This document shows, piece by piece, positions 1 to 64,000 of a stretch of DNA of 64,000 nt (position 1 is the stretch's first letter; the number at the start of each line of letters is the position of its first letter). Origin of the DNA: a virus. The notes beneath the pieces were generated by a model, which was given only the letters and a program-made list of their open reading frames with translations, was not told the origin of the DNA and searched no databases. Both the position numbers and the translations under genes were made by a program. The DNA is taken from positions 32,001 through 96,000 of the IMG/VR virus record IMGVR_UViG_3300045988_087149. The stretch is one strand, 5' to 3'.

Positions 1-50
1 TCCTCATTGCCTAGTCTGCCTAGATAGAAATTGATACGATTTTCTGTCAT
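1..50 (-). CDS. N-terminal fragment of a leftward ORF that leaves the window
   Basis: ATG at 50-48 (MTENRINFYLGRLGNE...). GGAG lies about 10 nt upstream and the frame is open to nt 1. Confidence 0.3.
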   Translation of the reverse strand, partial: MTENRINFYLGRLGNE

Positions 51-51
51 T

Positions 52-477
52 TTAGTTTACTCCTTCTCTAGTTTGTTCTACTTCATTCATTAACTGTTTA
101 ATCATATCATCGAGATCGGACTTATTTGCACCTAGCTCAAGAGATAGCAAGATTTCATCTTTTTTCTGTTGCTTTAATTTATTTCTTTCTCGTATGTCTG
201 CATCAGCTTGACGATATAACGCCGTATCGTAACTTGAAAATTCTGCATGGTGAATACCGTGCTTTGTATGAAAATTAAAATCATCTGGAATATTATATTT
301 AGTTTTGATTTCTGATAGAATAGAATCTGCATATTCCTCAACCATCTTATTAAATTCTGTCAAGGCATCATTCGCTTTGCTACGTTGTTCGTTTAGTAAT
401 TTTTCGCTTTCTGGCTTAGGATAACAAGCGTCAACTGTTTTTTCTACGTATTCACAAATTAGCTTAGTTACTTTCAT
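52..477 (-). CDS. hypothetical phage protein (141 aa)
   Basis: Track ORF packed between the nrdD stop and the next ATG, co-directional. No motif recognised. Confidence 0.6.
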   Translation of the reverse strand: MKVTKLICEYVEKTVDACYPKPESEKLLNEQRSKANDALTEFNKMVEEYADSILSEIKTKYNIPDDFNFHTKHGIHHAEFSSYDTALYRQADADIRERNKLKQQKKDEILLSLELGANKSDLDDMIKQLMNEVEQTREGVN

Positions 478-2703
478 TTAGTCCTCCTTGTTAAATCTTT
501 CATGCTTTACACGCATTTCGACTTCTTGCTGTTTGCCCTTATTAAATGCTGTCTTATAGTCATTAGTAAGATATCCAGTGACACGACGCAGACGCTTAAT
601 ATCCCTACTGTTGCACATTGGGCAAACGTCACCCATCTGGTCACAATAGCCGCAATTCATGCACTGGTCATTTGGCACATTGATAGCAAAGTAAGGAATA
701 TCCTTATCCATGGCATAATTGACAATGCCCTCTAGTGCATCAATGTTATATTTTGCCGCAGCATCTAGCTCAACATATGTGATACAACCGGCGTTGCTAT
801 ATCCTGTCAGTTGAGATTCAATATCAATCTTCTCAAATGGATTAACATTAATCCAAACAGGAACGTGCATCGAATTGGTAAAAAACTCCTTGTCAGAGAC
901 ATTAGGAATCACGCCATACTTTGCCTTAAATTTCTGCATTGATGTATAGCATAGATTCTCAGCAGGAGTCATATATACACCAAAATTGAGGTGGTACTGC
1001 TCCTTGAACTCGGCACATCTTGCCTTGAATAGTTGCTCAATGCGCTTGGCTAATTCCATGCCCTCTGGTTTAGTATGGTCACAACCAATTAGAATCTGTA
1101 GCGTCTCAGCAAGTCCAATCTGTCCAATAACAATCGTACCATGCTTTAGAGCCGAACGGATGCCTTCTTCTGGTACATATCCATACATGACATTATTCTC
1201 ATACATGAATTTAGCCGCTTCTGGGGATTGACTACAAATCCATTCAAATCGCTCTAGTAGCATATCCTTGGCTTCATGGATTTTCTGGTCAAGTAGCTTC
1301 ATGAAATGATTGATAAATTCTTCTTTGGAGTGGTACTCGCCATCGCACAAATCTTCTTGTGCTTCCATAGCCAAAGTGGGCATAATGATAGTTACAGGAC
1401 AAATATTGCCACGACCGTCTTTCATCTGTCCAAATCCGTTAATATCCATACCATTAGCAGTGCGACAACCCATTGTGCTAAAATATGTGCGCGGGTCATT
1501 GACATCATATCCTGCATTATTTGACCAGTCTACGTTGGCATAATTAGGATATAGACGTAGAGACGTGGATTTAAGAGCAAGTCTGAATAGGTCATAGTTT
1601 GGTTCGCCCGGATGACGATTTACGCCATTCATACACTGGAAGATGCCACACGGGAAGATACTGGTACGATGTAGCTTTCCAATACCATTGATTGATACGT
1701 CAAGCAGTGCCTTGGTAACAAGCCGTCCTTCAGGCAATGTGCAAGTACCGTAGTTGATACTAGTGAAAGGTAGTTGATTCCCTGACCGAGATTGTAGCGT
1801 ATTTAGGTTATGATACATGCCTTCAACAGCTTGATAGCATTCCTTAGTAGTCATATCCATCGCATACTGATATGCTCTTGAATCTCTTGACTTATAAAAT
1901 TCAGACTCGATTGGCTCTTCATTTCCTAATGGAGCATGATAGGTAATTTCTTCACCAACACAATATTTCATGCCATCATACCAGTGTTTAGAAAAGCTCT
2001 TTCTCACATAAGGAACCATTGTCCAATCAAGATGTGTAGCGCTTACCCCACCAAACTGCTGTAGGGACTGAAGCTGAAAAATAACTGCTACAAGCTGGAA
2101 TGCAGTGTTAATGCTCTGAGCAGGACGCACATCTGTCTGGCGTGTATTAAACCCATTTGCAAGCAAATCATCAAATGGAATAGACAGACAGTTGTGATTG
2201 CCTACAGCATAGTTGTCTAGGTCATGAATATAGATTTCATTATTTTCATGGTTTGCTCGTGCCATTGGTGAGATAAGATATTCAAGAGCAAACTGCTTCG
2301 TGACAATTCTAGTGGCTTCACCAATGCGCCCACCAAAGCTATGTTCATCTACATTGGCGTTCTGATTCTCAATGTTTTTACCAGACAGCTTTTCGCCAAC
2401 AGCATCCATAAGAGCGGCATACTGACTTCGAGCCATTTCATGTAGATGCTTATATTCTACATAAGCTGTAGCCACCTCTTTATACTTGCTTGCCATGAGC
2501 TTTTTAATAACAATATTCTGAATATCCTCAACAGACATATCGCTATTCTTTTCAGCAACATCATCTGCAATACGCTGTGCAAATGAGGTCATTTCGTCTG
2601 TTAAATTATTAGAATATACGCTATTAAATGCTCGGATAACAGCATTTGCGATTTTACTGCTATCAAATTCTACCTTTCTACCATCACGCTTAATTACAAA
2701 CAA
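478..2703 (-). CDS. nrdD: anaerobic (class III) ribonucleoside-triphosphate reductase
   Basis: 741 aa. N-terminal ATP-cone (MFVIKRDGRKVEFDSSKI), C-terminal Cys cluster CMNCGYC...CPMC, and glycyl-radical motif RRVTGYL. Confidence 0.95.
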   Translation of the reverse strand: MFVIKRDGRKVEFDSSKIANAVIRAFNSVYSNNLTDEMTSFAQRIADDVAEKNSDMSVEDIQNIVIKKLMASKYKEVATAYVEYKHLHEMARSQYAALMDAVGEKLSGKNIENQNANVDEHSFGGRIGEATRIVTKQFALEYLISPMARANHENNEIYIHDLDNYAVGNHNCLSIPFDDLLANGFNTRQTDVRPAQSINTAFQLVAVIFQLQSLQQFGGVSATHLDWTMVPYVRKSFSKHWYDGMKYCVGEEITYHAPLGNEEPIESEFYKSRDSRAYQYAMDMTTKECYQAVEGMYHNLNTLQSRSGNQLPFTSINYGTCTLPEGRLVTKALLDVSINGIGKLHRTSIFPCGIFQCMNGVNRHPGEPNYDLFRLALKSTSLRLYPNYANVDWSNNAGYDVNDPRTYFSTMGCRTANGMDINGFGQMKDGRGNICPVTIIMPTLAMEAQEDLCDGEYHSKEEFINHFMKLLDQKIHEAKDMLLERFEWICSQSPEAAKFMYENNVMYGYVPEEGIRSALKHGTIVIGQIGLAETLQILIGCDHTKPEGMELAKRIEQLFKARCAEFKEQYHLNFGVYMTPAENLCYTSMQKFKAKYGVIPNVSDKEFFTNSMHVPVWINVNPFEKIDIESQLTGYSNAGCITYVELDAAAKYNIDALEGIVNYAMDKDIPYFAINVPNDQCMNCGYCDQMGDVCPMCNSRDIKRLRRVTGYLTNDYKTAFNKGKQQEVEMRVKHERFNKED

Positions 2704-2718
2704 TAAATCGTCCTCCTT

Positions 2719-2898
2719 TTAATTCTCCTTAACATGGATAACAATATTTGGCTTATTGGTATCCATATCAATTACTGTGCCAATGTGGTCAACATCATAT
2801 AGCTGGTTTCCAATGTGGATGCGCACTCTACTTTCAATGTTACAATGATTCATAAGTGACAGTTCAACCATCGAATCAATAGCATCCATTACAAACAT
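2719..2898 (-). CDS. small hypothetical protein (59 aa, below ORF-track cutoff)
   Basis: ATG at 2898 with GGAGG 8 nt upstream. TAA at 2721-2719. Lies between promoter 2920-2948 and nrdD. Confidence 0.4.
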   Translation of the reverse strand: MFVMDAIDSMVELSLMNHCNIESRVRIHIGNQLYDVDHIGTVIDMDTNKPNIVIHVKEN

Positions 2899-2919
2899 TA
2901 CATTACCTCCTTGTCATAT

Positions 2920-2948
2920 ATATTATCACGATTCTGTTGATTTGTCAA
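2920..2948 (-). promoter_or_regulatory. sigma-A/sigma-70-type promoter (leftward)
   Basis: Minus strand cTTGACAAAT (2948-2943), 17 bp, TAATAT (2925-2920). Same extended -35 context as the other early promoters. Confidence 0.55.
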
Positions 2949-3132
2949 GCAATTTCTTTAATCTCTTTAAACATTCTGGACAAAGCCAAAATTTAGCTTT
3001 ACTATCATACGCGATTGCAGAGTTAAACTCATATGCACCGCATACTGAGCATATTCTTGCTGGCGCACCACAAATCTCGCTTACTGGAACAGACGATTTG
3101 AAAGTACATTCTTTTAGTTCATGGTGGTTCAT
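2926..3132 (-). CDS. small zinc-ribbon protein (68 aa)
   Basis: Two CxxC pairs (CSVCG ... CPEC). Overlaps its neighbour by 4 nt. Confidence 0.55.
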   Translation of the reverse strand: MNHHELKECTFKSSVPVSEICGAPARICSVCGAYEFNSAIAYDSKAKFWLCPECLKRLKKLLDKSTES

Positions 3133-3482
3133 TTTTCATCCTCCTTCTCCATCAATTTATTCACAGCATCAACAAGTTCGTTGATTTTATTCAAAATATC
3201 GTCGCTTACTGTTCGCACAAGATGATTGTCCGATTTGATTGCATTGGCAAAAATATGCCTGTTGCAATCACTGATTGGCTCAATCTTCTTCTTTTCTTTC
3301 TTAGTGAAATCATATGCACCAATACGAACAAAATATCTATCTTCTTGTGGCAAATAATAGCCACAGCTATTATTGTTCTTATCGACAATTACAATATAGT
3401 TATTATCTTTAATGTCAGAAATCCAACCAACAAAGCCACCTACTGTCTCAACATAATCTCCTACATGAAATTCATAATTCAT
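3129..3482 (-). CDS. hypothetical phage protein (117 aa)
   Basis: Track ORF; abuts the upstream gene and overlaps the downstream gene by 4 nt. Confidence 0.6.
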   Translation of the reverse strand: MNYEFHVGDYVETVGGFVGWISDIKDNNYIVIVDKNNNSCGYYLPQEDRYFVRIGAYDFTKKEKKKIEPISDCNRHIFANAIKSDNHLVRTVSDDILNKINELVDAVNKLMEKEDEK

Positions 3483-3803
3483 TTAGTCATCGTCCTCCTT
3501 TTCACATCTTTCACCAAGACCACCTAAAATCATAGCATAAATTTCTAAGAATTTATTGGTAATACCAGTGGTAATATTAGCCATATTAGCCATTGTTCCA
3601 TCATCTTTTGACCAATCCCAACCATGCCATGCACATTCACTCTGCCAGTAATCAAGATAGAAAATCTTGTCATCATATAGCTTTTCGATGATTGGCTTTA
3701 GATCAAGTAGATTATCTCGCACACCTGTCATAGTAACAGGCTTATAACCATTATCGTCAATCAGCTTGTTAATTTTGTCAGCAGAATAAGCAAATGGGTT
3801 CAT
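3483..3803 (-). CDS. hypothetical phage protein (106 aa)
   Basis: Track ORF; 4-nt overlap with the helicase gene stop. Confidence 0.6.
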   Translation of the reverse strand: MNPFAYSADKINKLIDDNGYKPVTMTGVRDNLLDLKPIIEKLYDDKIFYLDYWQSECAWHGWDWSKDDGTMANMANITTGITNKFLEIYAMILGGLGERCEKEDDD

Positions 3804-5953
3804 TTAATTAACATCTCCTTTAATTCAGTTAATCTATTTTTCTCCTCTTGCACCTTTAATCCCTCTTGAATAGCCGCCTCATCTCCAATCAATATTAGTC
3901 GCTCTTGTGCGCGTGATACCGCTGTATAGCACAAATTACGGCTTAGCATCTTCACATGGCTTCTATCAATCACCACAATTACAGCCTTTGCTTGGCTACC
4001 TTGGCAGCTATGAATAGAAATTGCATATGCCAGCAACGTGTTTTTGATATGCGCCTTGTCAACGATGCAATCGCCGCAATCATATCGCACAATCATATAT
4101 GGCTCTTTTTCATCAGGCACAATTTCCATCACTGTGCCAATATCACCATTTGCTACAAAAGCCGTATTATCATCAACAAGCGGCATAGCATAGTCATTCT
4201 TTTTATTGATTACCTTATCGCCCACCTTGAAATAGATAGGCGTATCATTGACAGTATGCCCAACCTTGCTTAATTCATTTGAATTGAATTTGGCTTGAAT
4301 CGCCGCATTGATAGCCAATGAGCCAACATCGCCCTTATTGAATGGTGATAGAATCAGCACATTATCCTTACTATATCCATCTGCTAATAGCCGCGCATAC
4401 TCTTGTTCAATTTGCTTGATTACTAATGTATCAGTTTCAACGAACTTATAATCTGTGAAAGTATCTGTAAGATGGTCATTTACTCCATTTCGTACATCAG
4501 TAGCTATGGTAATAATGCCAGATGTGTTATATCTGAACACCTTAGTCAAGTTACATACAGGAACGATGCCGCTATCAAGCATATCTTCAACAATGTTGCC
4601 ACAAGCAATAGATGCAAGCTGAGATGGGTCGGCTATGAAGATAATCTTTGTGCGATCAGTTACTTGGTCAAATAACATTGATAGCAAATGGACGCTAACC
4701 ATGCCCATCTCATCAATTAGCACATAATCGCCTAGATTATCGCCACAAGTCAAGAACATATGAATCGTGCTTGCTTCACGACCCGTTGCTTCTCTTAGTC
4801 TCTTTGCCGCAATTCCAGTTGGGGATAAGAGGGTATAAGTATAATTATTGGCTTCTAGCATCTCAATGATTGCCTTGGTTGTAGCCGATTTGCCCGACCC
4901 GGCGCTCCCCGTTAACATCATTACATCCTGCTTACAAGCCATCTCAAGAATCTGCGCTTGTTCATCAGTCAGCTCTAAGCCGTCTACATTTGTAAACTTC
5001 TGCCAATCCATAGGATAATAATGTGGATTGGCTATTTTTTTCTTGATAACATCAGCAATATGCTGTTCAGCACTATATGTGGCTTGTAGAGACGTATTTT
5101 GGCTAGACGCGTCATAGTGTACTTGTGCCGCTTTCGTCACAACATCGAGGAGATGATGGACGCATTGAGGGGCTTTGCGCTTGACCATATCAAACAGCAT
5201 TTTGGCTTGCATCCTTGTATTGCCGTCTAGCTCATTATGCTTTAGGGCAGATATAGTAGCCGCCTCACATCGTTCATAGCTATCTAGCCATTGACACGTC
5301 TTTTTGGTTATGGCTCTATCAGCCCTATCAAATGACCACTCAAGCAAGTTAATCATAACAGCATATGGATTGGCGTTTATATCCTTGCTAAACCCATATA
5401 CATTTTTATATGTCGCGGCGATTTTGTTTATGTCCTCATCATGCTCAATGCCCCAAGCATATGTTTCGCCCATAAATTCAACACGCTTATTGATTGTCTT
5501 GATTTTATCAATATATCGGGGCAATAGCACTTTGCCTACGCCACGAATTTTTTTATAGTCCAGCTTGTCGGCTTCACCATTTAGCACCATACTGACAAAA
5601 TGAGAATATGCGGCATGACATGATTCAGCTTGCCCATTGGTCATTAAGCTGCGTAATGTCTGCAATTCTGCTTTTTCTGTCAGGTTGAATTTTCCATCTT
5701 TAGCTACAAATCCAGCAAAGCCAATGAATTTATAGCTATATTTGTATTTATCATCCACACATGGCTCTATGATACAATCAATAGATTGCCCCATTTTCAG
5801 ATCGGCAATACCAGTTCCTTTTAGGCTGATTGTACCATATTTAGGATGGGTTTCTATTGTTTCGTCCTTAGTGCTGCATGATATAATCGAGAAATTGGAT
5901 TCAGGATTATTGAATATCATGCGCATTGGGGTTAATTTTACTGTTTGCATCAA
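3800..5953 (-). CDS. RecD-like SF1 DNA helicase / exonuclease V alpha-type ATPase
   Basis: 717 aa. Walker A LTGSAGSGKSATTK, Walker B VLIDEMGMV, and C-terminal SIHSCQGSQAKAVIVVI helicase motif. Confidence 0.85.
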   Translation of the reverse strand: MMQTVKLTPMRMIFNNPESNFSIISCSTKDETIETHPKYGTISLKGTGIADLKMGQSIDCIIEPCVDDKYKYSYKFIGFAGFVAKDGKFNLTEKAELQTLRSLMTNGQAESCHAAYSHFVSMVLNGEADKLDYKKIRGVGKVLLPRYIDKIKTINKRVEFMGETYAWGIEHDEDINKIAATYKNVYGFSKDINANPYAVMINLLEWSFDRADRAITKKTCQWLDSYERCEAATISALKHNELDGNTRMQAKMLFDMVKRKAPQCVHHLLDVVTKAAQVHYDASSQNTSLQATYSAEQHIADVIKKKIANPHYYPMDWQKFTNVDGLELTDEQAQILEMACKQDVMMLTGSAGSGKSATTKAIIEMLEANNYTYTLLSPTGIAAKRLREATGREASTIHMFLTCGDNLGDYVLIDEMGMVSVHLLSMLFDQVTDRTKIIFIADPSQLASIACGNIVEDMLDSGIVPVCNLTKVFRYNTSGIITIATDVRNGVNDHLTDTFTDYKFVETDTLVIKQIEQEYARLLADGYSKDNVLILSPFNKGDVGSLAINAAIQAKFNSNELSKVGHTVNDTPIYFKVGDKVINKKNDYAMPLVDDNTAFVANGDIGTVMEIVPDEKEPYMIVRYDCGDCIVDKAHIKNTLLAYAISIHSCQGSQAKAVIVVIDRSHVKMLSRNLCYTAVSRAQERLILIGDEAAIQEGLKVQEEKNRLTELKEMLIK

Positions 5954-6210
5954 TCCTGTTCCTCAACGAGCAGTTGTTCCCATCTATCAATAATAATCTC
6001 TATCAGCTTAGTTGCACCAAATGCTGGTTCCCAGCCCTCATTATACATTGCTTCAAACCCAGTGCAATCGACAAATGTAATCCAACGATATTTGCTTGTT
6101 GCCACCTTAAATTCACTACTACCTGTTACGCTTACATTTGCTTTTAGCAAGCTATTACAGATATAACATACAGCATCAAGCCATGCCTCATAGGTCAATA
6201 CGTCTTGCAT
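5950..6210 (-). CDS. hypothetical phage protein (86 aa)
   Basis: Track ORF. Start abuts the stop of the upstream ORF, and the stop overlaps the helicase start. Confidence 0.55.
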   Translation of the reverse strand: MQDVLTYEAWLDAVCYICNSLLKANVSVTGSSEFKVATSKYRWITFVDCTGFEAMYNEGWEPAFGATKLIEIIIDRWEQLLVEEQD

Positions 6211-6459
6211 TTATGATTCCCTCCAAGCGTCATAGATTTCAATGGCCGGTTCATAGCCTTCAGTGCTGATAATAAGCTCCTGATGAAGGTCGAGACTCAA
6301 ATTGACAAGTTGCTTCAAAGAATTGATATGAATATACGTTCTGATATTTCTGCACTTATCTTGCTTTTCATCCAATTCATATTCATTGAGCACGGGATAA
6401 TTCTTTCTAAGATCATTAAGCGTGGGATAAGATTCAGTTTGATGAATCCAGATTTTCAT
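6211..6459 (-). CDS. hypothetical phage protein (82 aa)
   Basis: First ORF after promoter 6493-6521, with AGGAGG upstream. Confidence 0.55.
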   Translation of the reverse strand: MKIWIHQTESYPTLNDLRKNYPVLNEYELDEKQDKCRNIRTYIHINSLKQLVNLSLDLHQELIISTEGYEPAIEIYDAWRES

Positions 6460-6492
6460 AATTAAAACAACCTCCTGTTCTTTGATAAATCA

Positions 6493-6521
6493 AGTATATC
6501 ATAGAATTAGGAGGTTGTCAA
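6493..6521 (-). promoter_or_regulatory. sigma-A-type promoter (leftward)
   Basis: TTGACA (6521-6516), 17 bp, TATACT (6498-6493). Intergenic, with an A-rich upstream tract. Confidence 0.65.
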
Positions 6522-6541
6522 TACCCTATTTTAATTATTTT

Positions 6542-7360
6542 TTATTTCCAATTCGTGCCAATTTTCCCGTCTGGATGAATGATAATATTTGAATATCCGT
6601 CTCCATATTCGTTGTGTCGTTGTTGCCACATATCACCTAATGTAACCCTTGCGTGTTTTCCATTATAGTCAAATGTTGCATATACAAAGAAATCACCAAT
6701 GCGGAACGTATGTATGTCAATATCGTCATCGTTTTGTAAGTCGTTCCAAATCTCTATTGGATAATCTTTCTTTTCCAAGCCACTTAGGAAACGGAATGAG
6801 AAATTATTTGCATCCATTTTCATATATTCTTTGATACTTGTAATTGTTGGGTTGTCCATTATAGTCTGCACTGTGCATCCGGGGAATTTTGATGGGTTGC
6901 TTGACACATAATCATTTCGAGATAGGTTGATATGCGCCAGTCCGTTCAAATCAGCATTAAATCCAGCGGTGTTAATCGAACAAAATGTATTATTGCTATT
7001 TTCGGCATATATTTTTACTACATTTTCAATGTGTTCTGGGTAAAGACCGGGTTCGCCACCAGTTATTGTCAATCTTGCATTGGGATGTTCTGCTAATACT
7101 TGTTTTAGCGCTTCGATTTGCGCATTAAAATCATTGTTCCCAGACATTGGATTTTGTCGCTCTAAACAAAACGGGCAATGGAACGGACATTCTTGCGTTA
7201 CAATCATTTGGACGTTGATTCGATAATATAGCGGGATTCCCAGTAATGTACGCGCAGTTCTAGTTGCAATCCGATATTGTAAATCATCGTTCATTTCAGT
7301 TCTGATGTCATCATAAGAAAATATGCGCGGAATATAGCTTAATTTTCTACTCATATACAA
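6542..7360 (-). CDS. radical SAM enzyme (activase-like; NrdG-type or other)
   Basis: 272 aa. CPFHCPFC = CxxxCxxC cluster followed by ITGGEPGLY. No other NrdG candidate is in the window. Confidence 0.75.
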   Translation of the reverse strand: MYMSRKLSYIPRIFSYDDIRTEMNDDLQYRIATRTARTLLGIPLYYRINVQMIVTQECPFHCPFCLERQNPMSGNNDFNAQIEALKQVLAEHPNARLTITGGEPGLYPEHIENVVKIYAENSNNTFCSINTAGFNADLNGLAHINLSRNDYVSSNPSKFPGCTVQTIMDNPTITSIKEYMKMDANNFSFRFLSGLEKKDYPIEIWNDLQNDDDIDIHTFRIGDFFVYATFDYNGKHARVTLGDMWQQRHNEYGDGYSNIIIHPDGKIGTNWK

Positions 7361-7398
7361 TCACCACTTTCATAATTTAGTATTTTCCTCTTGATTGT

Positions 7399-7427
7399 AT
7401 TATATCACATATTGTTCTGTCTGTCAA
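7399..7427 (-). promoter_or_regulatory. sigma-A-type promoter (leftward)
   Basis: TTGACA (7427-7422), 17 bp, TATAAT (7404-7399). Overlaps the 3' end of the 63-aa ORF and precedes the radical SAM gene. Confidence 0.6.
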
Positions 7428-7596
7428 TCATTTTCTTTAATTCTGCAAACAGCTCTTTACCACAAATAGGGCAAGTAGAATTTATGTCAACTATATATTT
7501 TTCATCTACCATTAAGCCGCAATTTGGGCATTTGACAGGAGCATATTTTAGGGGATGCTCAGTCCGTTTGCGACGATTTCTTTCTGCTCTGCTCAA
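7405..7596 (-). CDS. small zinc-ribbon protein (63 aa), UUG start
   Basis: CPNCG ... CPICG. The start codon is TTG, with AAGGAG/AAGGAAG upstream. Overlaps the end of the upstream gene by 38 nt. Confidence 0.4.
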   Translation of the reverse strand: MSRAERNRRKRTEHPLKYAPVKCPNCGLMVDEKYIVDINSTCPICGKELFAELKKMIDRQNNM

Positions 7597-8656
7597 TTTC
7601 TTCCTTCTCCTTATATTTTACTCTATATTCATCTCGTTTGGCTTCATCGCCATCATTCCACCATTTGACATTAATATAGTCTAACACTTTAGCCATGCCA
7701 AGTCCTTTATCAGGAATCCACATACCAGAATCATCATATTTGCCACCACGCATACAGTAGTCGTAGAGTTGAGGGTGGGTATGAGCTAATGTTTGAAATT
7801 TGTTAGGCTCTTTTTCAAGGTGACAACCGAACCCACAAAAGATACAACCTGTACGCTTTTGTTTGGTTGTAGTATATACACCATCCTTTTCTACAATATC
7901 ACCATAGATTTCTTTGACATAGGGGATATTATATTTGACGATATAATGTAATATATCTGATTTAGTCCAAAACGATAATGGATTGCTGGTTGGTCTATCC
8001 TTGTCAAATGCGTTACAACCAAACTTGAGCCAATTCGATTCACGTTGAGCGCTCTCGTCTGTCATAGTGCCGATAAATGGATGTAAACCAGTTTCATGCT
8101 CAAATCGTTTTGATGGATTTTTCTTCATTATATCGCAACATTTATCACTTACTGGAATATAACAAGATGGCTCGATAAACTTGAGCCATTTTTTAGAGAT
8201 TTTCCCACGGTTATATTTGTTCCCATTAAGCCGAATTTGCTTTAACCGTTCGCTTTTAGCTGTTCTATATTCTTGAATAAATGCAGCTTGCTCTTTACTG
8301 ATAATGGGATAACCATATTTTTCAATGACCTTAGCAAATGATACATGATGCCATATCTTCATTTTTCTATCGTAGAGCGCTGGCTTTAATACAATAACAT
8401 TTGGCTTATCCATGATGAAATCGCGTAATTCAGGATATTCAAGCCCTGTATCGCAATAGACATCTGGAACATCTGGATATAATGAATGAACAAGATGACT
8501 AAGGACGGTAGAATCAACACCACCTGAGTTTGAAATATATACATCTCCGTTCCAATGCTCATACCATTCTTTGATTCGTTGTTTAGACGCAATAATCTTT
8601 GCCTCTAGCGGCAATGCTTGCTTTTGTCGCAAATCGCCAATGGTCATTTTACTCAT
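7559..8656 (-). CDS. PAPS-reductase-like PP-loop ATPase with C-terminal Cys cluster (DUF3440-type)
   Basis: 365 aa. PP-loop SNSGGVDSTV and C-terminal CIFCGFGCH. Family assignment is from memory of phage PAPS-reductase homologues. Confidence 0.75.
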   Translation of the reverse strand: MSKMTIGDLRQKQALPLEAKIIASKQRIKEWYEHWNGDVYISNSGGVDSTVLSHLVHSLYPDVPDVYCDTGLEYPELRDFIMDKPNVIVLKPALYDRKMKIWHHVSFAKVIEKYGYPIISKEQAAFIQEYRTAKSERLKQIRLNGNKYNRGKISKKWLKFIEPSCYIPVSDKCCDIMKKNPSKRFEHETGLHPFIGTMTDESAQRESNWLKFGCNAFDKDRPTSNPLSFWTKSDILHYIVKYNIPYVKEIYGDIVEKDGVYTTTKQKRTGCIFCGFGCHLEKEPNKFQTLAHTHPQLYDYCMRGGKYDDSGMWIPDKGLGMAKVLDYINVKWWNDGDEAKRDEYRVKYKEKEEIEQSRKKSSQTD

Positions 8657-8662
8657 TTAGAC

Positions 8663-8788
8663 TCATCCCCTCCAACCCCAGCCATCCAAACTATTTGCCA
8701 TACAAGCAATAGCAGCTACTACGAATAGCGCCCATCTGTTGCTATAACCACGCAGAATCAGTGTGTATAGCACAACAGATGTAACCAT
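8663..8788 (-). CDS. possible 41-aa membrane peptide
   Basis: ATG at 8788. Hydrophobic MVTSVVLYTLIL...FVVAAIACM. Weak SD, and below the track cutoff. Confidence 0.25.
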   Translation of the reverse strand: MVTSVVLYTLILRGYSNRWALFVVAAIACMANSLDGWGWRG

Positions 8789-8820
8789 ACTAATCGCTTT
8801 AGTCCATTTTCTCAGATTAC

Positions 8821-10443
8821 TCAATTAAAATATTCGCTCCAATCAATTTCATTTTCTTTCTTATCAATAATCTCATATCGCTCAATAATAGCTTGAGGTT
8901 TAATCTGTCCATTATATTCATTTAATCCAAGTGATACTACCACCTCTATGGATTTACCTTGAGATGATTCAAATTGGCTTGCTTCTTCATTACTAACAAA
9001 GAATTTGATGAACTCAATGCCGTCCTGAATCAGTTTAACAGTAGTTGAGCGATTACGATAAATATAGATTTGAGGGGATGACAGGACTAGATGGAATAAC
9101 GGCTTGTTTACATCCTTGCCCCATAGAATATTATTTTCCACACACACATTTGCAAGATTGTGTGTGATATTATTAGGCTCGATTTGAGCCGCTACCTCAA
9201 TATCTGGCTCTACATCCAAATCAAGCCCATCTAAAAATCGTGCAAATCGCTTGAGGTTTGATTTCTTGACGGTGATACCGGCTGCGGCATCATGCCCTTG
9301 GCATTTAGCCAATCCTGATTCATTGATAATCTCAAGCAAATCAATAGGACTACGCATCGAGCCAGACCATGTTGTGCTGTTTAGCTCTCTCAGCAGGAAT
9401 GTGGGCTTATTATATTTACCACAGAATTTATTGGCTACAAGCCCTAAATAGGATTTATTCTCAGGTTCACCAAAACCGATAATGACCTTATGAGACGTGT
9501 CAAGCCCATCTGACAACTTATCTACGACCTTCTTGACCTGATAATCCTGCTTGGACTTTACAGCTTTCATAGCCTTCACAGCGGCTTCTGGCTCAATCTT
9601 GCCAATTAGAGCATCAAAGAATAAGCGCTTAGTGGACTGGTCATCACTACGAGCCAGCGCATTAGCAAGTGGTGCAATGCCAAATGCTACACCTTCTGGA
9701 TTAACGCCGCGATTGCAACAATGCTCTAAGCAGTATTTGATAAATGGATTAGTTGGATTGGTCAAGCCATCATATACATATTTACGATTCTCAGGTGAAT
9801 GTAAGCTGCAAATATCAGATATCAAGCTAACAGCTACTAGGTCTTTGAAGGATTGATTTGAGCCAAGCGCACAAGCAAATTTTTCTACAACGCCTGTGCC
9901 GCTAATGTCTGTATTGATATTTGGCGCATTATCAGCTCGATATGGATTGATTACAACAGCGTGTTTATTCTCTTGTTCGATGATGTGATGGTCAAGAACT
10001 AAACAGGTGCATTTATACTGTTCAAGCTCTAAACAAGCGTCGTTCTCGTTAGAGCTTGAATCGGGCAAGATGAGAAAATCAATGTGAGCATCAATAATAT
10101 CTTGCATTAAGTCCTGAATCCCGTGTTGTTTTCCAGAATGGAATAGTACAATCGGCTCTTTCTTTTCAAATTCCTTACATAGCAAATATGCGATTGCCGC
10201 TGATAAGTTGCCATCCCCATCAGAATCGGTAACAATACCAATCTGAATATTATCATTAGCATACTTGAACATATCAACAGCTACATCCATATTCTTATAC
10301 ATCTCAGGCGATTGATATTCAATACTCTCAGGATTTAGATATGCGTCAACATCGGCTATGCTACAAGCAGATAAATATTCCCTTAAAAATGTGGCTTCAT
10401 TAATGGAGCCAAGTAGTGAATGAATCTTAATCTAAATCACCAT
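8821..10443 (-). CDS. RecJ-like DHH-family single-strand exonuclease (start unresolved)
   Basis: DHH motifs VTDSDGDG, LVLDHH and GHDAAAG. The frame stays open and RecJ-like (YLNPESIEYQSPEMYKNMDVAV) for 43 codons upstream of track ATG 10302, with no ATG/GTG/TTG. The upstream limit is TAG 10434-10432, preceded by ATG-GTG-ATT. Confidence 0.8.
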
Positions 10444-10699
10444 CCTTTTCTGGCAGATTAAAATAAGCCCACCAATCGTTAGAAAAATATATTGGCCCAA
10501 TGCCGCCATATTTGCTTTGCCAAGATAGTCTTTCTTCTATTTCATCCGTACCTGTACGCGAATCATGAACCGTGACATCAACCTTTACATATCTGCTTTG
10601 CGCAATATAATCTTGCCCACTGCGCGGTTTATATGTAAGTACCCATTCACCTATTGGAGGTAAATCAGATTCATTTACGACTCTATGCCATTCAATCAT
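10427..10699 (-). CDS. hypothetical protein, DUF551-like N-terminus (90 aa)
   Basis: MIEWHRV...LPPIGEWVL pattern. 4-nt overlap with the upstream gene. Confidence 0.55.
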   Translation of the reverse strand: MIEWHRVVNESDLPPIGEWVLTYKPRSGQDYIAQSRYVKVDVTVHDSRTGTDEIEERLSWQSKYGGIGPIYFSNDWWAYFNLPEKDGDLD

Positions 10700-11097
10700 T
10701 CTTTCTCTCCTCCAATCTTAAATGGCCTGCCTTTCTTAGCTCTAAGATAACCAGAGCGATATGCTAGAGCAATGGCTTTAATTACCTCGTTCTCTCGATA
10801 ACATCTTACTTTCTCCATACCATCAAATCCCATAATAACGGGCAAATTGAATTTGATACAACCATTAAATACAGAATTATCCAGTTTTGGTTTGAGCATG
10901 GTATAGATTTCATCATCTGAAACATCTGGAAGTTCTTGATATAACGCCAAGCTAACAAGACTAACGACAAAACCACTATCATAATTTGGTGGAATTTTAA
11001 CAAAAGCGCTATTATGTCCGATTGATGCAATACACCCAAAATATACATTTGGCGTATCAACAGGTGCTACTTTATCTCCTACTTTGAATTTACTCAT
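10696..11097 (-). CDS. hypothetical phage protein (133 aa)
   Basis: First ORF after promoter 11131-11159; GGAGG 8 nt upstream of the ATG. Confidence 0.6.
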   Translation of the reverse strand: MSKFKVGDKVAPVDTPNVYFGCIASIGHNSAFVKIPPNYDSGFVVSLVSLALYQELPDVSDDEIYTMLKPKLDNSVFNGCIKFNLPVIMGFDGMEKVRCYRENEVIKAIALAYRSGYLRAKKGRPFKIGGEKE

Positions 11098-11130
11098 AAT
11101 AAAATCAACCTCCTTATTGTTGATATAGCA

Positions 11131-11159
11131 ATTATATCATAAAGAGGTTGATTTGTCAA
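11131..11159 (-). promoter_or_regulatory. sigma-A-type promoter (leftward)
   Basis: cTTGACAAAT (11159-11154), 17 bp, TATAAT (11136-11131). Intergenic. Confidence 0.7.
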
Positions 11160-11168
11160 GTATTAAAT

Positions 11169-11483
11169 TTATCTGAATGTCGTGCCATCCCAAGGATTAT
11201 ATTCATAACCGCAATGAGGGCAATAATTAGCTTCAACTAATTCATAATGCCAACCACATCTAGCACATGCCCCATACCATGAACCATCTGTATTGCGTTG
11301 GTGCTTCCATTTTAGCTTTGACTCATATAACGGCTTATATGCACTGCATAATTCTCTTCCTTTATCACTACATGCGAATGGTTCTTTTACAGCCCAACAT
11401 TCATTGACTGTTATATCTCGCATTTCACCACTTGCCCATCGTCTATATATAACCTCATGTGCATACTTACATGGTGTTCTCAT
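11169..11483 (-). CDS. Cys-rich small protein (104 aa)
   Basis: C-terminal CARCGWHYE...CPHCGY zinc ribbon. 4-nt overlap with the primase stop. Confidence 0.55.
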   Translation of the reverse strand: MRTPCKYAHEVIYRRWASGEMRDITVNECWAVKEPFACSDKGRELCSAYKPLYESKLKWKHQRNTDGSWYGACARCGWHYELVEANYCPHCGYEYNPWDGTTFR

Positions 11484-12532
11484 ACTCTCACCCTACTTTC
11501 CCACAATTTCATTGCTTGTTCATATGGTATATCCATCATATTGAATTTATACATATCATAGCCTTGATTGTTATATACTATAGAATAGTTGAAAAAGGGC
11601 TTTAATTTAGCTGCCAACTTCTTCATCTTGACAACAAAGAACTTAAATTCATCATCACCGACTTGCTTATAATCGTTATCCATACACAATACGACATCAT
11701 TCACGCCTAACTCTAATAATAGCTGTATATGCTGTCTACTGATGTTAGAGCCAAAGACGGCTAGAGCATTATCTATACCATATTGGGGTGACTTGAGTAC
11801 GCTTTTTTCTGATTCAAATAGCACTACTTGACGCGACTTTTCAATAGCGGCTTTATTTTGGTCATAGCCATACATGACTTGTGATGTTGCCAGCTTTAGC
11901 ACTGTCCCATCTAGCGTACATATTGGTCTATACTTGCCCTTGGCCACATCCTGTTCTCTTGTATATCGCCCCCTTACGCCTACTAGCTGTCCATTAAATA
12001 GGACAGGTATGGAAATACACGCTTGCCGTGCATACCAACCTATACCAAATTCATCAAGTATATCCGCTGAAATACCATAATCCAGCCATTCTTGCGGATA
12101 TAAATGGTCAAATAGGGATAATATGGACTTATCATATGTCAAGAGCTTATCTGGCTCTGGCTCGGCATTAGGTAGAAATCGGCGCAATTCAGCCCAATTA
12201 TCAAGTTGCTCATTCTGCTCTATTTGTCCTACTTGTAGATGCAGGACTGAGCAGATATATGACACAGCTTGATTGAAGTCAAGATGCTTGACGTGCTGAA
12301 CTAGAGATATGGCATCGCCTGAAAAGCTGCAACTCCAACAATGGAATGAACCAGATTCTATATAATACCACAATTTGGGCTTATGTTTATCCCAATCAGC
12401 ACCCCAATGACAAATTGAGCCAAATATCAAATTGTTGCTATCAGCCTTCATCAATGGCGCACCTAGAGCATTCATTAACTCTATAATGCGGTCATCGGTT
12501 AGCTGAGATTTGAGAGATGTGATGTCAATCAT
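11480..12532 (-). CDS. dnaG: DnaG-type DNA primase
   Basis: Zinc finger FHCWSCSFSGD and TOPRIM residues VVLFESEKS / CMDNDY. Start moved to ATG 12532 (MIDITSL) because a coupled 57-aa ORF occupies 12529-12702. Confidence 0.85.
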   Translation of the reverse strand: MIDITSLKSQLTDDRIIELMNALGAPLMKADSNNLIFGSICHWGADWDKHKPKLWYYIESGSFHCWSCSFSGDAISLVQHVKHLDFNQAVSYICSVLHLQVGQIEQNEQLDNWAELRRFLPNAEPEPDKLLTYDKSILSLFDHLYPQEWLDYGISADILDEFGIGWYARQACISIPVLFNGQLVGVRGRYTREQDVAKGKYRPICTLDGTVLKLATSQVMYGYDQNKAAIEKSRQVVLFESEKSVLKSPQYGIDNALAVFGSNISRQHIQLLLELGVNDVVLCMDNDYKQVGDDEFKFFVVKMKKLAAKLKPFFNYSIVYNNQGYDMYKFNMMDIPYEQAMKLWESRVRV

Positions 12533-12702
12533 AAGACAAAAATCAATATCGCGCCGGACATCAAAGTAAACGCCAATAAGCCACAACCAATGCCACATAT
12601 GAGCAAATCGCTATATTTGTGAGTTCGCTTATATTCATTTCCTCCAAAAAGAATAGCTAAAAACGATACGCATAACGCCATTCCATAAATCACCCATGTC
12701 AT
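12529..12702 (-). CDS. 57-aa two-TM membrane protein
   Basis: ATGA overlaps at both ends (dnaB stop and dnaG start). Two hydrophobic helices (WVIYGMALCVSFLAILF, ICGIGCGLLAFTLMSGAILIFVL). Confidence 0.5.
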   Translation of the reverse strand: MTWVIYGMALCVSFLAILFGGNEYKRTHKYSDLLICGIGCGLLAFTLMSGAILIFVL

Positions 12703-14171
12703 TTAGCATACACCAACCTTGTCTTAGTTAATTGATAGGGGTTATCAAATTTTGTGGTTACAAAACAATCCTTTGTTCGACCTGTATTTAAATCAAGATT
12801 AAAATAAACCTTAATACCTTGCTCAACCTGCGAAAAGCGCATTTTATAGAGGTGTAGCACGCGATTTGGCTTTACCTTATCAGGATATTTTTCCATCATC
12901 ATATCAGCTATTTCTTGCTCTTTACGGCGCAACGGCATAATTACGCCAGCTACATCGGCCTTGTTCTGAATCGCTCTTGAGCCAGCTGCAACGCCGCTAT
13001 CCATAATTTCCTGTGTCGTAGCATTAGCATTGACCTGAGTAAATGTCAAGACGGCTATATTATATTCAACAGCTAAATCCTTGAGCTTACTTGCTATACC
13101 AGATAGCACCTGATCTGAGCGAGTAGATACGCCATTCTTTTTAGCTAAATCGCTTGATACAGATGAGGATTCAACGATATAATCATAACAGAGATAGCCT
13201 ACTTGCTTATTGACCACATAATCTTTTACATATGATTCAATTAAATCAACAGTATAATTAGGCATAGTGACGATATATAGTTTGGATTCATGCAGGATTT
13301 TAATAGCCTCATCTACACGTTCTTCTTCGCCTTCTTCATACCGCCCATTCAAGATACTAAAGCATGGTACGCCGCTAATTGTAGCCACAATCTTAGGCGT
13401 GATTTCAGTATCACCAGCCATCTCAAATTGGAGATATAAGCCAGCCTTATGCTGATAACATGGATTATCTATATATTGCTCCTTATCTACATCATAGATT
13501 CTAGGACAACATACTTGCACAAGATTAGCCAAGCCAATAGTTGATTTGCCTACACCCGAACCAACTGAATAGATGGATAGTTGCCCCGGAATCCAGCCTC
13601 TAGCCGCTGTGTTTAGATATTCACTAAAGGTCGTTGCGCCAAATAGCGGCTCTGCCTTGAAGCCCTCCTTAACTGCCTCAAATCCATCACCAGCTTTTAG
13701 CTCATCTATATCCTTGTCTTTATAGAATTGCTTCTTTATAGCTATCTGCTGTGCGTCAAAATATTGTACTATATCCTCTATAGTTGCTTTATCATCTTGC
13801 TCAAATTTGTCTACATTGTAGCCAGCATTTTTATATGAACGGAGTAAGGTGGCGCGGCGCGTGTTGTTGTAATAGACCTCAAAATTTCCTACAGTAGCAA
13901 GCTGCTTGACTGTATCAATAAAATCGTCTAGCTGATTTAGCTTGAATATATCCTCTACTTGCTTATTGTTCTTACATAGCATATATAGGTCTAGCGCCGA
14001 TATGGATTCAGCTCCACGTTTAGCCAGAGCAACACAGCCCTGCCACAATCTGAGGTGAAAATCAACCGTGAAATCGTCACGGCTTAGAGGGTACTTGTCA
14101 GAAATAGCAAGAGAGGGTTTGATTAGCAAACAGCCTAATAGCAACCTAACAGAATTTTGGTCATAGAGCAA
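12699..14171 (-). CDS. dnaB: DnaB-type replicative helicase
   Basis: 490 aa. Walker A SVGSGVGKST in a RecA-like C-terminal domain, with a DnaB-like N-terminal domain. Confidence 0.9.
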   Translation of the reverse strand: MLYDQNSVRLLLGCLLIKPSLAISDKYPLSRDDFTVDFHLRLWQGCVALAKRGAESISALDLYMLCKNNKQVEDIFKLNQLDDFIDTVKQLATVGNFEVYYNNTRRATLLRSYKNAGYNVDKFEQDDKATIEDIVQYFDAQQIAIKKQFYKDKDIDELKAGDGFEAVKEGFKAEPLFGATTFSEYLNTAARGWIPGQLSIYSVGSGVGKSTIGLANLVQVCCPRIYDVDKEQYIDNPCYQHKAGLYLQFEMAGDTEITPKIVATISGVPCFSILNGRYEEGEEERVDEAIKILHESKLYIVTMPNYTVDLIESYVKDYVVNKQVGYLCYDYIVESSSVSSDLAKKNGVSTRSDQVLSGIASKLKDLAVEYNIAVLTFTQVNANATTQEIMDSGVAAGSRAIQNKADVAGVIMPLRRKEQEIADMMMEKYPDKVKPNRVLHLYKMRFSQVEQGIKVYFNLDLNTGRTKDCFVTTKFDNPYQLTKTRLVYAK

Positions 14172-14174
14172 TGG

Positions 14175-14540
14175 TTATTCCTCCGCTATACCCTTAATTT
14201 CTTTTACCTTTTCAATATATTCTTTGAAGCTAAACCATTTGTCTTTTATTAGATGACCAATTTTATCAATCGTGTTATGCTCATCTACATGAACTCGCAC
14301 ATATTTATCCTTTAGGGCTTCCCATTTATCAACCTCAAGCGTTTTCATCAGCTCAATGATAGCACCATATCCATCGGATGAGCCATAATGTCCAGCTTCA
14401 TTACACCAATGGTCGAGACAATAGCCACCAATACCACCACCCCAACCAGCACCTTCAACATAGACATAAGCCGTTAGACAACCATGATCTTCGCCCAGCT
14501 TAGTTTCTGTAATTTTAGCGTTCAGTGTTTCATTTCGCAT
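14175..14540 (-). CDS. hypothetical phage protein (121 aa)
   Basis: Track ORF; GGAGGAATAA upstream; tightly packed. Confidence 0.6.
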   Translation of the reverse strand: MRNETLNAKITETKLGEDHGCLTAYVYVEGAGWGGGIGGYCLDHWCNEAGHYGSSDGYGAIIELMKTLEVDKWEALKDKYVRVHVDEHNTIDKIGHLIKDKWFSFKEYIEKVKEIKGIAEE

Positions 14541-14546
14541 ACTACA

Positions 14547-14651
14547 TTATTCCTCCTTGCTCGATTCATCTAATTCACAAAATGTACCTTGCCAATGCGG
14601 ACAGTCTGTATCGGGAGCGGTGCATTTAGCGCCATCTTTATATGGGTACAT
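14547..14651 (-). CDS. possible 34-aa Cys-containing peptide
   Basis: ATG at 14651 overlaps the upstream TAA (TAATG). GGAGG lies 7 nt upstream. Fills an otherwise empty 110-nt gap. Confidence 0.35.
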   Translation of the reverse strand: MYPYKDGAKCTAPDTDCPHWQGTFCELDESSKEE

Positions 14652-14914
14652 TACGCATCCTCCCAATCTAACAATTGTCCACAACTTCCGCAATGCGGAT
14701 AATATTTAGTAATTCCATGATGACAAATTGGACAACGATGCCAATATAACATTTTATTACTAATAAGTGTTGGTTCTGGATTCATTGGAATCTGCTTCTC
14801 TAGTGCTCTAACAATAGTGCCCATATATGGCTCAATGTCGCTCGTATCAAGCATACCACTAGTTAGAGCATCAAAAGCCTCGTCGTATTCATTGACATAT
14901 TGTTTCATCATCAA
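14651..14914 (-). CDS. small zinc-ribbon protein (87 aa)
   Basis: CPICHH...CGSCG. 4-nt overlap upstream. Confidence 0.55.
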   Translation of the reverse strand: MMMKQYVNEYDEAFDALTSGMLDTSDIEPYMGTIVRALEKQIPMNPEPTLISNKMLYWHRCPICHHGITKYYPHCGSCGQLLDWEDA

Positions 14915-15132
14915 TCCTCCGGCAATTCAATATATGTCCAACGGTCAGCCACATCAATAAAGCAACAATCATAATCATTTGCTCCATAAATCCATTTATC
15001 ACCACGTTTATAGCACAGCATTGTTGCTTCTTCATTGTATTGACATTCCATATTCCAATACGCTACAAGTACACGCTTAAATTCTTGTGGAAAATCGTCA
15101 TCAAATATTTTATGCCATTGTATCATCATCAA
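14911..15132 (-). CDS. hypothetical protein, DUF551-like (73 aa)
   Basis: MIQWHKI...FPQEFKRVLV pattern; overlapping neighbours. Confidence 0.5.
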   Translation of the reverse strand: MMMIQWHKIFDDDFPQEFKRVLVAYWNMECQYNEEATMLCYKRGDKWIYGANDYDCCFIDVADRWTYIELPED

Positions 15133-15370
15133 TTACCTTTACAACCATATTATCTTCATGTGCTCTAAAACAATGGAAATCAGGGCAACGACCACAGCTT
15201 TCAGCAATATCTTGATGCCGTTCATCCTTATGTAATCCACACCCAACTGGGCCGCCACCAACAATATCTCCTTCTTTATCAAAGAAAAAATCATGGTGAA
15301 CATAGATGCAGAAATCACAGCAAGCCAATCTCAAACATTCTTCAGAACATCCAATCATTTTATGTTTCAT
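15110..15370 (-). CDS. Cys-rich hypothetical protein (86 aa)
   Basis: Track ORF with many Cys/His residues; 4-nt overlap with the methyltransferase stop. Confidence 0.5.
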   Translation of the reverse strand: MKHKMIGCSEECLRLACCDFCIYVHHDFFFDKEGDIVGGGPVGCGLHKDERHQDIAESCGRCPDFHCFRAHEDNMVVKVIDDDTMA

Positions 15371-15897
15371 CCAATCAAATCCTCCTTCTTGTTAATCCTC
15401 TCAAATACTAACTGAGATGGCAACATTTTGTGGCAGAGATAGCCACTTTGGAATGGTACTGAACTGCTTGAACAATCCGGTCTAATGTAAGATACTCTAG
15501 GACTTAACCACATCATTTCACAACCATATTTCTCAAACATATCAAATCGTGCCTTATTATCAAAAATACCCTGAAAATTTATAAGCATAGCAAATGATTT
15601 TCCAAGCTCATACAGTCTTTGAAATACCTCTGTTTTTAGAGAATATGGAGGATTAGAGATGATATACTCTGTACCAAATGGTGGTTCGCTCTCAAAGAAA
15701 TCTAACCCCATTGAAATGTGGGAATGTACAACATTGTGTCCAGCTTTATTTAGCACCTGAACGAACTGGCTCTCAGCCGTATCAAATGGACACCAGATAT
15801 TGCTATGTGGAGGCAGATATTTAAGAAGTGGTTTAACCGCATATGCCGGTGTGTAATATTCATCATTTTTATTAAATTTATATTGAATCTGTGACAT
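15367..15897 (-). CDS. N6-adenine DNA methyltransferase (small phage type)
   Basis: 176 aa, with DEYYTP near the N-terminus and the catalytic NPPY motif (IISNPPYSLK). Confidence 0.75.
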   Translation of the reverse strand: MSQIQYKFNKNDEYYTPAYAVKPLLKYLPPHSNIWCPFDTAESQFVQVLNKAGHNVVHSHISMGLDFFESEPPFGTEYIISNPPYSLKTEVFQRLYELGKSFAMLINFQGIFDNKARFDMFEKYGCEMMWLSPRVSYIRPDCSSSSVPFQSGYLCHKMLPSQLVFERINKKEDLIG

Positions 15898-16379
15898 TAC
15901 CTAAACACATCCTCCTCATCATTCTTTTTAACAATCGTCTCAACCCCATCTTCAGCTTGCCATTGCTGTATATTCTGTTTTACCTGATTTAGCCAAGTAT
16001 AATATTTTTTACATTCATCATATTTATACTTGATCAGTCCAAGTGGCGATTGAGACACATCCTTTCCAAGCTCTTTATAGATATATCTGATAGTATAAGC
16101 AATACCACCATATGTCATATCAGGATTATCTTTCATCAACTGAGAAAGCTGGATGCCTACAAGCCGCATATTAGCATCAGGCGCAATTTGGCGTATATAA
16201 TCCAGCAATTTGCGCCTATCATCTTTTAATTCTGCTTTGGGCTTGACAGTGTGAGCATTGATATAATCCTGTTTGCATTGCTCACAACAGAAATAGAATT
16301 TAGGCTTATATTCGATTGCATCTTGCTTTGGCGTTGATTTGCCGCATTGGCGACATTTAATTGTTTTTTCTTTCGTCAT
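15897..16379 (-). CDS. hypothetical protein with N-terminal zinc ribbon (160 aa)
   Basis: CRQCGK...CCEQC; 1-nt overlap downstream and 4-nt overlap upstream. Confidence 0.6.
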   Translation of the reverse strand: MTKEKTIKCRQCGKSTPKQDAIEYKPKFYFCCEQCKQDYINAHTVKPKAELKDDRRKLLDYIRQIAPDANMRLVGIQLSQLMKDNPDMTYGGIAYTIRYIYKELGKDVSQSPLGLIKYKYDECKKYYTWLNQVKQNIQQWQAEDGVETIVKKNDEEDVFR

Positions 16380-16705
16380 CTAGAAAATGCCATCTGACGC
16401 ATATAGCTATAAGGCAACATATATTCACCATGAGTAGGTATCCAATTAAGCCACGCTTCAATATCATCGCCCTTAACATTATAGTAGCCATCATCAAACA
16501 GCATACATCGAGTGCAGCTTGCGTCAAACATAATACTGGTATCATCTGTAAAATTGATATAGCCAGTTTCATCACCAGAGCAAATCCTTACATCAATAGA
16601 TTCAATTTGTTTATCATCTGGAATCTTGATTTCTTTGACTTTATCGTCATAGTCATAGATTTTTACTTTCACTGTGCTCCTCCTGTTCATGATATTTAAT
16701 TGCAT
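16376..16705 (-). CDS. hypothetical phage protein (109 aa)
   Basis: Track ORF with AGGAGG upstream. Confidence 0.55.
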   Translation of the reverse strand: MQLNIMNRRSTVKVKIYDYDDKVKEIKIPDDKQIESIDVRICSGDETGYINFTDDTSIMFDASCTRCMLFDDGYYNVKGDDIEAWLNWIPTHGEYMLPYSYMRQMAFSR

Positions 16706-16710
16706 GTGAC

Positions 16711-17136
16711 TTAGGCATTAGCTTTACCTACAGCCTTAAAATCAACGACTTCACCATCAATCATCTTGTGATAGTATAGCTTATCGCAATAAGAGATGAG
16801 CCGAATACGGATTGCGTTGCGCTGACCAAATTCAGTAGCAGTCTTGCCAAATGCATCGTCTGTAATTACCCAACCATATCTCAGAACATTTCCAGAATTT
16901 GCTTCAGGCATAAGTTCCACATCTGTCTTAAAGCACCACCACATATCATCGCTGGACGTTGTACCGTGCGGCCACTGTACACAGATTTCGCCACCTTCGA
17001 CTTCAAGTACAATACCAAACGTGCCAACAACAGGGTAATAGTAGGGTGCCATTTTATGCGATACATCGCTAGTAAATTTTACATATCTATTAGTCCACAC
17101 TTCATTGTTCAACATTGTTTTATTCTCCTTGCTCAC
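16711..17136 (-). CDS. hypothetical phage protein (141 aa)
   Basis: Track ORF with AAGGAG upstream. Confidence 0.6.
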   Translation of the reverse strand: MSKENKTMLNNEVWTNRYVKFTSDVSHKMAPYYYPVVGTFGIVLEVEGGEICVQWPHGTTSSDDMWWCFKTDVELMPEANSGNVLRYGWVITDDAFGKTATEFGQRNAIRIRLISYCDKLYYHKMIDGEVVDFKAVGKANA

Positions 17137-17163
17137 AGCAGAAATAGAATTTAGACTTATGTT

Positions 17164-17370
17164 TTACCAAATATAGTCACAAAGAATCTTAACACCAGTT
17201 TCGTAGTCAGACTTGCTCATTGGCATCCAAGCAACATACCATTTTCCATCATTAAAGAATAAGTCCGTCTTAAGTCTAGCTTCAATCATTTCCTTGCGAC
17301 ACAACTCAGCAATATCCTTGAATTGAAAAGCAGTATTGATCCATTTCATTTTATTGTCCTCCTGTTTCAT
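17164..17370 (-). CDS. hypothetical phage protein (68 aa)
   Basis: First ORF after promoter 17382-17410, with AGGAGG upstream. Confidence 0.5.
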   Translation of the reverse strand: MKQEDNKMKWINTAFQFKDIAELCRKEMIEARLKTDLFFNDGKWYVAWMPMSKSDYETGVKILCDYIW

Positions 17371-17381
17371 TTGTTGGCTTA

Positions 17382-17410
17382 ATTATAGCATATAAATAGG
17401 AGGTTGTCAA
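17382..17410 (-). promoter_or_regulatory. sigma-A-type promoter (leftward)
   Basis: cTTGACA (17410-17405), 17 bp, TATAAT (17387-17382). Confidence 0.7.
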
Positions 17411-17418
17411 GAGGAAAT

Positions 17419-18111
17419 TTACAGGTTTTCAATATAACTGCCCCATTGATCTGCCATAGCTTGTGCGATGCCCTCAAATGTCTTGCTTCGATTCTTTGCT
17501 CTATTTGTAGTAAACATACCTCTATGCTTTTCATTATGCTTATGACTATAGCTACCAGATGGACACCAAGTGGCGATTGGGCTTACAGGGTTTACAGGTT
17601 GCAACATCGGGACATTCTTTTCCCATAAACAAGTTCTTTTACTGTATGGATGCCACTCTCCATAATATTCATATGGTTGAATGGTTTGAGTATAGGATGG
17701 CAATTCATATACCTTAGATGGAATTGGGTTTTCAACAACAATATGTTCACACTTGGCATTGATAAACTGCATAAAGAACTCCTTTGCCTCAAGTCCTTTG
17801 CTATATCGCTCTTGATTTAGCACATGATTTTTCCATAGATGACGAGCACCAGCATTACTTAGATAAGTGCAAGGCGGATGACAAATCAGTAAATCCCATT
17901 CTCCCTTAATAATATGATGTTCACCATCAACTGTATCAAATTCACAGTCGCCATTGATTAAAGGTAGCACATCTTATTGAATATGCCACTCAGGATGACC
18001 ACCAGAGCAAGGCTCAATATCACAACTATATGCCTCCCAGCCACGCTCACGAAAAGCAGTACAAACACGCTGAGATTCTTCACAACAAATAAGTAACTTA
18101 AATTTCTTCAT
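17419..18111 (-). pseudogene. C5-cytosine DNA methyltransferase-like gene interrupted by one in-frame TAA
   Basis: ATG 18111 opens MKKFKLLICCEESQRVCTAFRERGWEAYSCDIEPCSGGHPEWHIQ. TAA follows at 17976-17974. The same frame then continues DVLPLING...LLICHPPCTYLSNAG (PPC catalytic motif). Confidence 0.6.
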
Positions 18112-18733
18112 TCACTATACTCCATTCTAACACCCACTTATCAATTTCTTCTTGGCTCATAGCCACATCTGTTCTCTTGCAATCAACCACCCTAAGACCG
18201 CTAGGATGCGTTATGACCCGATTTTGCTCTATGCTATATCCTGCATCATATTCAAGCCGCAATCGGCATATACAGCCATCACAGCCGTCAGAACGCTTGA
18301 TATTAAATACTCTAGGCGAATCGCCGCATATATTCAAGAATTGGCTCGAATCCAGCCATTGCCCATCCATTTCTATATTCATGCTATCAGCCGCATTATC
18401 TTCAACTATGCGGCAATATTGTACGTTATAATACAATGATTTTTTCCATTCGTTGATATTGCCTGATACCAATAACATAGTAGGCGTATCAGATTTTTTC
18501 ATTGTATAATAATGTTTGTTTTTGACATATATATAGCTATCTATTCGTGGATGGATATATTGCGCCATATTGAGCCATGATTTGATTTGCTCCTCATTCC
18601 ATTTGCGGCTTAATGTTTGGCTCATGGTGAGGCATTGATTATTGGCGATGACACTGAATCTGGCTTTCATATGGGTCTGATATAAGTCAATTCGCAGCTC
18701 TTGTAGTTGAGCTACACATAGAAATCTATTCAA
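18098..18733 (-). CDS. hypothetical phage protein (211 aa)
   Basis: First ORF after promoter 18753-18781. Confidence 0.6.
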   Translation of the reverse strand: MNRFLCVAQLQELRIDLYQTHMKARFSVIANNQCLTMSQTLSRKWNEEQIKSWLNMAQYIHPRIDSYIYVKNKHYYTMKKSDTPTMLLVSGNINEWKKSLYYNVQYCRIVEDNAADSMNIEMDGQWLDSSQFLNICGDSPRVFNIKRSDGCDGCICRLRLEYDAGYSIEQNRVITHPSGLRVVDCKRTDVAMSQEEIDKWVLEWSIVNEEI

Positions 18734-18752
18734 GCATCATCACCTCACATCT

Positions 18753-18781
18753 ATTATATAATAAAAAGGCGGGATTGTCAA
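18753..18781 (-). promoter_or_regulatory. sigma-A-type promoter (leftward)
   Basis: cTTGACA (18781-18776), 17 bp, TATAAT (18758-18753). The -35 lies in the loop of hairpin 18765-18792. Confidence 0.65.
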
Positions 18782-18792
18782 GCCCCGCCTTT
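18765..18792 (-). terminator. intrinsic-terminator-like hairpin
   Basis: Perfect 9-bp stem AAAGGCGGG/CCCGCCTTT with a 10-nt loop. On the minus strand a U-rich tail follows the 51-aa ORF. Confidence 0.5.
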
Positions 18793-18799
18793 AATATTT

Positions 18800-18955
18800 T
18801 TAAGTCTCTTCGCCATCGCTTACTTCAATAGAAGTATAGCCTTCTCTGGCTAATTCCATGCCAAGCCGAATTGCGTCTAAATAATCATCGACATTAAACA
18901 AGTCACGATCAATCGTTGCATCCTCAATAAGATTGACGTGTAGAATTTTATCCAT
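18800..18955 (-). CDS. acidic 51-aa protein (below track cutoff)
   Basis: ATG at 18955 with GAGG 7 nt upstream (MDKILHVNLIEDATIDRD...). Ends just before the hairpin. Confidence 0.4.
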   Translation of the reverse strand: MDKILHVNLIEDATIDRDLFNVDDYLDAIRLGMELAREGYTSIEVSDGEET

Positions 18956-18963
18956 AATTAACC

Positions 18964-19584
18964 TCAACCAAATGGATTCTCGTCAGAATCATCCCAAGGA
19001 TTTTCTGATTCAGCAGGAGTCGATGTATCAGTAGGAGTAGTATTGAACACATCGCCAAAATCAGGAATTGGGTCATTAGCAGGAGCAGTTGTAGTCTTGG
19101 TGGTGGTTAGCTCCTTGAGCGCGGGAATTTCATATTCGCCCTTTTCAATAGTTTCAACAGAGCGAACAGCCGCGACATAGTTACGGACACGAACCTGACC
19201 CTTCTGATTCTGATACTGCTCATCTGCAATGATTAGACCAACGACCTTATTAACAAGCGTCTTTTCGTCAAAATCCCACTTATAGCCCTTATTGGACTTC
19301 TCAACTGCGTTTGTAAAGCCCTTGAACATAGATGCTGCAGAATCCTTATAAGAACGGATGAATGTACCAGCATTGGGCCACTTGCGTTCCTTACGTGTAT
19401 CACCGTCATACTGCTTCTTGAAATAGCCCTTATCGTCGCCCTTTACGATGTCAAAATAAATCTTTAGATATTCTTTCTCAGGATGATCTTCTACCTTGAG
19501 AATCTTAGCAATATAGCCATTTGGCGTTAGACGCTTAAAAGATGTGCTTTCAACGATAGAGTCCCAATTTTCAATTCTTTTCAA
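18964..19584 (-). CDS. DUF669-like phage protein, probable ssDNA-binding partner of the Sak4-like ATPase
   Basis: 206 aa. The acidic C-terminal tip ...WDDSDENPFG resembles SSB tails. Family call is from memory and from synteny with the ATPase gene. Confidence 0.55.
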   Translation of the reverse strand: MKRIENWDSIVESTSFKRLTPNGYIAKILKVEDHPEKEYLKIYFDIVKGDDKGYFKKQYDGDTRKERKWPNAGTFIRSYKDSAASMFKGFTNAVEKSNKGYKWDFDEKTLVNKVVGLIIADEQYQNQKGQVRVRNYVAAVRSVETIEKGEYEIPALKELTTTKTTTAPANDPIPDFGDVFNTTPTDTSTPAESENPWDDSDENPFG

Positions 19585-19594
19585 TTTGATTACC

Positions 19595-20164
19595 TCACTT
19601 TAATGTTTTTGTGTTAAATGCTTTTTCTATAGGCCATTTATATGCCTTTATTCTAGCTCTTAAAGTTGTATATTTTATACCTAATTCAGTTGCCCAATCA
19701 GATAATATTTGAGATTTCCCATTGTATTCATATAATTCTTCTTCATTATATGTGATAGCTTTTGCAACATCCCAACCATATTTATTTATACGTGCCCAAG
19801 ATGTTGCTGAAGGAACTCCATAAATTTCTTCCCACTCTTTTAATGTTTTTTCTTCGCCATTATATTTATATCTTACGTTATTTCGTCTATTTCTACATTG
19901 TTCAGTCAATGTTATCCACCTACAATTAGCTGGGCAATATCCTCCATTCGTATCAATTCTATCTAATGTCAAATCATCATTATATCCAGCACTGATTGCC
20001 CAATTATAGAAATTTTCGAATGAATCCTTCCATTCCTCACACATTGTTATACCACGTTTGCCATAATATTTATAATTATCATTGCCAACGTAATAACATC
20101 TTGTCTTAACATCACTCCAAATTCGATATATTCTCGTATTTGACATATTATGAGTTTTGTGCAT
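19595..20164 (-). CDS. free-standing HNH-family homing-endonuclease-like protein
   Basis: IYRIWSDVKTRCYY...YYGKRGITMCEEW...LTLDRIDTNGGYCPANCRWIT..EQ is the pattern typical of phage HNH endonucleases. Start set to ATG 20164 (GGGAG upstream) rather than the track TTG at 20173. Confidence 0.7.
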   Translation of the reverse strand: MHKTHNMSNTRIYRIWSDVKTRCYYVGNDNYKYYGKRGITMCEEWKDSFENFYNWAISAGYNDDLTLDRIDTNGGYCPANCRWITLTEQCRNRRNNVRYKYNGEEKTLKEWEEIYGVPSATSWARINKYGWDVAKAITYNEEELYEYNGKSQILSDWATELGIKYTTLRARIKAYKWPIEKAFNTKTLK

Positions 20165-20266
20165 CTTTATCAATCTCCCTATATAAGATTTATTTAGAGT
20201 AGAGGGTTGATATAGGCAACCCCCTCAAACTAAGCCAGTTTGCAACCCAGCTTTGACCTCTATTAT

Positions 20267-20295
20267 ATTATATCACATTACCATATATTTGTCAA
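20267..20295 (-). promoter_or_regulatory. sigma-A-type promoter (leftward)
   Basis: cTTGACAAAT (20295-20290), 17 bp, TATAAT (20272-20267), with an AAAAATAAT upstream tract. Confidence 0.7.
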
Positions 20296-20304
20296 GTATT
20301 ATTT

Positions 20305-20934
20305 TTAATAATCCTTCAATGCGTCAATTACCAACATCACATCGTTTGGAATTTCGTCTGTATCAAACGCACCCTTTGGTGTTTTTGCAGTAGAATTTTT
20401 TGCACGTGTTTCAAACACATATTTACCATCTTCAGCCTTTGCAAGTAGTACAGTAGTCATCTTGCTTTCAAGACAAATCTTATTGAGCTTGCGCCCATTG
20501 GTGAGCATACAAGTAAAGCCATCATCACTGGTCTGAGTATGACCAATAAGAATCACAGTCAAATCATCTCGCATCTTATTCGCATAATCCACAATATTAT
20601 AGACACTTGTTGCAAGATCAAGCCACTTGTCATAACCCTTATCCTTACTACGTCTAAACTCATCTGCTACCATGCAGCCATTTAGCGTGTCAATTACAAG
20701 ATACTTAATCTGCTTCTGCTTATCATTGATTTGCTGCATCAGACTATAAATGGAATTAGGGTCATCACAGACAAAATAATTCTTATTTGCTTTATTGTAC
20801 TGATTTCGCCATCCCTTCCAGCTTAGTCCCTTACCATCTGCATCAATGTAGAATGTCAACTTTGGGTCAAGATGCTCTAAGCTAGTTGTCTTACCAGAAC
20901 CGCTTGGCCCAATAATCATAATTGCTTTACTCAT
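20305..20934 (-). CDS. Sak4-like / RecA-fold AAA ATPase
   Basis: 209 aa, with Walker A IIGPSGSGKTT at the N-terminus. A single-domain ATPase upstream of a DUF669-type gene. Confidence 0.7.
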   Translation of the reverse strand: MSKAIMIIGPSGSGKTTSLEHLDPKLTFYIDADGKGLSWKGWRNQYNKANKNYFVCDDPNSIYSLMQQINDKQKQIKYLVIDTLNGCMVADEFRRSKDKGYDKWLDLATSVYNIVDYANKMRDDLTVILIGHTQTSDDGFTCMLTNGRKLNKICLESKMTTVLLAKAEDGKYVFETRAKNSTAKTPKGAFDTDEIPNDVMLVIDALKDY

Positions 20935-20958
20935 TTACTTACTTAATCCTCCTTAATC

Positions 20959-21291
20959 TCATTCAATTTCTTTCAGCCAAAAATCACGCTTACATTTATC
21001 ACAATTTCTTTCGCTTCTGACACACTCTGCAACAGCCTTTGTGTCTGCTTGAGATGGGCAGATGACAAGAGTACCATTATACCCAACAGACGCATTAGGA
21101 AACATCTTCAAAAATTCACTCTGTCTTGTTTTGACAGGATGTTCTTTTGCCCATTGCTCTACAATGGGAACCATCTGTGATATTTTTATAAGAGATGCAC
21201 ACCCCATAACTTTATTTGCGAGACATTTATCACAGCTGCCATAATAACTACACATTCTTTCACGTTGCTTTACATATTCAACAGCATCCAT
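20959..21291 (-). CDS. Cys-rich hypothetical protein (110 aa)
   Basis: Track ORF with AAGGAGG upstream. Confidence 0.55.
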   Translation of the reverse strand: MDAVEYVKQRERMCSYYGSCDKCLANKVMGCASLIKISQMVPIVEQWAKEHPVKTRQSEFLKMFPNASVGYNGTLVICPSQADTKAVAECVRSERNCDKCKRDFWLKEIE

Positions 21292-21294
21292 TAT

Positions 21295-21507
21295 TTACAC
21301 CTCCTTGGGATTACCAAATATTCCACAACAAAAATCTTCATAATCTTTTACAACAGCATCCGCCACATCATTCCAAAATTTGATAAGATATTCAGATGAT
21401 TCATTTGGGAAATACAATAGCAGCGTATTTACAACATTATTCCCAGCTGTGAGCCTACCTTGAATCCCATCGAGCAATTTTTCTCGTTTTACTCCAACTT
21501 CTTCCAT
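21295..21507 (-). CDS. hypothetical phage protein (about 70 aa)
   Basis: Start moved to ATG 21507 (MEEVGVK), which has GGAG 8 nt upstream. The track start at 21546 would overlap dnaE by 58 nt. Confidence 0.45.
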   Translation of the reverse strand: MEEVGVKREKLLDGIQGRLTAGNNVVNTLLLYFPNESSEYLIKFWNDVADAVVKDYEDFCCGIFGNPKEV

Positions 21508-24500
21508 ACTTTCATCTCCTGATACGTTTCTGATAATGTTACCCATTCACCATTTTCATCCTTCTTCATTTTATTTTTTTCTTGCAATACCACCCTTGCT
21601 ACATCACCTTTTGATAATTGATGATTCGTCCAGAATTTCTTATTGACTCTATATGTGCGTTCTGCGCCATAACATAGGTTATATAGTGTACAATAAACCG
21701 TACCATATCCTGTTGTCTTTACATCTAGCACTAGCCAATCATTAGGGTCTGAATTTGGGTCATTTACCGTACAATATCCTAGATACTCAAGCTGCCATTT
21801 AATGCGATCAACAATAGTAGCTGGCTTAATATTAGCTTGCTTAATTAAAGCCGTTATCAATGCTTTATTGTCAATCTCTCTAAATTGCTTCTCGGTTTCT
21901 TTACCACAACACGGCCTAATTGCATCTATCATTATATCATCAAATGATGATTTTGTCAATACCTTTGCTGAAATATATTTTTGATAAATCTCATATTCAG
22001 TAATGAGCCGATTTGGTTGAGCAAATTTATCAAAATATCCAAGGCAAAATAGGATTTCAATGGCTTTCTTGTTGATTCTAGGGTCGTCCATAAGTGCTTG
22101 GTATAGAGCAGCGCGATTCTTTATATCAGACTTTCCAAGCTCATATAGTGCCTCTGGTGCGCTCTTAGGCATATCCTTGATAGATGCCATAGTCTGTACA
22201 ATACAGTTGTTAGCACGGTCTATATTGAACGCTCTGTTGTCATCTCCAAATTGAATATCCTTGAGCTTATAGCCGCGCTTTAACATTTCCTGCTTAATGA
22301 GCGCAACCTTATCTTTTTCGCCCTTATCGGTAAATCGCTGGAGTACGCACTTATAAAATTCAAGTGGATAATGCGCCTTGAGATAAGCAATCGTTACACT
22401 ATCAATAGCCATACAATAAGCATGGGCTGAATTGAAGCCATATGCGGCGCTATTCTCAATGATTGTCCATACCTTATCAGCAAGCTCATGTGCCTTGTTA
22501 TCATCATCCGTCTCGCCCGTATCAAGAATAGCTTGAGCAAAATTCTTGATAAATTTAGGCTTTGCGTCTTTGATGATATAATCCTTTTTCTTGCTGATTG
22601 CCTTGATAATAGTATATGTTTCAGACATAGGGAAGCCAGCAAAGCCAAGGACTTTCATTAGAGATTCCTGATATAGAATGAATGACGATGAACAGTATTC
22701 GTCTTGAAGCAAGTCATCAAGCGCCTTGATGCCATAATCAAAATGCTGCCGTTGCTCAAATGTCTGATACATAGATTGGAAAGACGGCCTGATTGCAGCT
22801 ATGAACTGGGTCAACTCAGCAATATTCTTTGGCTTATATCGCATTACTTTTTGAGTTGACTTTGGCTGTTCACACTGATTGACGCATTGTGTATAACCAT
22901 CGGCGTAAATCTGCCATGTTGCATCATCATGTGCAATTTTTTCAAGAAGCTGGTTGACAGTGAACGGCTCGATTCCAGCCTCTTTATAAATATCATATGT
23001 CAAGCCGATTGAATCAACAATAAGATAATCTTGCTTGAGATAGCCAAAAGCATCAATCGTGCCTGATTCGATATTAGCTACAAGCACCTCTTTACCGGTT
23101 GCTTCGGATTTGCACAGGCTGATGCCAATATCAGATTCAATGTCTCCCTCATAGCATAAGCATCCACAGGGATGACCCTTTGCAGTATCATAAATGCCTA
23201 GATATTTCTTACATCCATCTACAAGCTCTTGATATTTCGGCTCGATATATTTATGAATATCAACCGTTTCACCATCTTCAGCGTGTTTCTTGGCTGTTTC
23301 ATAGCGGTCAATCTGCTTACTTACTTCATTGGCTGTATCAGGCTTGACATTATATGCTCTTGCATACATCTTCCATGCGGCCTTGAATTTAAGTGTACCA
23401 AGAGCCAATAGGTCATATGTACCAAGTTCGCCTACTAGGTCGCGCTGTGCTTGAATGAATGGCTGACGGTCACTGACGTTGTTATCAATATCAGGCGGCG
23501 TATGGCTATCTAAGACGCGCTCTTTAGTCAAAAATCGTTCTGAATACATAAGGACGGTGCTATTGACCTTATCAACCTTAGTAAGCCTCAAGAGCTTATT
23601 GAGATACATAGAGACAGCAGAGCCACGCCCTGATGGGGTCAAGATACCGCCATATTTCTCTTGTCCGCGCTTCATTACCATATATGACAAGATGAAATAA
23701 TCCGCCATATTACAAGCCTCTATCTCACCTATATCATGCTTGATCTCTTGATAATACTGTTGCAGTTTATCCTTGTTAATATCGGCTTTTTGCAAGAACC
23801 ATTCATCTTTAAGAATCTGCTCAAAGATATGATTACGTTCTTCTTGTGTCTTATTACGCAGCTCTTTTATAACAGGCACTTTCAATGAGCGGTCGAGCTT
23901 TATGTCCTCAAATTCAAACAGCACATTGGTATTATTGATAGCGGCTTTAATCTGACTGTCTGTCAATACGCCTTGTTGCTTAAATCGCTCAAATAGCACA
24001 TCATATGTTGGATAGTCCATATACCATCCATCTTCATCTTCATAATGGATATTACCTGATTTGAGCAATTCATCTCTATCAAGCATTTGTGATTCAGTGA
24101 TAACATGACTATCACAACCGGCAATGATCGGTATGCCATAAAATTTAGGTAATAGCAAATGCTCATTTAATTGTTTCTGCGCTAATGTATCATGAGCTTG
24201 CACTTCAAGATAGAAGTGCGGGAACTTATGTGCCAACTGAATAACAATATCGTCTATGTCATCGTATTTATTCCAGAAGGCGATGCAAGCCGTTGTAATC
24301 ATCACATCATCTATTGGCAACTGGTCAATCAATTCAAGGTCGATACGAGGACGCGCATAATATCCATCCTTGTTTGCAATAGATAGAATTTTATTGATTG
24401 CTTTACGTCCTTTATCAGTTCGCGCTAATAACACAATATGACAGTTGCTTCTATCAGATTCATGTCGGTCTTTTACCCAGTATGCTTCAGCGCCATATAT

Positions 24501-24731
24501 CCATCTAATATTTGTGCCGTTCTTCTTATTAAATTTTTCTAGGTCATCATATTGTTTGAAATAATTACCAGCCCATCCATGCTCTACTGTAGTATAGATA
24601 CACGGTTTATCACCATATCGTGCTTTTAGCTCATTCCAATAATCTATTGGCAAAAGCGGGCTGTCTTTTAACCATTTATTACTTAGAGATGTATGCTTAT
24701 GGTAATTTACCCAAATTGGTTCATTCATCAC
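21489..24731 (-). CDS. dnaE: DNA polymerase III alpha subunit (DnaE-type, PHP domain)
   Basis: 1080 aa. N-terminal PHP motif WVNYHKHTSLS. Overall size and layout match the Pol IIIA family. Confidence 0.9.
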   Translation of the reverse strand: MMNEPIWVNYHKHTSLSNKWLKDSPLLPIDYWNELKARYGDKPCIYTTVEHGWAGNYFKQYDDLEKFNKKNGTNIRWIYGAEAYWVKDRHESDRSNCHIVLLARTDKGRKAINKILSIANKDGYYARPRIDLELIDQLPIDDVMITTACIAFWNKYDDIDDIVIQLAHKFPHFYLEVQAHDTLAQKQLNEHLLLPKFYGIPIIAGCDSHVITESQMLDRDELLKSGNIHYEDEDGWYMDYPTYDVLFERFKQQGVLTDSQIKAAINNTNVLFEFEDIKLDRSLKVPVIKELRNKTQEERNHIFEQILKDEWFLQKADINKDKLQQYYQEIKHDIGEIEACNMADYFILSYMVMKRGQEKYGGILTPSGRGSAVSMYLNKLLRLTKVDKVNSTVLMYSERFLTKERVLDSHTPPDIDNNVSDRQPFIQAQRDLVGELGTYDLLALGTLKFKAAWKMYARAYNVKPDTANEVSKQIDRYETAKKHAEDGETVDIHKYIEPKYQELVDGCKKYLGIYDTAKGHPCGCLCYEGDIESDIGISLCKSEATGKEVLVANIESGTIDAFGYLKQDYLIVDSIGLTYDIYKEAGIEPFTVNQLLEKIAHDDATWQIYADGYTQCVNQCEQPKSTQKVMRYKPKNIAELTQFIAAIRPSFQSMYQTFEQRQHFDYGIKALDDLLQDEYCSSSFILYQESLMKVLGFAGFPMSETYTIIKAISKKKDYIIKDAKPKFIKNFAQAILDTGETDDDNKAHELADKVWTIIENSAAYGFNSAHAYCMAIDSVTIAYLKAHYPLEFYKCVLQRFTDKGEKDKVALIKQEMLKRGYKLKDIQFGDDNRAFNIDRANNCIVQTMASIKDMPKSAPEALYELGKSDIKNRAALYQALMDDPRINKKAIEILFCLGYFDKFAQPNRLITEYEIYQKYISAKVLTKSSFDDIMIDAIRPCCGKETEKQFREIDNKALITALIKQANIKPATIVDRIKWQLEYLGYCTVNDPNSDPNDWLVLDVKTTGYGTVYCTLYNLCYGAERTYRVNKKFWTNHQLSKGDVARVVLQEKNKMKKDENGEWVTLSETYQEMKVWKKLE

Positions 24732-25066
24732 TTCATCAACTCAAATACATCTTCTTTTTCTTCATACTGAACAATCTGTCCAAGATAATATTCAACCTCA
24801 TCATTACAAGTATCAAGCCAGCATACAATGATTTTACCTGTATCATTGGATTCTTCGCGGCTTGTCATGGTAATAATATATTCTCCATAATCTCTGTGGT
24901 GTACTTCAAGCCGCATTTTTCCTCCAAATAGCATATCATCAGCAGAGCCTCTAATAGCATCCATTGTTGGAATCTTACTCTTAATCTCAACCTGAAATAC
25001 ACCGGCTTCATTCTTGAACTTGATGATGTCTCTAATTTTGTATTCCATCTTTTTATTACTCCTCAT
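24728..25066 (-). CDS. hypothetical phage protein (112 aa)
   Basis: Track ORF with overlapping stop/start junctions at both ends. Confidence 0.55.
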   Translation of the reverse strand: MRSNKKMEYKIRDIIKFKNEAGVFQVEIKSKIPTMDAIRGSADDMLFGGKMRLEVHHRDYGEYIITMTSREESNDTGKIIVCWLDTCNDEVEYYLGQIVQYEEKEDVFELMK

Positions 25067-25601
25067 ATTTCTTTTTTAATCTATCAAGTTCCGCTAATTC
25101 CTTCTGTTTTAACGTTTCTGCTTTTCTCGCAGCTTCTCTTGCTCTTTGTGGCGCAGCAAGCATCCAATTAAATTCTTTCTGTGCGTTTTTGGCTGTTTCG
25201 CGCATCTCAAGGTACTGATATAACAAATCTTGGGCAATTTTTTCTGCCTTCTTACGATCAAATCTGTCCTGATTTACCGTTACTTTAATCCATTGCCACC
25301 AACCACCACAATCAATGTAGTTTGACTGGACATCTCCAGAATATACAGAATATCTATCAGGCTCATTCATCATGTCCCACGAGCCATTGTTATACCTGAA
25401 CATGACTTCATGGCTGTATAGAGGATGAACATCCGAGACGTCATCTTTTCCGTCAAAACAATTTACAGGTAAAACATATGGTTCATAGTGTTTATCTTTT
25501 TTTAAGATGCACCATTTTTCTGCCTCGTCCTTATTCGTGAAATAACCTAAAATATCCCAATCACTATAATATCCTTGAACTACCAAATAAATTTCGGGCA
25601 T
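25056..25601 (-). CDS. hypothetical phage protein (181 aa)
   Basis: Track ORF with AGGAGG upstream. Confidence 0.6.
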   Translation of the reverse strand: MPEIYLVVQGYYSDWDILGYFTNKDEAEKWCILKKDKHYEPYVLPVNCFDGKDDVSDVHPLYSHEVMFRYNNGSWDMMNEPDRYSVYSGDVQSNYIDCGGWWQWIKVTVNQDRFDRKKAEKIAQDLLYQYLEMRETAKNAQKEFNWMLAAPQRAREAARKAETLKQKELAELDRLKKKYEE

Positions 25602-25616
25602 ATTTTTTATTCCTCC

Positions 25617-25877
25617 TTATTCTACTTCCGTACACATCCCAATACATTGTGGTGTTTCATTATATGTTTTGCCATCAAATGTATCGGTGCAAATATAATA
25701 CGTCGGACACCATCCAATACGATTATCATCACATAGATATTTGATACTTAAATCGAATTTATGAATACCCCATTCTCTTGCGACATACTCAAACACGTCT
25801 GTCAATGAATCAAATTCGCGACATTCTTTCATTGATTCTTTAAGTGTGCCTCTATGTGGTCGATATTTCCAAGGCAT
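25617..25877 (-). CDS. hypothetical phage protein (86 aa)
   Basis: Track ORF with AGGAGG upstream. Confidence 0.55.
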   Translation of the reverse strand: MPWKYRPHRGTLKESMKECREFDSLTDVFEYVAREWGIHKFDLSIKYLCDDNRIGWCPTYYICTDTFDGKTYNETPQCIGMCTEVE

Positions 25878-25892
25878 CTTTTTTATTCCTCC

Positions 25893-26534
25893 TTATTTAT
25901 GATACACCGGACATACACACCCATCACCATTTTCAGCCTTCAAATAAATGGGGCTGATTCTATTTGCTGCATACGCCTTACAATCAGGCAGACATTCCAT
26001 AGCATTAAGTAGATACTGCGGATTGACCCAAAAATCCAATTCATCATCAAGCAGGTAATCTTCTACTTTCTTAGGATTATTCTTTTCCTTGATTTTATGC
26101 GTCTTGATATAGACCTTTAATTTGTCAATATCAGGCAGGGTAATTTCCTTAGAGTCGTATATTGGTCTAACAATCTGCTCGAGCTGCATTTCCTGTCCAT
26201 GCCATTTTTCATCAATCTCAGGCAGAAGCAACTTTTTATTGAATCTAATAGCTACAAAGCCATCACATACACAATACAGCGTTGAGCCATCTTTTGTCTG
26301 ATTGGTAAACATGCCAATCAACACCTCTTTACCAGTGGATTCAGCGTTCTTGATAATGCGATTCGCCGCAGTCATAATCGACTTAGTACCGGATTTCTTT
26401 GACTGCTCAACAAGCATATCGGCTTCAAGTTGCTTCAGTGTGGTATCCATATCCTTAGCAACTAAATACAGTCCGGCAGTATCGCATGAATCGCGCCATC
26501 CTTTGATAATATCGTACAGTTTTTCAGTAGTCAT
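25893..26534 (-). CDS. hypothetical phage protein (213 aa)
   Basis: Track ORF; tightly packed. Confidence 0.6.
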   Translation of the reverse strand: MTTEKLYDIIKGWRDSCDTAGLYLVAKDMDTTLKQLEADMLVEQSKKSGTKSIMTAANRIIKNAESTGKEVLIGMFTNQTKDGSTLYCVCDGFVAIRFNKKLLLPEIDEKWHGQEMQLEQIVRPIYDSKEITLPDIDKLKVYIKTHKIKEKNNPKKVEDYLLDDELDFWVNPQYLLNAMECLPDCKAYAANRISPIYLKAENGDGCVCPVYHK

Positions 26535-26536
26535 AA

Positions 26537-26722
26537 TTACTTGCCTTTCACCTTTTTGTCAGTTCTAAAATCTACTGCTCTATTATTAGGGTCAAAATCC
26601 TGTGATGGTTTAGGCATGATTTCATCTATTATATCATTAAACCATTTATAGCTATGCAATCTGTTCCATAAATCTTCAAATTGTTCTTCTGTAAGAATTG
26701 GTAGTTTGAATTTTTCATCCAT
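26537..26722 (-). CDS. hypothetical phage protein (61 aa)
   Basis: Track ORF; tightly packed. Confidence 0.5.
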   Translation of the reverse strand: MDEKFKLPILTEEQFEDLWNRLHSYKWFNDIIDEIMPKPSQDFDPNNRAVDFRTDKKVKGK

Positions 26723-26728
26723 AATTAT

Positions 26729-27034
26729 TTACTCTCTATAATCATCATAAATTTCAAGCACACAATGCTTCTCGTCTCTCCACTTTCTTGGTGGAGCAAT
26801 TATAACTTCATGTCCAGTTTCATCAATCAATTCTTTTAGTTTAGCCATAGATGAAATATCAATATATGTAATATCCCATTCGCTATTATTGATCTTATTC
26901 CGTACTCGGGTCATATACATCTTATACTTTTCATCCCCAAGACAAGGATACTTTGTAATTGCCCCAGCATAAGATGGATAACCAATCGATGTGATGTTTA
27001 AACAAAATTTCATAACAACAACCGCCCCTTTCAT
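26729..27034 (-). CDS. hypothetical phage protein (101 aa; start 27034 or 27013)
   Basis: First ORF after promoter 27046-27074. The first ATG lies almost at the predicted transcription start site. Confidence 0.55.
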   Translation of the reverse strand: MKGAVVVMKFCLNITSIGYPSYAGAITKYPCLGDEKYKMYMTRVRNKINNSEWDITYIDISSMAKLKELIDETGHEVIIAPPRKWRDEKHCVLEIYDDYRE

Positions 27035-27045
27035 TTGATACTTGG

Positions 27046-27074
27046 ATTATATCATAGATTGGAGCGGTTGTCAA
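27046..27074 (-). promoter_or_regulatory. sigma-A-type promoter (leftward)
   Basis: cTTGACA (27074-27069), 17 bp, TATAAT (27051-27046). Confidence 0.7.
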
Positions 27075-27084
27075 GATGGTTTAT

Positions 27085-27243
27085 TTAATTTTTCTTTTTT
27101 TCTGGTTCTGTTTTATTGATAGTCCAATATCGTTGGTTTAATATCGGTTCTGTAGTTGTTGTTCCTCTTAAAGAATAGCAATGATAACAATCGCCATCAC
27201 AATAAGCCCATCCTTCTCCGCATTTTCTCATCTGTATATCCAT
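27085..27243 (-). CDS. Cys-rich small protein (about 52 aa)
   Basis: CGEGWAYCDGDCYHC. Start set at ATG 27243, which overlaps the upstream TGA (TGATG). Confidence 0.4.
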   Translation of the reverse strand: MDIQMRKCGEGWAYCDGDCYHCYSLRGTTTTEPILNQRYWTINKTEPEKKKN

Positions 27244-28643
27244 CAGAACCATACCTTCTGATCTTGCTGAGTACATATAACCCTGCTTGATTTACCTTTT
27301 TTGATTAGATCGTCTTGTAGGGTATTGACAAATTCTACTTTGCTTGAAAATTCACTATGTACTAAGCACAATTTATCATAATTTATATTCTGATAATATT
27401 TCATTAGTTGGTTATAATTAGCATGAGATGAAAATGTATTTAAGCAATATATCTGAGCATTGTTCTGAATCAGCTCACCATCCAGCATGATTTCTTTTGC
27501 GCCATGCTTAATTTCATATGCAAGCGTATTAGGGCTAGCATATCCAGAGAATAGCACAGCATTGCGGCTATTAGGCAGGATGTATTTGAGATGCGCTAAA
27601 GCCCGTCCGGCATTAAGCATACCGCTACTAGCCACTATGATGGCTTGTTCATTTGATTGCTGAATAGCTTGGCTTTCTTCCCATGATTCAATTAGCCGCA
27701 AGTTGAGCTTATCTTCATAATCTAACTGATCTGACCATGCTCTATATATGCGGCAAGCAAGTGGCGAATCAAGATAAACAGGAATCATCTGCCCGTCAAT
27801 CTTGTGCTCTGTGGCTCGTGTACGCCATAGAACATCAAGAATATCCTCTACACGCTGTAAGCTAAAAGTTGGCATCAATATGCGATTATATTGGAATATA
27901 GCCGCATTGATAATCTGCTCATCATACCAGCGGTCTTTCTTCATGCTATAACATCTAGTCGGGTCACTATATGTACATTCACCAACCACCACGTTACATC
28001 TTGGCAATGGCTCGATTGGTGGTACAGATACGCTCTTAGCCTCTGTATTGAAATCACCTGTAAAGCCAATTCGCTTGATACTATAACCCTGTTTGATTTC
28101 CAACACAGCTTGAGCTGAATGGATGATATGACCGGCATGATAATATGTCAACTTTGCACCGCCTACAATGGTCGTAGGAACGCCAAACGGCACTTCAACA
28201 AGCCATTGCATTACCTTATCAATATCGGCCTCAGTAGCCAATGGCGGCGCTTTGATACCATGCTTATTCTGCATCTTTAGGCTATCCTGCGCCATAATTT
28301 TAATGCAATCATCCATCATTATCTTGAAGATAGGGATTGAGCCTTGAGGGATATAGATATAGGCTTGCATACCCATAGCAACAGCAGCAAGTAACCCAAG
28401 ACAATGATCGGTGTGTAGGTGGGTAATGACAACACCATGTACCGTCTTTGGCTTGATTTTCTTCATCTGGTCACGATTGGCGCGATAATCAGCCACTAGA
28501 TTATTAGTCTGAATTAGACCCATATCAACCGCTAATTTGATATTGTCGAATCGAACAATCGTACATGAACCAGTTACAGATGCGGCATTACCACCAATAA
28601 AATGCAAATATGGCTTGGATGTACCAGATGATTTAGCTGGCAT
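27243..28643 (-). CDS. metallo-beta-lactamase-fold nuclease (beta-CASP / RNase J-like)
   Basis: HxHxDH motif VITHLHTDHCLG and a long beta-CASP-sized C-terminal region. Start set to ATG 28643, because the track ATG is part of the SD (ATGAGGAGG). Confidence 0.75.
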   Translation of the reverse strand: MPAKSSGTSKPYLHFIGGNAASVTGSCTIVRFDNIKLAVDMGLIQTNNLVADYRANRDQMKKIKPKTVHGVVITHLHTDHCLGLLAAVAMGMQAYIYIPQGSIPIFKIMMDDCIKIMAQDSLKMQNKHGIKAPPLATEADIDKVMQWLVEVPFGVPTTIVGGAKLTYYHAGHIIHSAQAVLEIKQGYSIKRIGFTGDFNTEAKSVSVPPIEPLPRCNVVVGECTYSDPTRCYSMKKDRWYDEQIINAAIFQYNRILMPTFSLQRVEDILDVLWRTRATEHKIDGQMIPVYLDSPLACRIYRAWSDQLDYEDKLNLRLIESWEESQAIQQSNEQAIIVASSGMLNAGRALAHLKYILPNSRNAVLFSGYASPNTLAYEIKHGAKEIMLDGELIQNNAQIYCLNTFSSHANYNQLMKYYQNINYDKLCLVHSEFSSKVEFVNTLQDDLIKKGKSSRVICTQQDQKVWF

Positions 28644-28956
28644 TAGTAGCCTCCTCATCCTTTTTACCAGTTTGCATATACGCCCATGCTACTACATCAT
28701 CCCAATCACCCAGATTATCGAGATAATATGAGCTATATCCATCATATCCATCATCTAGCATACAAGTATCTTGCGATACATCACCACTTTTACCCAATAC
28801 TAGAATCTCTCTATTCTCATCTGGCAATTCACAGCTAAACATATAAAGAGGATATTCATATTCGGCCAAACCATCTTCAGCAAATCCTTCAATTTCTTCC
28901 TCAGTAGGTGGTCTAATCACAACCTTATGCCATACAATTTTTTCAATCCATTCCAT
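28633..28956 (-). CDS. hypothetical protein, DUF551-like (107 aa)
   Basis: MEWIEKIVWHKV... pattern; track ORF. Confidence 0.55.
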   Translation of the reverse strand: MEWIEKIVWHKVVIRPPTEEEIEGFAEDGLAEYEYPLYMFSCELPDENREILVLGKSGDVSQDTCMLDDGYDGYSSYYLDNLGDWDDVVAWAYMQTGKKDEEATNAS

Positions 28957-29159
28957 TAAGCCGACTCATCATCCTTCCTCATCTTTAGTACATTTCTCAG
29001 CACACAATCCATACAATTCAAATCTGCACCATTCCACATTTTATCTCTCTGTGCTGTCATGCGGGGGTCAATTTTTACATATTTATCACAATCAGATTGA
29101 TAATCACAGCGATTACAAGGAATTTCCCAGACATGGGATGGGCGTTTACTCATAATCAT
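28956..29159 (-). CDS. Cys-rich small protein (67 aa)
   Basis: Start moved to ATG 29159 (MIMSKRPSHVWEIPCNRCDY...). The longer track ORF would overlap the neighbour by about 120 nt. Confidence 0.5.
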   Translation of the reverse strand: MIMSKRPSHVWEIPCNRCDYQSDCDKYVKIDPRMTAQRDKMWNGADLNCMDCVLRNVLKMRKDDESA

Positions 29160-29412
29160 CCTCCTCATATTCAGGCTCAGACGGTAAGCTAAACACAATA
29201 GCTTGAGTAATAGCAGGGCTAGGTGCAATCTTTTCAGCGGCGGCTTCATGCTCTGCTTTGTCAAGCTCTAGCTCCATCGATATCCGATTAATTTTGACGT
29301 TGATAACTGACTGTACTAAATCCACAATCGAGCCGCACAGAGGCAACAGTGAGCTTACAAACAGGACTGCGCCTCCTGCAATCCATAGCGGTGTTAGACG
29401 GTCTTTATTCAT
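29146..29412 (-). CDS. membrane-anchored hypothetical protein (88 aa)
   Basis: N-terminal TM helix LWIAGGAVLFVSSLLPLCG and an acidic C-terminus. Confidence 0.55.
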   Translation of the reverse strand: MNKDRLTPLWIAGGAVLFVSSLLPLCGSIVDLVQSVINVKINRISMELELDKAEHEAAAEKIAPSPAITQAIVFSLPSEPEYEEDDYE

Positions 29413-29492
29413 AGGCGATTATCCTTTACTTCATAAAATAATACAAGAATCCATAGAATGAGAAAGATGAATAGAATCAAACCATCATCCAT
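29409..29492 (-). CDS. possible 27-aa membrane peptide
   Basis: MDDGLILFIFLILWILVLFYEVKDNRL. Its stop forms an ATGA overlap with the next gene. Confidence 0.3.
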   Translation of the reverse strand: MDDGLILFIFLILWILVLFYEVKDNRL

Positions 29493-29739
29493 TATCAGCC
29501 TCATTCTCATTGTCTACTGGTGTAGACAATGCTTTCATTCTGTCCATTCTATTATCAGCCTCGCCAACCTTGGCTTTGATTAGGTCTTTAATCGCCTTAG
29601 CCGAGGTTAGAGGTGCAATCTGCTTACTAATTTCATAAATGCAAGCATCCCATCCTGTCATTAGGCCGCGATTGAAATGCTCTTTCAACTTTCCTTCAAT
29701 ACTCTCAGCGATAATTTCTTTCAGCTTATCGTCAGACAT
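29485..29739 (-). CDS. hypothetical phage protein (84 aa)
   Basis: Track ORF with GGAGGGAAT upstream. Confidence 0.55.
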   Translation of the reverse strand: MSDDKLKEIIAESIEGKLKEHFNRGLMTGWDACIYEISKQIAPLTSAKAIKDLIKAKVGEADNRMDRMKALSTPVDNENEADNG

Positions 29740-30025
29740 AATTCCCTCCTACTCTAATGTCGCATTTTGGGCAATACACTTCTGTAACTGGTTCATAACA
29801 TGGCGGATCATCTACTTCACTATGATAAACCAGATGTGTGTATAATTCTAGCTTAGAGCCACATTCAGGGCATCTATTCATTGCTTCTAGCTCTCTAGTT
29901 GCTGCATATGCTAGGCGCATATCCTTGAGTGATGCTAGATATAATAGGCAATCCACGGCAATATCTTGGTTGCTATCATAATAACCTAGAACAGCCTCTA
30001 CAACCTCATCGTGCATATCAGTCAT
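29732..30025 (-). CDS. zinc-ribbon protein (97 aa)
   Basis: CPECGSK...CPKCD. Confidence 0.55.
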   Translation of the reverse strand: MTDMHDEVVEAVLGYYDSNQDIAVDCLLYLASLKDMRLAYAATRELEAMNRCPECGSKLELYTHLVYHSEVDDPPCYEPVTEVYCPKCDIRVGGNYV

Positions 30026-30579
30026 TCTACTAGCTCCAGATTATCGTAGTCAACAACATACGCACATAATGTGATGTTGCTCTTAATCAAAGTACACTTC
30101 TTACTACTATTAGCGGATAAATTCCCAACATACAAAACTTGATATTTATTATAGATAGACGGACGCCCCATGCCAGAACTGGACTGAACAGCACAAACAA
30201 TATGCTCTACAGGGATATTGTTTTCTTTAAAAAAGCTCGTTGCCTCCATACTATTGCATTGCTGGCTCGTCTTTACCTTAACAATGTCTCCAACCTTAAT
30301 TTCTCTTGGCTTCTTTGCTTCAGACATTCTTTCCTTCAGCTCATCAATGCCAACCTGTAGCCGCCAATCATCGTCAGGATGGCATCGAGCCTCAACCTTC
30401 TTGCCGTCCTTGCTTGTCATCACTATGCGATTACCCTCAATATGCAGGTCATAATCGCCCTCTAGCCACTTAGGTGCTACATTCTTTTCGTAGAATTTGT
30501 ATTCTAGCTTCATGTCTTTCTTTTCCCTTTCTTTCATAATTTCATCATATAGACTATTAAATACATCGTCCCACATCAT
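30022..30579 (-). CDS. hypothetical phage protein (185 aa)
   Basis: Track ORF with GAGGAGG upstream. Confidence 0.6.
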   Translation of the reverse strand: MMWDDVFNSLYDEIMKEREKKDMKLEYKFYEKNVAPKWLEGDYDLHIEGNRIVMTSKDGKKVEARCHPDDDWRLQVGIDELKERMSEAKKPREIKVGDIVKVKTSQQCNSMEATSFFKENNIPVEHIVCAVQSSSGMGRPSIYNKYQVLYVGNLSANSSKKCTLIKSNITLCAYVVDYDNLELVE

Positions 30580-30596
30580 TATTTTGTCCTCCTCAA

Positions 30597-31436
30597 TTAA
30601 AAATTAACAACGCTCATTGCATTTACTGCACGCTGCTCAGTGCGCTTGATATATCTATTTGCTGTGATAGCAACTGAGCTATGCCCCATTGCCTTACTAA
30701 TGACCTCAATAGGCACATCGGCTTCAGACATCATAGTAGCAAATGTACGGCGCATGGTATGATTACTGATATGCAATTCCTCCCAATTCTCAATACCGGC
30801 TTTTCTCGCACATACTTTGAGCATTGCACTGGTATTCTTGCCATCCATTTTATTGCCACGATTGCCAACAAACAGATATTCACAGCCATCTTTGCGCTCA
30901 TTGGCAATATAGCTATCAATCAGCTTAATTGTCTCATCAGCCAAACCAACCAATCTATCCTTATCGCCCTTACCGCGAATGACCAGAACATTATTGCTAC
31001 GAGATTCGTACTGTTCAAGCGTAATATTGGCAAGCTCATGGATACGCAAGCCAGTCTGAGCAAGCATCATAATGATCGCCTTATTACGCTTATTAGTAGC
31101 CGCATTGACCATTGCCCTGACCTGTTCGCCATTAAGAGCCGATTGCTCACGATTCTTAATCTGTGGCGCTTCAAGCATCTCAGCCGGATTGCGGCTAATG
31201 AACTCGTTCCTATAAAGGAATTTGAAATATTCACGAACCGCAGACGTTCTCTGAGCAACAGATGCAGAGCTAAGATTACTCATGCTGGACTGCCACAGCT
31301 CAAGGTCAATCGGCTTGATTTCGATTTCAGGTTTATTGACATATGTCATGCAATTCTCAATCGCCTTAGTGTATTCTCTAATCGTTCCCTCACTACGGTG
31401 CTTTGCCTTGAGGCTCATAACAAACAGTTCATTCAT
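30597..31436 (-). CDS. tyrosine site-specific recombinase (XerC/D-like, short form)
   Basis: 279 aa. Catalytic signature LAQTGLRIHEL, HTMRRTFAT, GHSSVAITANRYI (R..HxxR..H..Y). Confidence 0.9.
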   Translation of the reverse strand: MNELFVMSLKAKHRSEGTIREYTKAIENCMTYVNKPEIEIKPIDLELWQSSMSNLSSASVAQRTSAVREYFKFLYRNEFISRNPAEMLEAPQIKNREQSALNGEQVRAMVNAATNKRNKAIIMMLAQTGLRIHELANITLEQYESRSNNVLVIRGKGDKDRLVGLADETIKLIDSYIANERKDGCEYLFVGNRGNKMDGKNTSAMLKVCARKAGIENWEELHISNHTMRRTFATMMSEADVPIEVISKAMGHSSVAITANRYIKRTEQRAVNAMSVVNF

Positions 31437-31438
31437 GT

Positions 31439-31630
31439 TTACACCTCCTCAACAACGCCCTTGTAACCATAACTGGTTTCAAATGAAGCCCAAGACTTGC
31501 AATTGCTTCTCGTGTACCAATGCGGCGTATAAACAAAATCTTCATCAGCATCAACGAGCTTACGAAGTGCGTCTCTGAGACAAGTCGCCTTAACAGTGTA
31601 CCACAAACCACGAATTTTGAAGTTTCTCAT
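31439..31630 (-). CDS. hypothetical phage protein (63 aa)
   Basis: Start moved to ATG 31630 (MRNFKIRG), which has AAGGAG 10 nt upstream. The track start lies upstream of the predicted transcription start site of promoter 31660-31688. Confidence 0.5.
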   Translation of the reverse strand: MRNFKIRGLWYTVKATCLRDALRKLVDADEDFVYTPHWYTRSNCKSWASFETSYGYKGVVEEV

Positions 31631-31659
31631 AATATTCAGCTCCTTCATTTGATGATTTA

Positions 31660-31688
31660 AGTATAGCACCATAGCGGCGATTTGTCAA
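31660..31688 (-). promoter_or_regulatory. sigma-A-type promoter (leftward)
   Basis: cTTGACAAAT (31688-31683), 17 bp, TATACT (31665-31660). Confidence 0.65.
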
Positions 31689-31702
31689 GAGTTATTTTTA
31701 GA

Positions 31703-31736
31703 AAAATCCCTATAATCTTTCGACCATAGGGATTTT
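31703..31736 (-). terminator. intrinsic terminator after the HU gene
   Basis: 11-bp perfect stem AAAATCCCTAT/ATAGGGATTTT with a 12-nt loop. On the minus strand it ends in UUUU. Confidence 0.65.
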
Positions 31737-31750
31737 AACAGGAGGATTAT

Positions 31751-32026
31751 TTACTCATTGATTTCTGCCTTTAGTGTGCTTGTCGGCTTAAACGTCAGAG
31801 CATACTTAGCAGGAACTTCAATGGTTTCACCGGTCTGTGGATTACGAGCCGTTCTTGCATCACGCATCTTGGTTGTGAACTTGCCAAAGCCATGAATCAC
31901 CACATCTTCATGCTGAACTAGGCTATGTCTGATATAGTCAATGAACGTATCTACGATCTCAGTTGTATCCTTGACCGTATTTTCTGTGCTGTCTGCAACA
32001 AACTTGACGATTTCTTTCTTGGTCAT
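31751..32026 (-). CDS. hup: HU-type DNA-binding protein (DNABII)
   Basis: 91 aa. MTKKEIV...GFGKFTT..RDARTARNPQTGETIEVPA...FKP is the canonical HU pattern. Confidence 0.9.
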   Translation of the reverse strand: MTKKEIVKFVADSTENTVKDTTEIVDTFIDYIRHSLVQHEDVVIHGFGKFTTKMRDARTARNPQTGETIEVPAKYALTFKPTSTLKAEINE

Positions 32027-32639
32027 AAATTCCTTTTAGTTTCCTTTCAATTTCTAATAAAATTTTATTAAAACAAGTCGCAATGTTCATGCGCATATTG
32101 ACTTGATATATAGGGTTATTGTTCCACTATCAACTACTTACAGGGTCCTCTTACCCAAGCCTTATATTGTTTAGTGGGTTTACAGCCGCTACATCACTAA
32201 ACTAATTTTTTTTGCGTCGAACTCGACACGTCATTTATCCTTGGACTTAATGACGATTTCAGTAATGCGCGGAATAGGCAATCACCGCGCTATGAGTCTG
32301 TAGCCGACTACTCTTTGTGCTTTCTACTTTGAAGCCCGTCAACCTTGAACATTCCGGACTATTCAAGGATTTTTAGAATTTCTACACTCCCTACAAATTC
32401 ATGTTAAATTGAATTTACAGTTGCGCAACCATCTTAAAATCAAGAGTGTGGCGGCGTTGCCTTATAGTATCAGGTGGTCAACCGTCAGCTATTCAGCAAC
32501 TAGCATTACAACCCATAAACTAGACCATTTGCAAGCGACCAACTCTTGGCCTTGGCCTTACAAAGCTAGGATTTTCAGCTTTTCCTCCAGACGTCTATCA
32601 AGTGTGCTTACAATGCTAGTAGAGGCATGATAGACGTTT

Positions 32640-32710
32640 TGACCGAGGCGGGACTTGAACCTGCATTCATCTGCTATGAACAGCTCGCTTACCAGTTAGC
32701 TGACTCAGTC
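32640..32710 (-). tRNA. tRNA-like gene, anticodon CAU (Met/Ile2-type), imperfect cloverleaf, no encoded CCA
   Basis: Acceptor GACTGAG/CTCGGTC, anticodon loop UUCAUAG, T-loop TTCAAGT. It has an extra nt before the D stem and mismatches in the anticodon and T stems. Confidence 0.5.
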
Positions 32711-32804
32711 ATATGGAAATGGGCTTTAAGCATCAACCCATTAGAAGCGTTGGATTCCTATTCAGTTTATTAAGTCGTATGTATCCAACAACCAGTGGAC
32801 TTAA

Positions 32805-32881
32805 TGGTAGCTCAGGTGGAATTCGAATCCACACTTTACGGATTTTGAATCCGCTCCCTCTGCCGATTGGGGTACTGAGCC
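32805..32881 (-). tRNA. tRNA, anticodon CAA (Leu codon UUG) on a short-variable-arm (class I) body, CCA encoded
   Basis: Acceptor GGCTCAG/CTGAGCT (G1-U72), anticodon arm GCGGA-UUCAAAA-UCCGU, 5-nt variable loop, T arm GTGGA-TTCGAAT-TCCAC, then A73-CCA. Confidence 0.65.
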
Positions 32882-33357
32882 ATATTATCTCAAGCCGACT
32901 TCCTACCTCATAGCTATTTCTAGCATCGACTCGTGAATGATGTTTACATAATATCCTTATATCACCTTTGCCGTTATGTTTTTGCCCTCATGCTAACGGA
33001 ACACGCTCAGGCGCGACCCCAATTCTCTAGTCTGTATCTGCCGCTTCTCAAACTCTGCGCAGACCCGCTTCACAGGCGTGATATAGATTTGACGGTTATC
33101 TTCAAATCCGGTCGGATATTATATTATTTGTCAATCTCAATCCCTTTCATTATGCCGAACAGATTGGCCGGTGCGCCCTACTTGGCATCACGGTCTTTCG
33201 CACGACTGCGACCCGCTTTCATGCTTATCTCATTTGTCTTACGCACGTTCCCTATATAATGATGGCTGTTCCTCAAACTCCACTTAGCTGTTTCGTAACG
33301 CCCATCTGAACCATGTCAGGACTCAGCGATTTCAGCACCATCATCTTTACCTTCTCA

Positions 33358-33386
33358 ATTATACCATATTTGATTTTATTTGTCAA
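33358..33386 (-). promoter_or_regulatory. sigma-A-type promoter (leftward) driving the non-coding/tRNA unit
   Basis: AAAAATAATGcTTGACAAAT (33386-33381), 17 bp, TATAAT (33363-33358). Confidence 0.7.
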
Positions 33387-33523
33387 GCATTATTTTTGCA
33401 ATCAACATCCCAACTGCAATACCAGCCGCAAATGAACCTAGACAAGATAGTATAATAATCATACACTAATAATCAATAAATTCTCCTAAACTCTTTACCC
33501 TACAACTTACCCTACTTAATCAA

Positions 33524-33763
33524 CTAATCTGAATTTTCTTCATTATTAATCAATGATTTTTTTGCCATACGAGCTGATTTGAGCCGTTCTGCCGCAGCTT
33601 GTTTCTGTTCATCGGTCATTGAGCGGGTACGGAATGGATTGTTGCCTAGGCGAAATGGGTACAGATTGCAATCATGGATAACACAATTCTTTACTTCATA
33701 AGCTGAGCCACAACTACATTCCAAACAATGCTGGCGAATGGCTTTTAATGGAGATTTTTCCAT
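33524..33763 (-). CDS. zinc-ribbon protein (79 aa)
   Basis: CLECSC...C..HDC, with GAGGTGA upstream. It is one of only four ORFs I saw that end in TAG. Confidence 0.55.
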   Translation of the reverse strand: MEKSPLKAIRQHCLECSCGSAYEVKNCVIHDCNLYPFRLGNNPFRTRSMTDEQKQAAAERLKSARMAKKSLINNEENSD

Positions 33764-33781
33764 ATTATCACCTCATTCTCA

Positions 33782-34039
33782 TCAAGCATTATAGCTTGAA
33801 CATACGATGTATGGCTTATCTACGTTAAGATTTACTTCTTCAATATGAATTTCACCTTGAAAATCCTCAAAATCAATACGATCTTCATAATTATTATTTC
33901 CACCCACATCAACGACACGACAGTTATACTCATCGATGCTAATACGATTTCTGATTTCATCTTCGCTGTTTGCTACACACACAAATGAATCATAAGTGCC
34001 ATAATCACATTTGTCTACCCATACTTTGAATACTTTCAT
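33782..34039 (-). CDS. hypothetical phage protein (85 aa)
   Basis: GAGGTGATAAT upstream of the ATG; follows the tRNA. Confidence 0.55.
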   Translation of the reverse strand: MKVFKVWVDKCDYGTYDSFVCVANSEDEIRNRISIDEYNCRVVDVGGNNNYEDRIDFEDFQGEIHIEEVNLNVDKPYIVCSSYNA

Positions 34040-34070
34040 ATTATCACCTCGTTATATTTAGATTTTATCA

Positions 34071-34163
34071 TGGTAGCGGCGCAGAGGGTCGAACTCTGAT
34101 TTTGCCCCAATCTAGAGCTAAACTGGGTATAGGCCAGCTGGCTTACCATTAACCGACACCGCC
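34071..34163 (-). tRNA. tRNA-like gene with long variable arm (class II body), anticodon loop CCUAUAC (UAU by standard numbering, C33), CCA encoded
   Basis: Acceptor GGCGGTG/CGCCGCT (G1-U72), D arm GGTT-AATGGTA-AGCC, anticodon stem GCTGG/CCAGT, 23-nt variable region with a GCTC/GGGC stem, T arm CAGAG-TTCGACC-CTCTG, then A73-CCA. Confidence 0.6.
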
Positions 34164-34265
34164 ATTTTCGTTTGAGCCTTTTATCGTCATGCTCAGGACT
34201 ATATTCTAGGAGGTTCACAATGAAGAACTGTAATTGAGATTACCCAATCTCTCAACCACATCTGT

Positions 34266-34294
34266 ATTATACCATAAGATTTGCTGTTTGTCAA
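34266..34294 (-). promoter_or_regulatory. sigma-A-type promoter (leftward) in front of the tRNA
   Basis: GAAAAATAATTcTTGACAAAC (34294-34289), 17 bp, TATAAT (34271-34266). Confidence 0.7.
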
Positions 34295-34731
34295 GAATTA
34301 TTTTTCAACTTTTTTAATGCTTCATCAAGCACGGCATTTTCATATCCATAACCAACCATCTCTGGTTTAATTTTAGTAATGGAATTTACACTCATTAAGT
34401 ATGATAAAATTTCAGCGTCTTTTTGTTTTTTATCATCTAGTTCTTTACATTTTTTCAAATATTCTTGATAATATTGCTCTTTTACTTCATTTGAAGCATC
34501 AATTCTCTTTTTGACTCTTGCTTTAAGATAGCTTAATACAGACCTATCTAGATGACTGTAGCATTCGGCGCAAACCCAATCATACACAAGTCCAGCCGGT
34601 TCATCTGGTTCCCATTCAATTTCGTCATATACTTCCATATATCCATGATGCCGTTCAACAGTCTTTCTTTTCATTTTAATCGGCTTACCACATAACGCAC
34701 AATCGCAATACCCCTTATATACAAAGCTCAT
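34291..34731 (-). CDS. hypothetical protein with zinc-ribbon-like Cys pairs (146 aa)
   Basis: CDCALCGK ... CAECY, with GGAGGTG upstream. Confidence 0.6.
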   Translation of the reverse strand: MSFVYKGYCDCALCGKPIKMKRKTVERHHGYMEVYDEIEWEPDEPAGLVYDWVCAECYSHLDRSVLSYLKARVKKRIDASNEVKEQYYQEYLKKCKELDDKKQKDAEILSYLMSVNSITKIKPEMVGYGYENAVLDEALKKLKNNS

Positions 34732-34743
34732 ATTGCACCTCCA

Positions 34744-34772
34744 ATTATATAATAATTTATTTGATTTGTCAA
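34744..34772 (-). promoter_or_regulatory. sigma-A-type promoter (leftward)
   Basis: GAAAAATAATTcTTGACAAAT (34772-34767), 17 bp, TATAAT (34749-34744). Confidence 0.7.
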
Positions 34773-34775
34773 GAA

Positions 34776-34976
34776 TTATTTTTCAAGCAATTGATAAAAT
34801 TTTTCTTTCCATTCACTATTCCATAAATCAATTGCATCTCGCTCTTCTGTTTGCATATAGTCATATATACAAGCCCCAACGCAATTTGCAATATACAAAT
34901 AGATATCAAACGAATCTTTTGACAGTTCAGCTTGTTCGTACATTATTTTTATAAAGTAGATTAACGCATTGTTCAT
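34776..34976 (-). CDS. hypothetical phage protein (66 aa)
   Basis: ATG at 34976 with GAGG 6 nt upstream. The SD overlaps the -10 box of promoter 34977-35005. Confidence 0.45.
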   Translation of the reverse strand: MNNALIYFIKIMYEQAELSKDSFDIYLYIANCVGACIYDYMQTEERDAIDLWNSEWKEKFYQLLEK

Positions 34977-35005
34977 ATTATACCTCAAAAATCGTTATTT
35001 GTCAA
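34977..35005 (-). promoter_or_regulatory. sigma-A-type promoter (leftward)
   Basis: cTTGACAAAT (35005-35000), 17 bp, TATAAT (34982-34977). Confidence 0.55.
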
Positions 35006-35157
35006 GAACAAATTTTATTCATTTCAATAAATTTTTCACAAGTCCAGCCATTGAGAACTGGGATTTCATCACAGCTATAGCCCCATAGTCCAGTTTCTCG
35101 GTCATAGCGGTCAACGTGACAAATGAAATCCCCAATTTTGAAATAAGTATTTAGCAT
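35002..35157 (-). CDS. 51-aa hypothetical protein (below track cutoff)
   Basis: ATG at 35157 with GAGGA 7 nt upstream (MLNTYFKIGDFICHVDRYDRETGLWGYSCDE...). Confidence 0.4.
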   Translation of the reverse strand: MLNTYFKIGDFICHVDRYDRETGLWGYSCDEIPVLNGWTCEKFIEMNKICS

Positions 35158-35167
35158 ATCTCTATCC

Positions 35168-35509
35168 TCACCAATCTGCATTGATTACAATTTTATCTCC
35201 ATCAATACGAGCCGATTGTATCAGCCATGAGACTTGATCCATTTGCCATAAACCCTCAAAATCAGGACGATTTACAAATTTGAACAACTCATCGACCTGG
35301 TCATCACTCAGCCATAAATCCTTACCATACATAGGCTGTGAATACGGCTGTCCTTCTACGTATGGCTTATAGTAATCAATAGATTCGAGAAATTCATACC
35401 AACTTGAGCCGTCACCATCGACTGTATCAACAGCTCGATATGTAACCAATTCACCGTAATGTGGGCAATAGATTGGCTTGGCACGACTAATTCTAATATC
35501 TAATCCCAT
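35168..35509 (-). CDS. hypothetical phage protein (113 aa)
   Basis: First ORF after promoter 35541-35569. Confidence 0.6.
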   Translation of the reverse strand: MGLDIRISRAKPIYCPHYGELVTYRAVDTVDGDGSSWYEFLESIDYYKPYVEGQPYSQPMYGKDLWLSDDQVDELFKFVNRPDFEGLWQMDQVSWLIQSARIDGDKIVINADW

Positions 35510-35540
35510 ATATTATCATCCCCATTCATTTGATAATTGG

Positions 35541-35569
35541 ATTATACTATATAAAATTGGATTTGTCAA
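35541..35569 (-). promoter_or_regulatory. sigma-A-type promoter (leftward)
   Basis: cTTGACAAAT (35569-35564), 17 bp, TATAAT (35546-35541). Confidence 0.7.
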
Positions 35570-35991
35570 GCACCTTTTTCAAATTTATTTTTAATATCTA
35601 TCCATTTTTTAATCTGGTCATCTACACGCACCCATTCGCCATAATGCAGGTCTGGGTCAAACCACCAAAGCCCATAATAGTTTGGATTCTCCTTGTCTTC
35701 AATAGAGCGAAATGGATTTCCATAGCCATGCCATTCAAAGAAATCAATGACAAATTTGACATCACTATCATTGCCAACAATAAATGCTGTGTTATTATCA
35801 AAATCAGCCCATACAAATGCGGCATCGTCGAACTTGATTTCTGTACCATCATCTTTATAGAATCTTAGACTACTGCCATCTCGCTTTCTAGTATCATTAT
35901 ATCTACATATCCATTCATGGCAATTTGCCTCATACTCATCATCAAATTCTGCACCGCAATATTCACATTTATAAATTCTTGTTTCAATCAT
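35566..35991 (-). CDS. hypothetical phage protein (141 aa)
   Basis: GGAGGAAT upstream; N-terminal CEYCG...C zinc knuckle. Confidence 0.6.
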   Translation of the reverse strand: MIETRIYKCEYCGAEFDDEYEANCHEWICRYNDTRKRDGSSLRFYKDDGTEIKFDDAAFVWADFDNNTAFIVGNDSDVKFVIDFFEWHGYGNPFRSIEDKENPNYYGLWWFDPDLHYGEWVRVDDQIKKWIDIKNKFEKGA

Positions 35992-36009
35992 TTGAACAAT
36001 TCCTCCATA

Positions 36010-36093
36010 TTATTTCAAAGGTAAAAATGGTAATAGACAAAGCAATGCCCCTCCAATGATTAGAATTGCACCTAGAATATCTGCAATATTCAT
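36010..36093 (-). CDS. possible 27-aa membrane peptide
   Basis: MNIADILGAILIIGGALLCLLPFLPLK. ATGA overlap with the upstream stop. Confidence 0.3.
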   Translation of the reverse strand: MNIADILGAILIIGGALLCLLPFLPLK

Positions 36094-36668
36094 TCAAACA
36101 GCTCCTCCATTTCTCTAACATGATATTGTCTATCTTTCAGATCGTCTACTCTAGTTCTAACCAATTCCCAATTCGAACCAGCAAAGCCGCTTTTCATCAC
36201 ATCAGCTATAATTTGTTCATCTTTATATTTGCGCCGTTCGAGCCGTAAATCATGTAGCAGTTTATACATCTTATATCCATCTCTAGCATTGTATGAATTG
36301 AACTCAATAGCATGAAGCACGTCTTGAATTTTATTCTCTACCTCTTGCAGTTTGTATTCAACCCATGTTGCCCTTGCTACAAGCTGGTCATGCAGGTCAC
36401 AGAATGAGCCAATTTGCGCCAATGCTGAATCATAATCGACAAATTCTAATTCTGAATTAAACTGGTCGAAATCGACGGGTTTAGATGGTGCATCAACCTG
36501 TTGCACAAAATAGCCCAGATTGCGCATTTGCTTTGGCAGATTAGAAAGCGCATTTTCAGCTTTGGTTTTATCAGTGAATTGAAATGACTCGTTCAATTCT
36601 GGTGTTGGTGTCCATTGCCCTATAGCATTGTGCATAAGATAGTATTTTTGATTATATAGTACATACAT
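36090..36668 (-). CDS. hypothetical phage protein (192 aa)
   Basis: First ORF after promoter 36689-36717. Confidence 0.6.
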   Translation of the reverse strand: MYVLYNQKYYLMHNAIGQWTPTPELNESFQFTDKTKAENALSNLPKQMRNLGYFVQQVDAPSKPVDFDQFNSELEFVDYDSALAQIGSFCDLHDQLVARATWVEYKLQEVENKIQDVLHAIEFNSYNARDGYKMYKLLHDLRLERRKYKDEQIIADVMKSGFAGSNWELVRTRVDDLKDRQYHVREMEELFE

Positions 36669-36678
36669 ACATCATCAC

Positions 36679-37359
36679 CTACGGTTCAATTATACCATAT
36701 TCATTTACATTTGTCAACAGAATCTTTGTCCATTCTGCATTTTCATCTTCAGTCAAATAGAAAAATTTATGGCCACCAATCGTCATCGCATAATTCTGCG
36801 ATTCATGCCATGGACTATCGCACCATCTTGGTGCATAGAAAAACAGAATCGGCTTTTCGGTCACAAATTGCCCCATATCAAAAATATCATGCACAGCGTC
36901 CATGACTTCAATATACATTTTTCTATCCTGCTTGTCCAAATCTGGATTCCAACCAGCGTACTGGTAGACCTCTTTGACTTCACGAGCCGTCAAGCCGCCT
37001 TTAATCATTGCATCAAAATAGCACTGAGCAACAGCCAGCTTGCCTTTATACGGCTCGTAAGCACATTCACCAGCCATTACAGATTCAATAAACCAACGAT
37101 CATCCTCTGTCAGATTGATGGGCGATTTATAACGTTCAATTTTAGATTCCTGTTCTACAATCTGTGGCTCGACATAGACATACTGCGGCTCAACAGATTC
37201 AAATTTTGATTCCTCAATCGGTTTGGTCTTAACGGTATATTGTACAGATTGCACGTTATGACTCGATTCGAATGGACTCAGGATAATTCCCATACATCCA
37301 GCCAATCCAAATAATGAAAGTCCAATTCCTGCAATAGCATATCTAGTTGTACGCTTCAT
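36679..37359 (-). CDS. membrane-anchored cell-wall hydrolase-like protein (SleB/Hydrolase_2-like)
   Basis: 226 aa. N-terminal TM/signal segment AIAGIGLSLFGLAGC. The GECAYEPYKGKLAVAQC pattern resembles SleB-family hydrolases (from memory). Ends in TAG. Confidence 0.5.
   Translation of the reverse strand: MKRTTRYAIAGIGLSLFGLAGCMGIILSPFESSHNVQSVQYTVKTKPIEESKFESVEPQYVYVEPQIVEQESKIERYKSPINLTEDDRWFIESVMAGECAYEPYKGKLAVAQCYFDAMIKGGLTAREVKEVYQYAGWNPDLDKQDRKMYIEVMDAVHDIFDMGQFVTEKPILFFYAPRWCDSPWHESQNYAMTIGGHKFFYLTEDENAEWTKILLTNVNEYGIIEP
36689..36717 (-). promoter_or_regulatory. sigma-A-type promoter (leftward)
   Basis: TTGACAAAT (36717-36712), 17 bp, TATAAT (36694-36689). Lies inside the 3' end of the upstream gene. 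Confidence 0.6.
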
Positions 37360-37408
37360 TTTAATTTACCTCCTTGATATTCATTCTTCATTTTGTGGCT
37401 CGTATATA

Positions 37409-37437
37409 TGTATATCACATTTGATTCTATTTGTCAA
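37409..37437 (-). promoter_or_regulatory. sigma-A-type promoter, outermost of the leftward early series
   Basis: cTTGACAAAT (37437-37432), 17 bp, TATACA (37414-37409). Confidence 0.6.
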
Positions 37438-37439
37438 GT

Positions 37440-37930
37440 ACAATTTTCAATTTTCATTTTGGAATTGTAAATATAAATTCTGATTTTAGAATTTCGATTT
37501 CCACATATATTTACAATCTCGAAAGTCATTTTTCATTTTCCAACTCGTGCATATATAGATATCTATATACATGCACATATACAATAACAATAATCATTAT
37601 CATTTTTCATATCCATCTGCACATACATATATCGGCCAACCAATACATTAGCATATTCATCTACATATACATTTACATATTTATATGCAGATACATCTAC
37701 ATCATCATTCATATAAATGATGCAGATAGCAATACGCATGATATAGATAGATGTATTTATAGACAATACGCAGCTTTGTATCTATACATAGAAACATTAC
37801 TTTCATGCACATATCACGATTTATATTAGCATCAAAGTCAACATCATTCACATTTTTCATATGAATATTCGCTCACCCATCACATTTTTCGTAGGAGATT
37901 TGTGTACATTCACACATTTTTCCATCGTAA
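37440..37930. repeat. AT-rich low-complexity/iteron region
   Basis: Runs of ATACAT/ATATAC-type words. CATTTTTCAT occurs at about 37527, 37597 and 37850. Three copies of CACATTTTTC sit at 37849, 37881 and 37913, spaced exactly 32 bp apart. Confidence 0.6.
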
Positions 37931-37945
37931 AATAATGTGCGATTG

Positions 37946-37975
37946 TTGGTTAGCAATTTTTCTATATGATATAAT
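37946..37975 (+). promoter_or_regulatory. candidate rightward promoter with extended -10
   Basis: TTGGTT, 18 bp, TGaTATAAT (37970-37975 is the -10 box). It would transcribe the repeat region toward promoter 38486-38514. Confidence 0.4.
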
Positions 37976-38026
37976 ATACGCAAGCTGTGAGCGCAAATTT
38001 CACCATAGCCATGTCGTGCCAACTGT

Positions 38027-38340
38027 GCCGATTTGAGCCGAGTTTGCGCTTATCCTAAGCAAGATATGCCTACAGCCGATTTGAGCCATCACACCCGTCC
38101 TGAGCCGCAACGCACCACCAAGATTATATATAGGCACATATTACTGGGGAAAATTCGCTTGACCTAATCCGTACACGCACACATAAGAAAATCCGGCTCG
38201 ATTTTTTTGCGCTGAGCCATTATATGTACTGTATATTGCTGGGAAAAATGTAAAAAATTGTAAGGTGCGATCATGCTCATGCCCGCTCGACCCCTCGATT
38301 TTTTACTTCATTTGAGTAAAGCATGATGGGAAAATATGAT
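38027..38340. repeat. degenerate direct repeats in non-coding DNA
   Basis: GCCGATTTGAGCC occurs twice (38027, 38075). TGAGCC occurs 4 times. ATT(A/G)CTGGG(G)AAAAT occurs at about 38140 and 38235. CTCGATTTTTT occurs at 38197 and 38294. Confidence 0.55.
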
Positions 38341-38398
38341 AATTAAAGCCGTCTAACCAGATTTGTAAAAAAATGGAAATGGCCTGAAAAGTTGAAAT

Positions 38399-38415
38399 TT
38401 GTGCAGATTGCACAA
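38399..38415. promoter_or_regulatory. operator-like palindrome TTGTGCA-GAT-TGCACAA
   Basis: Perfect 7-bp inverted arms. The half-site TTGTGCAA recurs just upstream of the -35 boxes at about 41085, 41307 and 41790. Confidence 0.45.
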
Positions 38416-38485
38416 ACATGAGTTAAATGCATTTAACCGATGGTCGACCTTCCCCTCCTCATAGGTGCTTCCCTAGGTCATTTTG

Positions 38486-38514
38486 ATTATAGCAGATCGT
38501 GCGCCATATGTCAA
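38486..38514 (-). promoter_or_regulatory. sigma-A-type promoter (leftward) with no ORF downstream
   Basis: TTGACA (38514-38509), 17 bp, TATAAT (38491-38486). Its transcript would run through about 1 kb of repeats. Confidence 0.6.
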
Positions 38515-38631
38515 CGAAAAAATTGCATAAAAATAAGCCGTCCATTTTGGGCATATTGTACAATACCATTTTGGCGGCTTTGACGGCTTTACACGGCGCG
38601 AACTATGCTAGAGCTATAGAAACATAGGGAA

Positions 38632-38666
38632 GCAAAGAAAAGCCCGTAGCATTCAAGCTACAGGCT
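38632..38666 (-). terminator. intrinsic terminator of the small-ORF islet
   Basis: Minus strand AGCCTGTAGC-TTGAAT-GCTACGGGCT (one mismatch) followed by TTTTCTTT, 19 nt after the stop at 38685. Confidence 0.6.
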
Positions 38667-38684
38667 TTAGGGCTGTTATTCAGT

Positions 38685-38993
38685 TCACGGCAGTAAATCA
38701 TATCTATCATATCGGGCCGATACAATCATGTCATCGTGTACGTCTTGCGTTCCCATATCGCAGAAGATACAAGTGATATCGTCTCCCACTTCATAGTCTC
38801 CCGCGTCCGTATCGAATGCATAGACCATGCCACCCGAATTTTGAACGGAAACGCGCTCCGTGTCCTTGTCTACGGTCTCAACTGCAATACAGCGGCTTGC
38901 ATCGGCATAGATTCCATATTTTAGGATATTCTTTTCCTTCGTAGCGGAAAACAGCGAAGAAATCAGCATTGCAATAGTAATAATGGCCTTCAT
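38685..38993 (-). CDS. small secreted/membrane-anchored protein (102 aa)
   Basis: Signal-like N-terminus MKAIITIAMLISSLFSA, with AAGGAATGAAT upstream. Confidence 0.55.
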   Translation of the reverse strand: MKAIITIAMLISSLFSATKEKNILKYGIYADASRCIAVETVDKDTERVSVQNSGGMVYAFDTDAGDYEVGDDITCIFCDMGTQDVHDDMIVSARYDRYDLLP

Positions 38994-39272
38994 TTTATAT
39001 TCATTCCTTTCTTATCGATATATTTTTATCGTTTTACAATTACAAGCGGTACAACATCCGGCGAAAAAGTAATTTCATACCATCCGGAAATATCGCCGTT
39101 GTATTGCATAAATTGACTGTTTTTCAAATACTCGATATAGTACACTTGTTTTACCTCTTTTCTCACGCCTTCAGCGCCTTGCTACAGGCTTTTTAGCGCG
39201 TCGGCATATAGTTTTATATTTTTTCTGTTTGCGGCGTGTCGGGCTTGCTAGGCCGTCTCACCAAGCAATCAC

Positions 39273-39479
39273 TTACAATTTTTTTACACTTTGTACCCGC
39301 TCGACCACCTTGTAAAAAAGTGGCAGAATCTCGACGGGTGCGGGCTTGCTTCTTGACGCTGGCAACAATTTACAAATTTGTAAATAGTCTTCGTCACTGT
39401 CAATGTGATAACTGATAGAATCTGCCAGTTTCTGAAGCTGGTATAATTTTGAATCCCAGTATTTTACAGTATGTTTCAC
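39273..39479 (-). CDS. hypothetical protein (68 aa)
   Basis: Track ORF; 4-nt overlap with the upstream ORF. Confidence 0.45.
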   Translation of the reverse strand: MKHTVKYWDSKLYQLQKLADSISYHIDSDEDYLQICKLLPASRSKPAPVEILPLFYKVVERVQSVKKL

Positions 39480-39658
39480 ATTATGCCTTCTTTCTGCATG
39501 ATTCTATAAATATTTTCCGCGCTTTCTATAGTTTCGATAACGATATTTCCTTCTTTATCCTTCCACCATATCAATTTGTTATTATTTATCAAATGCGGGA
39601 AATCGTCAGGAAATACCGCTGATTTTTTGTTTTTAAGTTGCGGATTTATAATAAACAT
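39476..39658 (-). CDS. hypothetical protein (60 aa)
   Basis: Track ORF with GGGGG upstream. Confidence 0.45.
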   Translation of the reverse strand: MFIINPQLKNKKSAVFPDDFPHLINNNKLIWWKDKEGNIVIETIESAENIYRIMQKEGIM

Positions 39659-39661
39659 ATT

Positions 39662-39784
39662 TTAACCCCCTAAAATTTTCTCGATTAAATACGGAATGAA
39701 AAACAGACTTCCAATAGCTACTAGACCGCCCAGAAAGTGGAAAATCCAGTAAATGGGATTCAAGCGACGCTTACGTCTTTTCAT
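39662..39784 (-). CDS. possible 40-aa membrane peptide
   Basis: MKRRKRRLNPIYWIFHFLGGLVAIGSLFFIPYLI... ATGA overlap with the upstream stop. Confidence 0.35.
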   Translation of the reverse strand: MKRRKRRLNPIYWIFHFLGGLVAIGSLFFIPYLIEKILGG

Positions 39785-39984
39785 ATAGAATAAACTCCAT
39801 TCTTATTTTCTGATTTTAATTTACAGATTGTGACAAAAGTAGTATCAAAATATTTGATAGCTTTTTCTTTTGCTTCATCTTCGTTATCTGCTAAAATAAT
39901 CAATGGATCAAAATTTTCTGTATATATTTTATATGCGACAAAAATATGTTTTGCAATGGTGCAATATGCATCTTCTTTAGTCAT
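39781..39984 (-). CDS. hypothetical protein (67 aa)
   Basis: Track ORF; 3 nt downstream of the previous stop, with GGAGGC upstream. Confidence 0.5.
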   Translation of the reverse strand: MTKEDAYCTIAKHIFVAYKIYTENFDPLIILADNEDEAKEKAIKYFDTTFVTICKLKSENKNGVYSI

Positions 39985-39987
39985 ATT

Positions 39988-40200
39988 TTAAGCCTCCTTC
40001 ATCATTGGCGTGATTTCGTAGACATTTAACCACAAACCGCCGATAACATAACCAGTGTGATACACTTTTCCGTCTTCTCCGTCAACGTACATCTTTTCGG
40101 CGTGACTGCATCCGATTTTTTCCATCAAATCTTTGCGCGGGTGCTCCAAGTTTTGCCAAATCTGCCCATATTGATCGATTGCAATATACTGTTTTTTCAT
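39988..40200 (-). CDS. hypothetical protein (70 aa)
   Basis: Track ORF with GGAGGAAATTTACA upstream. Confidence 0.55.
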   Translation of the reverse strand: MKKQYIAIDQYGQIWQNLEHPRKDLMEKIGCSHAEKMYVDGEDGKVYHTGYVIGGLWLNVYEITPMMKEA

Positions 40201-40282
40201 TGTAAATTTCCTCCAAATTCTAAAAAATGTTCATGGAATAGGGCTTTTTGAGCGGAAACCCTTTAGAAACCGCGTGAAAATG

Positions 40283-40531
40283 TTATTCTTCTTCTCCGTC
40301 CTGTTCTTTAATAATATCCTCGAAAGAATCATATCCAAGCCACTCCGCAATCGTGTCTTCTTCAAACCAGAACAAATCATTAATTGCGGTTTCATCCATG
40401 CCTTCCGGGTTGCATTCTTCAAGAATGGATTCAATCTGATCAAGTTCACACGGAGTTAGATACTTAACGGTGTCTTTGGCTCCGCTCCAAAATTCAAAAT
40501 CGCGCAAGCTTTTTTCAGTGTAAATCTTCAT
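40283..40531 (-). CDS. acidic hypothetical protein (82 aa)
   Basis: Track ORF with AGGAGGAAC upstream. The sequence is strongly acidic. Confidence 0.55.
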   Translation of the reverse strand: MKIYTEKSLRDFEFWSGAKDTVKYLTPCELDQIESILEECNPEGMDETAINDLFWFEEDTIAEWLGYDSFEDIIKEQDGEEE

Positions 40532-40554
40532 TTTTTTGTTCCTCCTAAAATATA

Positions 40555-40767
40555 TTATTTTTCAAACTGTTTACGGAATTCTTTCTGATGGCGCGTTGTG
40601 GTATTGCTCCATTTTCCGAGCTCTTCTACTTTGCCGTTAACACAACGAGAAACAATTGTATTGTAACTCTGGAGTTCAAGCGTTCCGTTTTCGTAGTCGA
40701 TAACGTGTGCTTTGCCGTAAAAGCTCTTGCGTGCGTCGAATTGGGCCTCAAGTTCATAAATTCTCAT
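40555..40767 (-). CDS. hypothetical protein (70 aa)
   Basis: Track ORF with AGGAGGAAAC upstream. Confidence 0.55.
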   Translation of the reverse strand: MRIYELEAQFDARKSFYGKAHVIDYENGTLELQSYNTIVSRCVNGKVEELGKWSNTTTRHQKEFRKQFEK

Positions 40768-40853
40768 TGTTTTTGTTTCCTCCTGTTTTGTTTAGATTTT
40801 ATCCCGACGCCCGGAGGCGTTTCGTCTTACTCTGCCAAGACTCATCAGGGGAT

Positions 40854-41012
40854 TTACAATTTAATTCCATGTGAACAAATTTTTTCAAGTTCATCTTTAC
40901 TTAGAGTATTATAAACGCCGTCGTAAAGATTCCCATTTTTCAAATATCTATCCGGAAGCCGCTTGATAAGTGTTACTACGGTATAAAGATCTTTTGCGGA
41001 AATAAGGTACAT
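40854..41012 (-). CDS. hypothetical protein (52 aa)
   Basis: Start moved to ATG 41012 (MYLISAKDLY), which has GGAGGAA 7 nt upstream. The track start overlaps promoter 41047-41075. Confidence 0.5.
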   Translation of the reverse strand: MYLISAKDLYTVVTLIKRLPDRYLKNGNLYDGVYNTLSKDELEKICSHGIKL

Positions 41013-41046
41013 TTTTTTGTTCCTCCATGTTTGATTTTGTGTCTTT

Positions 41047-41075
41047 ATTATAGCGTTGATTTTTCTTTTTGTCAA
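41047..41075 (-). promoter_or_regulatory. sigma-A-type promoter (leftward)
   Basis: TTGACA (41075-41070), 17 bp, TATAAT (41052-41047). TTGTGCAA motif lies 9 nt upstream of the -35. Confidence 0.65.
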
Positions 41076-41153
41076 TCGGCAGATTGCACAAAATTTATGA
41101 AATGTTTTTGTTTATTTTAGCGGTCAGCCGGATATTTCACCGGCTTTCCCGCG

Positions 41154-41231
41154 TCACTGCTTAGATATAATTTCTAGCAGCTCCGCGATTCTTTCAAGCG
41201 CGTTTGCTATGCGCTCCAGAATCGCTTTCAT
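41154..41231 (-). CDS. possible 25-aa helical peptide
   Basis: MKAILERIANALERIAELLEIISKQ, with GGGAGGTG 5 nt upstream. Sits directly after promoter 41257-41285. Confidence 0.3.
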   Translation of the reverse strand: MKAILERIANALERIAELLEIISKQ

Positions 41232-41256
41232 GTTTTCACCTCCCTTGCATGGTTAT

Positions 41257-41285
41257 ATGATATCGCAGAATGCCGGAAAAGTCAA
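41257..41285 (-). promoter_or_regulatory. sigma-A-type promoter (leftward)
   Basis: TTGACT (41285-41280), 17 bp, TATCAT (41262-41257). TTGTGCAA motif upstream. Confidence 0.5.
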
Positions 41286-41360
41286 TAGCTCTGTTATAAA
41301 AATATTGCACAAAAAAGAGCGGCTGATTTTATACAAATTGACGAAACGGATATAGGTATA

Positions 41361-41392
41361 AAAATCCCGGCCAGCTATGACAGCCAGCCGGG
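41361..41392 (-). terminator. intrinsic terminator
   Basis: Minus strand CCCGGCTGGCTGTCATAGCTGGCCGGG followed by ATTTTT, just after the stop at 41399. Confidence 0.6.
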
Positions 41393-41398
41393 AAAATA

Positions 41399-41704
41399 TC
41401 ACATAATTTTAAACCATTCAGCAAATGGCGCTTTATAATATCCGACAACGTGTTTGACGTCTGTTTTTGTCCAATGCGTTCTACGCTCAAGTTTTGCGCG
41501 GTATGCAGTGCGTTTAATATCGGACTCCACTTTTTCGGCCTTGCCGTCCTTTACCATGATGCGCATAAGATATATTGTATCTGGGTTATACTGTTTATCA
41601 GCTTCGAGCATTGCGTCACTAAGCGTCTTTGCCTCAAGTTTGCGATACTCACTTGCAAGTGGTTTGTAGTTCGCGCGATAATCAATATAAAGTACGTATT
41701 TCAT
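41399..41704 (-). CDS. hypothetical protein (101 aa), monocistronic unit
   Basis: Track ORF with AAAGGAAGC upstream. Has its own promoter and terminator. Confidence 0.55.
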   Translation of the reverse strand: MKYVLYIDYRANYKPLASEYRKLEAKTLSDAMLEADKQYNPDTIYLMRIMVKDGKAEKVESDIKRTAYRAKLERRTHWTKTDVKHVVGYYKAPFAEWFKIM

Positions 41705-41751
41705 TGTAATAGCTTCCTTTCAAAATGTTTTTTATTTCATTTGATGCCAAG

Positions 41752-41780
41752 ATAATATCATATCGAACCGTCTTTGTCTA
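41752..41780 (-). promoter_or_regulatory. sigma-A-type promoter (leftward)
   Basis: TAGACA (41780-41775), 17 bp, TATTAT (41757-41752). TTGTGCAA motif 8 nt upstream of the -35. Confidence 0.5.
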
Positions 41781-41964
41781 TTGACATTTTGCACAAAAGT
41801 TATATTCTTGAATTGTATAAAATGACAATAGGTTATTTTGTCCAGATACCGAAAAAGCTATGAAGCCGCTCAGAGGCTCTAGAAGCCCCGTAGCGCCGTT
41901 TTTAGGCCAAGACGTGAAATCATACGGCAAAGAAAAGTATTCCGTTATACGCTTTTCATGCAAT

Positions 41965-42640
41965 TTTATTATTCACTGTTTTGATAGTAAATAACTATAA
42001 TATACAAGTAAAAAGTTAGAATATACTAGAATTGATTGAATTATTGTATATATATGATATGAATATACTGCATGATTATTCATTCATTGCTTATTAGTAC
42101 AATATCTTAATAGTTATATAAATATAATTATATCGATATTGATTATTGTATGTTTTTATCGATAGATTATATTGGTATAAGTAGCTATATATTGTACTGA
42201 TTATAATAGTTACAATATGTTGCATAGTGGTAACAGTATTTGAATATCGATATAATAGTATTTAATATGATATCTTGTGTAGTGTATTAGATGGTATAGT
42301 ATGGTATAGTAGTTTGTATAATATAGATAGTTGAGTAAATGGGGTTTACTGGTAAGTGTAAATATGGTTTACCAAAAAGCGCATAATGTGTAATGTGTAT
42401 GCGCGTATGAACTGTATTAGTTCGATTGATACAGTTGGAAAAATTTTACTCTACAATTGTAGAATAAGATTGACTCGCATAATCATGCGATAAATATCGC
42501 ATTTTCATATGAAACAGTGGGAAAGTGCTATTTTCAGGCGTTTTTACTACTGGCAGTATTTTACAGTACCGGGGCATGGTTATGGATGAGAATGGTAGAA
42601 ATGGGAGAAAATGGCACTTAGCACAACAAATCACATAACA
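41965..42640. repeat. AT-rich repeat/palindrome region followed by a hairpin cluster
   Basis: ATATCGATAT at 42130 and 42244; TTATCGATAG at 42157; tandem ATGGTATAGT x2 at 42291-42310. Perfect hairpins GCGCATA/TATGCGC, AACTGTAT/ATACAGTT, CTACAATTGTAG and TCGCAT/ATGCGA lie in 42380-42500. Confidence 0.55.
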
Positions 42641-42918
42641 TGTAATACATCATCTATTTTAACAAACTATATACTACGCAATTCGCAATCCAAACTATGC
42701 ACCTTATAAATATTTAAGAACAGCACAATTAAAAAAATCAATCCAATAATTTTAATTAAACTTAATGATCTAACATATAATTAAACCAAGTTTTAATTAT
42801 TCATAATTTACAATTTGTTAACAAATAACAAATAAAAATATGGTATAATTAGATAATGATAAAAAGTTGTACAATCGATGATACTAATATAATACGCTAG
42901 TATTATTATAGTGTCACG

Positions 42919-42952
42919 CAATGTACAAAAATTTTACATCAATGTACAAAAA
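42919..42952 (+). promoter_or_regulatory. two 13-nt direct repeats (CAATGTACAAAAA) in the 5' leader of the HTH gene
   Basis: Copies at 42919-42931 and 42940-42952, 21 bp apart. An extended -10 TGGTATAAT sits at 42841-42849 upstream. Confidence 0.45.
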
Positions 42953-42970
42953 AATAGAAAGGAAGAAAAT

Positions 42971-44011
42971 ATGACAAGTAAACCAAAATATCTGCCATCC
43001 AATGAAGACAATAAGCTAATTGACGCTCTTATTAAAATAGAAGGGCGCGAATTGAAATATCCAGAATTATGCCGCGCATTAGACATCCCAACCAAATCTG
43101 GAAACACTAAGATTTCCCAACTAGATAAAGTTCGAAATTATTGTCAACTAGATACTCTAGAACATCCAACCCGTTATATTGTCCAAGAGGTCTATCCTGA
43201 AGCAGATGCCCTTATCAATGAGCTAGATAAAGACTCATACCAAGCCGCATTTGAAGCTGCTCTTTATCAAATATTTCTAAAGACAAACTGCGCTACCATA
43301 TATGCGTCAACCAGCAATCTGTTGAGAATGTTCCAAGAGGTCAATGATAATTTCAGCTATACATATAGCCAAGCCGTAGAAAATTCAGAGCATTATGGCT
43401 ATATGAGTTTGGTCAATGGTGTTGTGTATAATATTCTTGCTCAATGGACTAGGCGCAAATTACTAACCATGAAGAACCGTTATGTTATTGATCTGAATAG
43501 AGGCTATAGACTCTATAAGCAACGATACAACCCAGAGGGAAAAGAAACATGGCTCGAAACATATGATGTACCAGAAGATAGCGCAGATCATCAAACCTGC
43601 CTGTCCATCTATTCTAAAGCCGTCAATGAGATAATGCCGCCAAATTGGGGCAAAGTCATAGACAATAGGGTCTACAAGCCATATGTGTCCATAGAGCAAT
43701 ATAAGGCGTTTGAGGCGCGGCTTACTCAATTAACCCAAGAGGCATTTGGCGGCGAATATGTTAAAGTTAAAGAGGTTTATATCATCAAGCCAGCCACAAA
43801 GGAATGGATAGCTAACCGGCTATTAGATGTATATGAGCATTATCCCAGTTTTGAGAAAATCAATAAAGAGGCATGTACTAAGATTATTCAGACCAGCCAG
43901 CTTAGTTGTATTACTGGCAAACAGCGGCGCGAATTTATTGACATCAATATGAACAATAAGCAGAGTGACAAGCTCAAGGATTTAGTCGCTAGTGAAAAGT
44001 GTAATCAATAA
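42971..44011 (+). CDS. HTH-containing protein of unknown role (regulator or origin-binding candidate), 346 aa
   Basis: ATG at 42971 with AAAGGAAG upstream (the track GTG at 42911 has none). N-terminal HTH-like YPELCRALDIPTKSGNTKISQL. It is the only rightward gene between two leftward blocks. Confidence 0.6.
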   Translation: MTSKPKYLPSNEDNKLIDALIKIEGRELKYPELCRALDIPTKSGNTKISQLDKVRNYCQLDTLEHPTRYIVQEVYPEADALINELDKDSYQAAFEAALYQIFLKTNCATIYASTSNLLRMFQEVNDNFSYTYSQAVENSEHYGYMSLVNGVVYNILAQWTRRKLLTMKNRYVIDLNRGYRLYKQRYNPEGKETWLETYDVPEDSADHQTCLSIYSKAVNEIMPPNWGKVIDNRVYKPYVSIEQYKAFEARLTQLTQEAFGGEYVKVKEVYIIKPATKEWIANRLLDVYEHYPSFEKINKEACTKIIQTSQLSCITGKQRREFIDINMNNKQSDKLKDLVASEKCNQ

Positions 44012-44012
44012 A

Positions 44013-44063
44013 AAATCTGCCCCAATTTATTCCCTACATATATAGGGTCTTTGGGCAGATTTC
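44013..44063. terminator. bidirectional terminator between convergent genes
   Basis: 10-bp stem AAATCTGCCC/GGGCAGATTT enclosing an inner hairpin CCCTA-CATATA-TAGGG. A/T runs lie on both sides. Confidence 0.6.
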
Positions 44064-44066
44064 ATT

Positions 44067-44372
44067 TTATTCAGTTGTATTACAAGTTGAGCCTTCATTA
44101 TAAATAAATGGCGGATCACCTGTATTCACATACGTTTCTCCATTCCACACGTATTTTTGACCAGTGGAAATTTCGGCGCTTCTCCAATTTGTCACAAATT
44201 GCTTATATTTGCATCCTAGCGTCGCTTCTACACATTCGGGCCAATTCGAATTTTCTCTCAGTTGTTTATATTCTGCTTCAGCTCGTTTCACATCTTCACT
44301 AAATTTGCAGATACGCCAATTCGAGCATCCATCGCATACCGATACCTCATTTGTGTTCATTGTAATTTTCAT
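44067..44372 (-). CDS. Cys-rich hypothetical protein (101 aa)
   Basis: Track ORF; last gene of the leftward accessory operon. Confidence 0.55.
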   Translation of the reverse strand: MKITMNTNEVSVCDGCSNWRICKFSEDVKRAEAEYKQLRENSNWPECVEATLGCKYKQFVTNWRSAEISTGQKYVWNGETYVNTGDPPFIYNEGSTCNTTE

Positions 44373-44680
44373 CCTTGTCTCACCACCATCAATGTTCCGC
44401 GCAAAATTCCATCATCTCCATATTCATATTTTATATAATCACCCATTGCAAGATGTCTAAATATTTGTTGTTCTACATCTGTTTTAGCCATTGGTTGACT
44501 ATTTGTATAATCATAAGCTATATATTTGTATCGATTCATGTCAACACATTCTTCGATTTTTTCAATAGGTTTTTGTGTCTGAATGATAGTTTGAGTATAT
44601 TTAGCACAATTACTACATGGCGCAACATAACCGCCCAATTTTCTAATCAACCAATGTTTGAATTTAGTCCACATTATCAT
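44369..44680 (-). CDS. hypothetical protein (103 aa)
   Basis: Track ORF with 4-nt overlaps at both ends. Confidence 0.55.
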   Translation of the reverse strand: MIMWTKFKHWLIRKLGGYVAPCSNCAKYTQTIIQTQKPIEKIEECVDMNRYKYIAYDYTNSQPMAKTDVEQQIFRHLAMGDYIKYEYGDDGILRGTLMVVRQG

Positions 44681-44880
44681 TTATCAACACCCCTGTTCCA
44701 TGCCTCGACCGCTTCAAGGTATGCGTTCATATTCCATGCCGTTTTCAGTGCAACGGATGTCCCGCATTTCCTACACTTTACTTTAAGAACCATAATATTC
44801 TTCCCGAAATTACACGATCCGCCTGTTTCTTCGACTTCTCCTCCGCAGAATGGGTACGGTTTTAATTCAACCATTGCCAT
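44677..44880 (-). CDS. lar: Lar-family restriction-alleviation protein
   Basis: 67 aa. KPYPFCGG...CRKCG...EAVEAWNR is the Lar-family pattern. Confidence 0.7.
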   Translation of the reverse strand: MAMVELKPYPFCGGEVEETGGSCNFGKNIMVLKVKCRKCGTSVALKTAWNMNAYLEAVEAWNRGVDK

Positions 44881-45160
44881 CCCTCCTATTCCATGCCTCT
44901 ATTACATCGATTTTTCTAAAATAGAACTGTGTCTCTACGTTACAATTTGAGCATTTAGCATGATACGTTTCGCCACTATCCCAAAATGAATCTTTTATTC
45001 TAATAATGTCAATCGATTTACAGCCGCAGAATGGACATGACTTCAGCTTAGTTATTCTTCTTGTCCTCCTTGGTCGGCTTAAGCCATTCTTTGATTTGCA
45101 TCGCGCAGGAGCAGCAAAGCTCAATATCAGGGGATTCCTCATGGAACGCGCTTCGTACAT
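44867..45160 (-). CDS. lar: second Lar-family paralog (start uncertain)
   Basis: LKSCPFCG...CSNCN...VIEAWNRR. The track N-terminus overlaps ORF 45048-45263 by 113 nt. The only SD (AAGGAGG) sits 9 nt before an ATA codon at 45055. Confidence 0.6.
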   Translation of the reverse strand: MYEARSMRNPLILSFAAPARCKSKNGLSRPRRTRRITKLKSCPFCGCKSIDIIRIKDSFWDSGETYHAKCSNCNVETQFYFRKIDVIEAWNRRDGNG

Positions 45161-45263
45161 TTACATACGTCGCAGAACTTGTGGGGTTTATCTCCGCCCC
45201 GCAGCGATCACATACTCGTTTTGTTGCCATCCTACTTTCCTCCATTTCAATCTTCTTTTTCAA
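45048..45263 (-). CDS. zinc-ribbon protein (71 aa)
   Basis: CDRCGAE...CCSCAMQ. Confidence 0.55.
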   Translation of the reverse strand: MKKKIEMEESRMATKRVCDRCGAEINPTSSATYVNVRSAFHEESPDIELCCSCAMQIKEWLKPTKEDKKNN

Positions 45264-45429
45264 GTTTGTTTATGTAATTTTCAATAATTTTATTAGATTG
45301 ATTTATCATATTAACTAATCCACCAAGCCCAACAACGATGTTCCATTCGTCTGTACCAATTTGGTAATAGTCACATCCAGCACATTCGATTGGCTTGATT
45401 TCTATATAATCTTGAGTGATATATCTCAT
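45247..45429 (-). CDS. hypothetical protein (60 aa)
   Basis: Track ORF; its start abuts the deaminase stop. Confidence 0.45.
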   Translation of the reverse strand: MRYITQDYIEIKPIECAGCDYYQIGTDEWNIVVGLGGLVNMINQSNKIIENYINKLEKED

Positions 45430-45879
45430 TTAATCAATCCTTTCTTCAGCAATTCCATCAGCCGTACTATAGCAGATATGCTTAATTCCCAATTCTTTTA
45501 TATATTTCATACAAGCAGGACATGGGCGCGCCATTGCTTTGTTCCCATTTGCATATTCACGATATACATATAGTGTCGATTTGCTAAAATCAATGTCCAG
45601 ATATTTTACTTTGTTCAATGCCCTGATTTCAGCATGAAGCGAATTTACCACGCCACTCTGATTGGGGTCAAATTCACGCTCTGCATTAAGCCGCTTCTGC
45701 AACGGGCTTGTTTTAGTGCTATTGCATCCTGTAGCAAGTAATACACCCTTATAATACAGAGCTGCGCCAAGATGGTATCTGGGAAATTCAGATTCTTTGC
45801 TTGCTCTACAAGCTGATTCAATGCCGCGCTTAGTTCTCTGATTCATTTGATTCTTTATGTTCTTCATCAAGCCAATCAA
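45430..45879 (-). CDS. dCMP/cytidine deaminase-family zinc enzyme
   Basis: HAEIRAL plus PCPACMKYI, the CDA-fold zinc ligands. Confidence 0.85.
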   Translation of the reverse strand: MIGLMKNIKNQMNQRTKRGIESACRASKESEFPRYHLGAALYYKGVLLATGCNSTKTSPLQKRLNAEREFDPNQSGVVNSLHAEIRALNKVKYLDIDFSKSTLYVYREYANGNKAMARPCPACMKYIKELGIKHICYSTADGIAEERID

Positions 45880-45997
45880 TCCAGCATTCCGTACATGATT
45901 TGAGAATGTTGGGGCAATGATGATGAGGACATGGCTTTGACATATTTGTAATAATTTGTTCTCTAGGCTGGTTCATCAACCATTCACGATTAGTCAT
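45830..45997 (-). CDS. 55-aa Cys/His-rich protein (below track cutoff)
   Basis: ATG at 45997 (MTNREWLMNQPREQ...CPHHHCP...CTECWIDWL). Overlaps the annotated deaminase N-terminus. Confidence 0.4.
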   Translation of the reverse strand: MTNREWLMNQPREQIITNMSKPCPHHHCPNILKSCTECWIDWLDEEHKESNESEN

Positions 45998-45998
45998 T

Positions 45999-46181
45999 CT
46001 ACACCTCGCCTTTAATTAAGTATTTGTGACATTTACAGATAATATCAATAGCTCTTTCGGCTGGAAAGAAATTAGCAAATCTCTCGTCAAAAATACCGTA
46101 TTTCACAAAATCTGCTTTATCATCTACTTCAGCTTGCTTAAACATCTCTACCGCATCATTAAGTCTGATATAAACAGCCAT
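45999..46181 (-). CDS. hypothetical protein (60 aa)
   Basis: Track ORF. Ends in TAG, followed two codons later by TAA. Confidence 0.45.
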   Translation of the reverse strand: MAVYIRLNDAVEMFKQAEVDDKADFVKYGIFDERFANFFPAERAIDIICKCHKYLIKGEV

Positions 46182-46723
46182 TATTCATCCACCTCATATC
46201 CCAATTCAATCAACGTCATAATAGCATAATTAGCCATATCAAGCAACGTGTCCTCAATCTTTTCGTCTTTGACTTGAGCATCATATGATACAGCAAGTGA
46301 CATGAGCCGATTCATCTTATCACTAAGACGGGTCACAGCGCTGATAATGCCGAGCTTTTTGTATGTATCGCCAAACGAATCACCATAATCATGATTCTTT
46401 GCTTTATACACCTGATTGAGCTTCTGACAGATTGCGTAATGCTGCGCTACCTTGGGTTCGATATTCGACTTGAAATCATCGGGTTCTTTGTTGCAACATT
46501 CAGCTTCAGCATTTTCACAAGCTGCTGAGTCTAGTTCTTTATACCAGTTATAACACTTATTGAGCATATCATCGCTCATTCCATCAAATGCGCATCCACG
46601 CTCATTTGTAAAAAGATTTACTTCTTCGTCGTACAAATTTTTTAATTCACAATTATCACATTTTTCATATATGCCACAATACCATTCAAGTGTATTAACT
46701 TTTTCTGCTCTTGTCATACTCAT
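46181..46723 (-). CDS. DUF1599-type protein with Cys-rich N-terminal extension
   Basis: The KNHDYGDSFGDTYKKLGI...RLSDKMNRL pattern resembles DUF1599 (from memory). Confidence 0.55.
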   Translation of the reverse strand: MSMTRAEKVNTLEWYCGIYEKCDNCELKNLYDEEVNLFTNERGCAFDGMSDDMLNKCYNWYKELDSAACENAEAECCNKEPDDFKSNIEPKVAQHYAICQKLNQVYKAKNHDYGDSFGDTYKKLGIISAVTRLSDKMNRLMSLAVSYDAQVKDEKIEDTLLDMANYAIMTLIELGYEVDE

Positions 46724-46741
46724 TTATCCTCCGTAAATTAT

Positions 46742-46957
46742 TCAGTCATTCAACATGACATTTTCAATATTTTCATACATTGTCCAATCTTCATCGAGTT
46801 TGGCTTTAACTGACTCAAATGGGCGATATTCAATGCCGTCTTTTTCTTCATACCGCCAGTCACAATCTAGGCAAGCCCATACATCAATAGGCGGCAATGT
46901 GCAAATACAAGTATGGTAAATATCGCCACCACATTTAGGACAAGTATAGATAATCAT
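46742..46957 (-). CDS. zinc-ribbon protein (71 aa)
   Basis: CPKCGG...CLDCD. Confidence 0.5.
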   Translation of the reverse strand: MIIYTCPKCGGDIYHTCICTLPPIDVWACLDCDWRYEEKDGIEYRPFESVKAKLDEDWTMYENIENVMLND

Positions 46958-46961
46958 TTAT

Positions 46962-47258
46962 TCATCCTCCATTTCTTTTTTTTGTCATTCTGACAATATT
47001 TGCGGCTTCTTCTTTTGTCAGGTTATCGTCAAAAGCACAACCCACATTTGAGATAACTAAATCGATGCCATATCCTCCATCCAACGGGTCGACATAAATA
47101 TTATCCGCATAATACCTTAGAAATTCTTCAAATGTATCAAATGAACCAATTTCATAATCACTATCGCCACATTGCTCACAATATAATTCATCAAATGGAA
47201 TATAATCATCTGATGTATAAAGCCCTCCAAGATGATTTTCATACACATACACACTCAT
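46962..47258 (-). CDS. hypothetical protein (98 aa)
   Basis: Track ORF; its start abuts the upstream stop. Confidence 0.55.
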   Translation of the reverse strand: MSVYVYENHLGGLYTSDDYIPFDELYCEQCGDSDYEIGSFDTFEEFLRYYADNIYVDPLDGGYGIDLVISNVGCAFDDNLTKEEAANIVRMTKKRNGG

Positions 47259-48419
47259 TTATTCATTCTCCTCATTTTCATCACAATCTTCATCTACAAA
47301 ATGGACATCTACGTTAAAAAATTCTTTTAGTACATCAATAGCCTCTTTTGGCTCGATGCGGAAAAATTCTCTATCAGGGTTGACCCGCTCTTTGTCAAAA
47401 TATTTATGGATATTATTTTCTAGCTCAAAACAGTCATCGCTAAATACGAAGCAATGAGCGTGGTACGGTTCTGGCAAGCTGCTTGAGCTAAGTTCGCGCA
47501 CTCTCAATGCAGGATTCAATCTTCTAGTACAACCGAGCTTCACCAATCCGGGTAGACTAGGTGAACTAATGACATATAGCCAACCAGCCTTACTATGCGA
47601 CTCACGATAAGCAATAGAATCAAGCCGCTTATCAATACTAGCTAATTGAGATTTAATCCTATTGCGCTCATCATCTGTTAACGCCTTATCAAACGCAATA
47701 TTCATTGCTTTCTTTTCTTCTAGCAACTTGGCGCGTTCTCTAGCAATATCAGCAAGCAACTGTTCTTGCTCTCTCAATCTGCGCTTTTCTTCACGGATTC
47801 GCGCTTTTTCTTCTTTCTGCTTGACTTTGATAGCCAAGTTAATATCGAGCATATCAAGCCGCGCCTTTACATATTCAGCATTAAGCGCCAATCCGACCTT
47901 ATTTGCTTTAGACTGATAAGAATTAAATTTATTCTTAATCAATTCTTTGCTCTTAGCAATATTGCCTGTTGTTACAGATTTTTCTTTGCTGTCAATATAT
48001 CCTGACATAGCATAGCACAATCCGCGCCCATATACATCCTGCATTTCTTTTCCACGTCTGTCTGAGCCGTTTAGCGTATATCCTTGCTCAATGCGATACA
48101 AGCCAGTGTTCGCAGCAGATTCAATTTTGCTTTGCAGCTCATAACGCTTATGCTCAAGTTCATCTAGCGAATCCTGATAATATGGAATATTATAATCCTG
48201 CATTTCTTCAATGGCATGGATTTTACCATTTAGAGCATCAAGAACGGATTGAGCCGTTTTTGCAGATCGCATGGTGTTTTCATATTGATGCGCAGCAATT
48301 TGACGATGTTCATCATAGTTATCAATTTCTGCTTGCATACTAGAAATATCTGCTTTGAGTTGAGCAATCTGCTCTTCAAGCTCTTTCTTCTTCTTGTTCA
48401 GCTTGAAAGTCTCGAACAT
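47259..48419 (-). CDS. DUF4041 coiled-coil + T5orf172 (GIY-YIG-like) domain protein
   Basis: C-terminal GWLYVISSPSLPGLVKLGCTRR...RVRELS...FRIEPKEAI resembles T5orf172. Start moved to ATG 48419, with AAGGAGG 9 nt upstream. Confidence 0.65.
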   Translation of the reverse strand: MFETFKLNKKKKELEEQIAQLKADISSMQAEIDNYDEHRQIAAHQYENTMRSAKTAQSVLDALNGKIHAIEEMQDYNIPYYQDSLDELEHKRYELQSKIESAANTGLYRIEQGYTLNGSDRRGKEMQDVYGRGLCYAMSGYIDSKEKSVTTGNIAKSKELIKNKFNSYQSKANKVGLALNAEYVKARLDMLDINLAIKVKQKEEKARIREEKRRLREQEQLLADIARERAKLLEEKKAMNIAFDKALTDDERNRIKSQLASIDKRLDSIAYRESHSKAGWLYVISSPSLPGLVKLGCTRRLNPALRVRELSSSSLPEPYHAHCFVFSDDCFELENNIHKYFDKERVNPDREFFRIEPKEAIDVLKEFFNVDVHFVDEDCDENEENE

Positions 48420-48606
48420 GCTTAGCCGCCTCCTTGCCAAAAATCTTGTCTATATGCTTATCAAAATCCAACGGATTATTGCTTTTTGCTAAAATCTGCT
48501 TAGTGCTGGTATTATATAGCTCGAATTGACCATTGCCGCAATTATTGATAATCCAGCCAGTATCGCCATATTGGACTATGGCGTTAATTTTCTTTGTTCT
48601 TGGCAT
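48376..48606 (-). CDS. hypothetical protein (76 aa), first gene of the accessory operon
   Basis: AAGGTGA upstream; short leader from promoter 48627-48655. Confidence 0.5.
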   Translation of the reverse strand: MPRTKKINAIVQYGDTGWIINNCGNGQFELYNTSTKQILAKSNNPLDFDKHIDKIFGKEAAKHVRDFQAEQEEERA

Positions 48607-48626
48607 TTATTTCACCTTATACTATG

Positions 48627-48655
48627 ATTATATCACATCAATTTGCACTTGTCAA
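48627..48655 (-). promoter_or_regulatory. sigma-A-type promoter (leftward)
   Basis: cTTGACAAG (48655-48650), 17 bp, TATAAT (48632-48627). Confidence 0.7.
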
Positions 48656-48686
48656 GTATAATTTTTGACAAATTGATTTTTCACAT

Positions 48687-48734
48687 CAATTTAACTATTA
48701 TCTACGAATTTATGAGTAGATAATAGTTAAATTG
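48687..48734. repeat. perfect 19-bp inverted repeat (operator or bidirectional hairpin)
   Basis: CAATTTAACTATTATCTAC (48687-48705) and its exact reverse complement (48716-48734), with a 10-nt spacer. Confidence 0.7.
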
Positions 48735-48830
48735 TAATTATATATTATTATATATACTAATAGATATTATAGCATATAGATATTACAGTATTATGAACTA
48801 TATGTTAATAAATTATGAATAAATTAGCTA

Positions 48831-48859
48831 TTGACAAATACTGTAATATATGGTATAAT
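48831..48859 (+). promoter_or_regulatory. sigma-A-type promoter (rightward)
   Basis: TTGACA (48831-48836), 17 bp, TATAAT (48854-48859). Confidence 0.65.
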
Positions 48860-48879
48860 ATATTTATAATATATAAGAA

Positions 48880-48908
48880 ATTATACCATATCAATCAATT
48901 TTTGTCAA
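48880..48908 (-). promoter_or_regulatory. sigma-A-type promoter (leftward), face-to-face with 48831-48859
   Basis: cTTGACAAAA (48908-48903), 17 bp, TATAAT (48885-48880). Confidence 0.65.
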
Positions 48909-48923
48909 GTAGAAATTTTAGCA

Positions 48924-48952
48924 TTGACAAATAATCAATTATATGATATAAT
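48924..48952 (+). promoter_or_regulatory. sigma-A-type promoter (rightward) for the phage RNAP operon
   Basis: TTGACAAAT (48924-48929), 17 bp, TATAAT (48947-48952). Confidence 0.7.
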
Positions 48953-48981
48953 AGCATTAAGCTCAAGGAGGTGGTAAGAAA

Positions 48982-49125
48982 TTGTGGAGCGAAATGAGCT
49001 ATAACTGGTATGTATCGAAAGATACGGAGCCAGAAGTATGGGATGATGAATATGAGCCAACTGAGCGTGATTGGGCGCTTTGGATATATGGTAGTTCAGA
49101 GAATGAATTAGAGGTGATTTTTTGA
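48982..49125 (+). CDS. small acidic protein (43-47 aa), coupled to the RNAP gene
   Basis: GGAGGTG upstream of TTG 48982 and ATG 48994. The stop TGA overlaps the TTG start at 49122 (TTGA). Confidence 0.4.
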   Translation: MWSEMSYNWYVSKDTEPEVWDDEYEPTERDWALWIYGSSENELEVIF

Positions 49126-50723
49126 GCCTACAGACGCAAATTTATTTGCATTCAGTGGACACGTCATGTTTTTATGACGACAACGAAATGGCACTACATA
49201 GACGGCTTGTTCGGTTATATTCGTTGCGCAAGCGATGGAAGGATGATGGTAAACCAGATTGGCACATCAAGTCTGTAAATCGTTTGCTTAAAAAAGAAAA
49301 GGCGCGACTATCTGAATTGCTTGATAATGCTGTGAGTCGAAATGTAACTAGAGAATTGCGTCAAGATGCTGTGACCGATAAGACGGTTGTTAATTTATTT
49401 GAATCTGATCTAACGCGAAGCTTAGGGCTTGAGCCATTCAAGTTGACCGATGAACTATTCATCATTAACGTGTTTTTCTTTCAAGTATTTAACAATCTAG
49501 TTCATCAAGGATTTATCTACAATGGTGAAAAATATTTGTTCCTTACAGCATCAGCAGGACAGATAAGGACGAAACGAGCAGTATTCGTTAAAGAATCGTC
49601 GTTTAAGCGCATTGAGCAAAAATTGATGTGCGGCTTGACCATAGACGAAATCAATGAGCGGGGAGGCATGAATCAGAATAAATTCCTTGCTTATTTGGCG
49701 CTTATGAACTCTGCTACAGATGTTTGGCAAGATTTTGACATTGACAAATCAGTTGTAGTAGATGATTGGGAAACAGCTGTTCCGGGATTGGTTGACCACA
49801 TTGATGGCGTATCGTATGAGATTCGGCGCGAAATGACAGAGACAATGATTCCTCATATGGACGGATGCGGCATCATGCTTAATGAAACAACAAGAATGGT
49901 GCGTATGCCATGGGTAAAGGGATTACTTGTTACATTTCCATTTGACAAGTTTATCAAAGAGAAATGCGGAGGTGAAGCGACTGTAATAGATATTTATGGC
50001 TATGAGCATAAAATCATAGAGGAAGATATACGGTATATATTTACAAAGAGCCAATTCAAGCTATGGAAATTTTATGATTCGTGGGATTGCTATAAGGCGC
50101 GATTCAAAAATTTTGGATGTAATGCCTGTTATTGCAATATAGAAGAGCCTTATATTCCAAAGAGCCGCATCAACTATCAGATGCTTCAAACATTGAGCGA
50201 TATGACTGATAATGAGATCGACCGCATCGTTTCTAAGACTGCACAAGAGATTGATGATGTTGGCAAAGATTATCAAGTTACTATGCGGCTACTTGGCGCA
50301 ACAGAGAACAACCGTTATAAGTCGGCCATGCAAGAGGCGTTGTTGATATATCCTGAGTTGTTTAAGGATTCATATAATCGAGAAATTCTGAAGCAGACTA
50401 AAAAGAGTTTAGTAAAGCAAGCTAAGGGCGGGCGGCTTAGAGTAAATGGTAAATACCTTTTTTTAGCGCCTGACCTATATGCGTTTTGTGAATGGTTGTT
50501 CCTAGGCGAACAAAACCCGCAAGGATTGCTTGCAGATGGTGATGTATATACAAACCAATATCGAGATGAAGAAACGTTGGCTTGTTTGCGTTCGCCGCAT
50601 CTATATCGAGAATGGGCAATCAGGACAAATCGACGCAGCTTAGAGCTTGATTATTGGTTTGGTGGAACTAAGTGTATATATACTAGCTGTCATGATTTAA
50701 TCAGTAGATACTTAATGTTCGAT
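49122..50723 (+). CDS. YonO-like single-subunit (two-barrel) RNA polymerase, exon 1
   Basis: 534 codons from a TTG start (GAGGTGA upstream), ending ...SRYLMFD. Joins exon 2 to give MFD-CDGDKALVV, a beta-prime-like DxDGD motif. Total length is about 857 aa. Confidence 0.6.
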
Positions 50724-51690
50724 TAGTTAGTCGCAGTCGAACCCTATGGAAACATAGGGATATAAAACGGTGTGAAGGCGTAAATGCGCCATGTCAGAAA
50801 TGGCAACGGGGAAAGTGAGTGCAACCCCGTAGGAAATAGAATGAATGAATTATTAAACTATAAGGAGGTGGAAAAATGTATAAAGAAGGAATTTATTGCC
50901 GTTGTGCATATCGAGTAAATGAAAATGGAGATTGTTATACACAAAATGGCAAATTTGAGTGGGTACATAGAGAGTGGCGATATAACAGTGATGGGTATGC
51001 TGTTGTATCAGCTTGTGGTCTAAAGCCAGACGGTACTAAGACATTCCGCTCACTTCATGTTCATGTATTAGTTGCGAGAGAATTTGTTGATGGATGGTTT
51101 GAAGGCGCAGAAGTAAATCATAAAGATTTTAACCGTGCTAATCCTGCTTGGTGGAATCTTGAGTGGTTAAGTCATAAAGATAATATTGCTTATTCGCATA
51201 ACGCTGGTAATTATAAAGGGCGGTTTGGTGAGGACAATCCAAACTATGGTAATGACACGCTACACAAGAGATACGTCGCCGAGCCTGAATTTGCCAAAGA
51301 AAAGCAGTCTCGGCCAAGAGGACAAAATGGACGTTCTGTGAAATGCTTATTATATTGTCATCAAAATATGTGTTTTGAGCATTGGTTTGATTGCCAGCGC
51401 GACGCAGTTGATTTTCTTATTGACTATAATGTCGTAAAATCAACTTGTAATAAAGAGAGTATAATTAGCAAGCTGAAACAAGAAGATGGATATAAGGGCT
51501 GGCATCTTATTCAAGATAAATAATTCATTCATTTAAAACCTCTATCGACTATCGAAAGGATATAAATCAACCGTGTGGGTTGATTTAGAATAACTGAGTA
51601 GAGTAGGAAATGGGTGAAATTCCCATCTCCGAAGCGCACCGAGCCTAAACGGGAAACCGCATGGTTATGATATAGTCAGTAACTCCTACG
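50724..51690 (+). mobile_element. group I intron with internal HNH endonuclease ORF
   Basis: P1 forms between exon GTTCGAT (50717-50723) and intron GTCGAAC (50736-50742), with a U-G pair at the splice site. A GAAA-capped hairpin lies at 50743-50758. The last intron nt is G (51690). Further perfect stems occur at 51570-51590 and 51610-51635. Confidence 0.7.
50876..51523 (+). CDS. HNH homing endonuclease (intron-encoded)
   Basis: 215 aa with AAGGAGGTG upstream. HNH core VHVLVAREF...EVNHKDFNRANPAWWNLEWLSHKDNI. Confidence 0.8.
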   Translation: MYKEGIYCRCAYRVNENGDCYTQNGKFEWVHREWRYNSDGYAVVSACGLKPDGTKTFRSLHVHVLVAREFVDGWFEGAEVNHKDFNRANPAWWNLEWLSHKDNIAYSHNAGNYKGRFGEDNPNYGNDTLHKRYVAEPEFAKEKQSRPRGQNGRSVKCLLYCHQNMCFEHWFDCQRDAVDFLIDYNVVKSTCNKESIISKLKQEDGYKGWHLIQDK

Positions 51691-52662
51691 TGCGACGGAG
51701 ATAAGGCGCTTGTAGTCAAAGACCGTACTTTGTCTACAGTTGCCAAACGCAATATGCAAGATATAGTTCCTTTAGCATACGATCTCAAAAAAGCTAAGGG
51801 CGGCTTGTTAAATCCAGACAGTATGTATAATGGAATGGTAAATGCTTATACTAAGGGAAATATCGGGCCGGTTAGTAATAATATTACAAAAATATGGAAT
51901 AGTGGTGAAATTACACAAGAAGAACTAGATGTAGTAAAATGGCTTTGTTTTGAGAATAACGCTGTTATAGATTGCGCTAAAACGCAATGGCTACCAGAAC
52001 GACCGAAACAAATTAATAACACAATCAAGAAATATACAAAAGCTCGTGTTCCCAATTTCTTTCAATATGCCAAAGACAAAGACCCAGATACCCAAGTAGA
52101 ACCGTCCAACAATTCCACGATGAATCGTATATCAGCCAAAATTCCTGCTTCCAGAATCCGCTATAATAGCAAGATTGGGAAATTCGACTGGACGATGCTG
52201 ATAAATAAATCAGTTGATTATACCACTAGAGAAAATTCACCAATCGTCGAACGGTATAATTGGTGGATGTGGAATCAGCGCCGATTTGATTATGGCGATG
52301 ACCCGCATATCAATGAGGACGATTTATATAAATATCGCTGCATTGCACAAGATATAGTGGAATATAGCAATAAGCCGCTAGATGTTGTTGTTAATAGCTT
52401 AGTTGCTTATTTATATACGGTCAAAAAATCAAGCAATAAGAAAATGCTGTGGGCTTGTTTTGGTTGGACGATTGTAGAGAATTTGAGAATCAATACGGCG
52501 CAACTTAATCCAATCTGCCTCATTTGCGGTAAGCGGTTTAAGCCGCGTGATGTATGCCAACATTATTGCTCTGAGGAATGCTACAAGAAAGCAGATAATC
52601 AGCGGCGCACTGAATCGCGCGAAGCTTCACCTGTCCGCACGGGGGATATGTTAAAACAGTAG
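51691..52662 (+). CDS. YonO-like RNA polymerase, exon 2
   Basis: The frame is open from 51676. CDGDKALVVKDRTLSTVAKRNMQDIV... The track TTG at 51730 has no SD. Ends in TAG 52660-52662. Confidence 0.6.
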   Translation, partial: CDGDKALVVKDRTLSTVAKRNMQDIVPLAYDLKKAKGGLLNPDSMYNGMVNAYTKGNIGPVSNNITKIWNSGEITQEELDVVKWLCFENNAVIDCAKTQWLPERPKQINNTIKKYTKARVPNFFQYAKDKDPDTQVEPSNNSTMNRISAKIPASRIRYNSKIGKFDWTMLINKSVDYTTRENSPIVERYNWWMWNQRRFDYGDDPHINEDDLYKYRCIAQDIVEYSNKPLDVVVNSLVAYLYTVKKSSNKKMLWACFGWTIVENLRINTAQLNPICLICGKRFKPRDVCQHYCSEECYKKADNQRRTESREASPVRTGDMLKQ

Positions 52663-52731
52663 GAAATATATGGACAAAATGAACCCACCACAATATATTG
52701 TGGTAGACTAATAGGGAAAGGAACGATATAA

Positions 52732-53151
52732 TTGCATAAAAATAAATATCCTCGGCTAGGCAAAGCCGACATGAGTAAAGAGTTGCGGCGGCGCACAGGT
52801 GTTGATTCTAAAATCATTGAACTAGTATTAAGAAATTATCATGATATCATCCGCGAGACACTACAGCATGGTGTAGAATATTCTTTGCCAGATATTGGTG
52901 TTATTACATTTCGTGACCATCCACCAAAGCCAGCTGGTGAATATTGGAACGGATTCCAAAAGCGGCGTATGTATTACCCTGACAGACAAGGATATTATCG
53001 GCTAGAATTTAAGGCTGAGAAACATATGGCTAGTGCTGTTAAAGGTGGTACATTGTATGGGAAAGGCGCAACTAAAGAGGAATATGATGCTTGGGTATTA
53101 GAGAATTATCCAGATAACCCCAAGTTTATGAAGGAAGAAGAAGATGGCTGA
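52732..53151 (+). CDS. HU/IHF-like (DNABII-fold) DNA-binding protein, long form
   Basis: LPDIGVITFRDHPPKPAGEYWN...YYRLEFKA resembles the HU arm region. TTG start with AAAGGAA 8 nt upstream (alternative ATG at 52774). Confidence 0.5.
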   Translation: MHKNKYPRLGKADMSKELRRRTGVDSKIIELVLRNYHDIIRETLQHGVEYSLPDIGVITFRDHPPKPAGEYWNGFQKRRMYYPDRQGYYRLEFKAEKHMASAVKGGTLYGKGATKEEYDAWVLENYPDNPKFMKEEEDG

Positions 53152-53707
53152 ACATAATAAGCTGAATCAAGAATTTTATGCTTATGCTGGTGGATTGCTC
53201 AATGTATCGCCCCAGACTGCCAAGAAATACTGGATGGGGTTTGTTGATACTATTATTCATATTCTTCATTTTGATGGTAAATGCCAAATGCCAAGCATAG
53301 GCACATTTACACTGGAAGAATTGCCTGAGCGCAAAGTAATGGCTAAGAACGAGCAGGGTGAACTTGTTGAACAAATTAACCCAGCTTGGTTTAAGATATT
53401 ATATAAGTACAACGAGGATTTTCTTAATAATGTTAATGGGCGCGGCGTTACAAAGAAATATCGTAGGCGCGTCCGCGAACGTAAGTTGACACCAAATGAT
53501 CTCAAGCTGATAACTCAAGCTGAAATGGAACGAACGGCAAAGCGAACATTGAAGCAGATGCAAGATGACCGTATTGAGCAAGCAAAGCAACAGAGTTATG
53601 ATGATTTTATCAATGTAATCAACAAGAAAAAAGAAGATTATGAACGGAAAAAGAAGGAAAAGGAACAGAAATTGAATGAATCTACAGAAGATACGACAAG
53701 CGACTGA
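53144..53707 (+). CDS. HU/IHF-like DNA-binding protein with basic/acidic C-terminal tail
   Basis: MPSIGTFTLEELPERKVMAKNEQGELVEQINPAWFKILYK matches the IHF/HU beta-arm pattern. Confidence 0.55.
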   Translation: MAEHNKLNQEFYAYAGGLLNVSPQTAKKYWMGFVDTIIHILHFDGKCQMPSIGTFTLEELPERKVMAKNEQGELVEQINPAWFKILYKYNEDFLNNVNGRGVTKKYRRRVRERKLTPNDLKLITQAEMERTAKRTLKQMQDDRIEQAKQQSYDDFINVINKKKEDYERKKKEKEQKLNESTEDTTSD

Positions 53708-54860
53708 GCTGCTAGATAGCAAGTTGATTGACTTACAGGAATGGACGGCTCGTTGTCTTGGTGAAGATTATAGGGGCGTTTGGAGCGAGGAGTATTTGCG
53801 GCGTTGTGCCGTATTTGTTCGCAATATGCTAAATGGTGCAGACGATTATGAATCAGATGAAAAGGACACTAATATTCTATCACAGCTTAGAGAGGCTAAG
53901 CAGGAACTAGAGAAAGAACGTAAGAAATTACAGAGTGAGAATATTCAATATGTTCAGAATAAGAGATTTGACGCAAGAGCAGAATTGATTCAAGAAAAGA
54001 TTGCTGAGTCAATTAAGAACCTTGAGCCGTTTACTATCCGCGAGTTCAACAAGTTACCACAAACGAATGTAAGTGGGCTTCTTTGTATTTCTGACCTTCA
54101 TGCTGGTTCAACGTATGAAATCAAGGGTGCATATAATGAAATTGTAAATAAGTACGATTTTGGCATTATGAGGGCGCGGCTTGATGGGTTGCTTAACAAG
54201 ATGTGCAATGATGATAACTGCATTTGGCTAGATGACATTACGGTTGCTGTGCTTGGTGATTGCGTAGAGAATATTCTACGCACATCTAGTCTAGCTAAGC
54301 TGAGAGAACCGGTTATTGATACAGTTATCAAGTTGTCTGAATATCTAGCTGATTGGTTTGTTGAATTGCACGACCGACTTGAAATTCCTGTTAATGTGGT
54401 GATGGTTGGTGGTAATCATGATGTGTGCCGCCCATTGACCTCTAAGCCACAGTTTGAGGAGGAAAATCTAGGTAAAATCATTGTATGGTATCTACAAGAG
54501 CGGCTAAAATCAGCAGATGGAATTACTGTAGACGATTACACAGATTGCGCTATTAAATACATTAAGAACAATGCAATCATGCTTCATCATGGAGATGGCG
54601 GTGATGTAGCTGAAACAATGCGATATTTTGAAAATTTATATAATATTGACATTGACGAGTGCTATGTTGGACATCTACACCGACAAGAAATGAAGAACGC
54701 TGGTATTACTGAGTTAGGTGATAAACTGTGTTGGCGCGTTGGCTCGGTATGTGGTGTTGATGGATTTGCAAAGTCTATTCGTAAAGCATCAAGACCGTCT
54801 TGTATGTTTACTACATATTCAGAAGATGGTGCAGAGTGGCGTAAAACATTTTATCTTTAA
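53676..54860 (+). CDS. calcineurin-like metallophosphoesterase (Mre11/SbcD-type fold)
   Basis: ISDLHAG, LGDCVEN, GGNHD, HHGDGG and GHLH motifs in the canonical order. Confidence 0.75.
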   Translation: MNLQKIRQATELLDSKLIDLQEWTARCLGEDYRGVWSEEYLRRCAVFVRNMLNGADDYESDEKDTNILSQLREAKQELEKERKKLQSENIQYVQNKRFDARAELIQEKIAESIKNLEPFTIREFNKLPQTNVSGLLCISDLHAGSTYEIKGAYNEIVNKYDFGIMRARLDGLLNKMCNDDNCIWLDDITVAVLGDCVENILRTSSLAKLREPVIDTVIKLSEYLADWFVELHDRLEIPVNVVMVGGNHDVCRPLTSKPQFEEENLGKIIVWYLQERLKSADGITVDDYTDCAIKYIKNNAIMLHHGDGGDVAETMRYFENLYNIDIDECYVGHLHRQEMKNAGITELGDKLCWRVGSVCGVDGFAKSIRKASRPSCMFTTYSEDGAEWRKTFYL

Positions 54861-54862
54861 TA

Positions 54863-54891
54863 TTGACAATCAATAGATTGTGTGATATAAT
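54863..54891 (+). promoter_or_regulatory. consensus sigma-A-type promoter driving a non-coding RNA
   Basis: TTGACA (54863-54868), 17 bp, TGaTATAAT (54886-54891 is the -10 box). It starts 3 nt after the upstream stop codon. Confidence 0.7.
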
Positions 54892-54897
54892 ACAACC

Positions 54898-55968
54898 ATG
54901 GAATTGCGGCTAATATCTGCGGATTTAGTCTTGGCTTGGGGATGTGTTCTACAAGTTCCATAATAGAGGAAAAGCCTGAACGCTTTTCGCTGTCATATGA
55001 CAGAATTTATCTTATCGGTAGCGTCAGTTGCAAATGGCGCTACCACCCTTAAATTGATTCATTCTCTACTAGGTGATAGCTACGGCTGTGTTGATCATGC
55101 TTGTGGGGCGATTGACCCACCTAGCAGAGTTGAATATAATCGAGCCGTAATCTGCAATTCAGCAGAGCCTAATACGAGCATGACATTGGTTGTGGCGGGC
55201 TATGTCAATATAGTATCGTAAACTGTATCGGCTCAGTTTTCATCTCGACCACGCAATCTCTAAAGTATCCCGTTTAAGTGAGCAACGGCGAATCTGTAAA
55301 TGGGCGTGTTGGAGATTTATAACCGACAAAATCTTATTCATCCTGCCTTTCTCGAATCCTTGCGTTTATACGTGGGGTATTGATGTAGAGAGGGTGGGTA
55401 TTCATCTCATGTACCATGCGTACAAGGAGTTCTTGAAGTCGTTAATAGCGGCTTTTGCAAAATCCTATCCTAGACGATAGGCGTATAGCAACATGTGTGT
55501 TATATGAGCGTATGAAGCATAGAACCGGGTTGTCTTTCGGCAATATGTGGACGTTTACATTGGGTTTTCAGCATACCGCAAGGCAACAAGAAAATGCTGA
55601 CCGACTATGCGGTAAAGATGGGACAACAGGTATCATAGGAGCCAATGACGAACCATATAAAACATAACAGGGAGTGGCGCTCGATACCGGCATGCGCTTG
55701 ATAAATACCGGACATTAATGAGTCCATAGGTAAGGACGTTAAAACTGCCTGTCGCTACTACTCATTGGCGGCTATGAATATCCGAAAGGAGGTCACTATT
55801 CTCTTGAATTATCCACTGGTTTATCCGAAGCATAATTAAAGAAAGGATGGTGGTCAGAGCCCATTGGCTCATATCTACAATAAGCCCAACTCAATGGGAA
55901 CTGTTGTTTAACTGAATATTGTACATTGACAAATACGAAGCAGCTGAGAGCAATCTTGGCTGCTTCGT
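54898..55968 (+). ncRNA. about 1.07-kb structured non-coding RNA candidate
   Basis: All three frames are saturated with TAA, TAG and TGA, and there is no SD-preceded ORF. Visibly GC-richer than the flanks. Perfect helices at 54990-55003, 55017-55044, 55464-55481 and 55860-55898. Bounded by a promoter and a hairpin. Confidence 0.55.
55935..55968 (+). terminator. terminator-like hairpin closing the non-coding RNA locus
   Basis: Perfect 10-bp stem ACGAAGCAGC/GCTGCTTCGT with a 14-nt loop. The following U-tract is weak (CATATTTAT). Confidence 0.45.
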
Positions 55969-56010
55969 CATATTTATAGGAAAATAAACGGAACGGAAAG
56001 GAATGAGAAT

Positions 56011-56838
56011 ATGTTTTGCCCATATTGTGGCAAAGAAAAGCAAGATAGCCAATTCTATAAAAGCCCAATCAAAACGGGCGAATATATTAATCCATGCAAA
56101 TCATGTGTGACTGAGCTATATAAACAAGCTCTTGAATCTACTAAAGACCAAGGCGCGGCATTATGGTCAACTTGTATGCAGACTGGCATTCCTATGAGAC
56201 GGGCTGAATATACTGCTTGTCTTGACACCCTAGAAAAGGCAGCTAAAGGTAAAAAGCCTAGTTTATTTATGTTGTATCATACATATTTGTCTACATCGCC
56301 AGATAAACTAACAGGTGTGTGGGATAGTGATATGGAGTTGTCTAATTTCAAGGATTTGGGCGATGTTGCTAAAGGCGAAACTGATGAGGTGGCGCTAAAA
56401 GCAAGGTGGAATCGTCAGTGGGGCACTGATTATGAAGAATGGGAATATCAGTGGCTCGATGATATTTTTGAACGATATACAGAAGAAATTCTTGATATGG
56501 ACACAGCTAAAGAGATGACATATAGAAATCTATGCCAAGCCAATCTACGCAAATTCAAAGACCCTACAGATAAAGATGCTGGCGATGAAATTCTTAAATT
56601 GATGAAGGTGCTAAAACTAGACCAATTTAAGGAAAATAAGCAGAGCGATACTGAAAAATTTATAGAGCGCATGGCATGGAATATTGAAAATACAAAACCA
56701 TGCGAATGTGAGGATTTGAATAAGTATAAGGATTTTAGTGGATTTGAGCTGACATGGAAAGATATTTTAAGATGTTGTAAGAATTTGGTTGGGGGCGGGC
56801 GCGAATATCCAGATTTACCCTCAGATCAAAAGAGATGA
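56011..56838 (+). CDS. putative terminase small subunit (positional call)
   Basis: 275 aa with an N-terminal zinc ribbon CPYCG...CKSC. Lies immediately upstream of terL. No motif-level support. Confidence 0.4.
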   Translation: MFCPYCGKEKQDSQFYKSPIKTGEYINPCKSCVTELYKQALESTKDQGAALWSTCMQTGIPMRRAEYTACLDTLEKAAKGKKPSLFMLYHTYLSTSPDKLTGVWDSDMELSNFKDLGDVAKGETDEVALKARWNRQWGTDYEEWEYQWLDDIFERYTEEILDMDTAKEMTYRNLCQANLRKFKDPTDKDAGDEILKLMKVLKLDQFKENKQSDTEKFIERMAWNIENTKPCECEDLNKYKDFSGFELTWKDILRCCKNLVGGGREYPDLPSDQKR

Positions 56839-56854
56839 TGGGTGGTGATATAGA

Positions 56855-58699
56855 ATGAAAAGTCAGATGGGGGGCTTGAGACGCAAGTTCCTTGGAAACC
56901 ACCTAATTACGGCAAAAGCAAAAGAAAACGCAATGAAAGATGCGCAGAAAGAGGAAAATGCTATAGAGTGGCTGACTTTATTCTAGTTACGCCGAAATTG
57001 GCATATATATGTTGATTTAGTTCTTGGTATCAAGTTGCGCCCATTTCAGATGATAATGATATATCTGATGGGCATATCAGATGTATTTTTTGCAATATGT
57101 TCTCGTGGCTTATCCAAAACCTTTATTGTAGGTCTAGGTAATATTGTAAAGATGAATCTTTACCCTTACACAGAGGCTATCATTACATCATCAACTGTTG
57201 CACAGGCAAACAAGATGGTTGAAGATAAAATAAGAGACGAGTTGATTAAAAAATTATCTCCTTATCTCTTATATATGTATGAGCATGAATATTTGGTTAT
57301 TACTAAACCTGAAGATGGTTATAGAATAGAGAATAAACTTAATGGCTCGACTTTGCGTGTGTTACCATGTCAAGATAGCTCCCGTGGTCCAAAAGCAACA
57401 ATTCTTACATATGAAGAAGCCCGTTTGCTCAAAAAAGGTATGGTTGATTCCGTCTTTGAGAAGATGGCGCATCCAAGACAAGCCAAATATCTTAGCAACC
57501 CTGTATATGGCAATAATCCCCGTTGGAAAGAGGAATGTCAACATATCTATATCACATCTGCTAGATATAAGTTTGAGTGGTTTTGGTTATTATTCAAAAA
57601 GACATTTACTCGTATATTTACCGACACCAAAGTAAGATGCAATATTTTTGCCGGTGATATATTTATGGCTATTGATAATGGTTTTAAGACATGGGCTGAT
57701 TATTGGAATGGCAAGGCTGGCGGCGAAATGGACTTCAGAATGGAAGATTTGAACGAGATGATTTCAGAGGGCGATGATGCGTTCTTTAATCTAAAGTCAT
57801 TCAAAGAGAACCAAATTATTGAGCGTTGTTTCCGTCCATCTACTGCATTACAATTCTTTGCTGGAGAACAACCTAATTTCCCAGAAAAGAAAGAGGATGA
57901 AATACGTATCTTATCTATGGACTTGGCATTTGCAAATACCACAGGTTGTACAAAGAACGATAATACAATTATTGCTCTTATGTCGGCTCATTGGGATAGT
58001 AAAAAGAATAGATTCGAGCGGCACGTTGATTATATAGAGGGACATGATGCATCTGATACAATCGGTGCATCTGATAGATTTAGATATCTCAAATGGGTAT
58101 ATGATGCAGATTATTGTCTGTTTGACTCGCGTAGCGGCGGTGAGGTAATAGCAAATCACCTTACAGAACCACTACCAAGACCAGATTTGGGCGTAAGATG
58201 GGATTCGCGCGGCTTTGGATTGGCTGATAAATATCAGGTTGTATCTCAAGCCAAGATTGATGATTATCATAGCCGCACAGTTGATAAAAATGCTGTACCA
58301 TGCTTAATACCGATTATTGGTACTCCTGAATTGAACAGTAGCGGGTGGTTGTCACTACGTAAACAGCTTGAAACCAATAATATGAAATTCCTTATTTCTA
58401 TGCAAGATTATCAGAACGAGCTAACAGATAGCGGTGAATATTATCAATATACTGCTGAAGAATTAGCTAATCAGCTTGAGCCGTATGGTCAAACTGATAT
58501 GATGGTTATAGAGGCTGTTAATCTCAAGACAGTTATCAAGCAGGATAAAATCAAACTAGAAGAACCACGCACAGGAACTAAGGATAGAATTGTAACTATT
58601 ATGTATGGTAACTATATTATTGATTTAATTGAGAACGCATGGCAACAACAATTACAAGAAGATGAGTTTGATATAGACTCTATCCAGCTTGTTTGGTGA
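56855..58699 (+). CDS. terL: terminase large subunit, reading frame interrupted by one in-frame TAG (56984-56986)
   Basis: Walker A AICSRGLSKT, Walker B-like ILTYEEA, and a nuclease-domain-sized C-terminus. ATG 56855 (GGTGGTGA upstream) opens 43 codons in the same frame. The conserved-looking LGIKLRPFQ lies between the TAG and the first canonical start (TTG 57035, which has no SD). Confidence 0.7.
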
Positions 58700-58850
58700 C
58701 AATATCAAAATACAAAATAAAAACACTCAAAAATATAAAACGAGCGGATAGGGAGGACAAGTAGCTCAATGAACTTTGGCATACGTTAATGAAGTCCATA
58801 ATCTAACTGCTCTAATATATAAACAATAAAACAAAGAAAGGAGGTTGAAG

Positions 58851-60425
58851 ATGCCAAAAAATAATGAAGATGTAAAGCTATCTAAAAATGACCTTCAGGA
58901 TATTATTGATTTTAGTGCAGGTCTGATGGCGGTTGATAATTTCTACTCACCATTTCTGAGCAATCAGTTATTGACTAATCTAAACAATAATCCTCGCTTA
59001 CCTAATACAGAAGCGGTAAAAAGGGCGCTCAATGATTATAAGAATAGTGGCGCTGATTTACAGGGCTTTGTAGAATTTGCATCAGCGTTTGATATGATTT
59101 TCAAACGTACTTTATATTCTTATGCAAATGCGCTATCTTTCGACCTTCAGATAACGTGCAAAAACGCATATACAAAAGGCGACTATGAATCAGAGGAATA
59201 TAAGAAAGACCGGCAAACAGTAGATAATTTCTTAACTAACTTTGACTACAAGAAAGAATTTTATAATGTTCTGCTAAATGTCTTAAAGCGAGATTCATAT
59301 TTTACTTGGTTTAGAAAAACTAAGAGTGGCAATCGTGGTAAGATGAAGTATGCTCTACAAATCATGCCGCAGGATTATTGTATGCTCACCGGGTATTTTG
59401 AAAAAGGGTTGCTGTGGTCTTTTAATGTACTGTATTTTATGCAACCGGGCGTAGATATTGAGGGGTTTGATCCAAGTCTCAAAAAGACATATCTTGATGC
59501 TATTGAGAATGCAGAGCTAAATTATAGGCCGTCTGCGCCACTCGATAAACGTACTGGCAGTTATGCTCTATGGGCAGATGTATCACCACTCAATGGTGCT
59601 TATGCTTGGAAATTTTCTACAGATAACTTTGCTAATAACCCGTTTTTAGCACCGTATGTAGCAAATGTTCTACGCAGTGATGAGGTTGGCGAATTACAGT
59701 ATAATAAAGACCTTATCTCTGCGGCTGGCATTCTGGCTGGTGAGATTAGACTATTTGACTCGGCAAAGTCAGGTACGAAGGCAAATCAGTTCGCTATTGA
59801 CCCAAAAACGCTTGGAGCATTTATGCAAAAGGCGGCTAATGGTCTAAAGAATACTGTCAAATTGGCAGCTATGCCGCTTGAGAATATTAAGTTTTTCCAG
59901 TTTGAGGACAAGAATCCAAATAGCTACACAAATGAGCTAACTACAACAGCTGGTATTGGTACTGGCATTAGCCGTGTTATCTATTCATCTGATAAGATGA
60001 GCAATGCTGAACTAGAGGCGGCACTTAACGAGGTCTATCAGACTATGAAGCCAATGTATGCTCAGTTCAATAATTTCCTTGATTTCTACGTAAATCAAAT
60101 GACGAGTAAATATAAGTTTAAGTTTGAGTTCGTTGGTTCTAACTATCAATTTGAGCGAGATGCCAGATTTGATAAGATGATGAAGATGGCCGATAAGGGA
60201 CTTGTACTCAATTCGTCTGCATGGGCTAGTGCAATTGGTATGAATCCTGTTACATTTGATAGGATGCTTGCAGAGAGTAAATATACTGGATGGATTGATA
60301 AGTATTCGATGTTGATGTTAAATGCAAATACTACGGCGCAATCAAATGAAGGTGGCCGCCCCCGTCAGTCAGGAACATCACTTACTGAAAGCGGCGAAGC
60401 AAGCCGAGAAACATTAGAGGAATGA
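58851..60425 (+). CDS. portal protein (positional and size call)
   Basis: 524 aa directly after terL. AAAGGAGG lies 6 nt upstream of ATG 58851. Confidence 0.6.
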   Translation: MPKNNEDVKLSKNDLQDIIDFSAGLMAVDNFYSPFLSNQLLTNLNNNPRLPNTEAVKRALNDYKNSGADLQGFVEFASAFDMIFKRTLYSYANALSFDLQITCKNAYTKGDYESEEYKKDRQTVDNFLTNFDYKKEFYNVLLNVLKRDSYFTWFRKTKSGNRGKMKYALQIMPQDYCMLTGYFEKGLLWSFNVLYFMQPGVDIEGFDPSLKKTYLDAIENAELNYRPSAPLDKRTGSYALWADVSPLNGAYAWKFSTDNFANNPFLAPYVANVLRSDEVGELQYNKDLISAAGILAGEIRLFDSAKSGTKANQFAIDPKTLGAFMQKAANGLKNTVKLAAMPLENIKFFQFEDKNPNSYTNELTTTAGIGTGISRVIYSSDKMSNAELEAALNEVYQTMKPMYAQFNNFLDFYVNQMTSKYKFKFEFVGSNYQFERDARFDKMMKMADKGLVLNSSAWASAIGMNPVTFDRMLAESKYTGWIDKYSMLMLNANTTAQSNEGGRPRQSGTSLTESGEASRETLEE

Positions 60426-60429
60426 TATT

Positions 60430-60942
60430 ATGATGTTATCAGAAAGAACAAGTGAAGCCCTAGATATTCTAGTTGGGCAGTATTTTCAGTTGAACCGTAC
60501 ATTCGACCGTTGCGTGTCGTGGATGGAAGTAAAATTTGCTATGCCAAATGCGGCAGATATTATCCATCATAAGCTGGCGCATCTCTGGCCGCTTATGGCT
60601 GATGCTGTAAGCGATTTTAAGCATCAGTGGAATATTACCACATATTATCCTGAGACGCGCGGCGATAAGCGAACATATGATAATCTTGAGCAAATGATGG
60701 ATACTATGCTTAGAGAAACGCTTGACTTATATCAAGTTATTAAGCAGACGTATTATATTGCTAAAGAAGAAAAAGATTTTAATGCAAATGCTATGCTACA
60801 AGATTTGATGGAAGATATGAATAAAGTTGTAGCGCAGATTATTCTATTGGATGATAAAGCCAAACAAATGCCAACAGAATATGATGAATATGACCGTCAT
60901 ATTGACAGTTGGGGAATTATTGGGTTGGAGGATTATCAATGA
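60430..60942 (+). CDS. hypothetical head-module protein (170 aa)
   Basis: Track ORF 4 nt after the portal stop. Confidence 0.55.
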   Translation: MMLSERTSEALDILVGQYFQLNRTFDRCVSWMEVKFAMPNAADIIHHKLAHLWPLMADAVSDFKHQWNITTYYPETRGDKRTYDNLEQMMDTMLRETLDLYQVIKQTYYIAKEEKDFNANAMLQDLMEDMNKVVAQIILLDDKAKQMPTEYDEYDRHIDSWGIIGLEDYQ

Positions 60943-61115
60943 TTATCCTTGGAATCCCAAAGAATCCTGAAGATTATTTTATTGCAGATAGCGCCTTAGC
61001 ATGGGAACTTGATAAGGCTGGCTTTTCAGCTAAATATTTAGATGATGACGCGCATTATTATAAGCGCAACGCAAAATTACTAAAATGGCTTAAAAAGAAT
61101 GGAATAGAAGGATAA
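60939..61115 (+). CDS. hypothetical protein (58 aa)
   Basis: Start moved to ATG 60939 (GGAGG 7 nt upstream), which forms an ATGA overlap with the upstream stop. Confidence 0.45.
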   Translation: MIILGIPKNPEDYFIADSALAWELDKAGFSAKYLDDDAHYYKRNAKLLKWLKKNGIEG

Positions 61116-61140
61116 TACGCTAGAAAGGAGGAATCTATGA

Positions 61141-61560
61141 TTGGAAACAGTCAAGAATATTGCCGCAATTTTAGGAGCAATCCTTTCTTTAGCAGCGGTT
61201 ATTACCCTATGTTGCAAACCTATTAAACTATATATTGCAAGCTCTTTAAAAAAATATCAGAGTGAACAAGATGATAGGATAAAACAAAATACCCTCAAAG
61301 CGATGCTCAAGAGAATTGAGAGTAAGCTAGATGCGACTGTAGCATATACAACTGAGGCGTGTCGTGGTGAAATCAAAAATATGTTCTATAAATATATAGA
61401 AAATAAGACATTGCCATATTATGAAAAGATGCACATGTTGCAGATTGAGGATATTTATGTCAATAAGCTGCAAAAGAATCATTATACTAAGGGGCTTATT
61501 GAAGAAATGAAAACGTGGTCTGTTGACTATACTGGTGTTGATTCACAAGATGTCAATTAA
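61141..61560 (+). CDS. membrane-anchored protein (139 aa), UUG start
   Basis: TM helix IAAILGAILSLAAVITLCC. TGA lies immediately upstream in frame, and GGAGG lies 9 nt before the TTG. Confidence 0.55.
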   Translation: METVKNIAAILGAILSLAAVITLCCKPIKLYIASSLKKYQSEQDDRIKQNTLKAMLKRIESKLDATVAYTTEACRGEIKNMFYKYIENKTLPYYEKMHMLQIEDIYVNKLQKNHYTKGLIEEMKTWSVDYTGVDSQDVN

Positions 61561-61651
61561 CCATATATTGGCGGCTTGGGCATGGTGCTCTTTGGGTCAC
61601 CGTAGACGGGATGAATATCTCGTTATATCCTTGAAGAAAGGAGGAAGATGA

Positions 61652-63358
61652 TTGGAAAAAACAATTAAATTTGAAGCATCAAGTATCAAACATATTGATA
61701 TGAGCGAATATGATAATGATGATTATATGGTAGGTCGGACGGCATTTTTATCAACACGTCCAAACTCGCATGACATTATCATTCCAGAAAATGTACTCAG
61801 AGAATATGCGCCGTCCGTGCTTGGTAAATGGGTCACTGCTGAGGTTAAATTTAACGATTGCACTACTCATACCAATGGTCAGTCAATCGTAGGGATTGTG
61901 CCGAAAGAGCAGGACGTTGAGTTTGTCGAAGCTGATGACGGCTATCTTGATGCTTATGTTGATTGTATTATTAGTAAACGATATGCTAAAGAATATTGTA
62001 ATGTTTTCTCAGAAGATGATGCACAACGCTCTGTAAGCATTGAGGCTACCTTCTCAATGGTTGACGAGCATGAATGTGATGGGTTCAGCATTAAAACAAT
62101 CACAACTCTTGGACGAACTGTGCGCCCATCTGTGCCTGATGCAAATATTACAATCGTTAGATTCTCAGAGGAAGATGCGGAGAGCTATTATAGCAATCTA
62201 CATAAATCTGATTCTCTATCTAATCTAAAGCAATTTGTCGAAGAAAGGAAACAATCAATGGCTGAAAAGAAAACGTATAAGATTGACAAGTCCAAAGAAG
62301 CCATGTCTACGGCTGATTGGGGTAATTACGACAAAATTTCCATGAGAGATAAAATCATGGAGGCTAAGAATCGTGATACACTTGTTAAATCTGTATATCT
62401 ACTTGTAGAAGATGGTTGGAAAGATGCACCATCTGAACACCTCAAGTACCCAGTTATGATGCTTGATGGTGACAAATTCATCTATAACCGAAACGCTCTA
62501 TCATCTGCACTAGCATATGCAAAGCAGAATGATGAGACTGAGGTTATAAATAAAATTGAGGCTATCTATAAGAAGTTAGACCTTGATGACGATTCTGAAA
62601 GAAAGGAGGACAAGAAAATGGCTGAAATTGAATTTAGCGCGGTTAATATTGGCGATCTTTGGGGCATGCTTTGGGCCGCTATTGAAGAGCGCCAGAATTG
62701 GGAATATGGTATTCAGGGTATCTATGAAGAAGATAACCAGAAGTTTGCCATTGTTACTGATCGTGCAAAGACCATGTATCGGCTCGATTTTAGTCTGACT
62801 GAGGACGGTCTTACTCTTGCAGATGAGGTTGTTGAGGTCAAGCAGGAATTTACTGAGACTGATAACATCAAGAGATTTGCTGAACCTGAGAATGTTTCTG
62901 AATATCGTCTAGCTGATTGTGACGAGCATGACGATGATGACCACGATGATGATGAGCATGAGGAAGAGGAAGAAATGTCCGCAGACGAAATGAAGGCAAA
63001 GATGGCTGAACTCGAAAAGGATATTGAATCCCGCGATAATATCATCATGGAGAAGGACGCAGAACTAGAAGAACTGCGCAAATTTAAGGCAGAAGTTGAG
63101 GAACAGCGCAAAGCAGCAACCGTTGAATCTATTATGGCTGAATGCAAGGAATATATGTCTGATGAGCAGTATAAGGAAATGCGTGAAGAAGGCATGGCTT
63201 GTAAGATGTCTGAGATTGATGGTTGGACAAATAAGGTCAAGGCTGTATCTTTCTCTGCTGTGAAGAAGAATGTAAAGAAAACAAATGATGGGCTGTTCCG
63301 CTTTGCGGCTCCTATCGACAACAACAAGAAATCCAACTCTGTTTGGGATAGAATTTAA
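61652..63358 (+). CDS. prohead protease / scaffold-like fusion protein (568 aa), UUG start
   Basis: Positioned between portal and capsid genes. The C-terminal half is a coiled coil with an acidic run (CDEHDDDDHDDDEHEEEEE). GGAGG lies 7 nt before the TTG. Confidence 0.5.
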   Translation: MEKTIKFEASSIKHIDMSEYDNDDYMVGRTAFLSTRPNSHDIIIPENVLREYAPSVLGKWVTAEVKFNDCTTHTNGQSIVGIVPKEQDVEFVEADDGYLDAYVDCIISKRYAKEYCNVFSEDDAQRSVSIEATFSMVDEHECDGFSIKTITTLGRTVRPSVPDANITIVRFSEEDAESYYSNLHKSDSLSNLKQFVEERKQSMAEKKTYKIDKSKEAMSTADWGNYDKISMRDKIMEAKNRDTLVKSVYLLVEDGWKDAPSEHLKYPVMMLDGDKFIYNRNALSSALAYAKQNDETEVINKIEAIYKKLDLDDDSERKEDKKMAEIEFSAVNIGDLWGMLWAAIEERQNWEYGIQGIYEEDNQKFAIVTDRAKTMYRLDFSLTEDGLTLADEVVEVKQEFTETDNIKRFAEPENVSEYRLADCDEHDDDDHDDDEHEEEEEMSADEMKAKMAELEKDIESRDNIIMEKDAELEELRKFKAEVEEQRKAATVESIMAECKEYMSDEQYKEMREEGMACKMSEIDGWTNKVKAVSFSAVKKNVKKTNDGLFRFAAPIDNNKKSNSVWDRI

Positions 63359-63366
63359 CTAAATTT

Positions 63367-63392
63367 ATAATTAAAGGAGACTATTTAATTAT
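63367..63392 (+). promoter_or_regulatory. SD-presenting hairpin (translation initiation element), copy 1
   Basis: ATAATTAAA-GGAGACTA-TTTAATTAT: a perfect 9-bp A/U stem with GGAG in the loop and the ATG starting inside the 3' arm. Confidence 0.5.
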
Positions 63393-63879
63393 GGCAAAGA
63401 ATCATGCTATTTTCAATGGCACCCACTGCGCTTTCTGGGATGTGGATGCTTACAATCTAGTTGGTATCGCTGCTACTGATATCGACAACGCTACTTTCCT
63501 AACCCTAGGCGACATCAAGCTCAAGGATTCTACTGGCGGCTATGAATTTACTGTAACTGCTGACGCTACTGATGCAGAGTATATTGCTGGTACTCCTGCT
63601 GTGGGTTATGGTGTTGAAGCTCAGATTTTTGATGACCCCCGTTATTTCACTAACGAAGCTGGTAAGCCCATCTCTGTCAAGCACCTAGTCAAGGGCGATT
63701 GCATTGAGGTTGACCTTGCCGCATTTACTGCTGACCCAACTACTTCTACTTATGCCAAGGTTGCCGCTGGCAAGCTGACTGGCTCTACTACTGCTTCTGA
63801 CCCATTCAAGATTCTTGGCACTCACACTATTGATATTGGTGGCGAACTTGTCAAGACTTGGATTCTCATGAAGCAGTAA
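63391..63879 (+). CDS. head protein (decoration or capsid-associated; 162 aa)
   Basis: Ala/Thr/Gly-rich, with a strong initiation element. Lies between the scaffold-like gene and the next capsid-module gene. Confidence 0.5.
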   Translation: MAKNHAIFNGTHCAFWDVDAYNLVGIAATDIDNATFLTLGDIKLKDSTGGYEFTVTADATDAEYIAGTPAVGYGVEAQIFDDPRYFTNEAGKPISVKHLVKGDCIEVDLAAFTADPTTSTYAKVAAGKLTGSTTASDPFKILGTHTIDIGGELVKTWILMKQ

Positions 63880-63908
63880 TATTCAAACAATTACTATATA
63901 AATAAAAT

Positions 63909-63934
63909 ATAATTAAAGGAGACTATTTAATTAT
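63909..63934 (+). promoter_or_regulatory. SD-presenting hairpin, copy 2 (identical 32-nt element)
   Basis: ATAATTAAAGGAGACTATTTAATTATGGCAAA is repeated exactly from 63367. Confidence 0.5.
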
Positions 63935-64000
63935 GGCAAATATTATCACCCCAGAACTAGTTCAGTTTGCCAAGGGCAATGCTGATTTCTATACCGCTTT
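63933..64000 (+). CDS. 5' end of next head gene (possibly major capsid protein), runs off window
   Basis: ATG 63933 (MANIITPELVQFAKGNADFYTA...) behind the same initiation element. Confidence 0.4.
   Translation, partial: MANIITPELVQFAKGNADFYTA

Follow-up and report, generated by a model that had tools for sequence, protein, structure and literature searches.

The window analysed here, a 64-kb (64,000-nt) stretch of viral DNA, contains a gene assigned to the large terminase (TerL) whose reading frame is interrupted close to its 5′ end by an amber codon (Table 1). The gene lies between a YonG-like gene, which is 36% identical (E=1e-44) to the gene that precedes TerL in Enterocloster phage PMBT24, and a portal gene, and no near-identical phage genome was found in INPHARED. 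Read directly in the window sequence, the TerL start codon opens 43 sense codons (MKSQ...EWLTLF), the last of which, TTC, is followed by TAG and then TTA. Beyond TTA the unchanged frame encodes LRRNWHIYVDLVLGIKLRPFQ...AICSRGLSKT... and continues to the TGA at the end of the gene. This is the arrangement described in an earlier note on this DNA, from the ATG and its 43 codons to the frame that runs past the TAG into TerL. The only canonical in-frame starts upstream of Walker A are TTG 57035 and ATG 57050, as that note had it, together with ATG 57056, and no Shine-Dalgarno sequence accompanies them.

Searches of Pfam, NCBIfam and PHROG and a single-sequence search of the PDB returned no named family for the protein, and its identity was derived from profile searching, structure modelling and synteny. 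Homologues of the protein carry terminase annotation, and all six of its weak PDB profile matches are TerLs. With the structure model as query, the top 28 Foldseek matches are all large terminases, with T4 gp17 first (E=9e-8), and comparison with the G20c nuclease domain gives a target-normalised TM score of 0.67-0.70 (Foldseek). The portal gene downstream supports the assignment through synteny. By its modelled two-domain fold, its Walker A motif and the adjoining portal gene, the interrupted gene is that of the large terminase.

Table 1. Features at the interrupted TerL gene, in window coordinates.
Feature	Position	Strand	Remarks
YonG-like gene (context)	56011..56838	+	directly upstream of TerL, 16-nt spacer
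Ribosome-binding region GGTGGTGA for the TerL start	56839..56854	+	between YonG-like TGA (56836-56838) and ATG 56855
TerL N-terminal segment, 43 codons, MKSQMGGLRRKF...EENAIEWLTLF	56855..56983	+	homologous to uninterrupted TerL N-termini
Proposed take-off codon TTC (Phe)	56981..56983	+	invariant in the clade; would occupy the P site with the stop in the A site
6-nt coding gap: TAG 56984-56986 and proposed landing codon TTA 56987-56989	56984..56989	+	no counterpart in uninterrupted homologues
TerL body, from proposed resume codon CGC (Arg) to TGA 58697-58699	56990..58699	+	Q motif, Walker A (CSRGLSKT), ATPase and nuclease domains
TTG, once proposed as restart codon, rejected	57035..57037	+	Leu codon that varies in the clade; no Shine-Dalgarno sequence
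Portal gene (context)	58845..60425	+	phrog_2739 portal protein, E=7e-37

Alignment with homologous TerL proteins shows what the interruption consists of. The codons ahead of the TAG encode conserved TerL residues, and the homologues share the motif W-x-T-[FL]-[FY]-R-R-N-W, in which F/Y is joined directly to RR. The window carries two extra codons at this point, TAG TTA, which are missing from uninterrupted genes such as that of locus L020, where the junction reads TTG TTC|CGT AGG with no 6-nt gap. Among the uninterrupted homologues examined the motif WxT[FL][FY]RRNW shows no variation in length. The stop was thus inserted and not substituted, contrary to the proposal that it occupies a Tyr position through a TAY to TAG change. 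The TAG TTA pair is invariant in 32 related loci, which represent 18 distinct haplotypes, and for this reason the in-frame stop is genuine, part of a conserved 6-nt insert, and not a sequence error. With 1080 member sequences, the cluster behind the clade's truncated gene call, P0002, is the most populous. Apparent alleles with a sense codon (Gln) in gene calls P0001 and P0113 were rejected; the contigs carry TAG, and the calls had been made with a table in which TAG is Gln.

An assembly error, or a nonsense or indel lesion in a defective phage, as one option of the earlier note had it, is scarcely credible and the least probable of the explanations considered. Broken TerL genes do exist, as in the cultured Staphylococcus phage SPbeta-like, where a 2-nt deletion at about codon 234 was judged against a 99.8% identical phage; that deletion is unrelated to the present insert and was rejected as a cultured parallel to it. 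Against a lesion, the insert is identical in all 32 loci (18 haplotypes), which come from many studies, and in the 1080-member cluster, the whole gene is under purifying selection, and the contigs are near genome length (80-100 kb), some of them with high coverage.

A single genome says little about what the insert does. A scan of the window for the pattern of a codon, a stop and a similar codon returned 29 chance matches, so that the significance of the site has to come from comparison with relatives. At the identical TerL junction the relatives carry eight classes of short insert, with gaps of 6-9 nt (Table 2). On the tree, TerLs with and without an insert are intermingled, and the junctions of L055 and L018 are told apart by a 7-nt indel amid DNA that is 84-90% identical.

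Table 2. Insert classes at the TerL junction, read from the take-off codon to the triplet before the Arg resume codon.
Class	Locus	Sequence	Remarks
A	window	TTC TAG TTA	+6 nt
B		TTC or TTT TAG TTC	
C	L022	TTC TGA TTC	
D		TTC TAG CAA/CGA/CTA TTC	middle codon CNA
E	L018/L019	TAT TAG C/G TAT	+7 nt
F	L033	TAT TAG TT TAC	+8 nt
G		TAT TAG TAT	
H	L182	TTC TAG TAA TTC	two consecutive stops

All eight classes, that of the window included, have a take-off codon, TTC/TTT or TAT, followed by a stop (TAG or TGA), and the take-off codon co-varies with the landing codon (Phe with Phe, Tyr with Tyr). In seven of the eight, the take-off tRNA finds a cognate triplet directly before the Arg resume codon, the pairs being TTC/TTC, TTT/TTC, TAT/TAT and TAT/TAC. 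The remaining pair is that of the window, TTC/TTA, which matches at two of three bases, TTA being non-cognate for tRNA-Phe(GAA). A cognate match is expected by chance at about 0.05 per class, and the codon matches give a conservative p of ~0.002, a value to be read with the possibility that the classes share one ancestral insert and are not eight independent events. Skipping the gap restores [FL][FY]|RRN in every class (+6, +7, +8 and +9), independently of the frame (0, +1, +2), of the identity of the stop and of whether there is one stop or two, and the restored junction agrees with that of the insert-free loci L020, L017, L055 and L184. Within class D the middle codon varies at its second base (CAA/CGA/CTA) and both TTC codons are fixed, as expected if the gap is untranslated.

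These comparisons suggest that full-length TerL is probably made by short-range translational bypassing, a stop-hop, over the conserved TAG TTA insert. The ribosome would translate 43 codons from ATG 56855 and come to rest with UUC as the P-site codon and UAG as the A-site codon, where slow termination would allow part of the peptidyl-tRNA-Phe to unpair. The mRNA would then slide by 6 nt, the tRNA would re-pair with UUA through the first two codon positions, and decoding would restart at CGC 56990. The predicted product is a 612-aa TerL with the junction ...EWLTLF|RRNWHIY..., colinear with uninterrupted homologues. Termination at the TAG would release a 43-aa peptide and, with part of the ribosomes lost in this way, the insert would throttle TerL output. 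Persistence of the insert, although the open reading frame would be regained by deletion between the 3-nt repeats, was counted in favor of a stop-hop. From the insert, its conservation, the codon matching, the selection on its flanks and searches that found neither a restart codon nor a suppressor tRNA, all of it computational evidence, we infer the hop as the most likely event, and its efficiency likewise.

No stimulatory signal was found at the site. Folding of the local RNA supports no structure (z=-0.55), the alignment fold around the site amounts to -1.16 kcal/mol with no covariation, Rfam returned nothing at the junction, and no Shine-Dalgarno-like stimulator is conserved in the flanks. 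Given this lack of a conserved stimulator, the efficiency may be as low as in synthetic stop-hops.

For the window's clade taken alone, a rather unlikely alternative is leaky or programmed read-through of the UAG by a near-cognate host tRNA or a host suppressor, with TTA decoded as Leu to give F-X-L-RR. The window insert is in frame (+6 nt) and would permit a full-length protein, its landing TTA is not cognate to tRNA-Phe and thus departs further from the hop rule than do the sister classes, and some gene callers translate the TAG as Gln (P0001). Read-through is, however, impossible for the sister inserts at the same junction (+7, +8, TAG TAA and TGA), and the two residues that it would add fall in a motif of invariant length. 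The TT prefix of the landing codon has also been retained, and neither 3′ structure nor context is conserved. Of the first option of the earlier note, recoding that gates TerL synthesis, the gating probably stands, while read-through or suppression as the means fails for the TGA, TAG TAA and 7/8-nt sisters. The two routes predict different tryptic junction peptides, EENAIEWLTLFR under the hop and EENAIEWLTLFXLR under read-through.

Genome-wide reassignment of TAG at low density (code 15-like), as in recoded gut phages, was another option and is highly improbable. TAG is the rarest stop in the window (8 of 102 ORFs), none of the long late-module ORFs of relatives uses TAG as its stop, and late-gene recoding that includes the terminase is known from gut phages (bioRxiv 10.1101/2021.08.26.457843). 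Like the TAG to Gln recoding described there, the present case involves an in-frame TAG in a late gene, the terminase, that gene callers read as Gln. Recoded phages, in contrast, have many in-frame TAGs and usually suppressor tRNAs, whereas a single site and no such tRNA were found here, and sister variants of the site use TGA, double stops and frame changes, which reassignment of TAG would leave unexplained. Across the window and 27 kb of sequence from clade relatives, no gene but TerL is split by an internal TAG. The gene at 51730-52662 has TAG as its terminator, reached at position 845 of the 847 in the phrog_8308 profile. The suggested search for a tRNA with a CUA anticodon found none in the 64-kb window, none along the 27 kb by which clade relatives extended the search downstream, and none in over 40 related flanks. 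This coverage is a composite of the window and its relatives, in which the downstream walk stopped short of the window's left end. The window's tRNAs are tRNA-Met(CAT), tRNA-Leu(CAA) and an Ile(TAT) called by ARAGORN only, and the more than 40 related flanks contain no tRNAs.

Selection on the two flanks bears on a further alternative, in which translation ends at the TAG, the 43-aa peptide is a product of its own or is not needed, and the ATPase is made from TTG 57035, from ATG 57050 or by termination-reinitiation. Among interrupted lineages, pN/pS of the N-terminal segment is 0.10 in its first 12 codons and 0.30 in its last 12, and within the clade its polymorphic codons comprise 11 that vary only synonymously and six that change the amino acid. 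The 15 codons after the landing site have a pN/pS of 0.10 among interrupted lineages, including loci found independently of this region, and the 20 codons before ATG 57050 show within the clade ten polymorphic codons that are synonymous-only and three that change the amino acid. Codons 2-9 after landing belonged to the DNA search pattern for loci L029 onward, and selection there was judged from the independently found L015, L018, L019 and L022, from codons 10-15 and from within-clade polymorphism. By these sequence comparisons both flanks of the insert are under purifying selection and hence translated.

A split or N-truncated TerL is therefore improbable, as purifying selection acts on the 15-20 codons that separate the stop from any start. 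Standard gene callers do output such proteins (P0002-P0007), and a split YonO-like polymerase gene in the window indicates that split genes are tolerated. Position 57035, the UUG at which the earlier note had TerL re-initiating after a nonsense mutation or error, is nevertheless not conserved as a start; in the 18 clade haplotypes it is TTG in 11, TTA in five and CTG in two, that is, a non-TTG Leu codon in 7/18 and Leu in all. No class has an in-frame start within 7-15 codons after landing or a Shine-Dalgarno sequence there, and no conserved restart codon was found. A start at ATG 57050 would drop the conserved PFQ motif, and truncation would leave the matching of take-off and landing codons unexplained.

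Very few natural cases of translational bypassing are known, and the in-frame stop-hop has been shown only in synthetic constructs (PMC5009743). These constructs, engineered in E. coli, had low efficiency (Weiss, Dunn, Atkins & Gesteland 1987; PMC5009743), and no natural occurrences were known to a 2016 review (PMC5009743). The proposed TerL site resembles them in that matched or similar codons flank the stop, the peptidyl-tRNA re-pairs 6 nt on, 9 nt specify one amino acid, and stimulatory RNA signals are not needed. It differs in being natural and conserved, in lying in an essential phage gene and in having +6 to +9 variants, and stop-hops were shown in E. coli and not in Clostridia.

Bypassing within a terminase gene has been described for Streptomyces phage Hau3, where 10-nt inserts are bypassed with mass-spectrometry support for the junction peptide in E. 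coli (PMC10732093). Together with StrepC.1 and an S. catenulae prophage, only three such genes are known (Smith et al. 2013; PMC10732093). Both cases involve short inserts in the large-terminase gene, frame-disrupting and of 7-10 nt in the Streptomyces genes, flanks that are contiguous in insert-free homologues, and a proposed role of bypass in regulating terminase synthesis. In Hau3, however, the A-site codon is a rare sense UUA (a 'hungry' codon), whereas here it is a stop (TAG/TGA), and UUA is common in the window's genome (38% GC). A 5′ stem-loop and a Shine-Dalgarno stimulator were proposed for Hau3, whose host is of another phylum and whose insert apparently lies elsewhere in TerL, and no endonuclease link was reported for it. 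In the mitochondrial byps of Magnusiomyces capitatus, which are many short bypassed inserts (PMC5009743), take-off and landing codons sometimes match at two of three bases, as do TTC and TTA in the window. Those gaps span 27-55 nt, however, with an unassigned A-site codon, mitochondrial ribosomes and many genes affected.

In T4 gene 60, UAG follows the take-off codon, the landing codon is matched and the HNH gene mobA adjoins the site; the insert is proposed to block self-cleavage, and the endonuclease is often lost while bypass is kept (bioRxiv 10.1101/2022.08.31.505936). The TerL loci share with it the order of take-off codon, stop and matched landing codon, the occurrence of genomes with and without the element, and an HNH gene beside the insert, here in classes D and H. 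Unlike the TerL site, T4 gene 60 has a 50-nt gap, a take-off stem-loop, a nascent-peptide signal and an efficiency of 30-50%, and it lies in a topoisomerase gene, which is in addition split by the element. The two sites share no sequence homology, the TerL gaps are 6-9 nt with no conserved structure, and the window has no endonuclease gene beside TerL.

All class D and H loci carry an HNH-NUMOD3 gene as a clean insertion of ~990 nt between the yonG-like gene and TerL; in locus L181 the protein is encoded at 407-1306. The uninterrupted loci L184/L185, whose TerL is 90% (DNA) and 95% (aa) identical to that of class D, have neither the HNH-NUMOD3 gene nor the insert. At the level of lineages the association comprises these two classes only. 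The origin of the insert is on this comparison probably linked to homing endonucleases, and the insert may disrupt the target of the HNH-NUMOD3 nuclease and so confer immunity. The window has no endonuclease gene between the YonG-like gene and TerL; its upstream gene was considered as an endonuclease and rejected, being YonG-like with no similarity to the HNH-NUMOD3 protein. Its lineage would have kept the insert without the nuclease gene. Beside endonuclease genes located between TerL and portal in relatives, no second bypass insert was found, and the alignments there are unbroken.

More tentatively, these sites may represent the first natural family of signal-less stop-hops, in which stop-containing scars of 6-9 nt at one TerL junction, left as immunity to HNH-NUMOD3, are hopped by peptidyl-tRNA-Phe or -Tyr. 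After the nuclease was lost, they would have been kept as resistance alleles, against co-infecting relatives that bear the endonuclease, or to limit terminase dosage, and the lineage concerned would be among the more abundant SPbeta-like ones in the human gut. If so, the coupling of endonuclease and bypass seen in T4 gene 60 would be a general evolutionary route and not a one-off. Conserved and present in several variants in a gene that is essential to widespread gut phages, a natural stop-hop would also fill a gap in the bypass field, and the natural variants, which differ in gap (+6 to +9), in the stop they contain and in whether landing is cognate, would provide a built-in allelic series. 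Public databases already hold three kinds of wrong record for this locus, a truncated TerL, a TerL translated with TAG as Gln and a spurious 43-aa ORF, and a single in-frame stop of this kind can falsely flag a phage as using an alternative code.

The large terminase (TerL) gene starts at ATG 56855, directly preceded by GGTGGTGA, and runs for 43 codons, the last six being GAG TGG CTG ACT TTA TTC, before a TAG at 56984-56986. Downstream, the unchanged frame reads TTA CGC CGA AAT TGG, passes a PFQ motif and then Walker A (AICSRGLSKT), and closes with a TGA at 58697-58699; the only canonical in-frame starts between the TAG and Walker A are TTG 57035 and ATG 57050/57056. An earlier note, made from the sequence alone, described this layout correctly, and its view that the residues 5′ of the TAG are conserved TerL is borne out by the homologue alignment, which keeps EENxIEW-x-T. 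The same note took the TAG for a mutated Tyr codon. Homologues align across the stop; uninterrupted TerLs (those lacking an insert) read W-x-T-[FL]-[FY]-R-R-N-W and the window reads W-L-T-L-F-stop-L-R-R-N-W. The window TerL thus has two extra codons, TAG TTA, inserted between F and RR rather than substituted, so a change of Tyr codon to TAG is the wrong reading.

Sequence-family searches with the protein returned no named family, and four lines identify it as a large terminase. The tblastn matches are SPbeta-type terminases (Enterocloster phage PMBT24, 47%; Thomasclavelia phages, 33%; SPbeta YonF, 26%), the weak profile matches to the PDB are TerLs in six of six cases, the top 28 Foldseek matches to an AlphaFold model (pLDDT 68.6) are all TerLs, with T4 gp17 the best (E=9e-8), and a portal gene adjoins. 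The window belongs to an SPbeta-like gut phage, and elsewhere it encodes a YonO-like RNA polymerase, DNA polymerase III alpha, NrdD and helicases.

TAG TTA is unchanged in all 18 haplotypes of the 32 related loci, which come from IMG/VR, ENA and Logan assemblies. Of the best 120 matches, the largest cluster is that of P0002, a shortened protein call from the window's clade that represents 1080 member sequences. Given this invariance, the TAG is neither an assembly error nor a private nonsense mutation, an option the note had left standing. Public data hold TerL in three wrong forms (P0001/L179, P0113/L180, P0002-P0007), namely shortened calls beginning at internal Met codons, full-length calls reading TAG as Gln, and a stand-alone 42-43-aa ORF; all are annotation artefacts due to the insert. 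The seemingly full-length P0001, with Gln at the stop position, was rejected on this ground, as ttc tag tta cgc stands in its contig and the call mismatches the standard-code translation.

Relatives with 58-77% identical TerLs carry differing short inserts at exactly one common codon junction (classes A to H in the table), and others have none (L017, L020, L029, L039, L049, L050, L055, L071, L108, L111, L113, L123, L184, L185 and PMBT24). In all classes, the codon 5′ of the stop comes again directly 5′ of the Arg codon at which the protein resumes. One tRNA can read both copies in seven of eight classes, the two copies in the window agreeing at two of three bases, and take-off and landing codons co-vary as Phe/Phe or Tyr/Tyr. 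A jump between the two copies regains the uninterrupted protein sequence in every class, despite frame shifts of 0, +1 or +2, a TAG or TGA stop, and two successive stops in class H. Both TTC codons of class D are fixed and its middle gap codon differs at the second position, as would be expected for an untranslated gap. The probability of a cognate match is ~0.05 per class (A and T ~31% each), and p is ~0.002 even assuming a single ancestral insert and one co-variation event. Because the window holds 29 chance matches to the take-off/stop/landing pattern, the pattern is insignificant inside one genome and the argument is comparative.

Features of the window and TerL junction classes of its relatives
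Feature	Position or junction	Strand or insert (nt)	Assignment, context or loci
tRNA cluster	32639-34163	-	Met(CAT) and Leu(CAA) confirmed by Rfam; doubtful 93-nt 'tRNA-Ile(TAT)' by ARAGORN only
ORF	49122-50726	+	phrog_8308 positions 2-550; Pfam RdRP E=2e-7
ORF	50876-51523		in ~1-kb spacer of YonO-like gene; HNH_3 endonuclease domain, E=5.5e-5
ORF	51730-52662	+	phrog_8308 positions 567-845
DUF3800-VIII RNA	55337-55404	+	Rfam, 46 bits vs gathering score 40.2; intergenic, ~1.5 kb 5′ of TerL
YonG-like gene			5′ of TerL
Portal gene	from 58845		3′ of TerL
Class A	TTA TTC TAG TTA CGC	+6	the window
Class B	CTT TTC TAG TTC CGT; CTT TTT TAG TTC	+6	L036, L030
Class C	TTA TTC TGA TTC CGG	+6	L022
Class D	TTT TTC TAG CAA/CGA/CTA TTC CGA	+9	L015, L181, L183
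Class E	CTT TAT TAG C/G TAT CGC	+7	L018, L019
Class F	TTT TAT TAG TT TAC CGG	+8	L033
Class G	TTT TAT TAG TAT AGG	+6	L180
Class H	TTC TTC TAG TAA TTC CGT	+9	L182

Short-range translational bypassing is the best single explanation for the window TerL, and we hold it to be reasonably probable. While UUC occupies the P site and UAG the A site, part of the peptidyl-tRNA-Phe would unpair, the mRNA would slip by 6 nt, the tRNA would re-pair on UUA, and decoding would restart at CGC 56990 to give a 612-aa TerL; non-hopping ribosomes would terminate after 43 residues. The take-off codons UUC, UUU and UAU form only A:U pairs at their first two positions, which, as we see it, should ease unpairing. As is standard in frameshifting, a wobble mismatch is tolerated once the tRNA has re-paired, and mitochondrial bypass elements include codon pairs that agree at 2/3 bases (PMC5009743). 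Bypass efficiency may be low, and because TerL acts catalytically, a small amount of it may be tolerated or even favoured by selection. In the AlphaFold model, the junction falls within a predicted helix (residues 29-45), to which we give little weight at its low local confidence.

Substitution patterns show that both flanks of the insert are translated. Pooled over interrupted lineages, with pS near saturation (~0.8), the N-terminal segment has a pN/pS of 0.10 in its first 12 codons and 0.30 in its last 12. The value is 0.10 for the 15 codons 3′ of the landing codon, of which codons 2-9 belonged to the search pattern for later loci; four loci found via other protein parts (L015, L018, L019, L022) give the same selection picture. 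Within the window's clade, polymorphic codons are synonymous-only versus amino-acid-changing in 10 versus 3 cases from 56990 to 57049 (20 codons) and in 11 versus 6 in the N-terminal segment. No class has an in-frame ATG, GTG or TTG within 7-15 codons of the landing site. One option of the earlier note has TerL restarting at TTG 57035; 7 of 18 clade haplotypes have TTA or CTG there, and the codons before it show the purifying-type polymorphism just described. Given the flank selection, the missing near starts and the unconserved TTG, re-initiation fails to explain the data.

Apart from TerL, no gene is interrupted by an in-frame TAG, either in the window or in ~27 kb of structural genes in clade relatives; ORFs of the window end in TAA 53 times, in TGA 41 times and in TAG 8 times, and the gene at 51730-52662 ends with TAG at 845/847 of its family profile. 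Genome-wide TAG reassignment, as once suggested, does not fit these observations. A tRNA with a CUA anticodon had also been proposed as a target; no member of the window's tRNA cluster reads a stop, and more than 40 related flanks yielded no tRNAs. A suppressor could not read the TGA, TAG TAA, +7 or +8 variants anyway, so that of the suggestion that amber suppression gates TerL, the gating by recoding probably stands and the suppression does not. Read-through within the window's clade, with the product F-X-L-RR, is favoured by the non-cognate landing codon TTA and the in-frame insert of the window, the two points at which the hopping model is weakest on sequence alone; set against those sister variants we think it unlikely. 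TerL recoding is probably hopping, rather than amber suppression, reassignment or restart.

The closest functional analogue is the synthetic stop-hop, in which a stop is bypassed by peptidyl-tRNA re-pairing downstream; it is signal-independent, 9 nt specifying one amino acid (PMC5009743; bioRxiv 10.1101/2024.12.09.627546), and the lack of conserved stimulatory elements at the site here fits this. Natural in-frame stop hopping was unknown according to a 2016 review (PMC5009743), and our literature searches turned up none after it. The closest biological case is the terminase of Streptomyces phage Hau3, where 10-nt inserts are bypassed (7-nt in related prophages) and a rare sense codon, UUA, occupies the A site, with proposed 5′ stimulators present (PMC10732093), whereas the A site here is a stop. 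Unlike T4 gene 60, the site has no conserved RNA structure or Shine-Dalgarno-like element, and it lies outside the gene 60 cassette family, with no 50-nt gap, stem-loop or homology.

In a tree of the first 250 residues, interrupted and uninterrupted TerLs are intermixed, and a 7-nt indel separates L055, which lacks an insert, from L018 with its +7 insert, their flanking DNA being 84-90% identical. An intact ORF could be regained by deletion between the 3-nt repeats, and the insert is still kept in many lineages, which argues for its maintenance by selection. All class D loci and class H encode an I-HmuI-like HNH + NUMOD3 protein of 300-315 aa (NUMOD3 E=1.7e-23 and 6.9e-27; HNH E=8.6e-5), its gene being a clean ~990-nt insertion exactly between the yonG-like gene and the TerL ATG, ~130 nt 5′ of the bypass insert. 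Uninterrupted L184 and L185, whose TerLs are 90% (DNA) and 95% (aa) identical to class D, have neither endonuclease gene nor insert, and none of 16 uninterrupted loci surveyed has an HNH-NUMOD3 gene 5′ of TerL. This pairing matches the logic of the T4 mobA/gene 60 element, in which endonuclease and bypass insert move together, the insert prevents self-cleavage, and the nuclease is often lost with the bypass kept (bioRxiv 10.1101/2022.08.31.505936). In classes A, B, C, E, F and G the insert occurs with no adjoining nuclease gene; the nuclease may have been lost there, or the insert may confer immunity against nuclease-bearing relatives. The endonuclease link as a whole is suggestive only, as the pairing occurs in two classes.

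Free-standing HNH-NUMOD3 or GIY-YIG-NUMOD3 homing-endonuclease genes lie between TerL and portal in L014/L047, L022/L045, L184, L055 and L039, in interrupted and uninterrupted relatives alike; no further insert with a stop turned up in the gene ends beside them. In the cultured relatives Enterocloster phage CB457P1 (L005, OP172753), CB473P1-3 and CB457P2, the annotation breaks TerL into three or four hypothetical proteins and places an 'intron-associated endonuclease' among the pieces, and TerL in this group is a hotspot for mobile elements. TerL is mosaic: two relatives of 56990-58699 (P0006, P0014) diverge in the N-terminal half and are near-identical to the window's protein in the C-terminal half, a pattern that indicates recombination inside the gene.

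The YonO-like RNA polymerase gene lies in two pieces (49122-52662, plus strand), where Rfam at its gathering threshold detected no group I intron; either the gene is split or it contains an intron that went unrecognised. TerL of a Staphylococcus SPbeta-like phage (L186, NC_029119, 1114-2911) is annotated as two hypothetical proteins and is unrelated to stop-hopping; it differs from the 99.8% identical phage MT955612 by a 2-nt deletion (ACTGGGC to ACTGC), a frameshift mutation or sequencing error. The 89.4-kb contig L172 (IMGVR_UViG_3300045988_084189) appears circularly permuted, its late genes 3′ of TerL continuing at the contig start; the region expected to match the window's left end shares no nucleotide similarity with the window, and the early-gene region is therefore mosaic among clade members.
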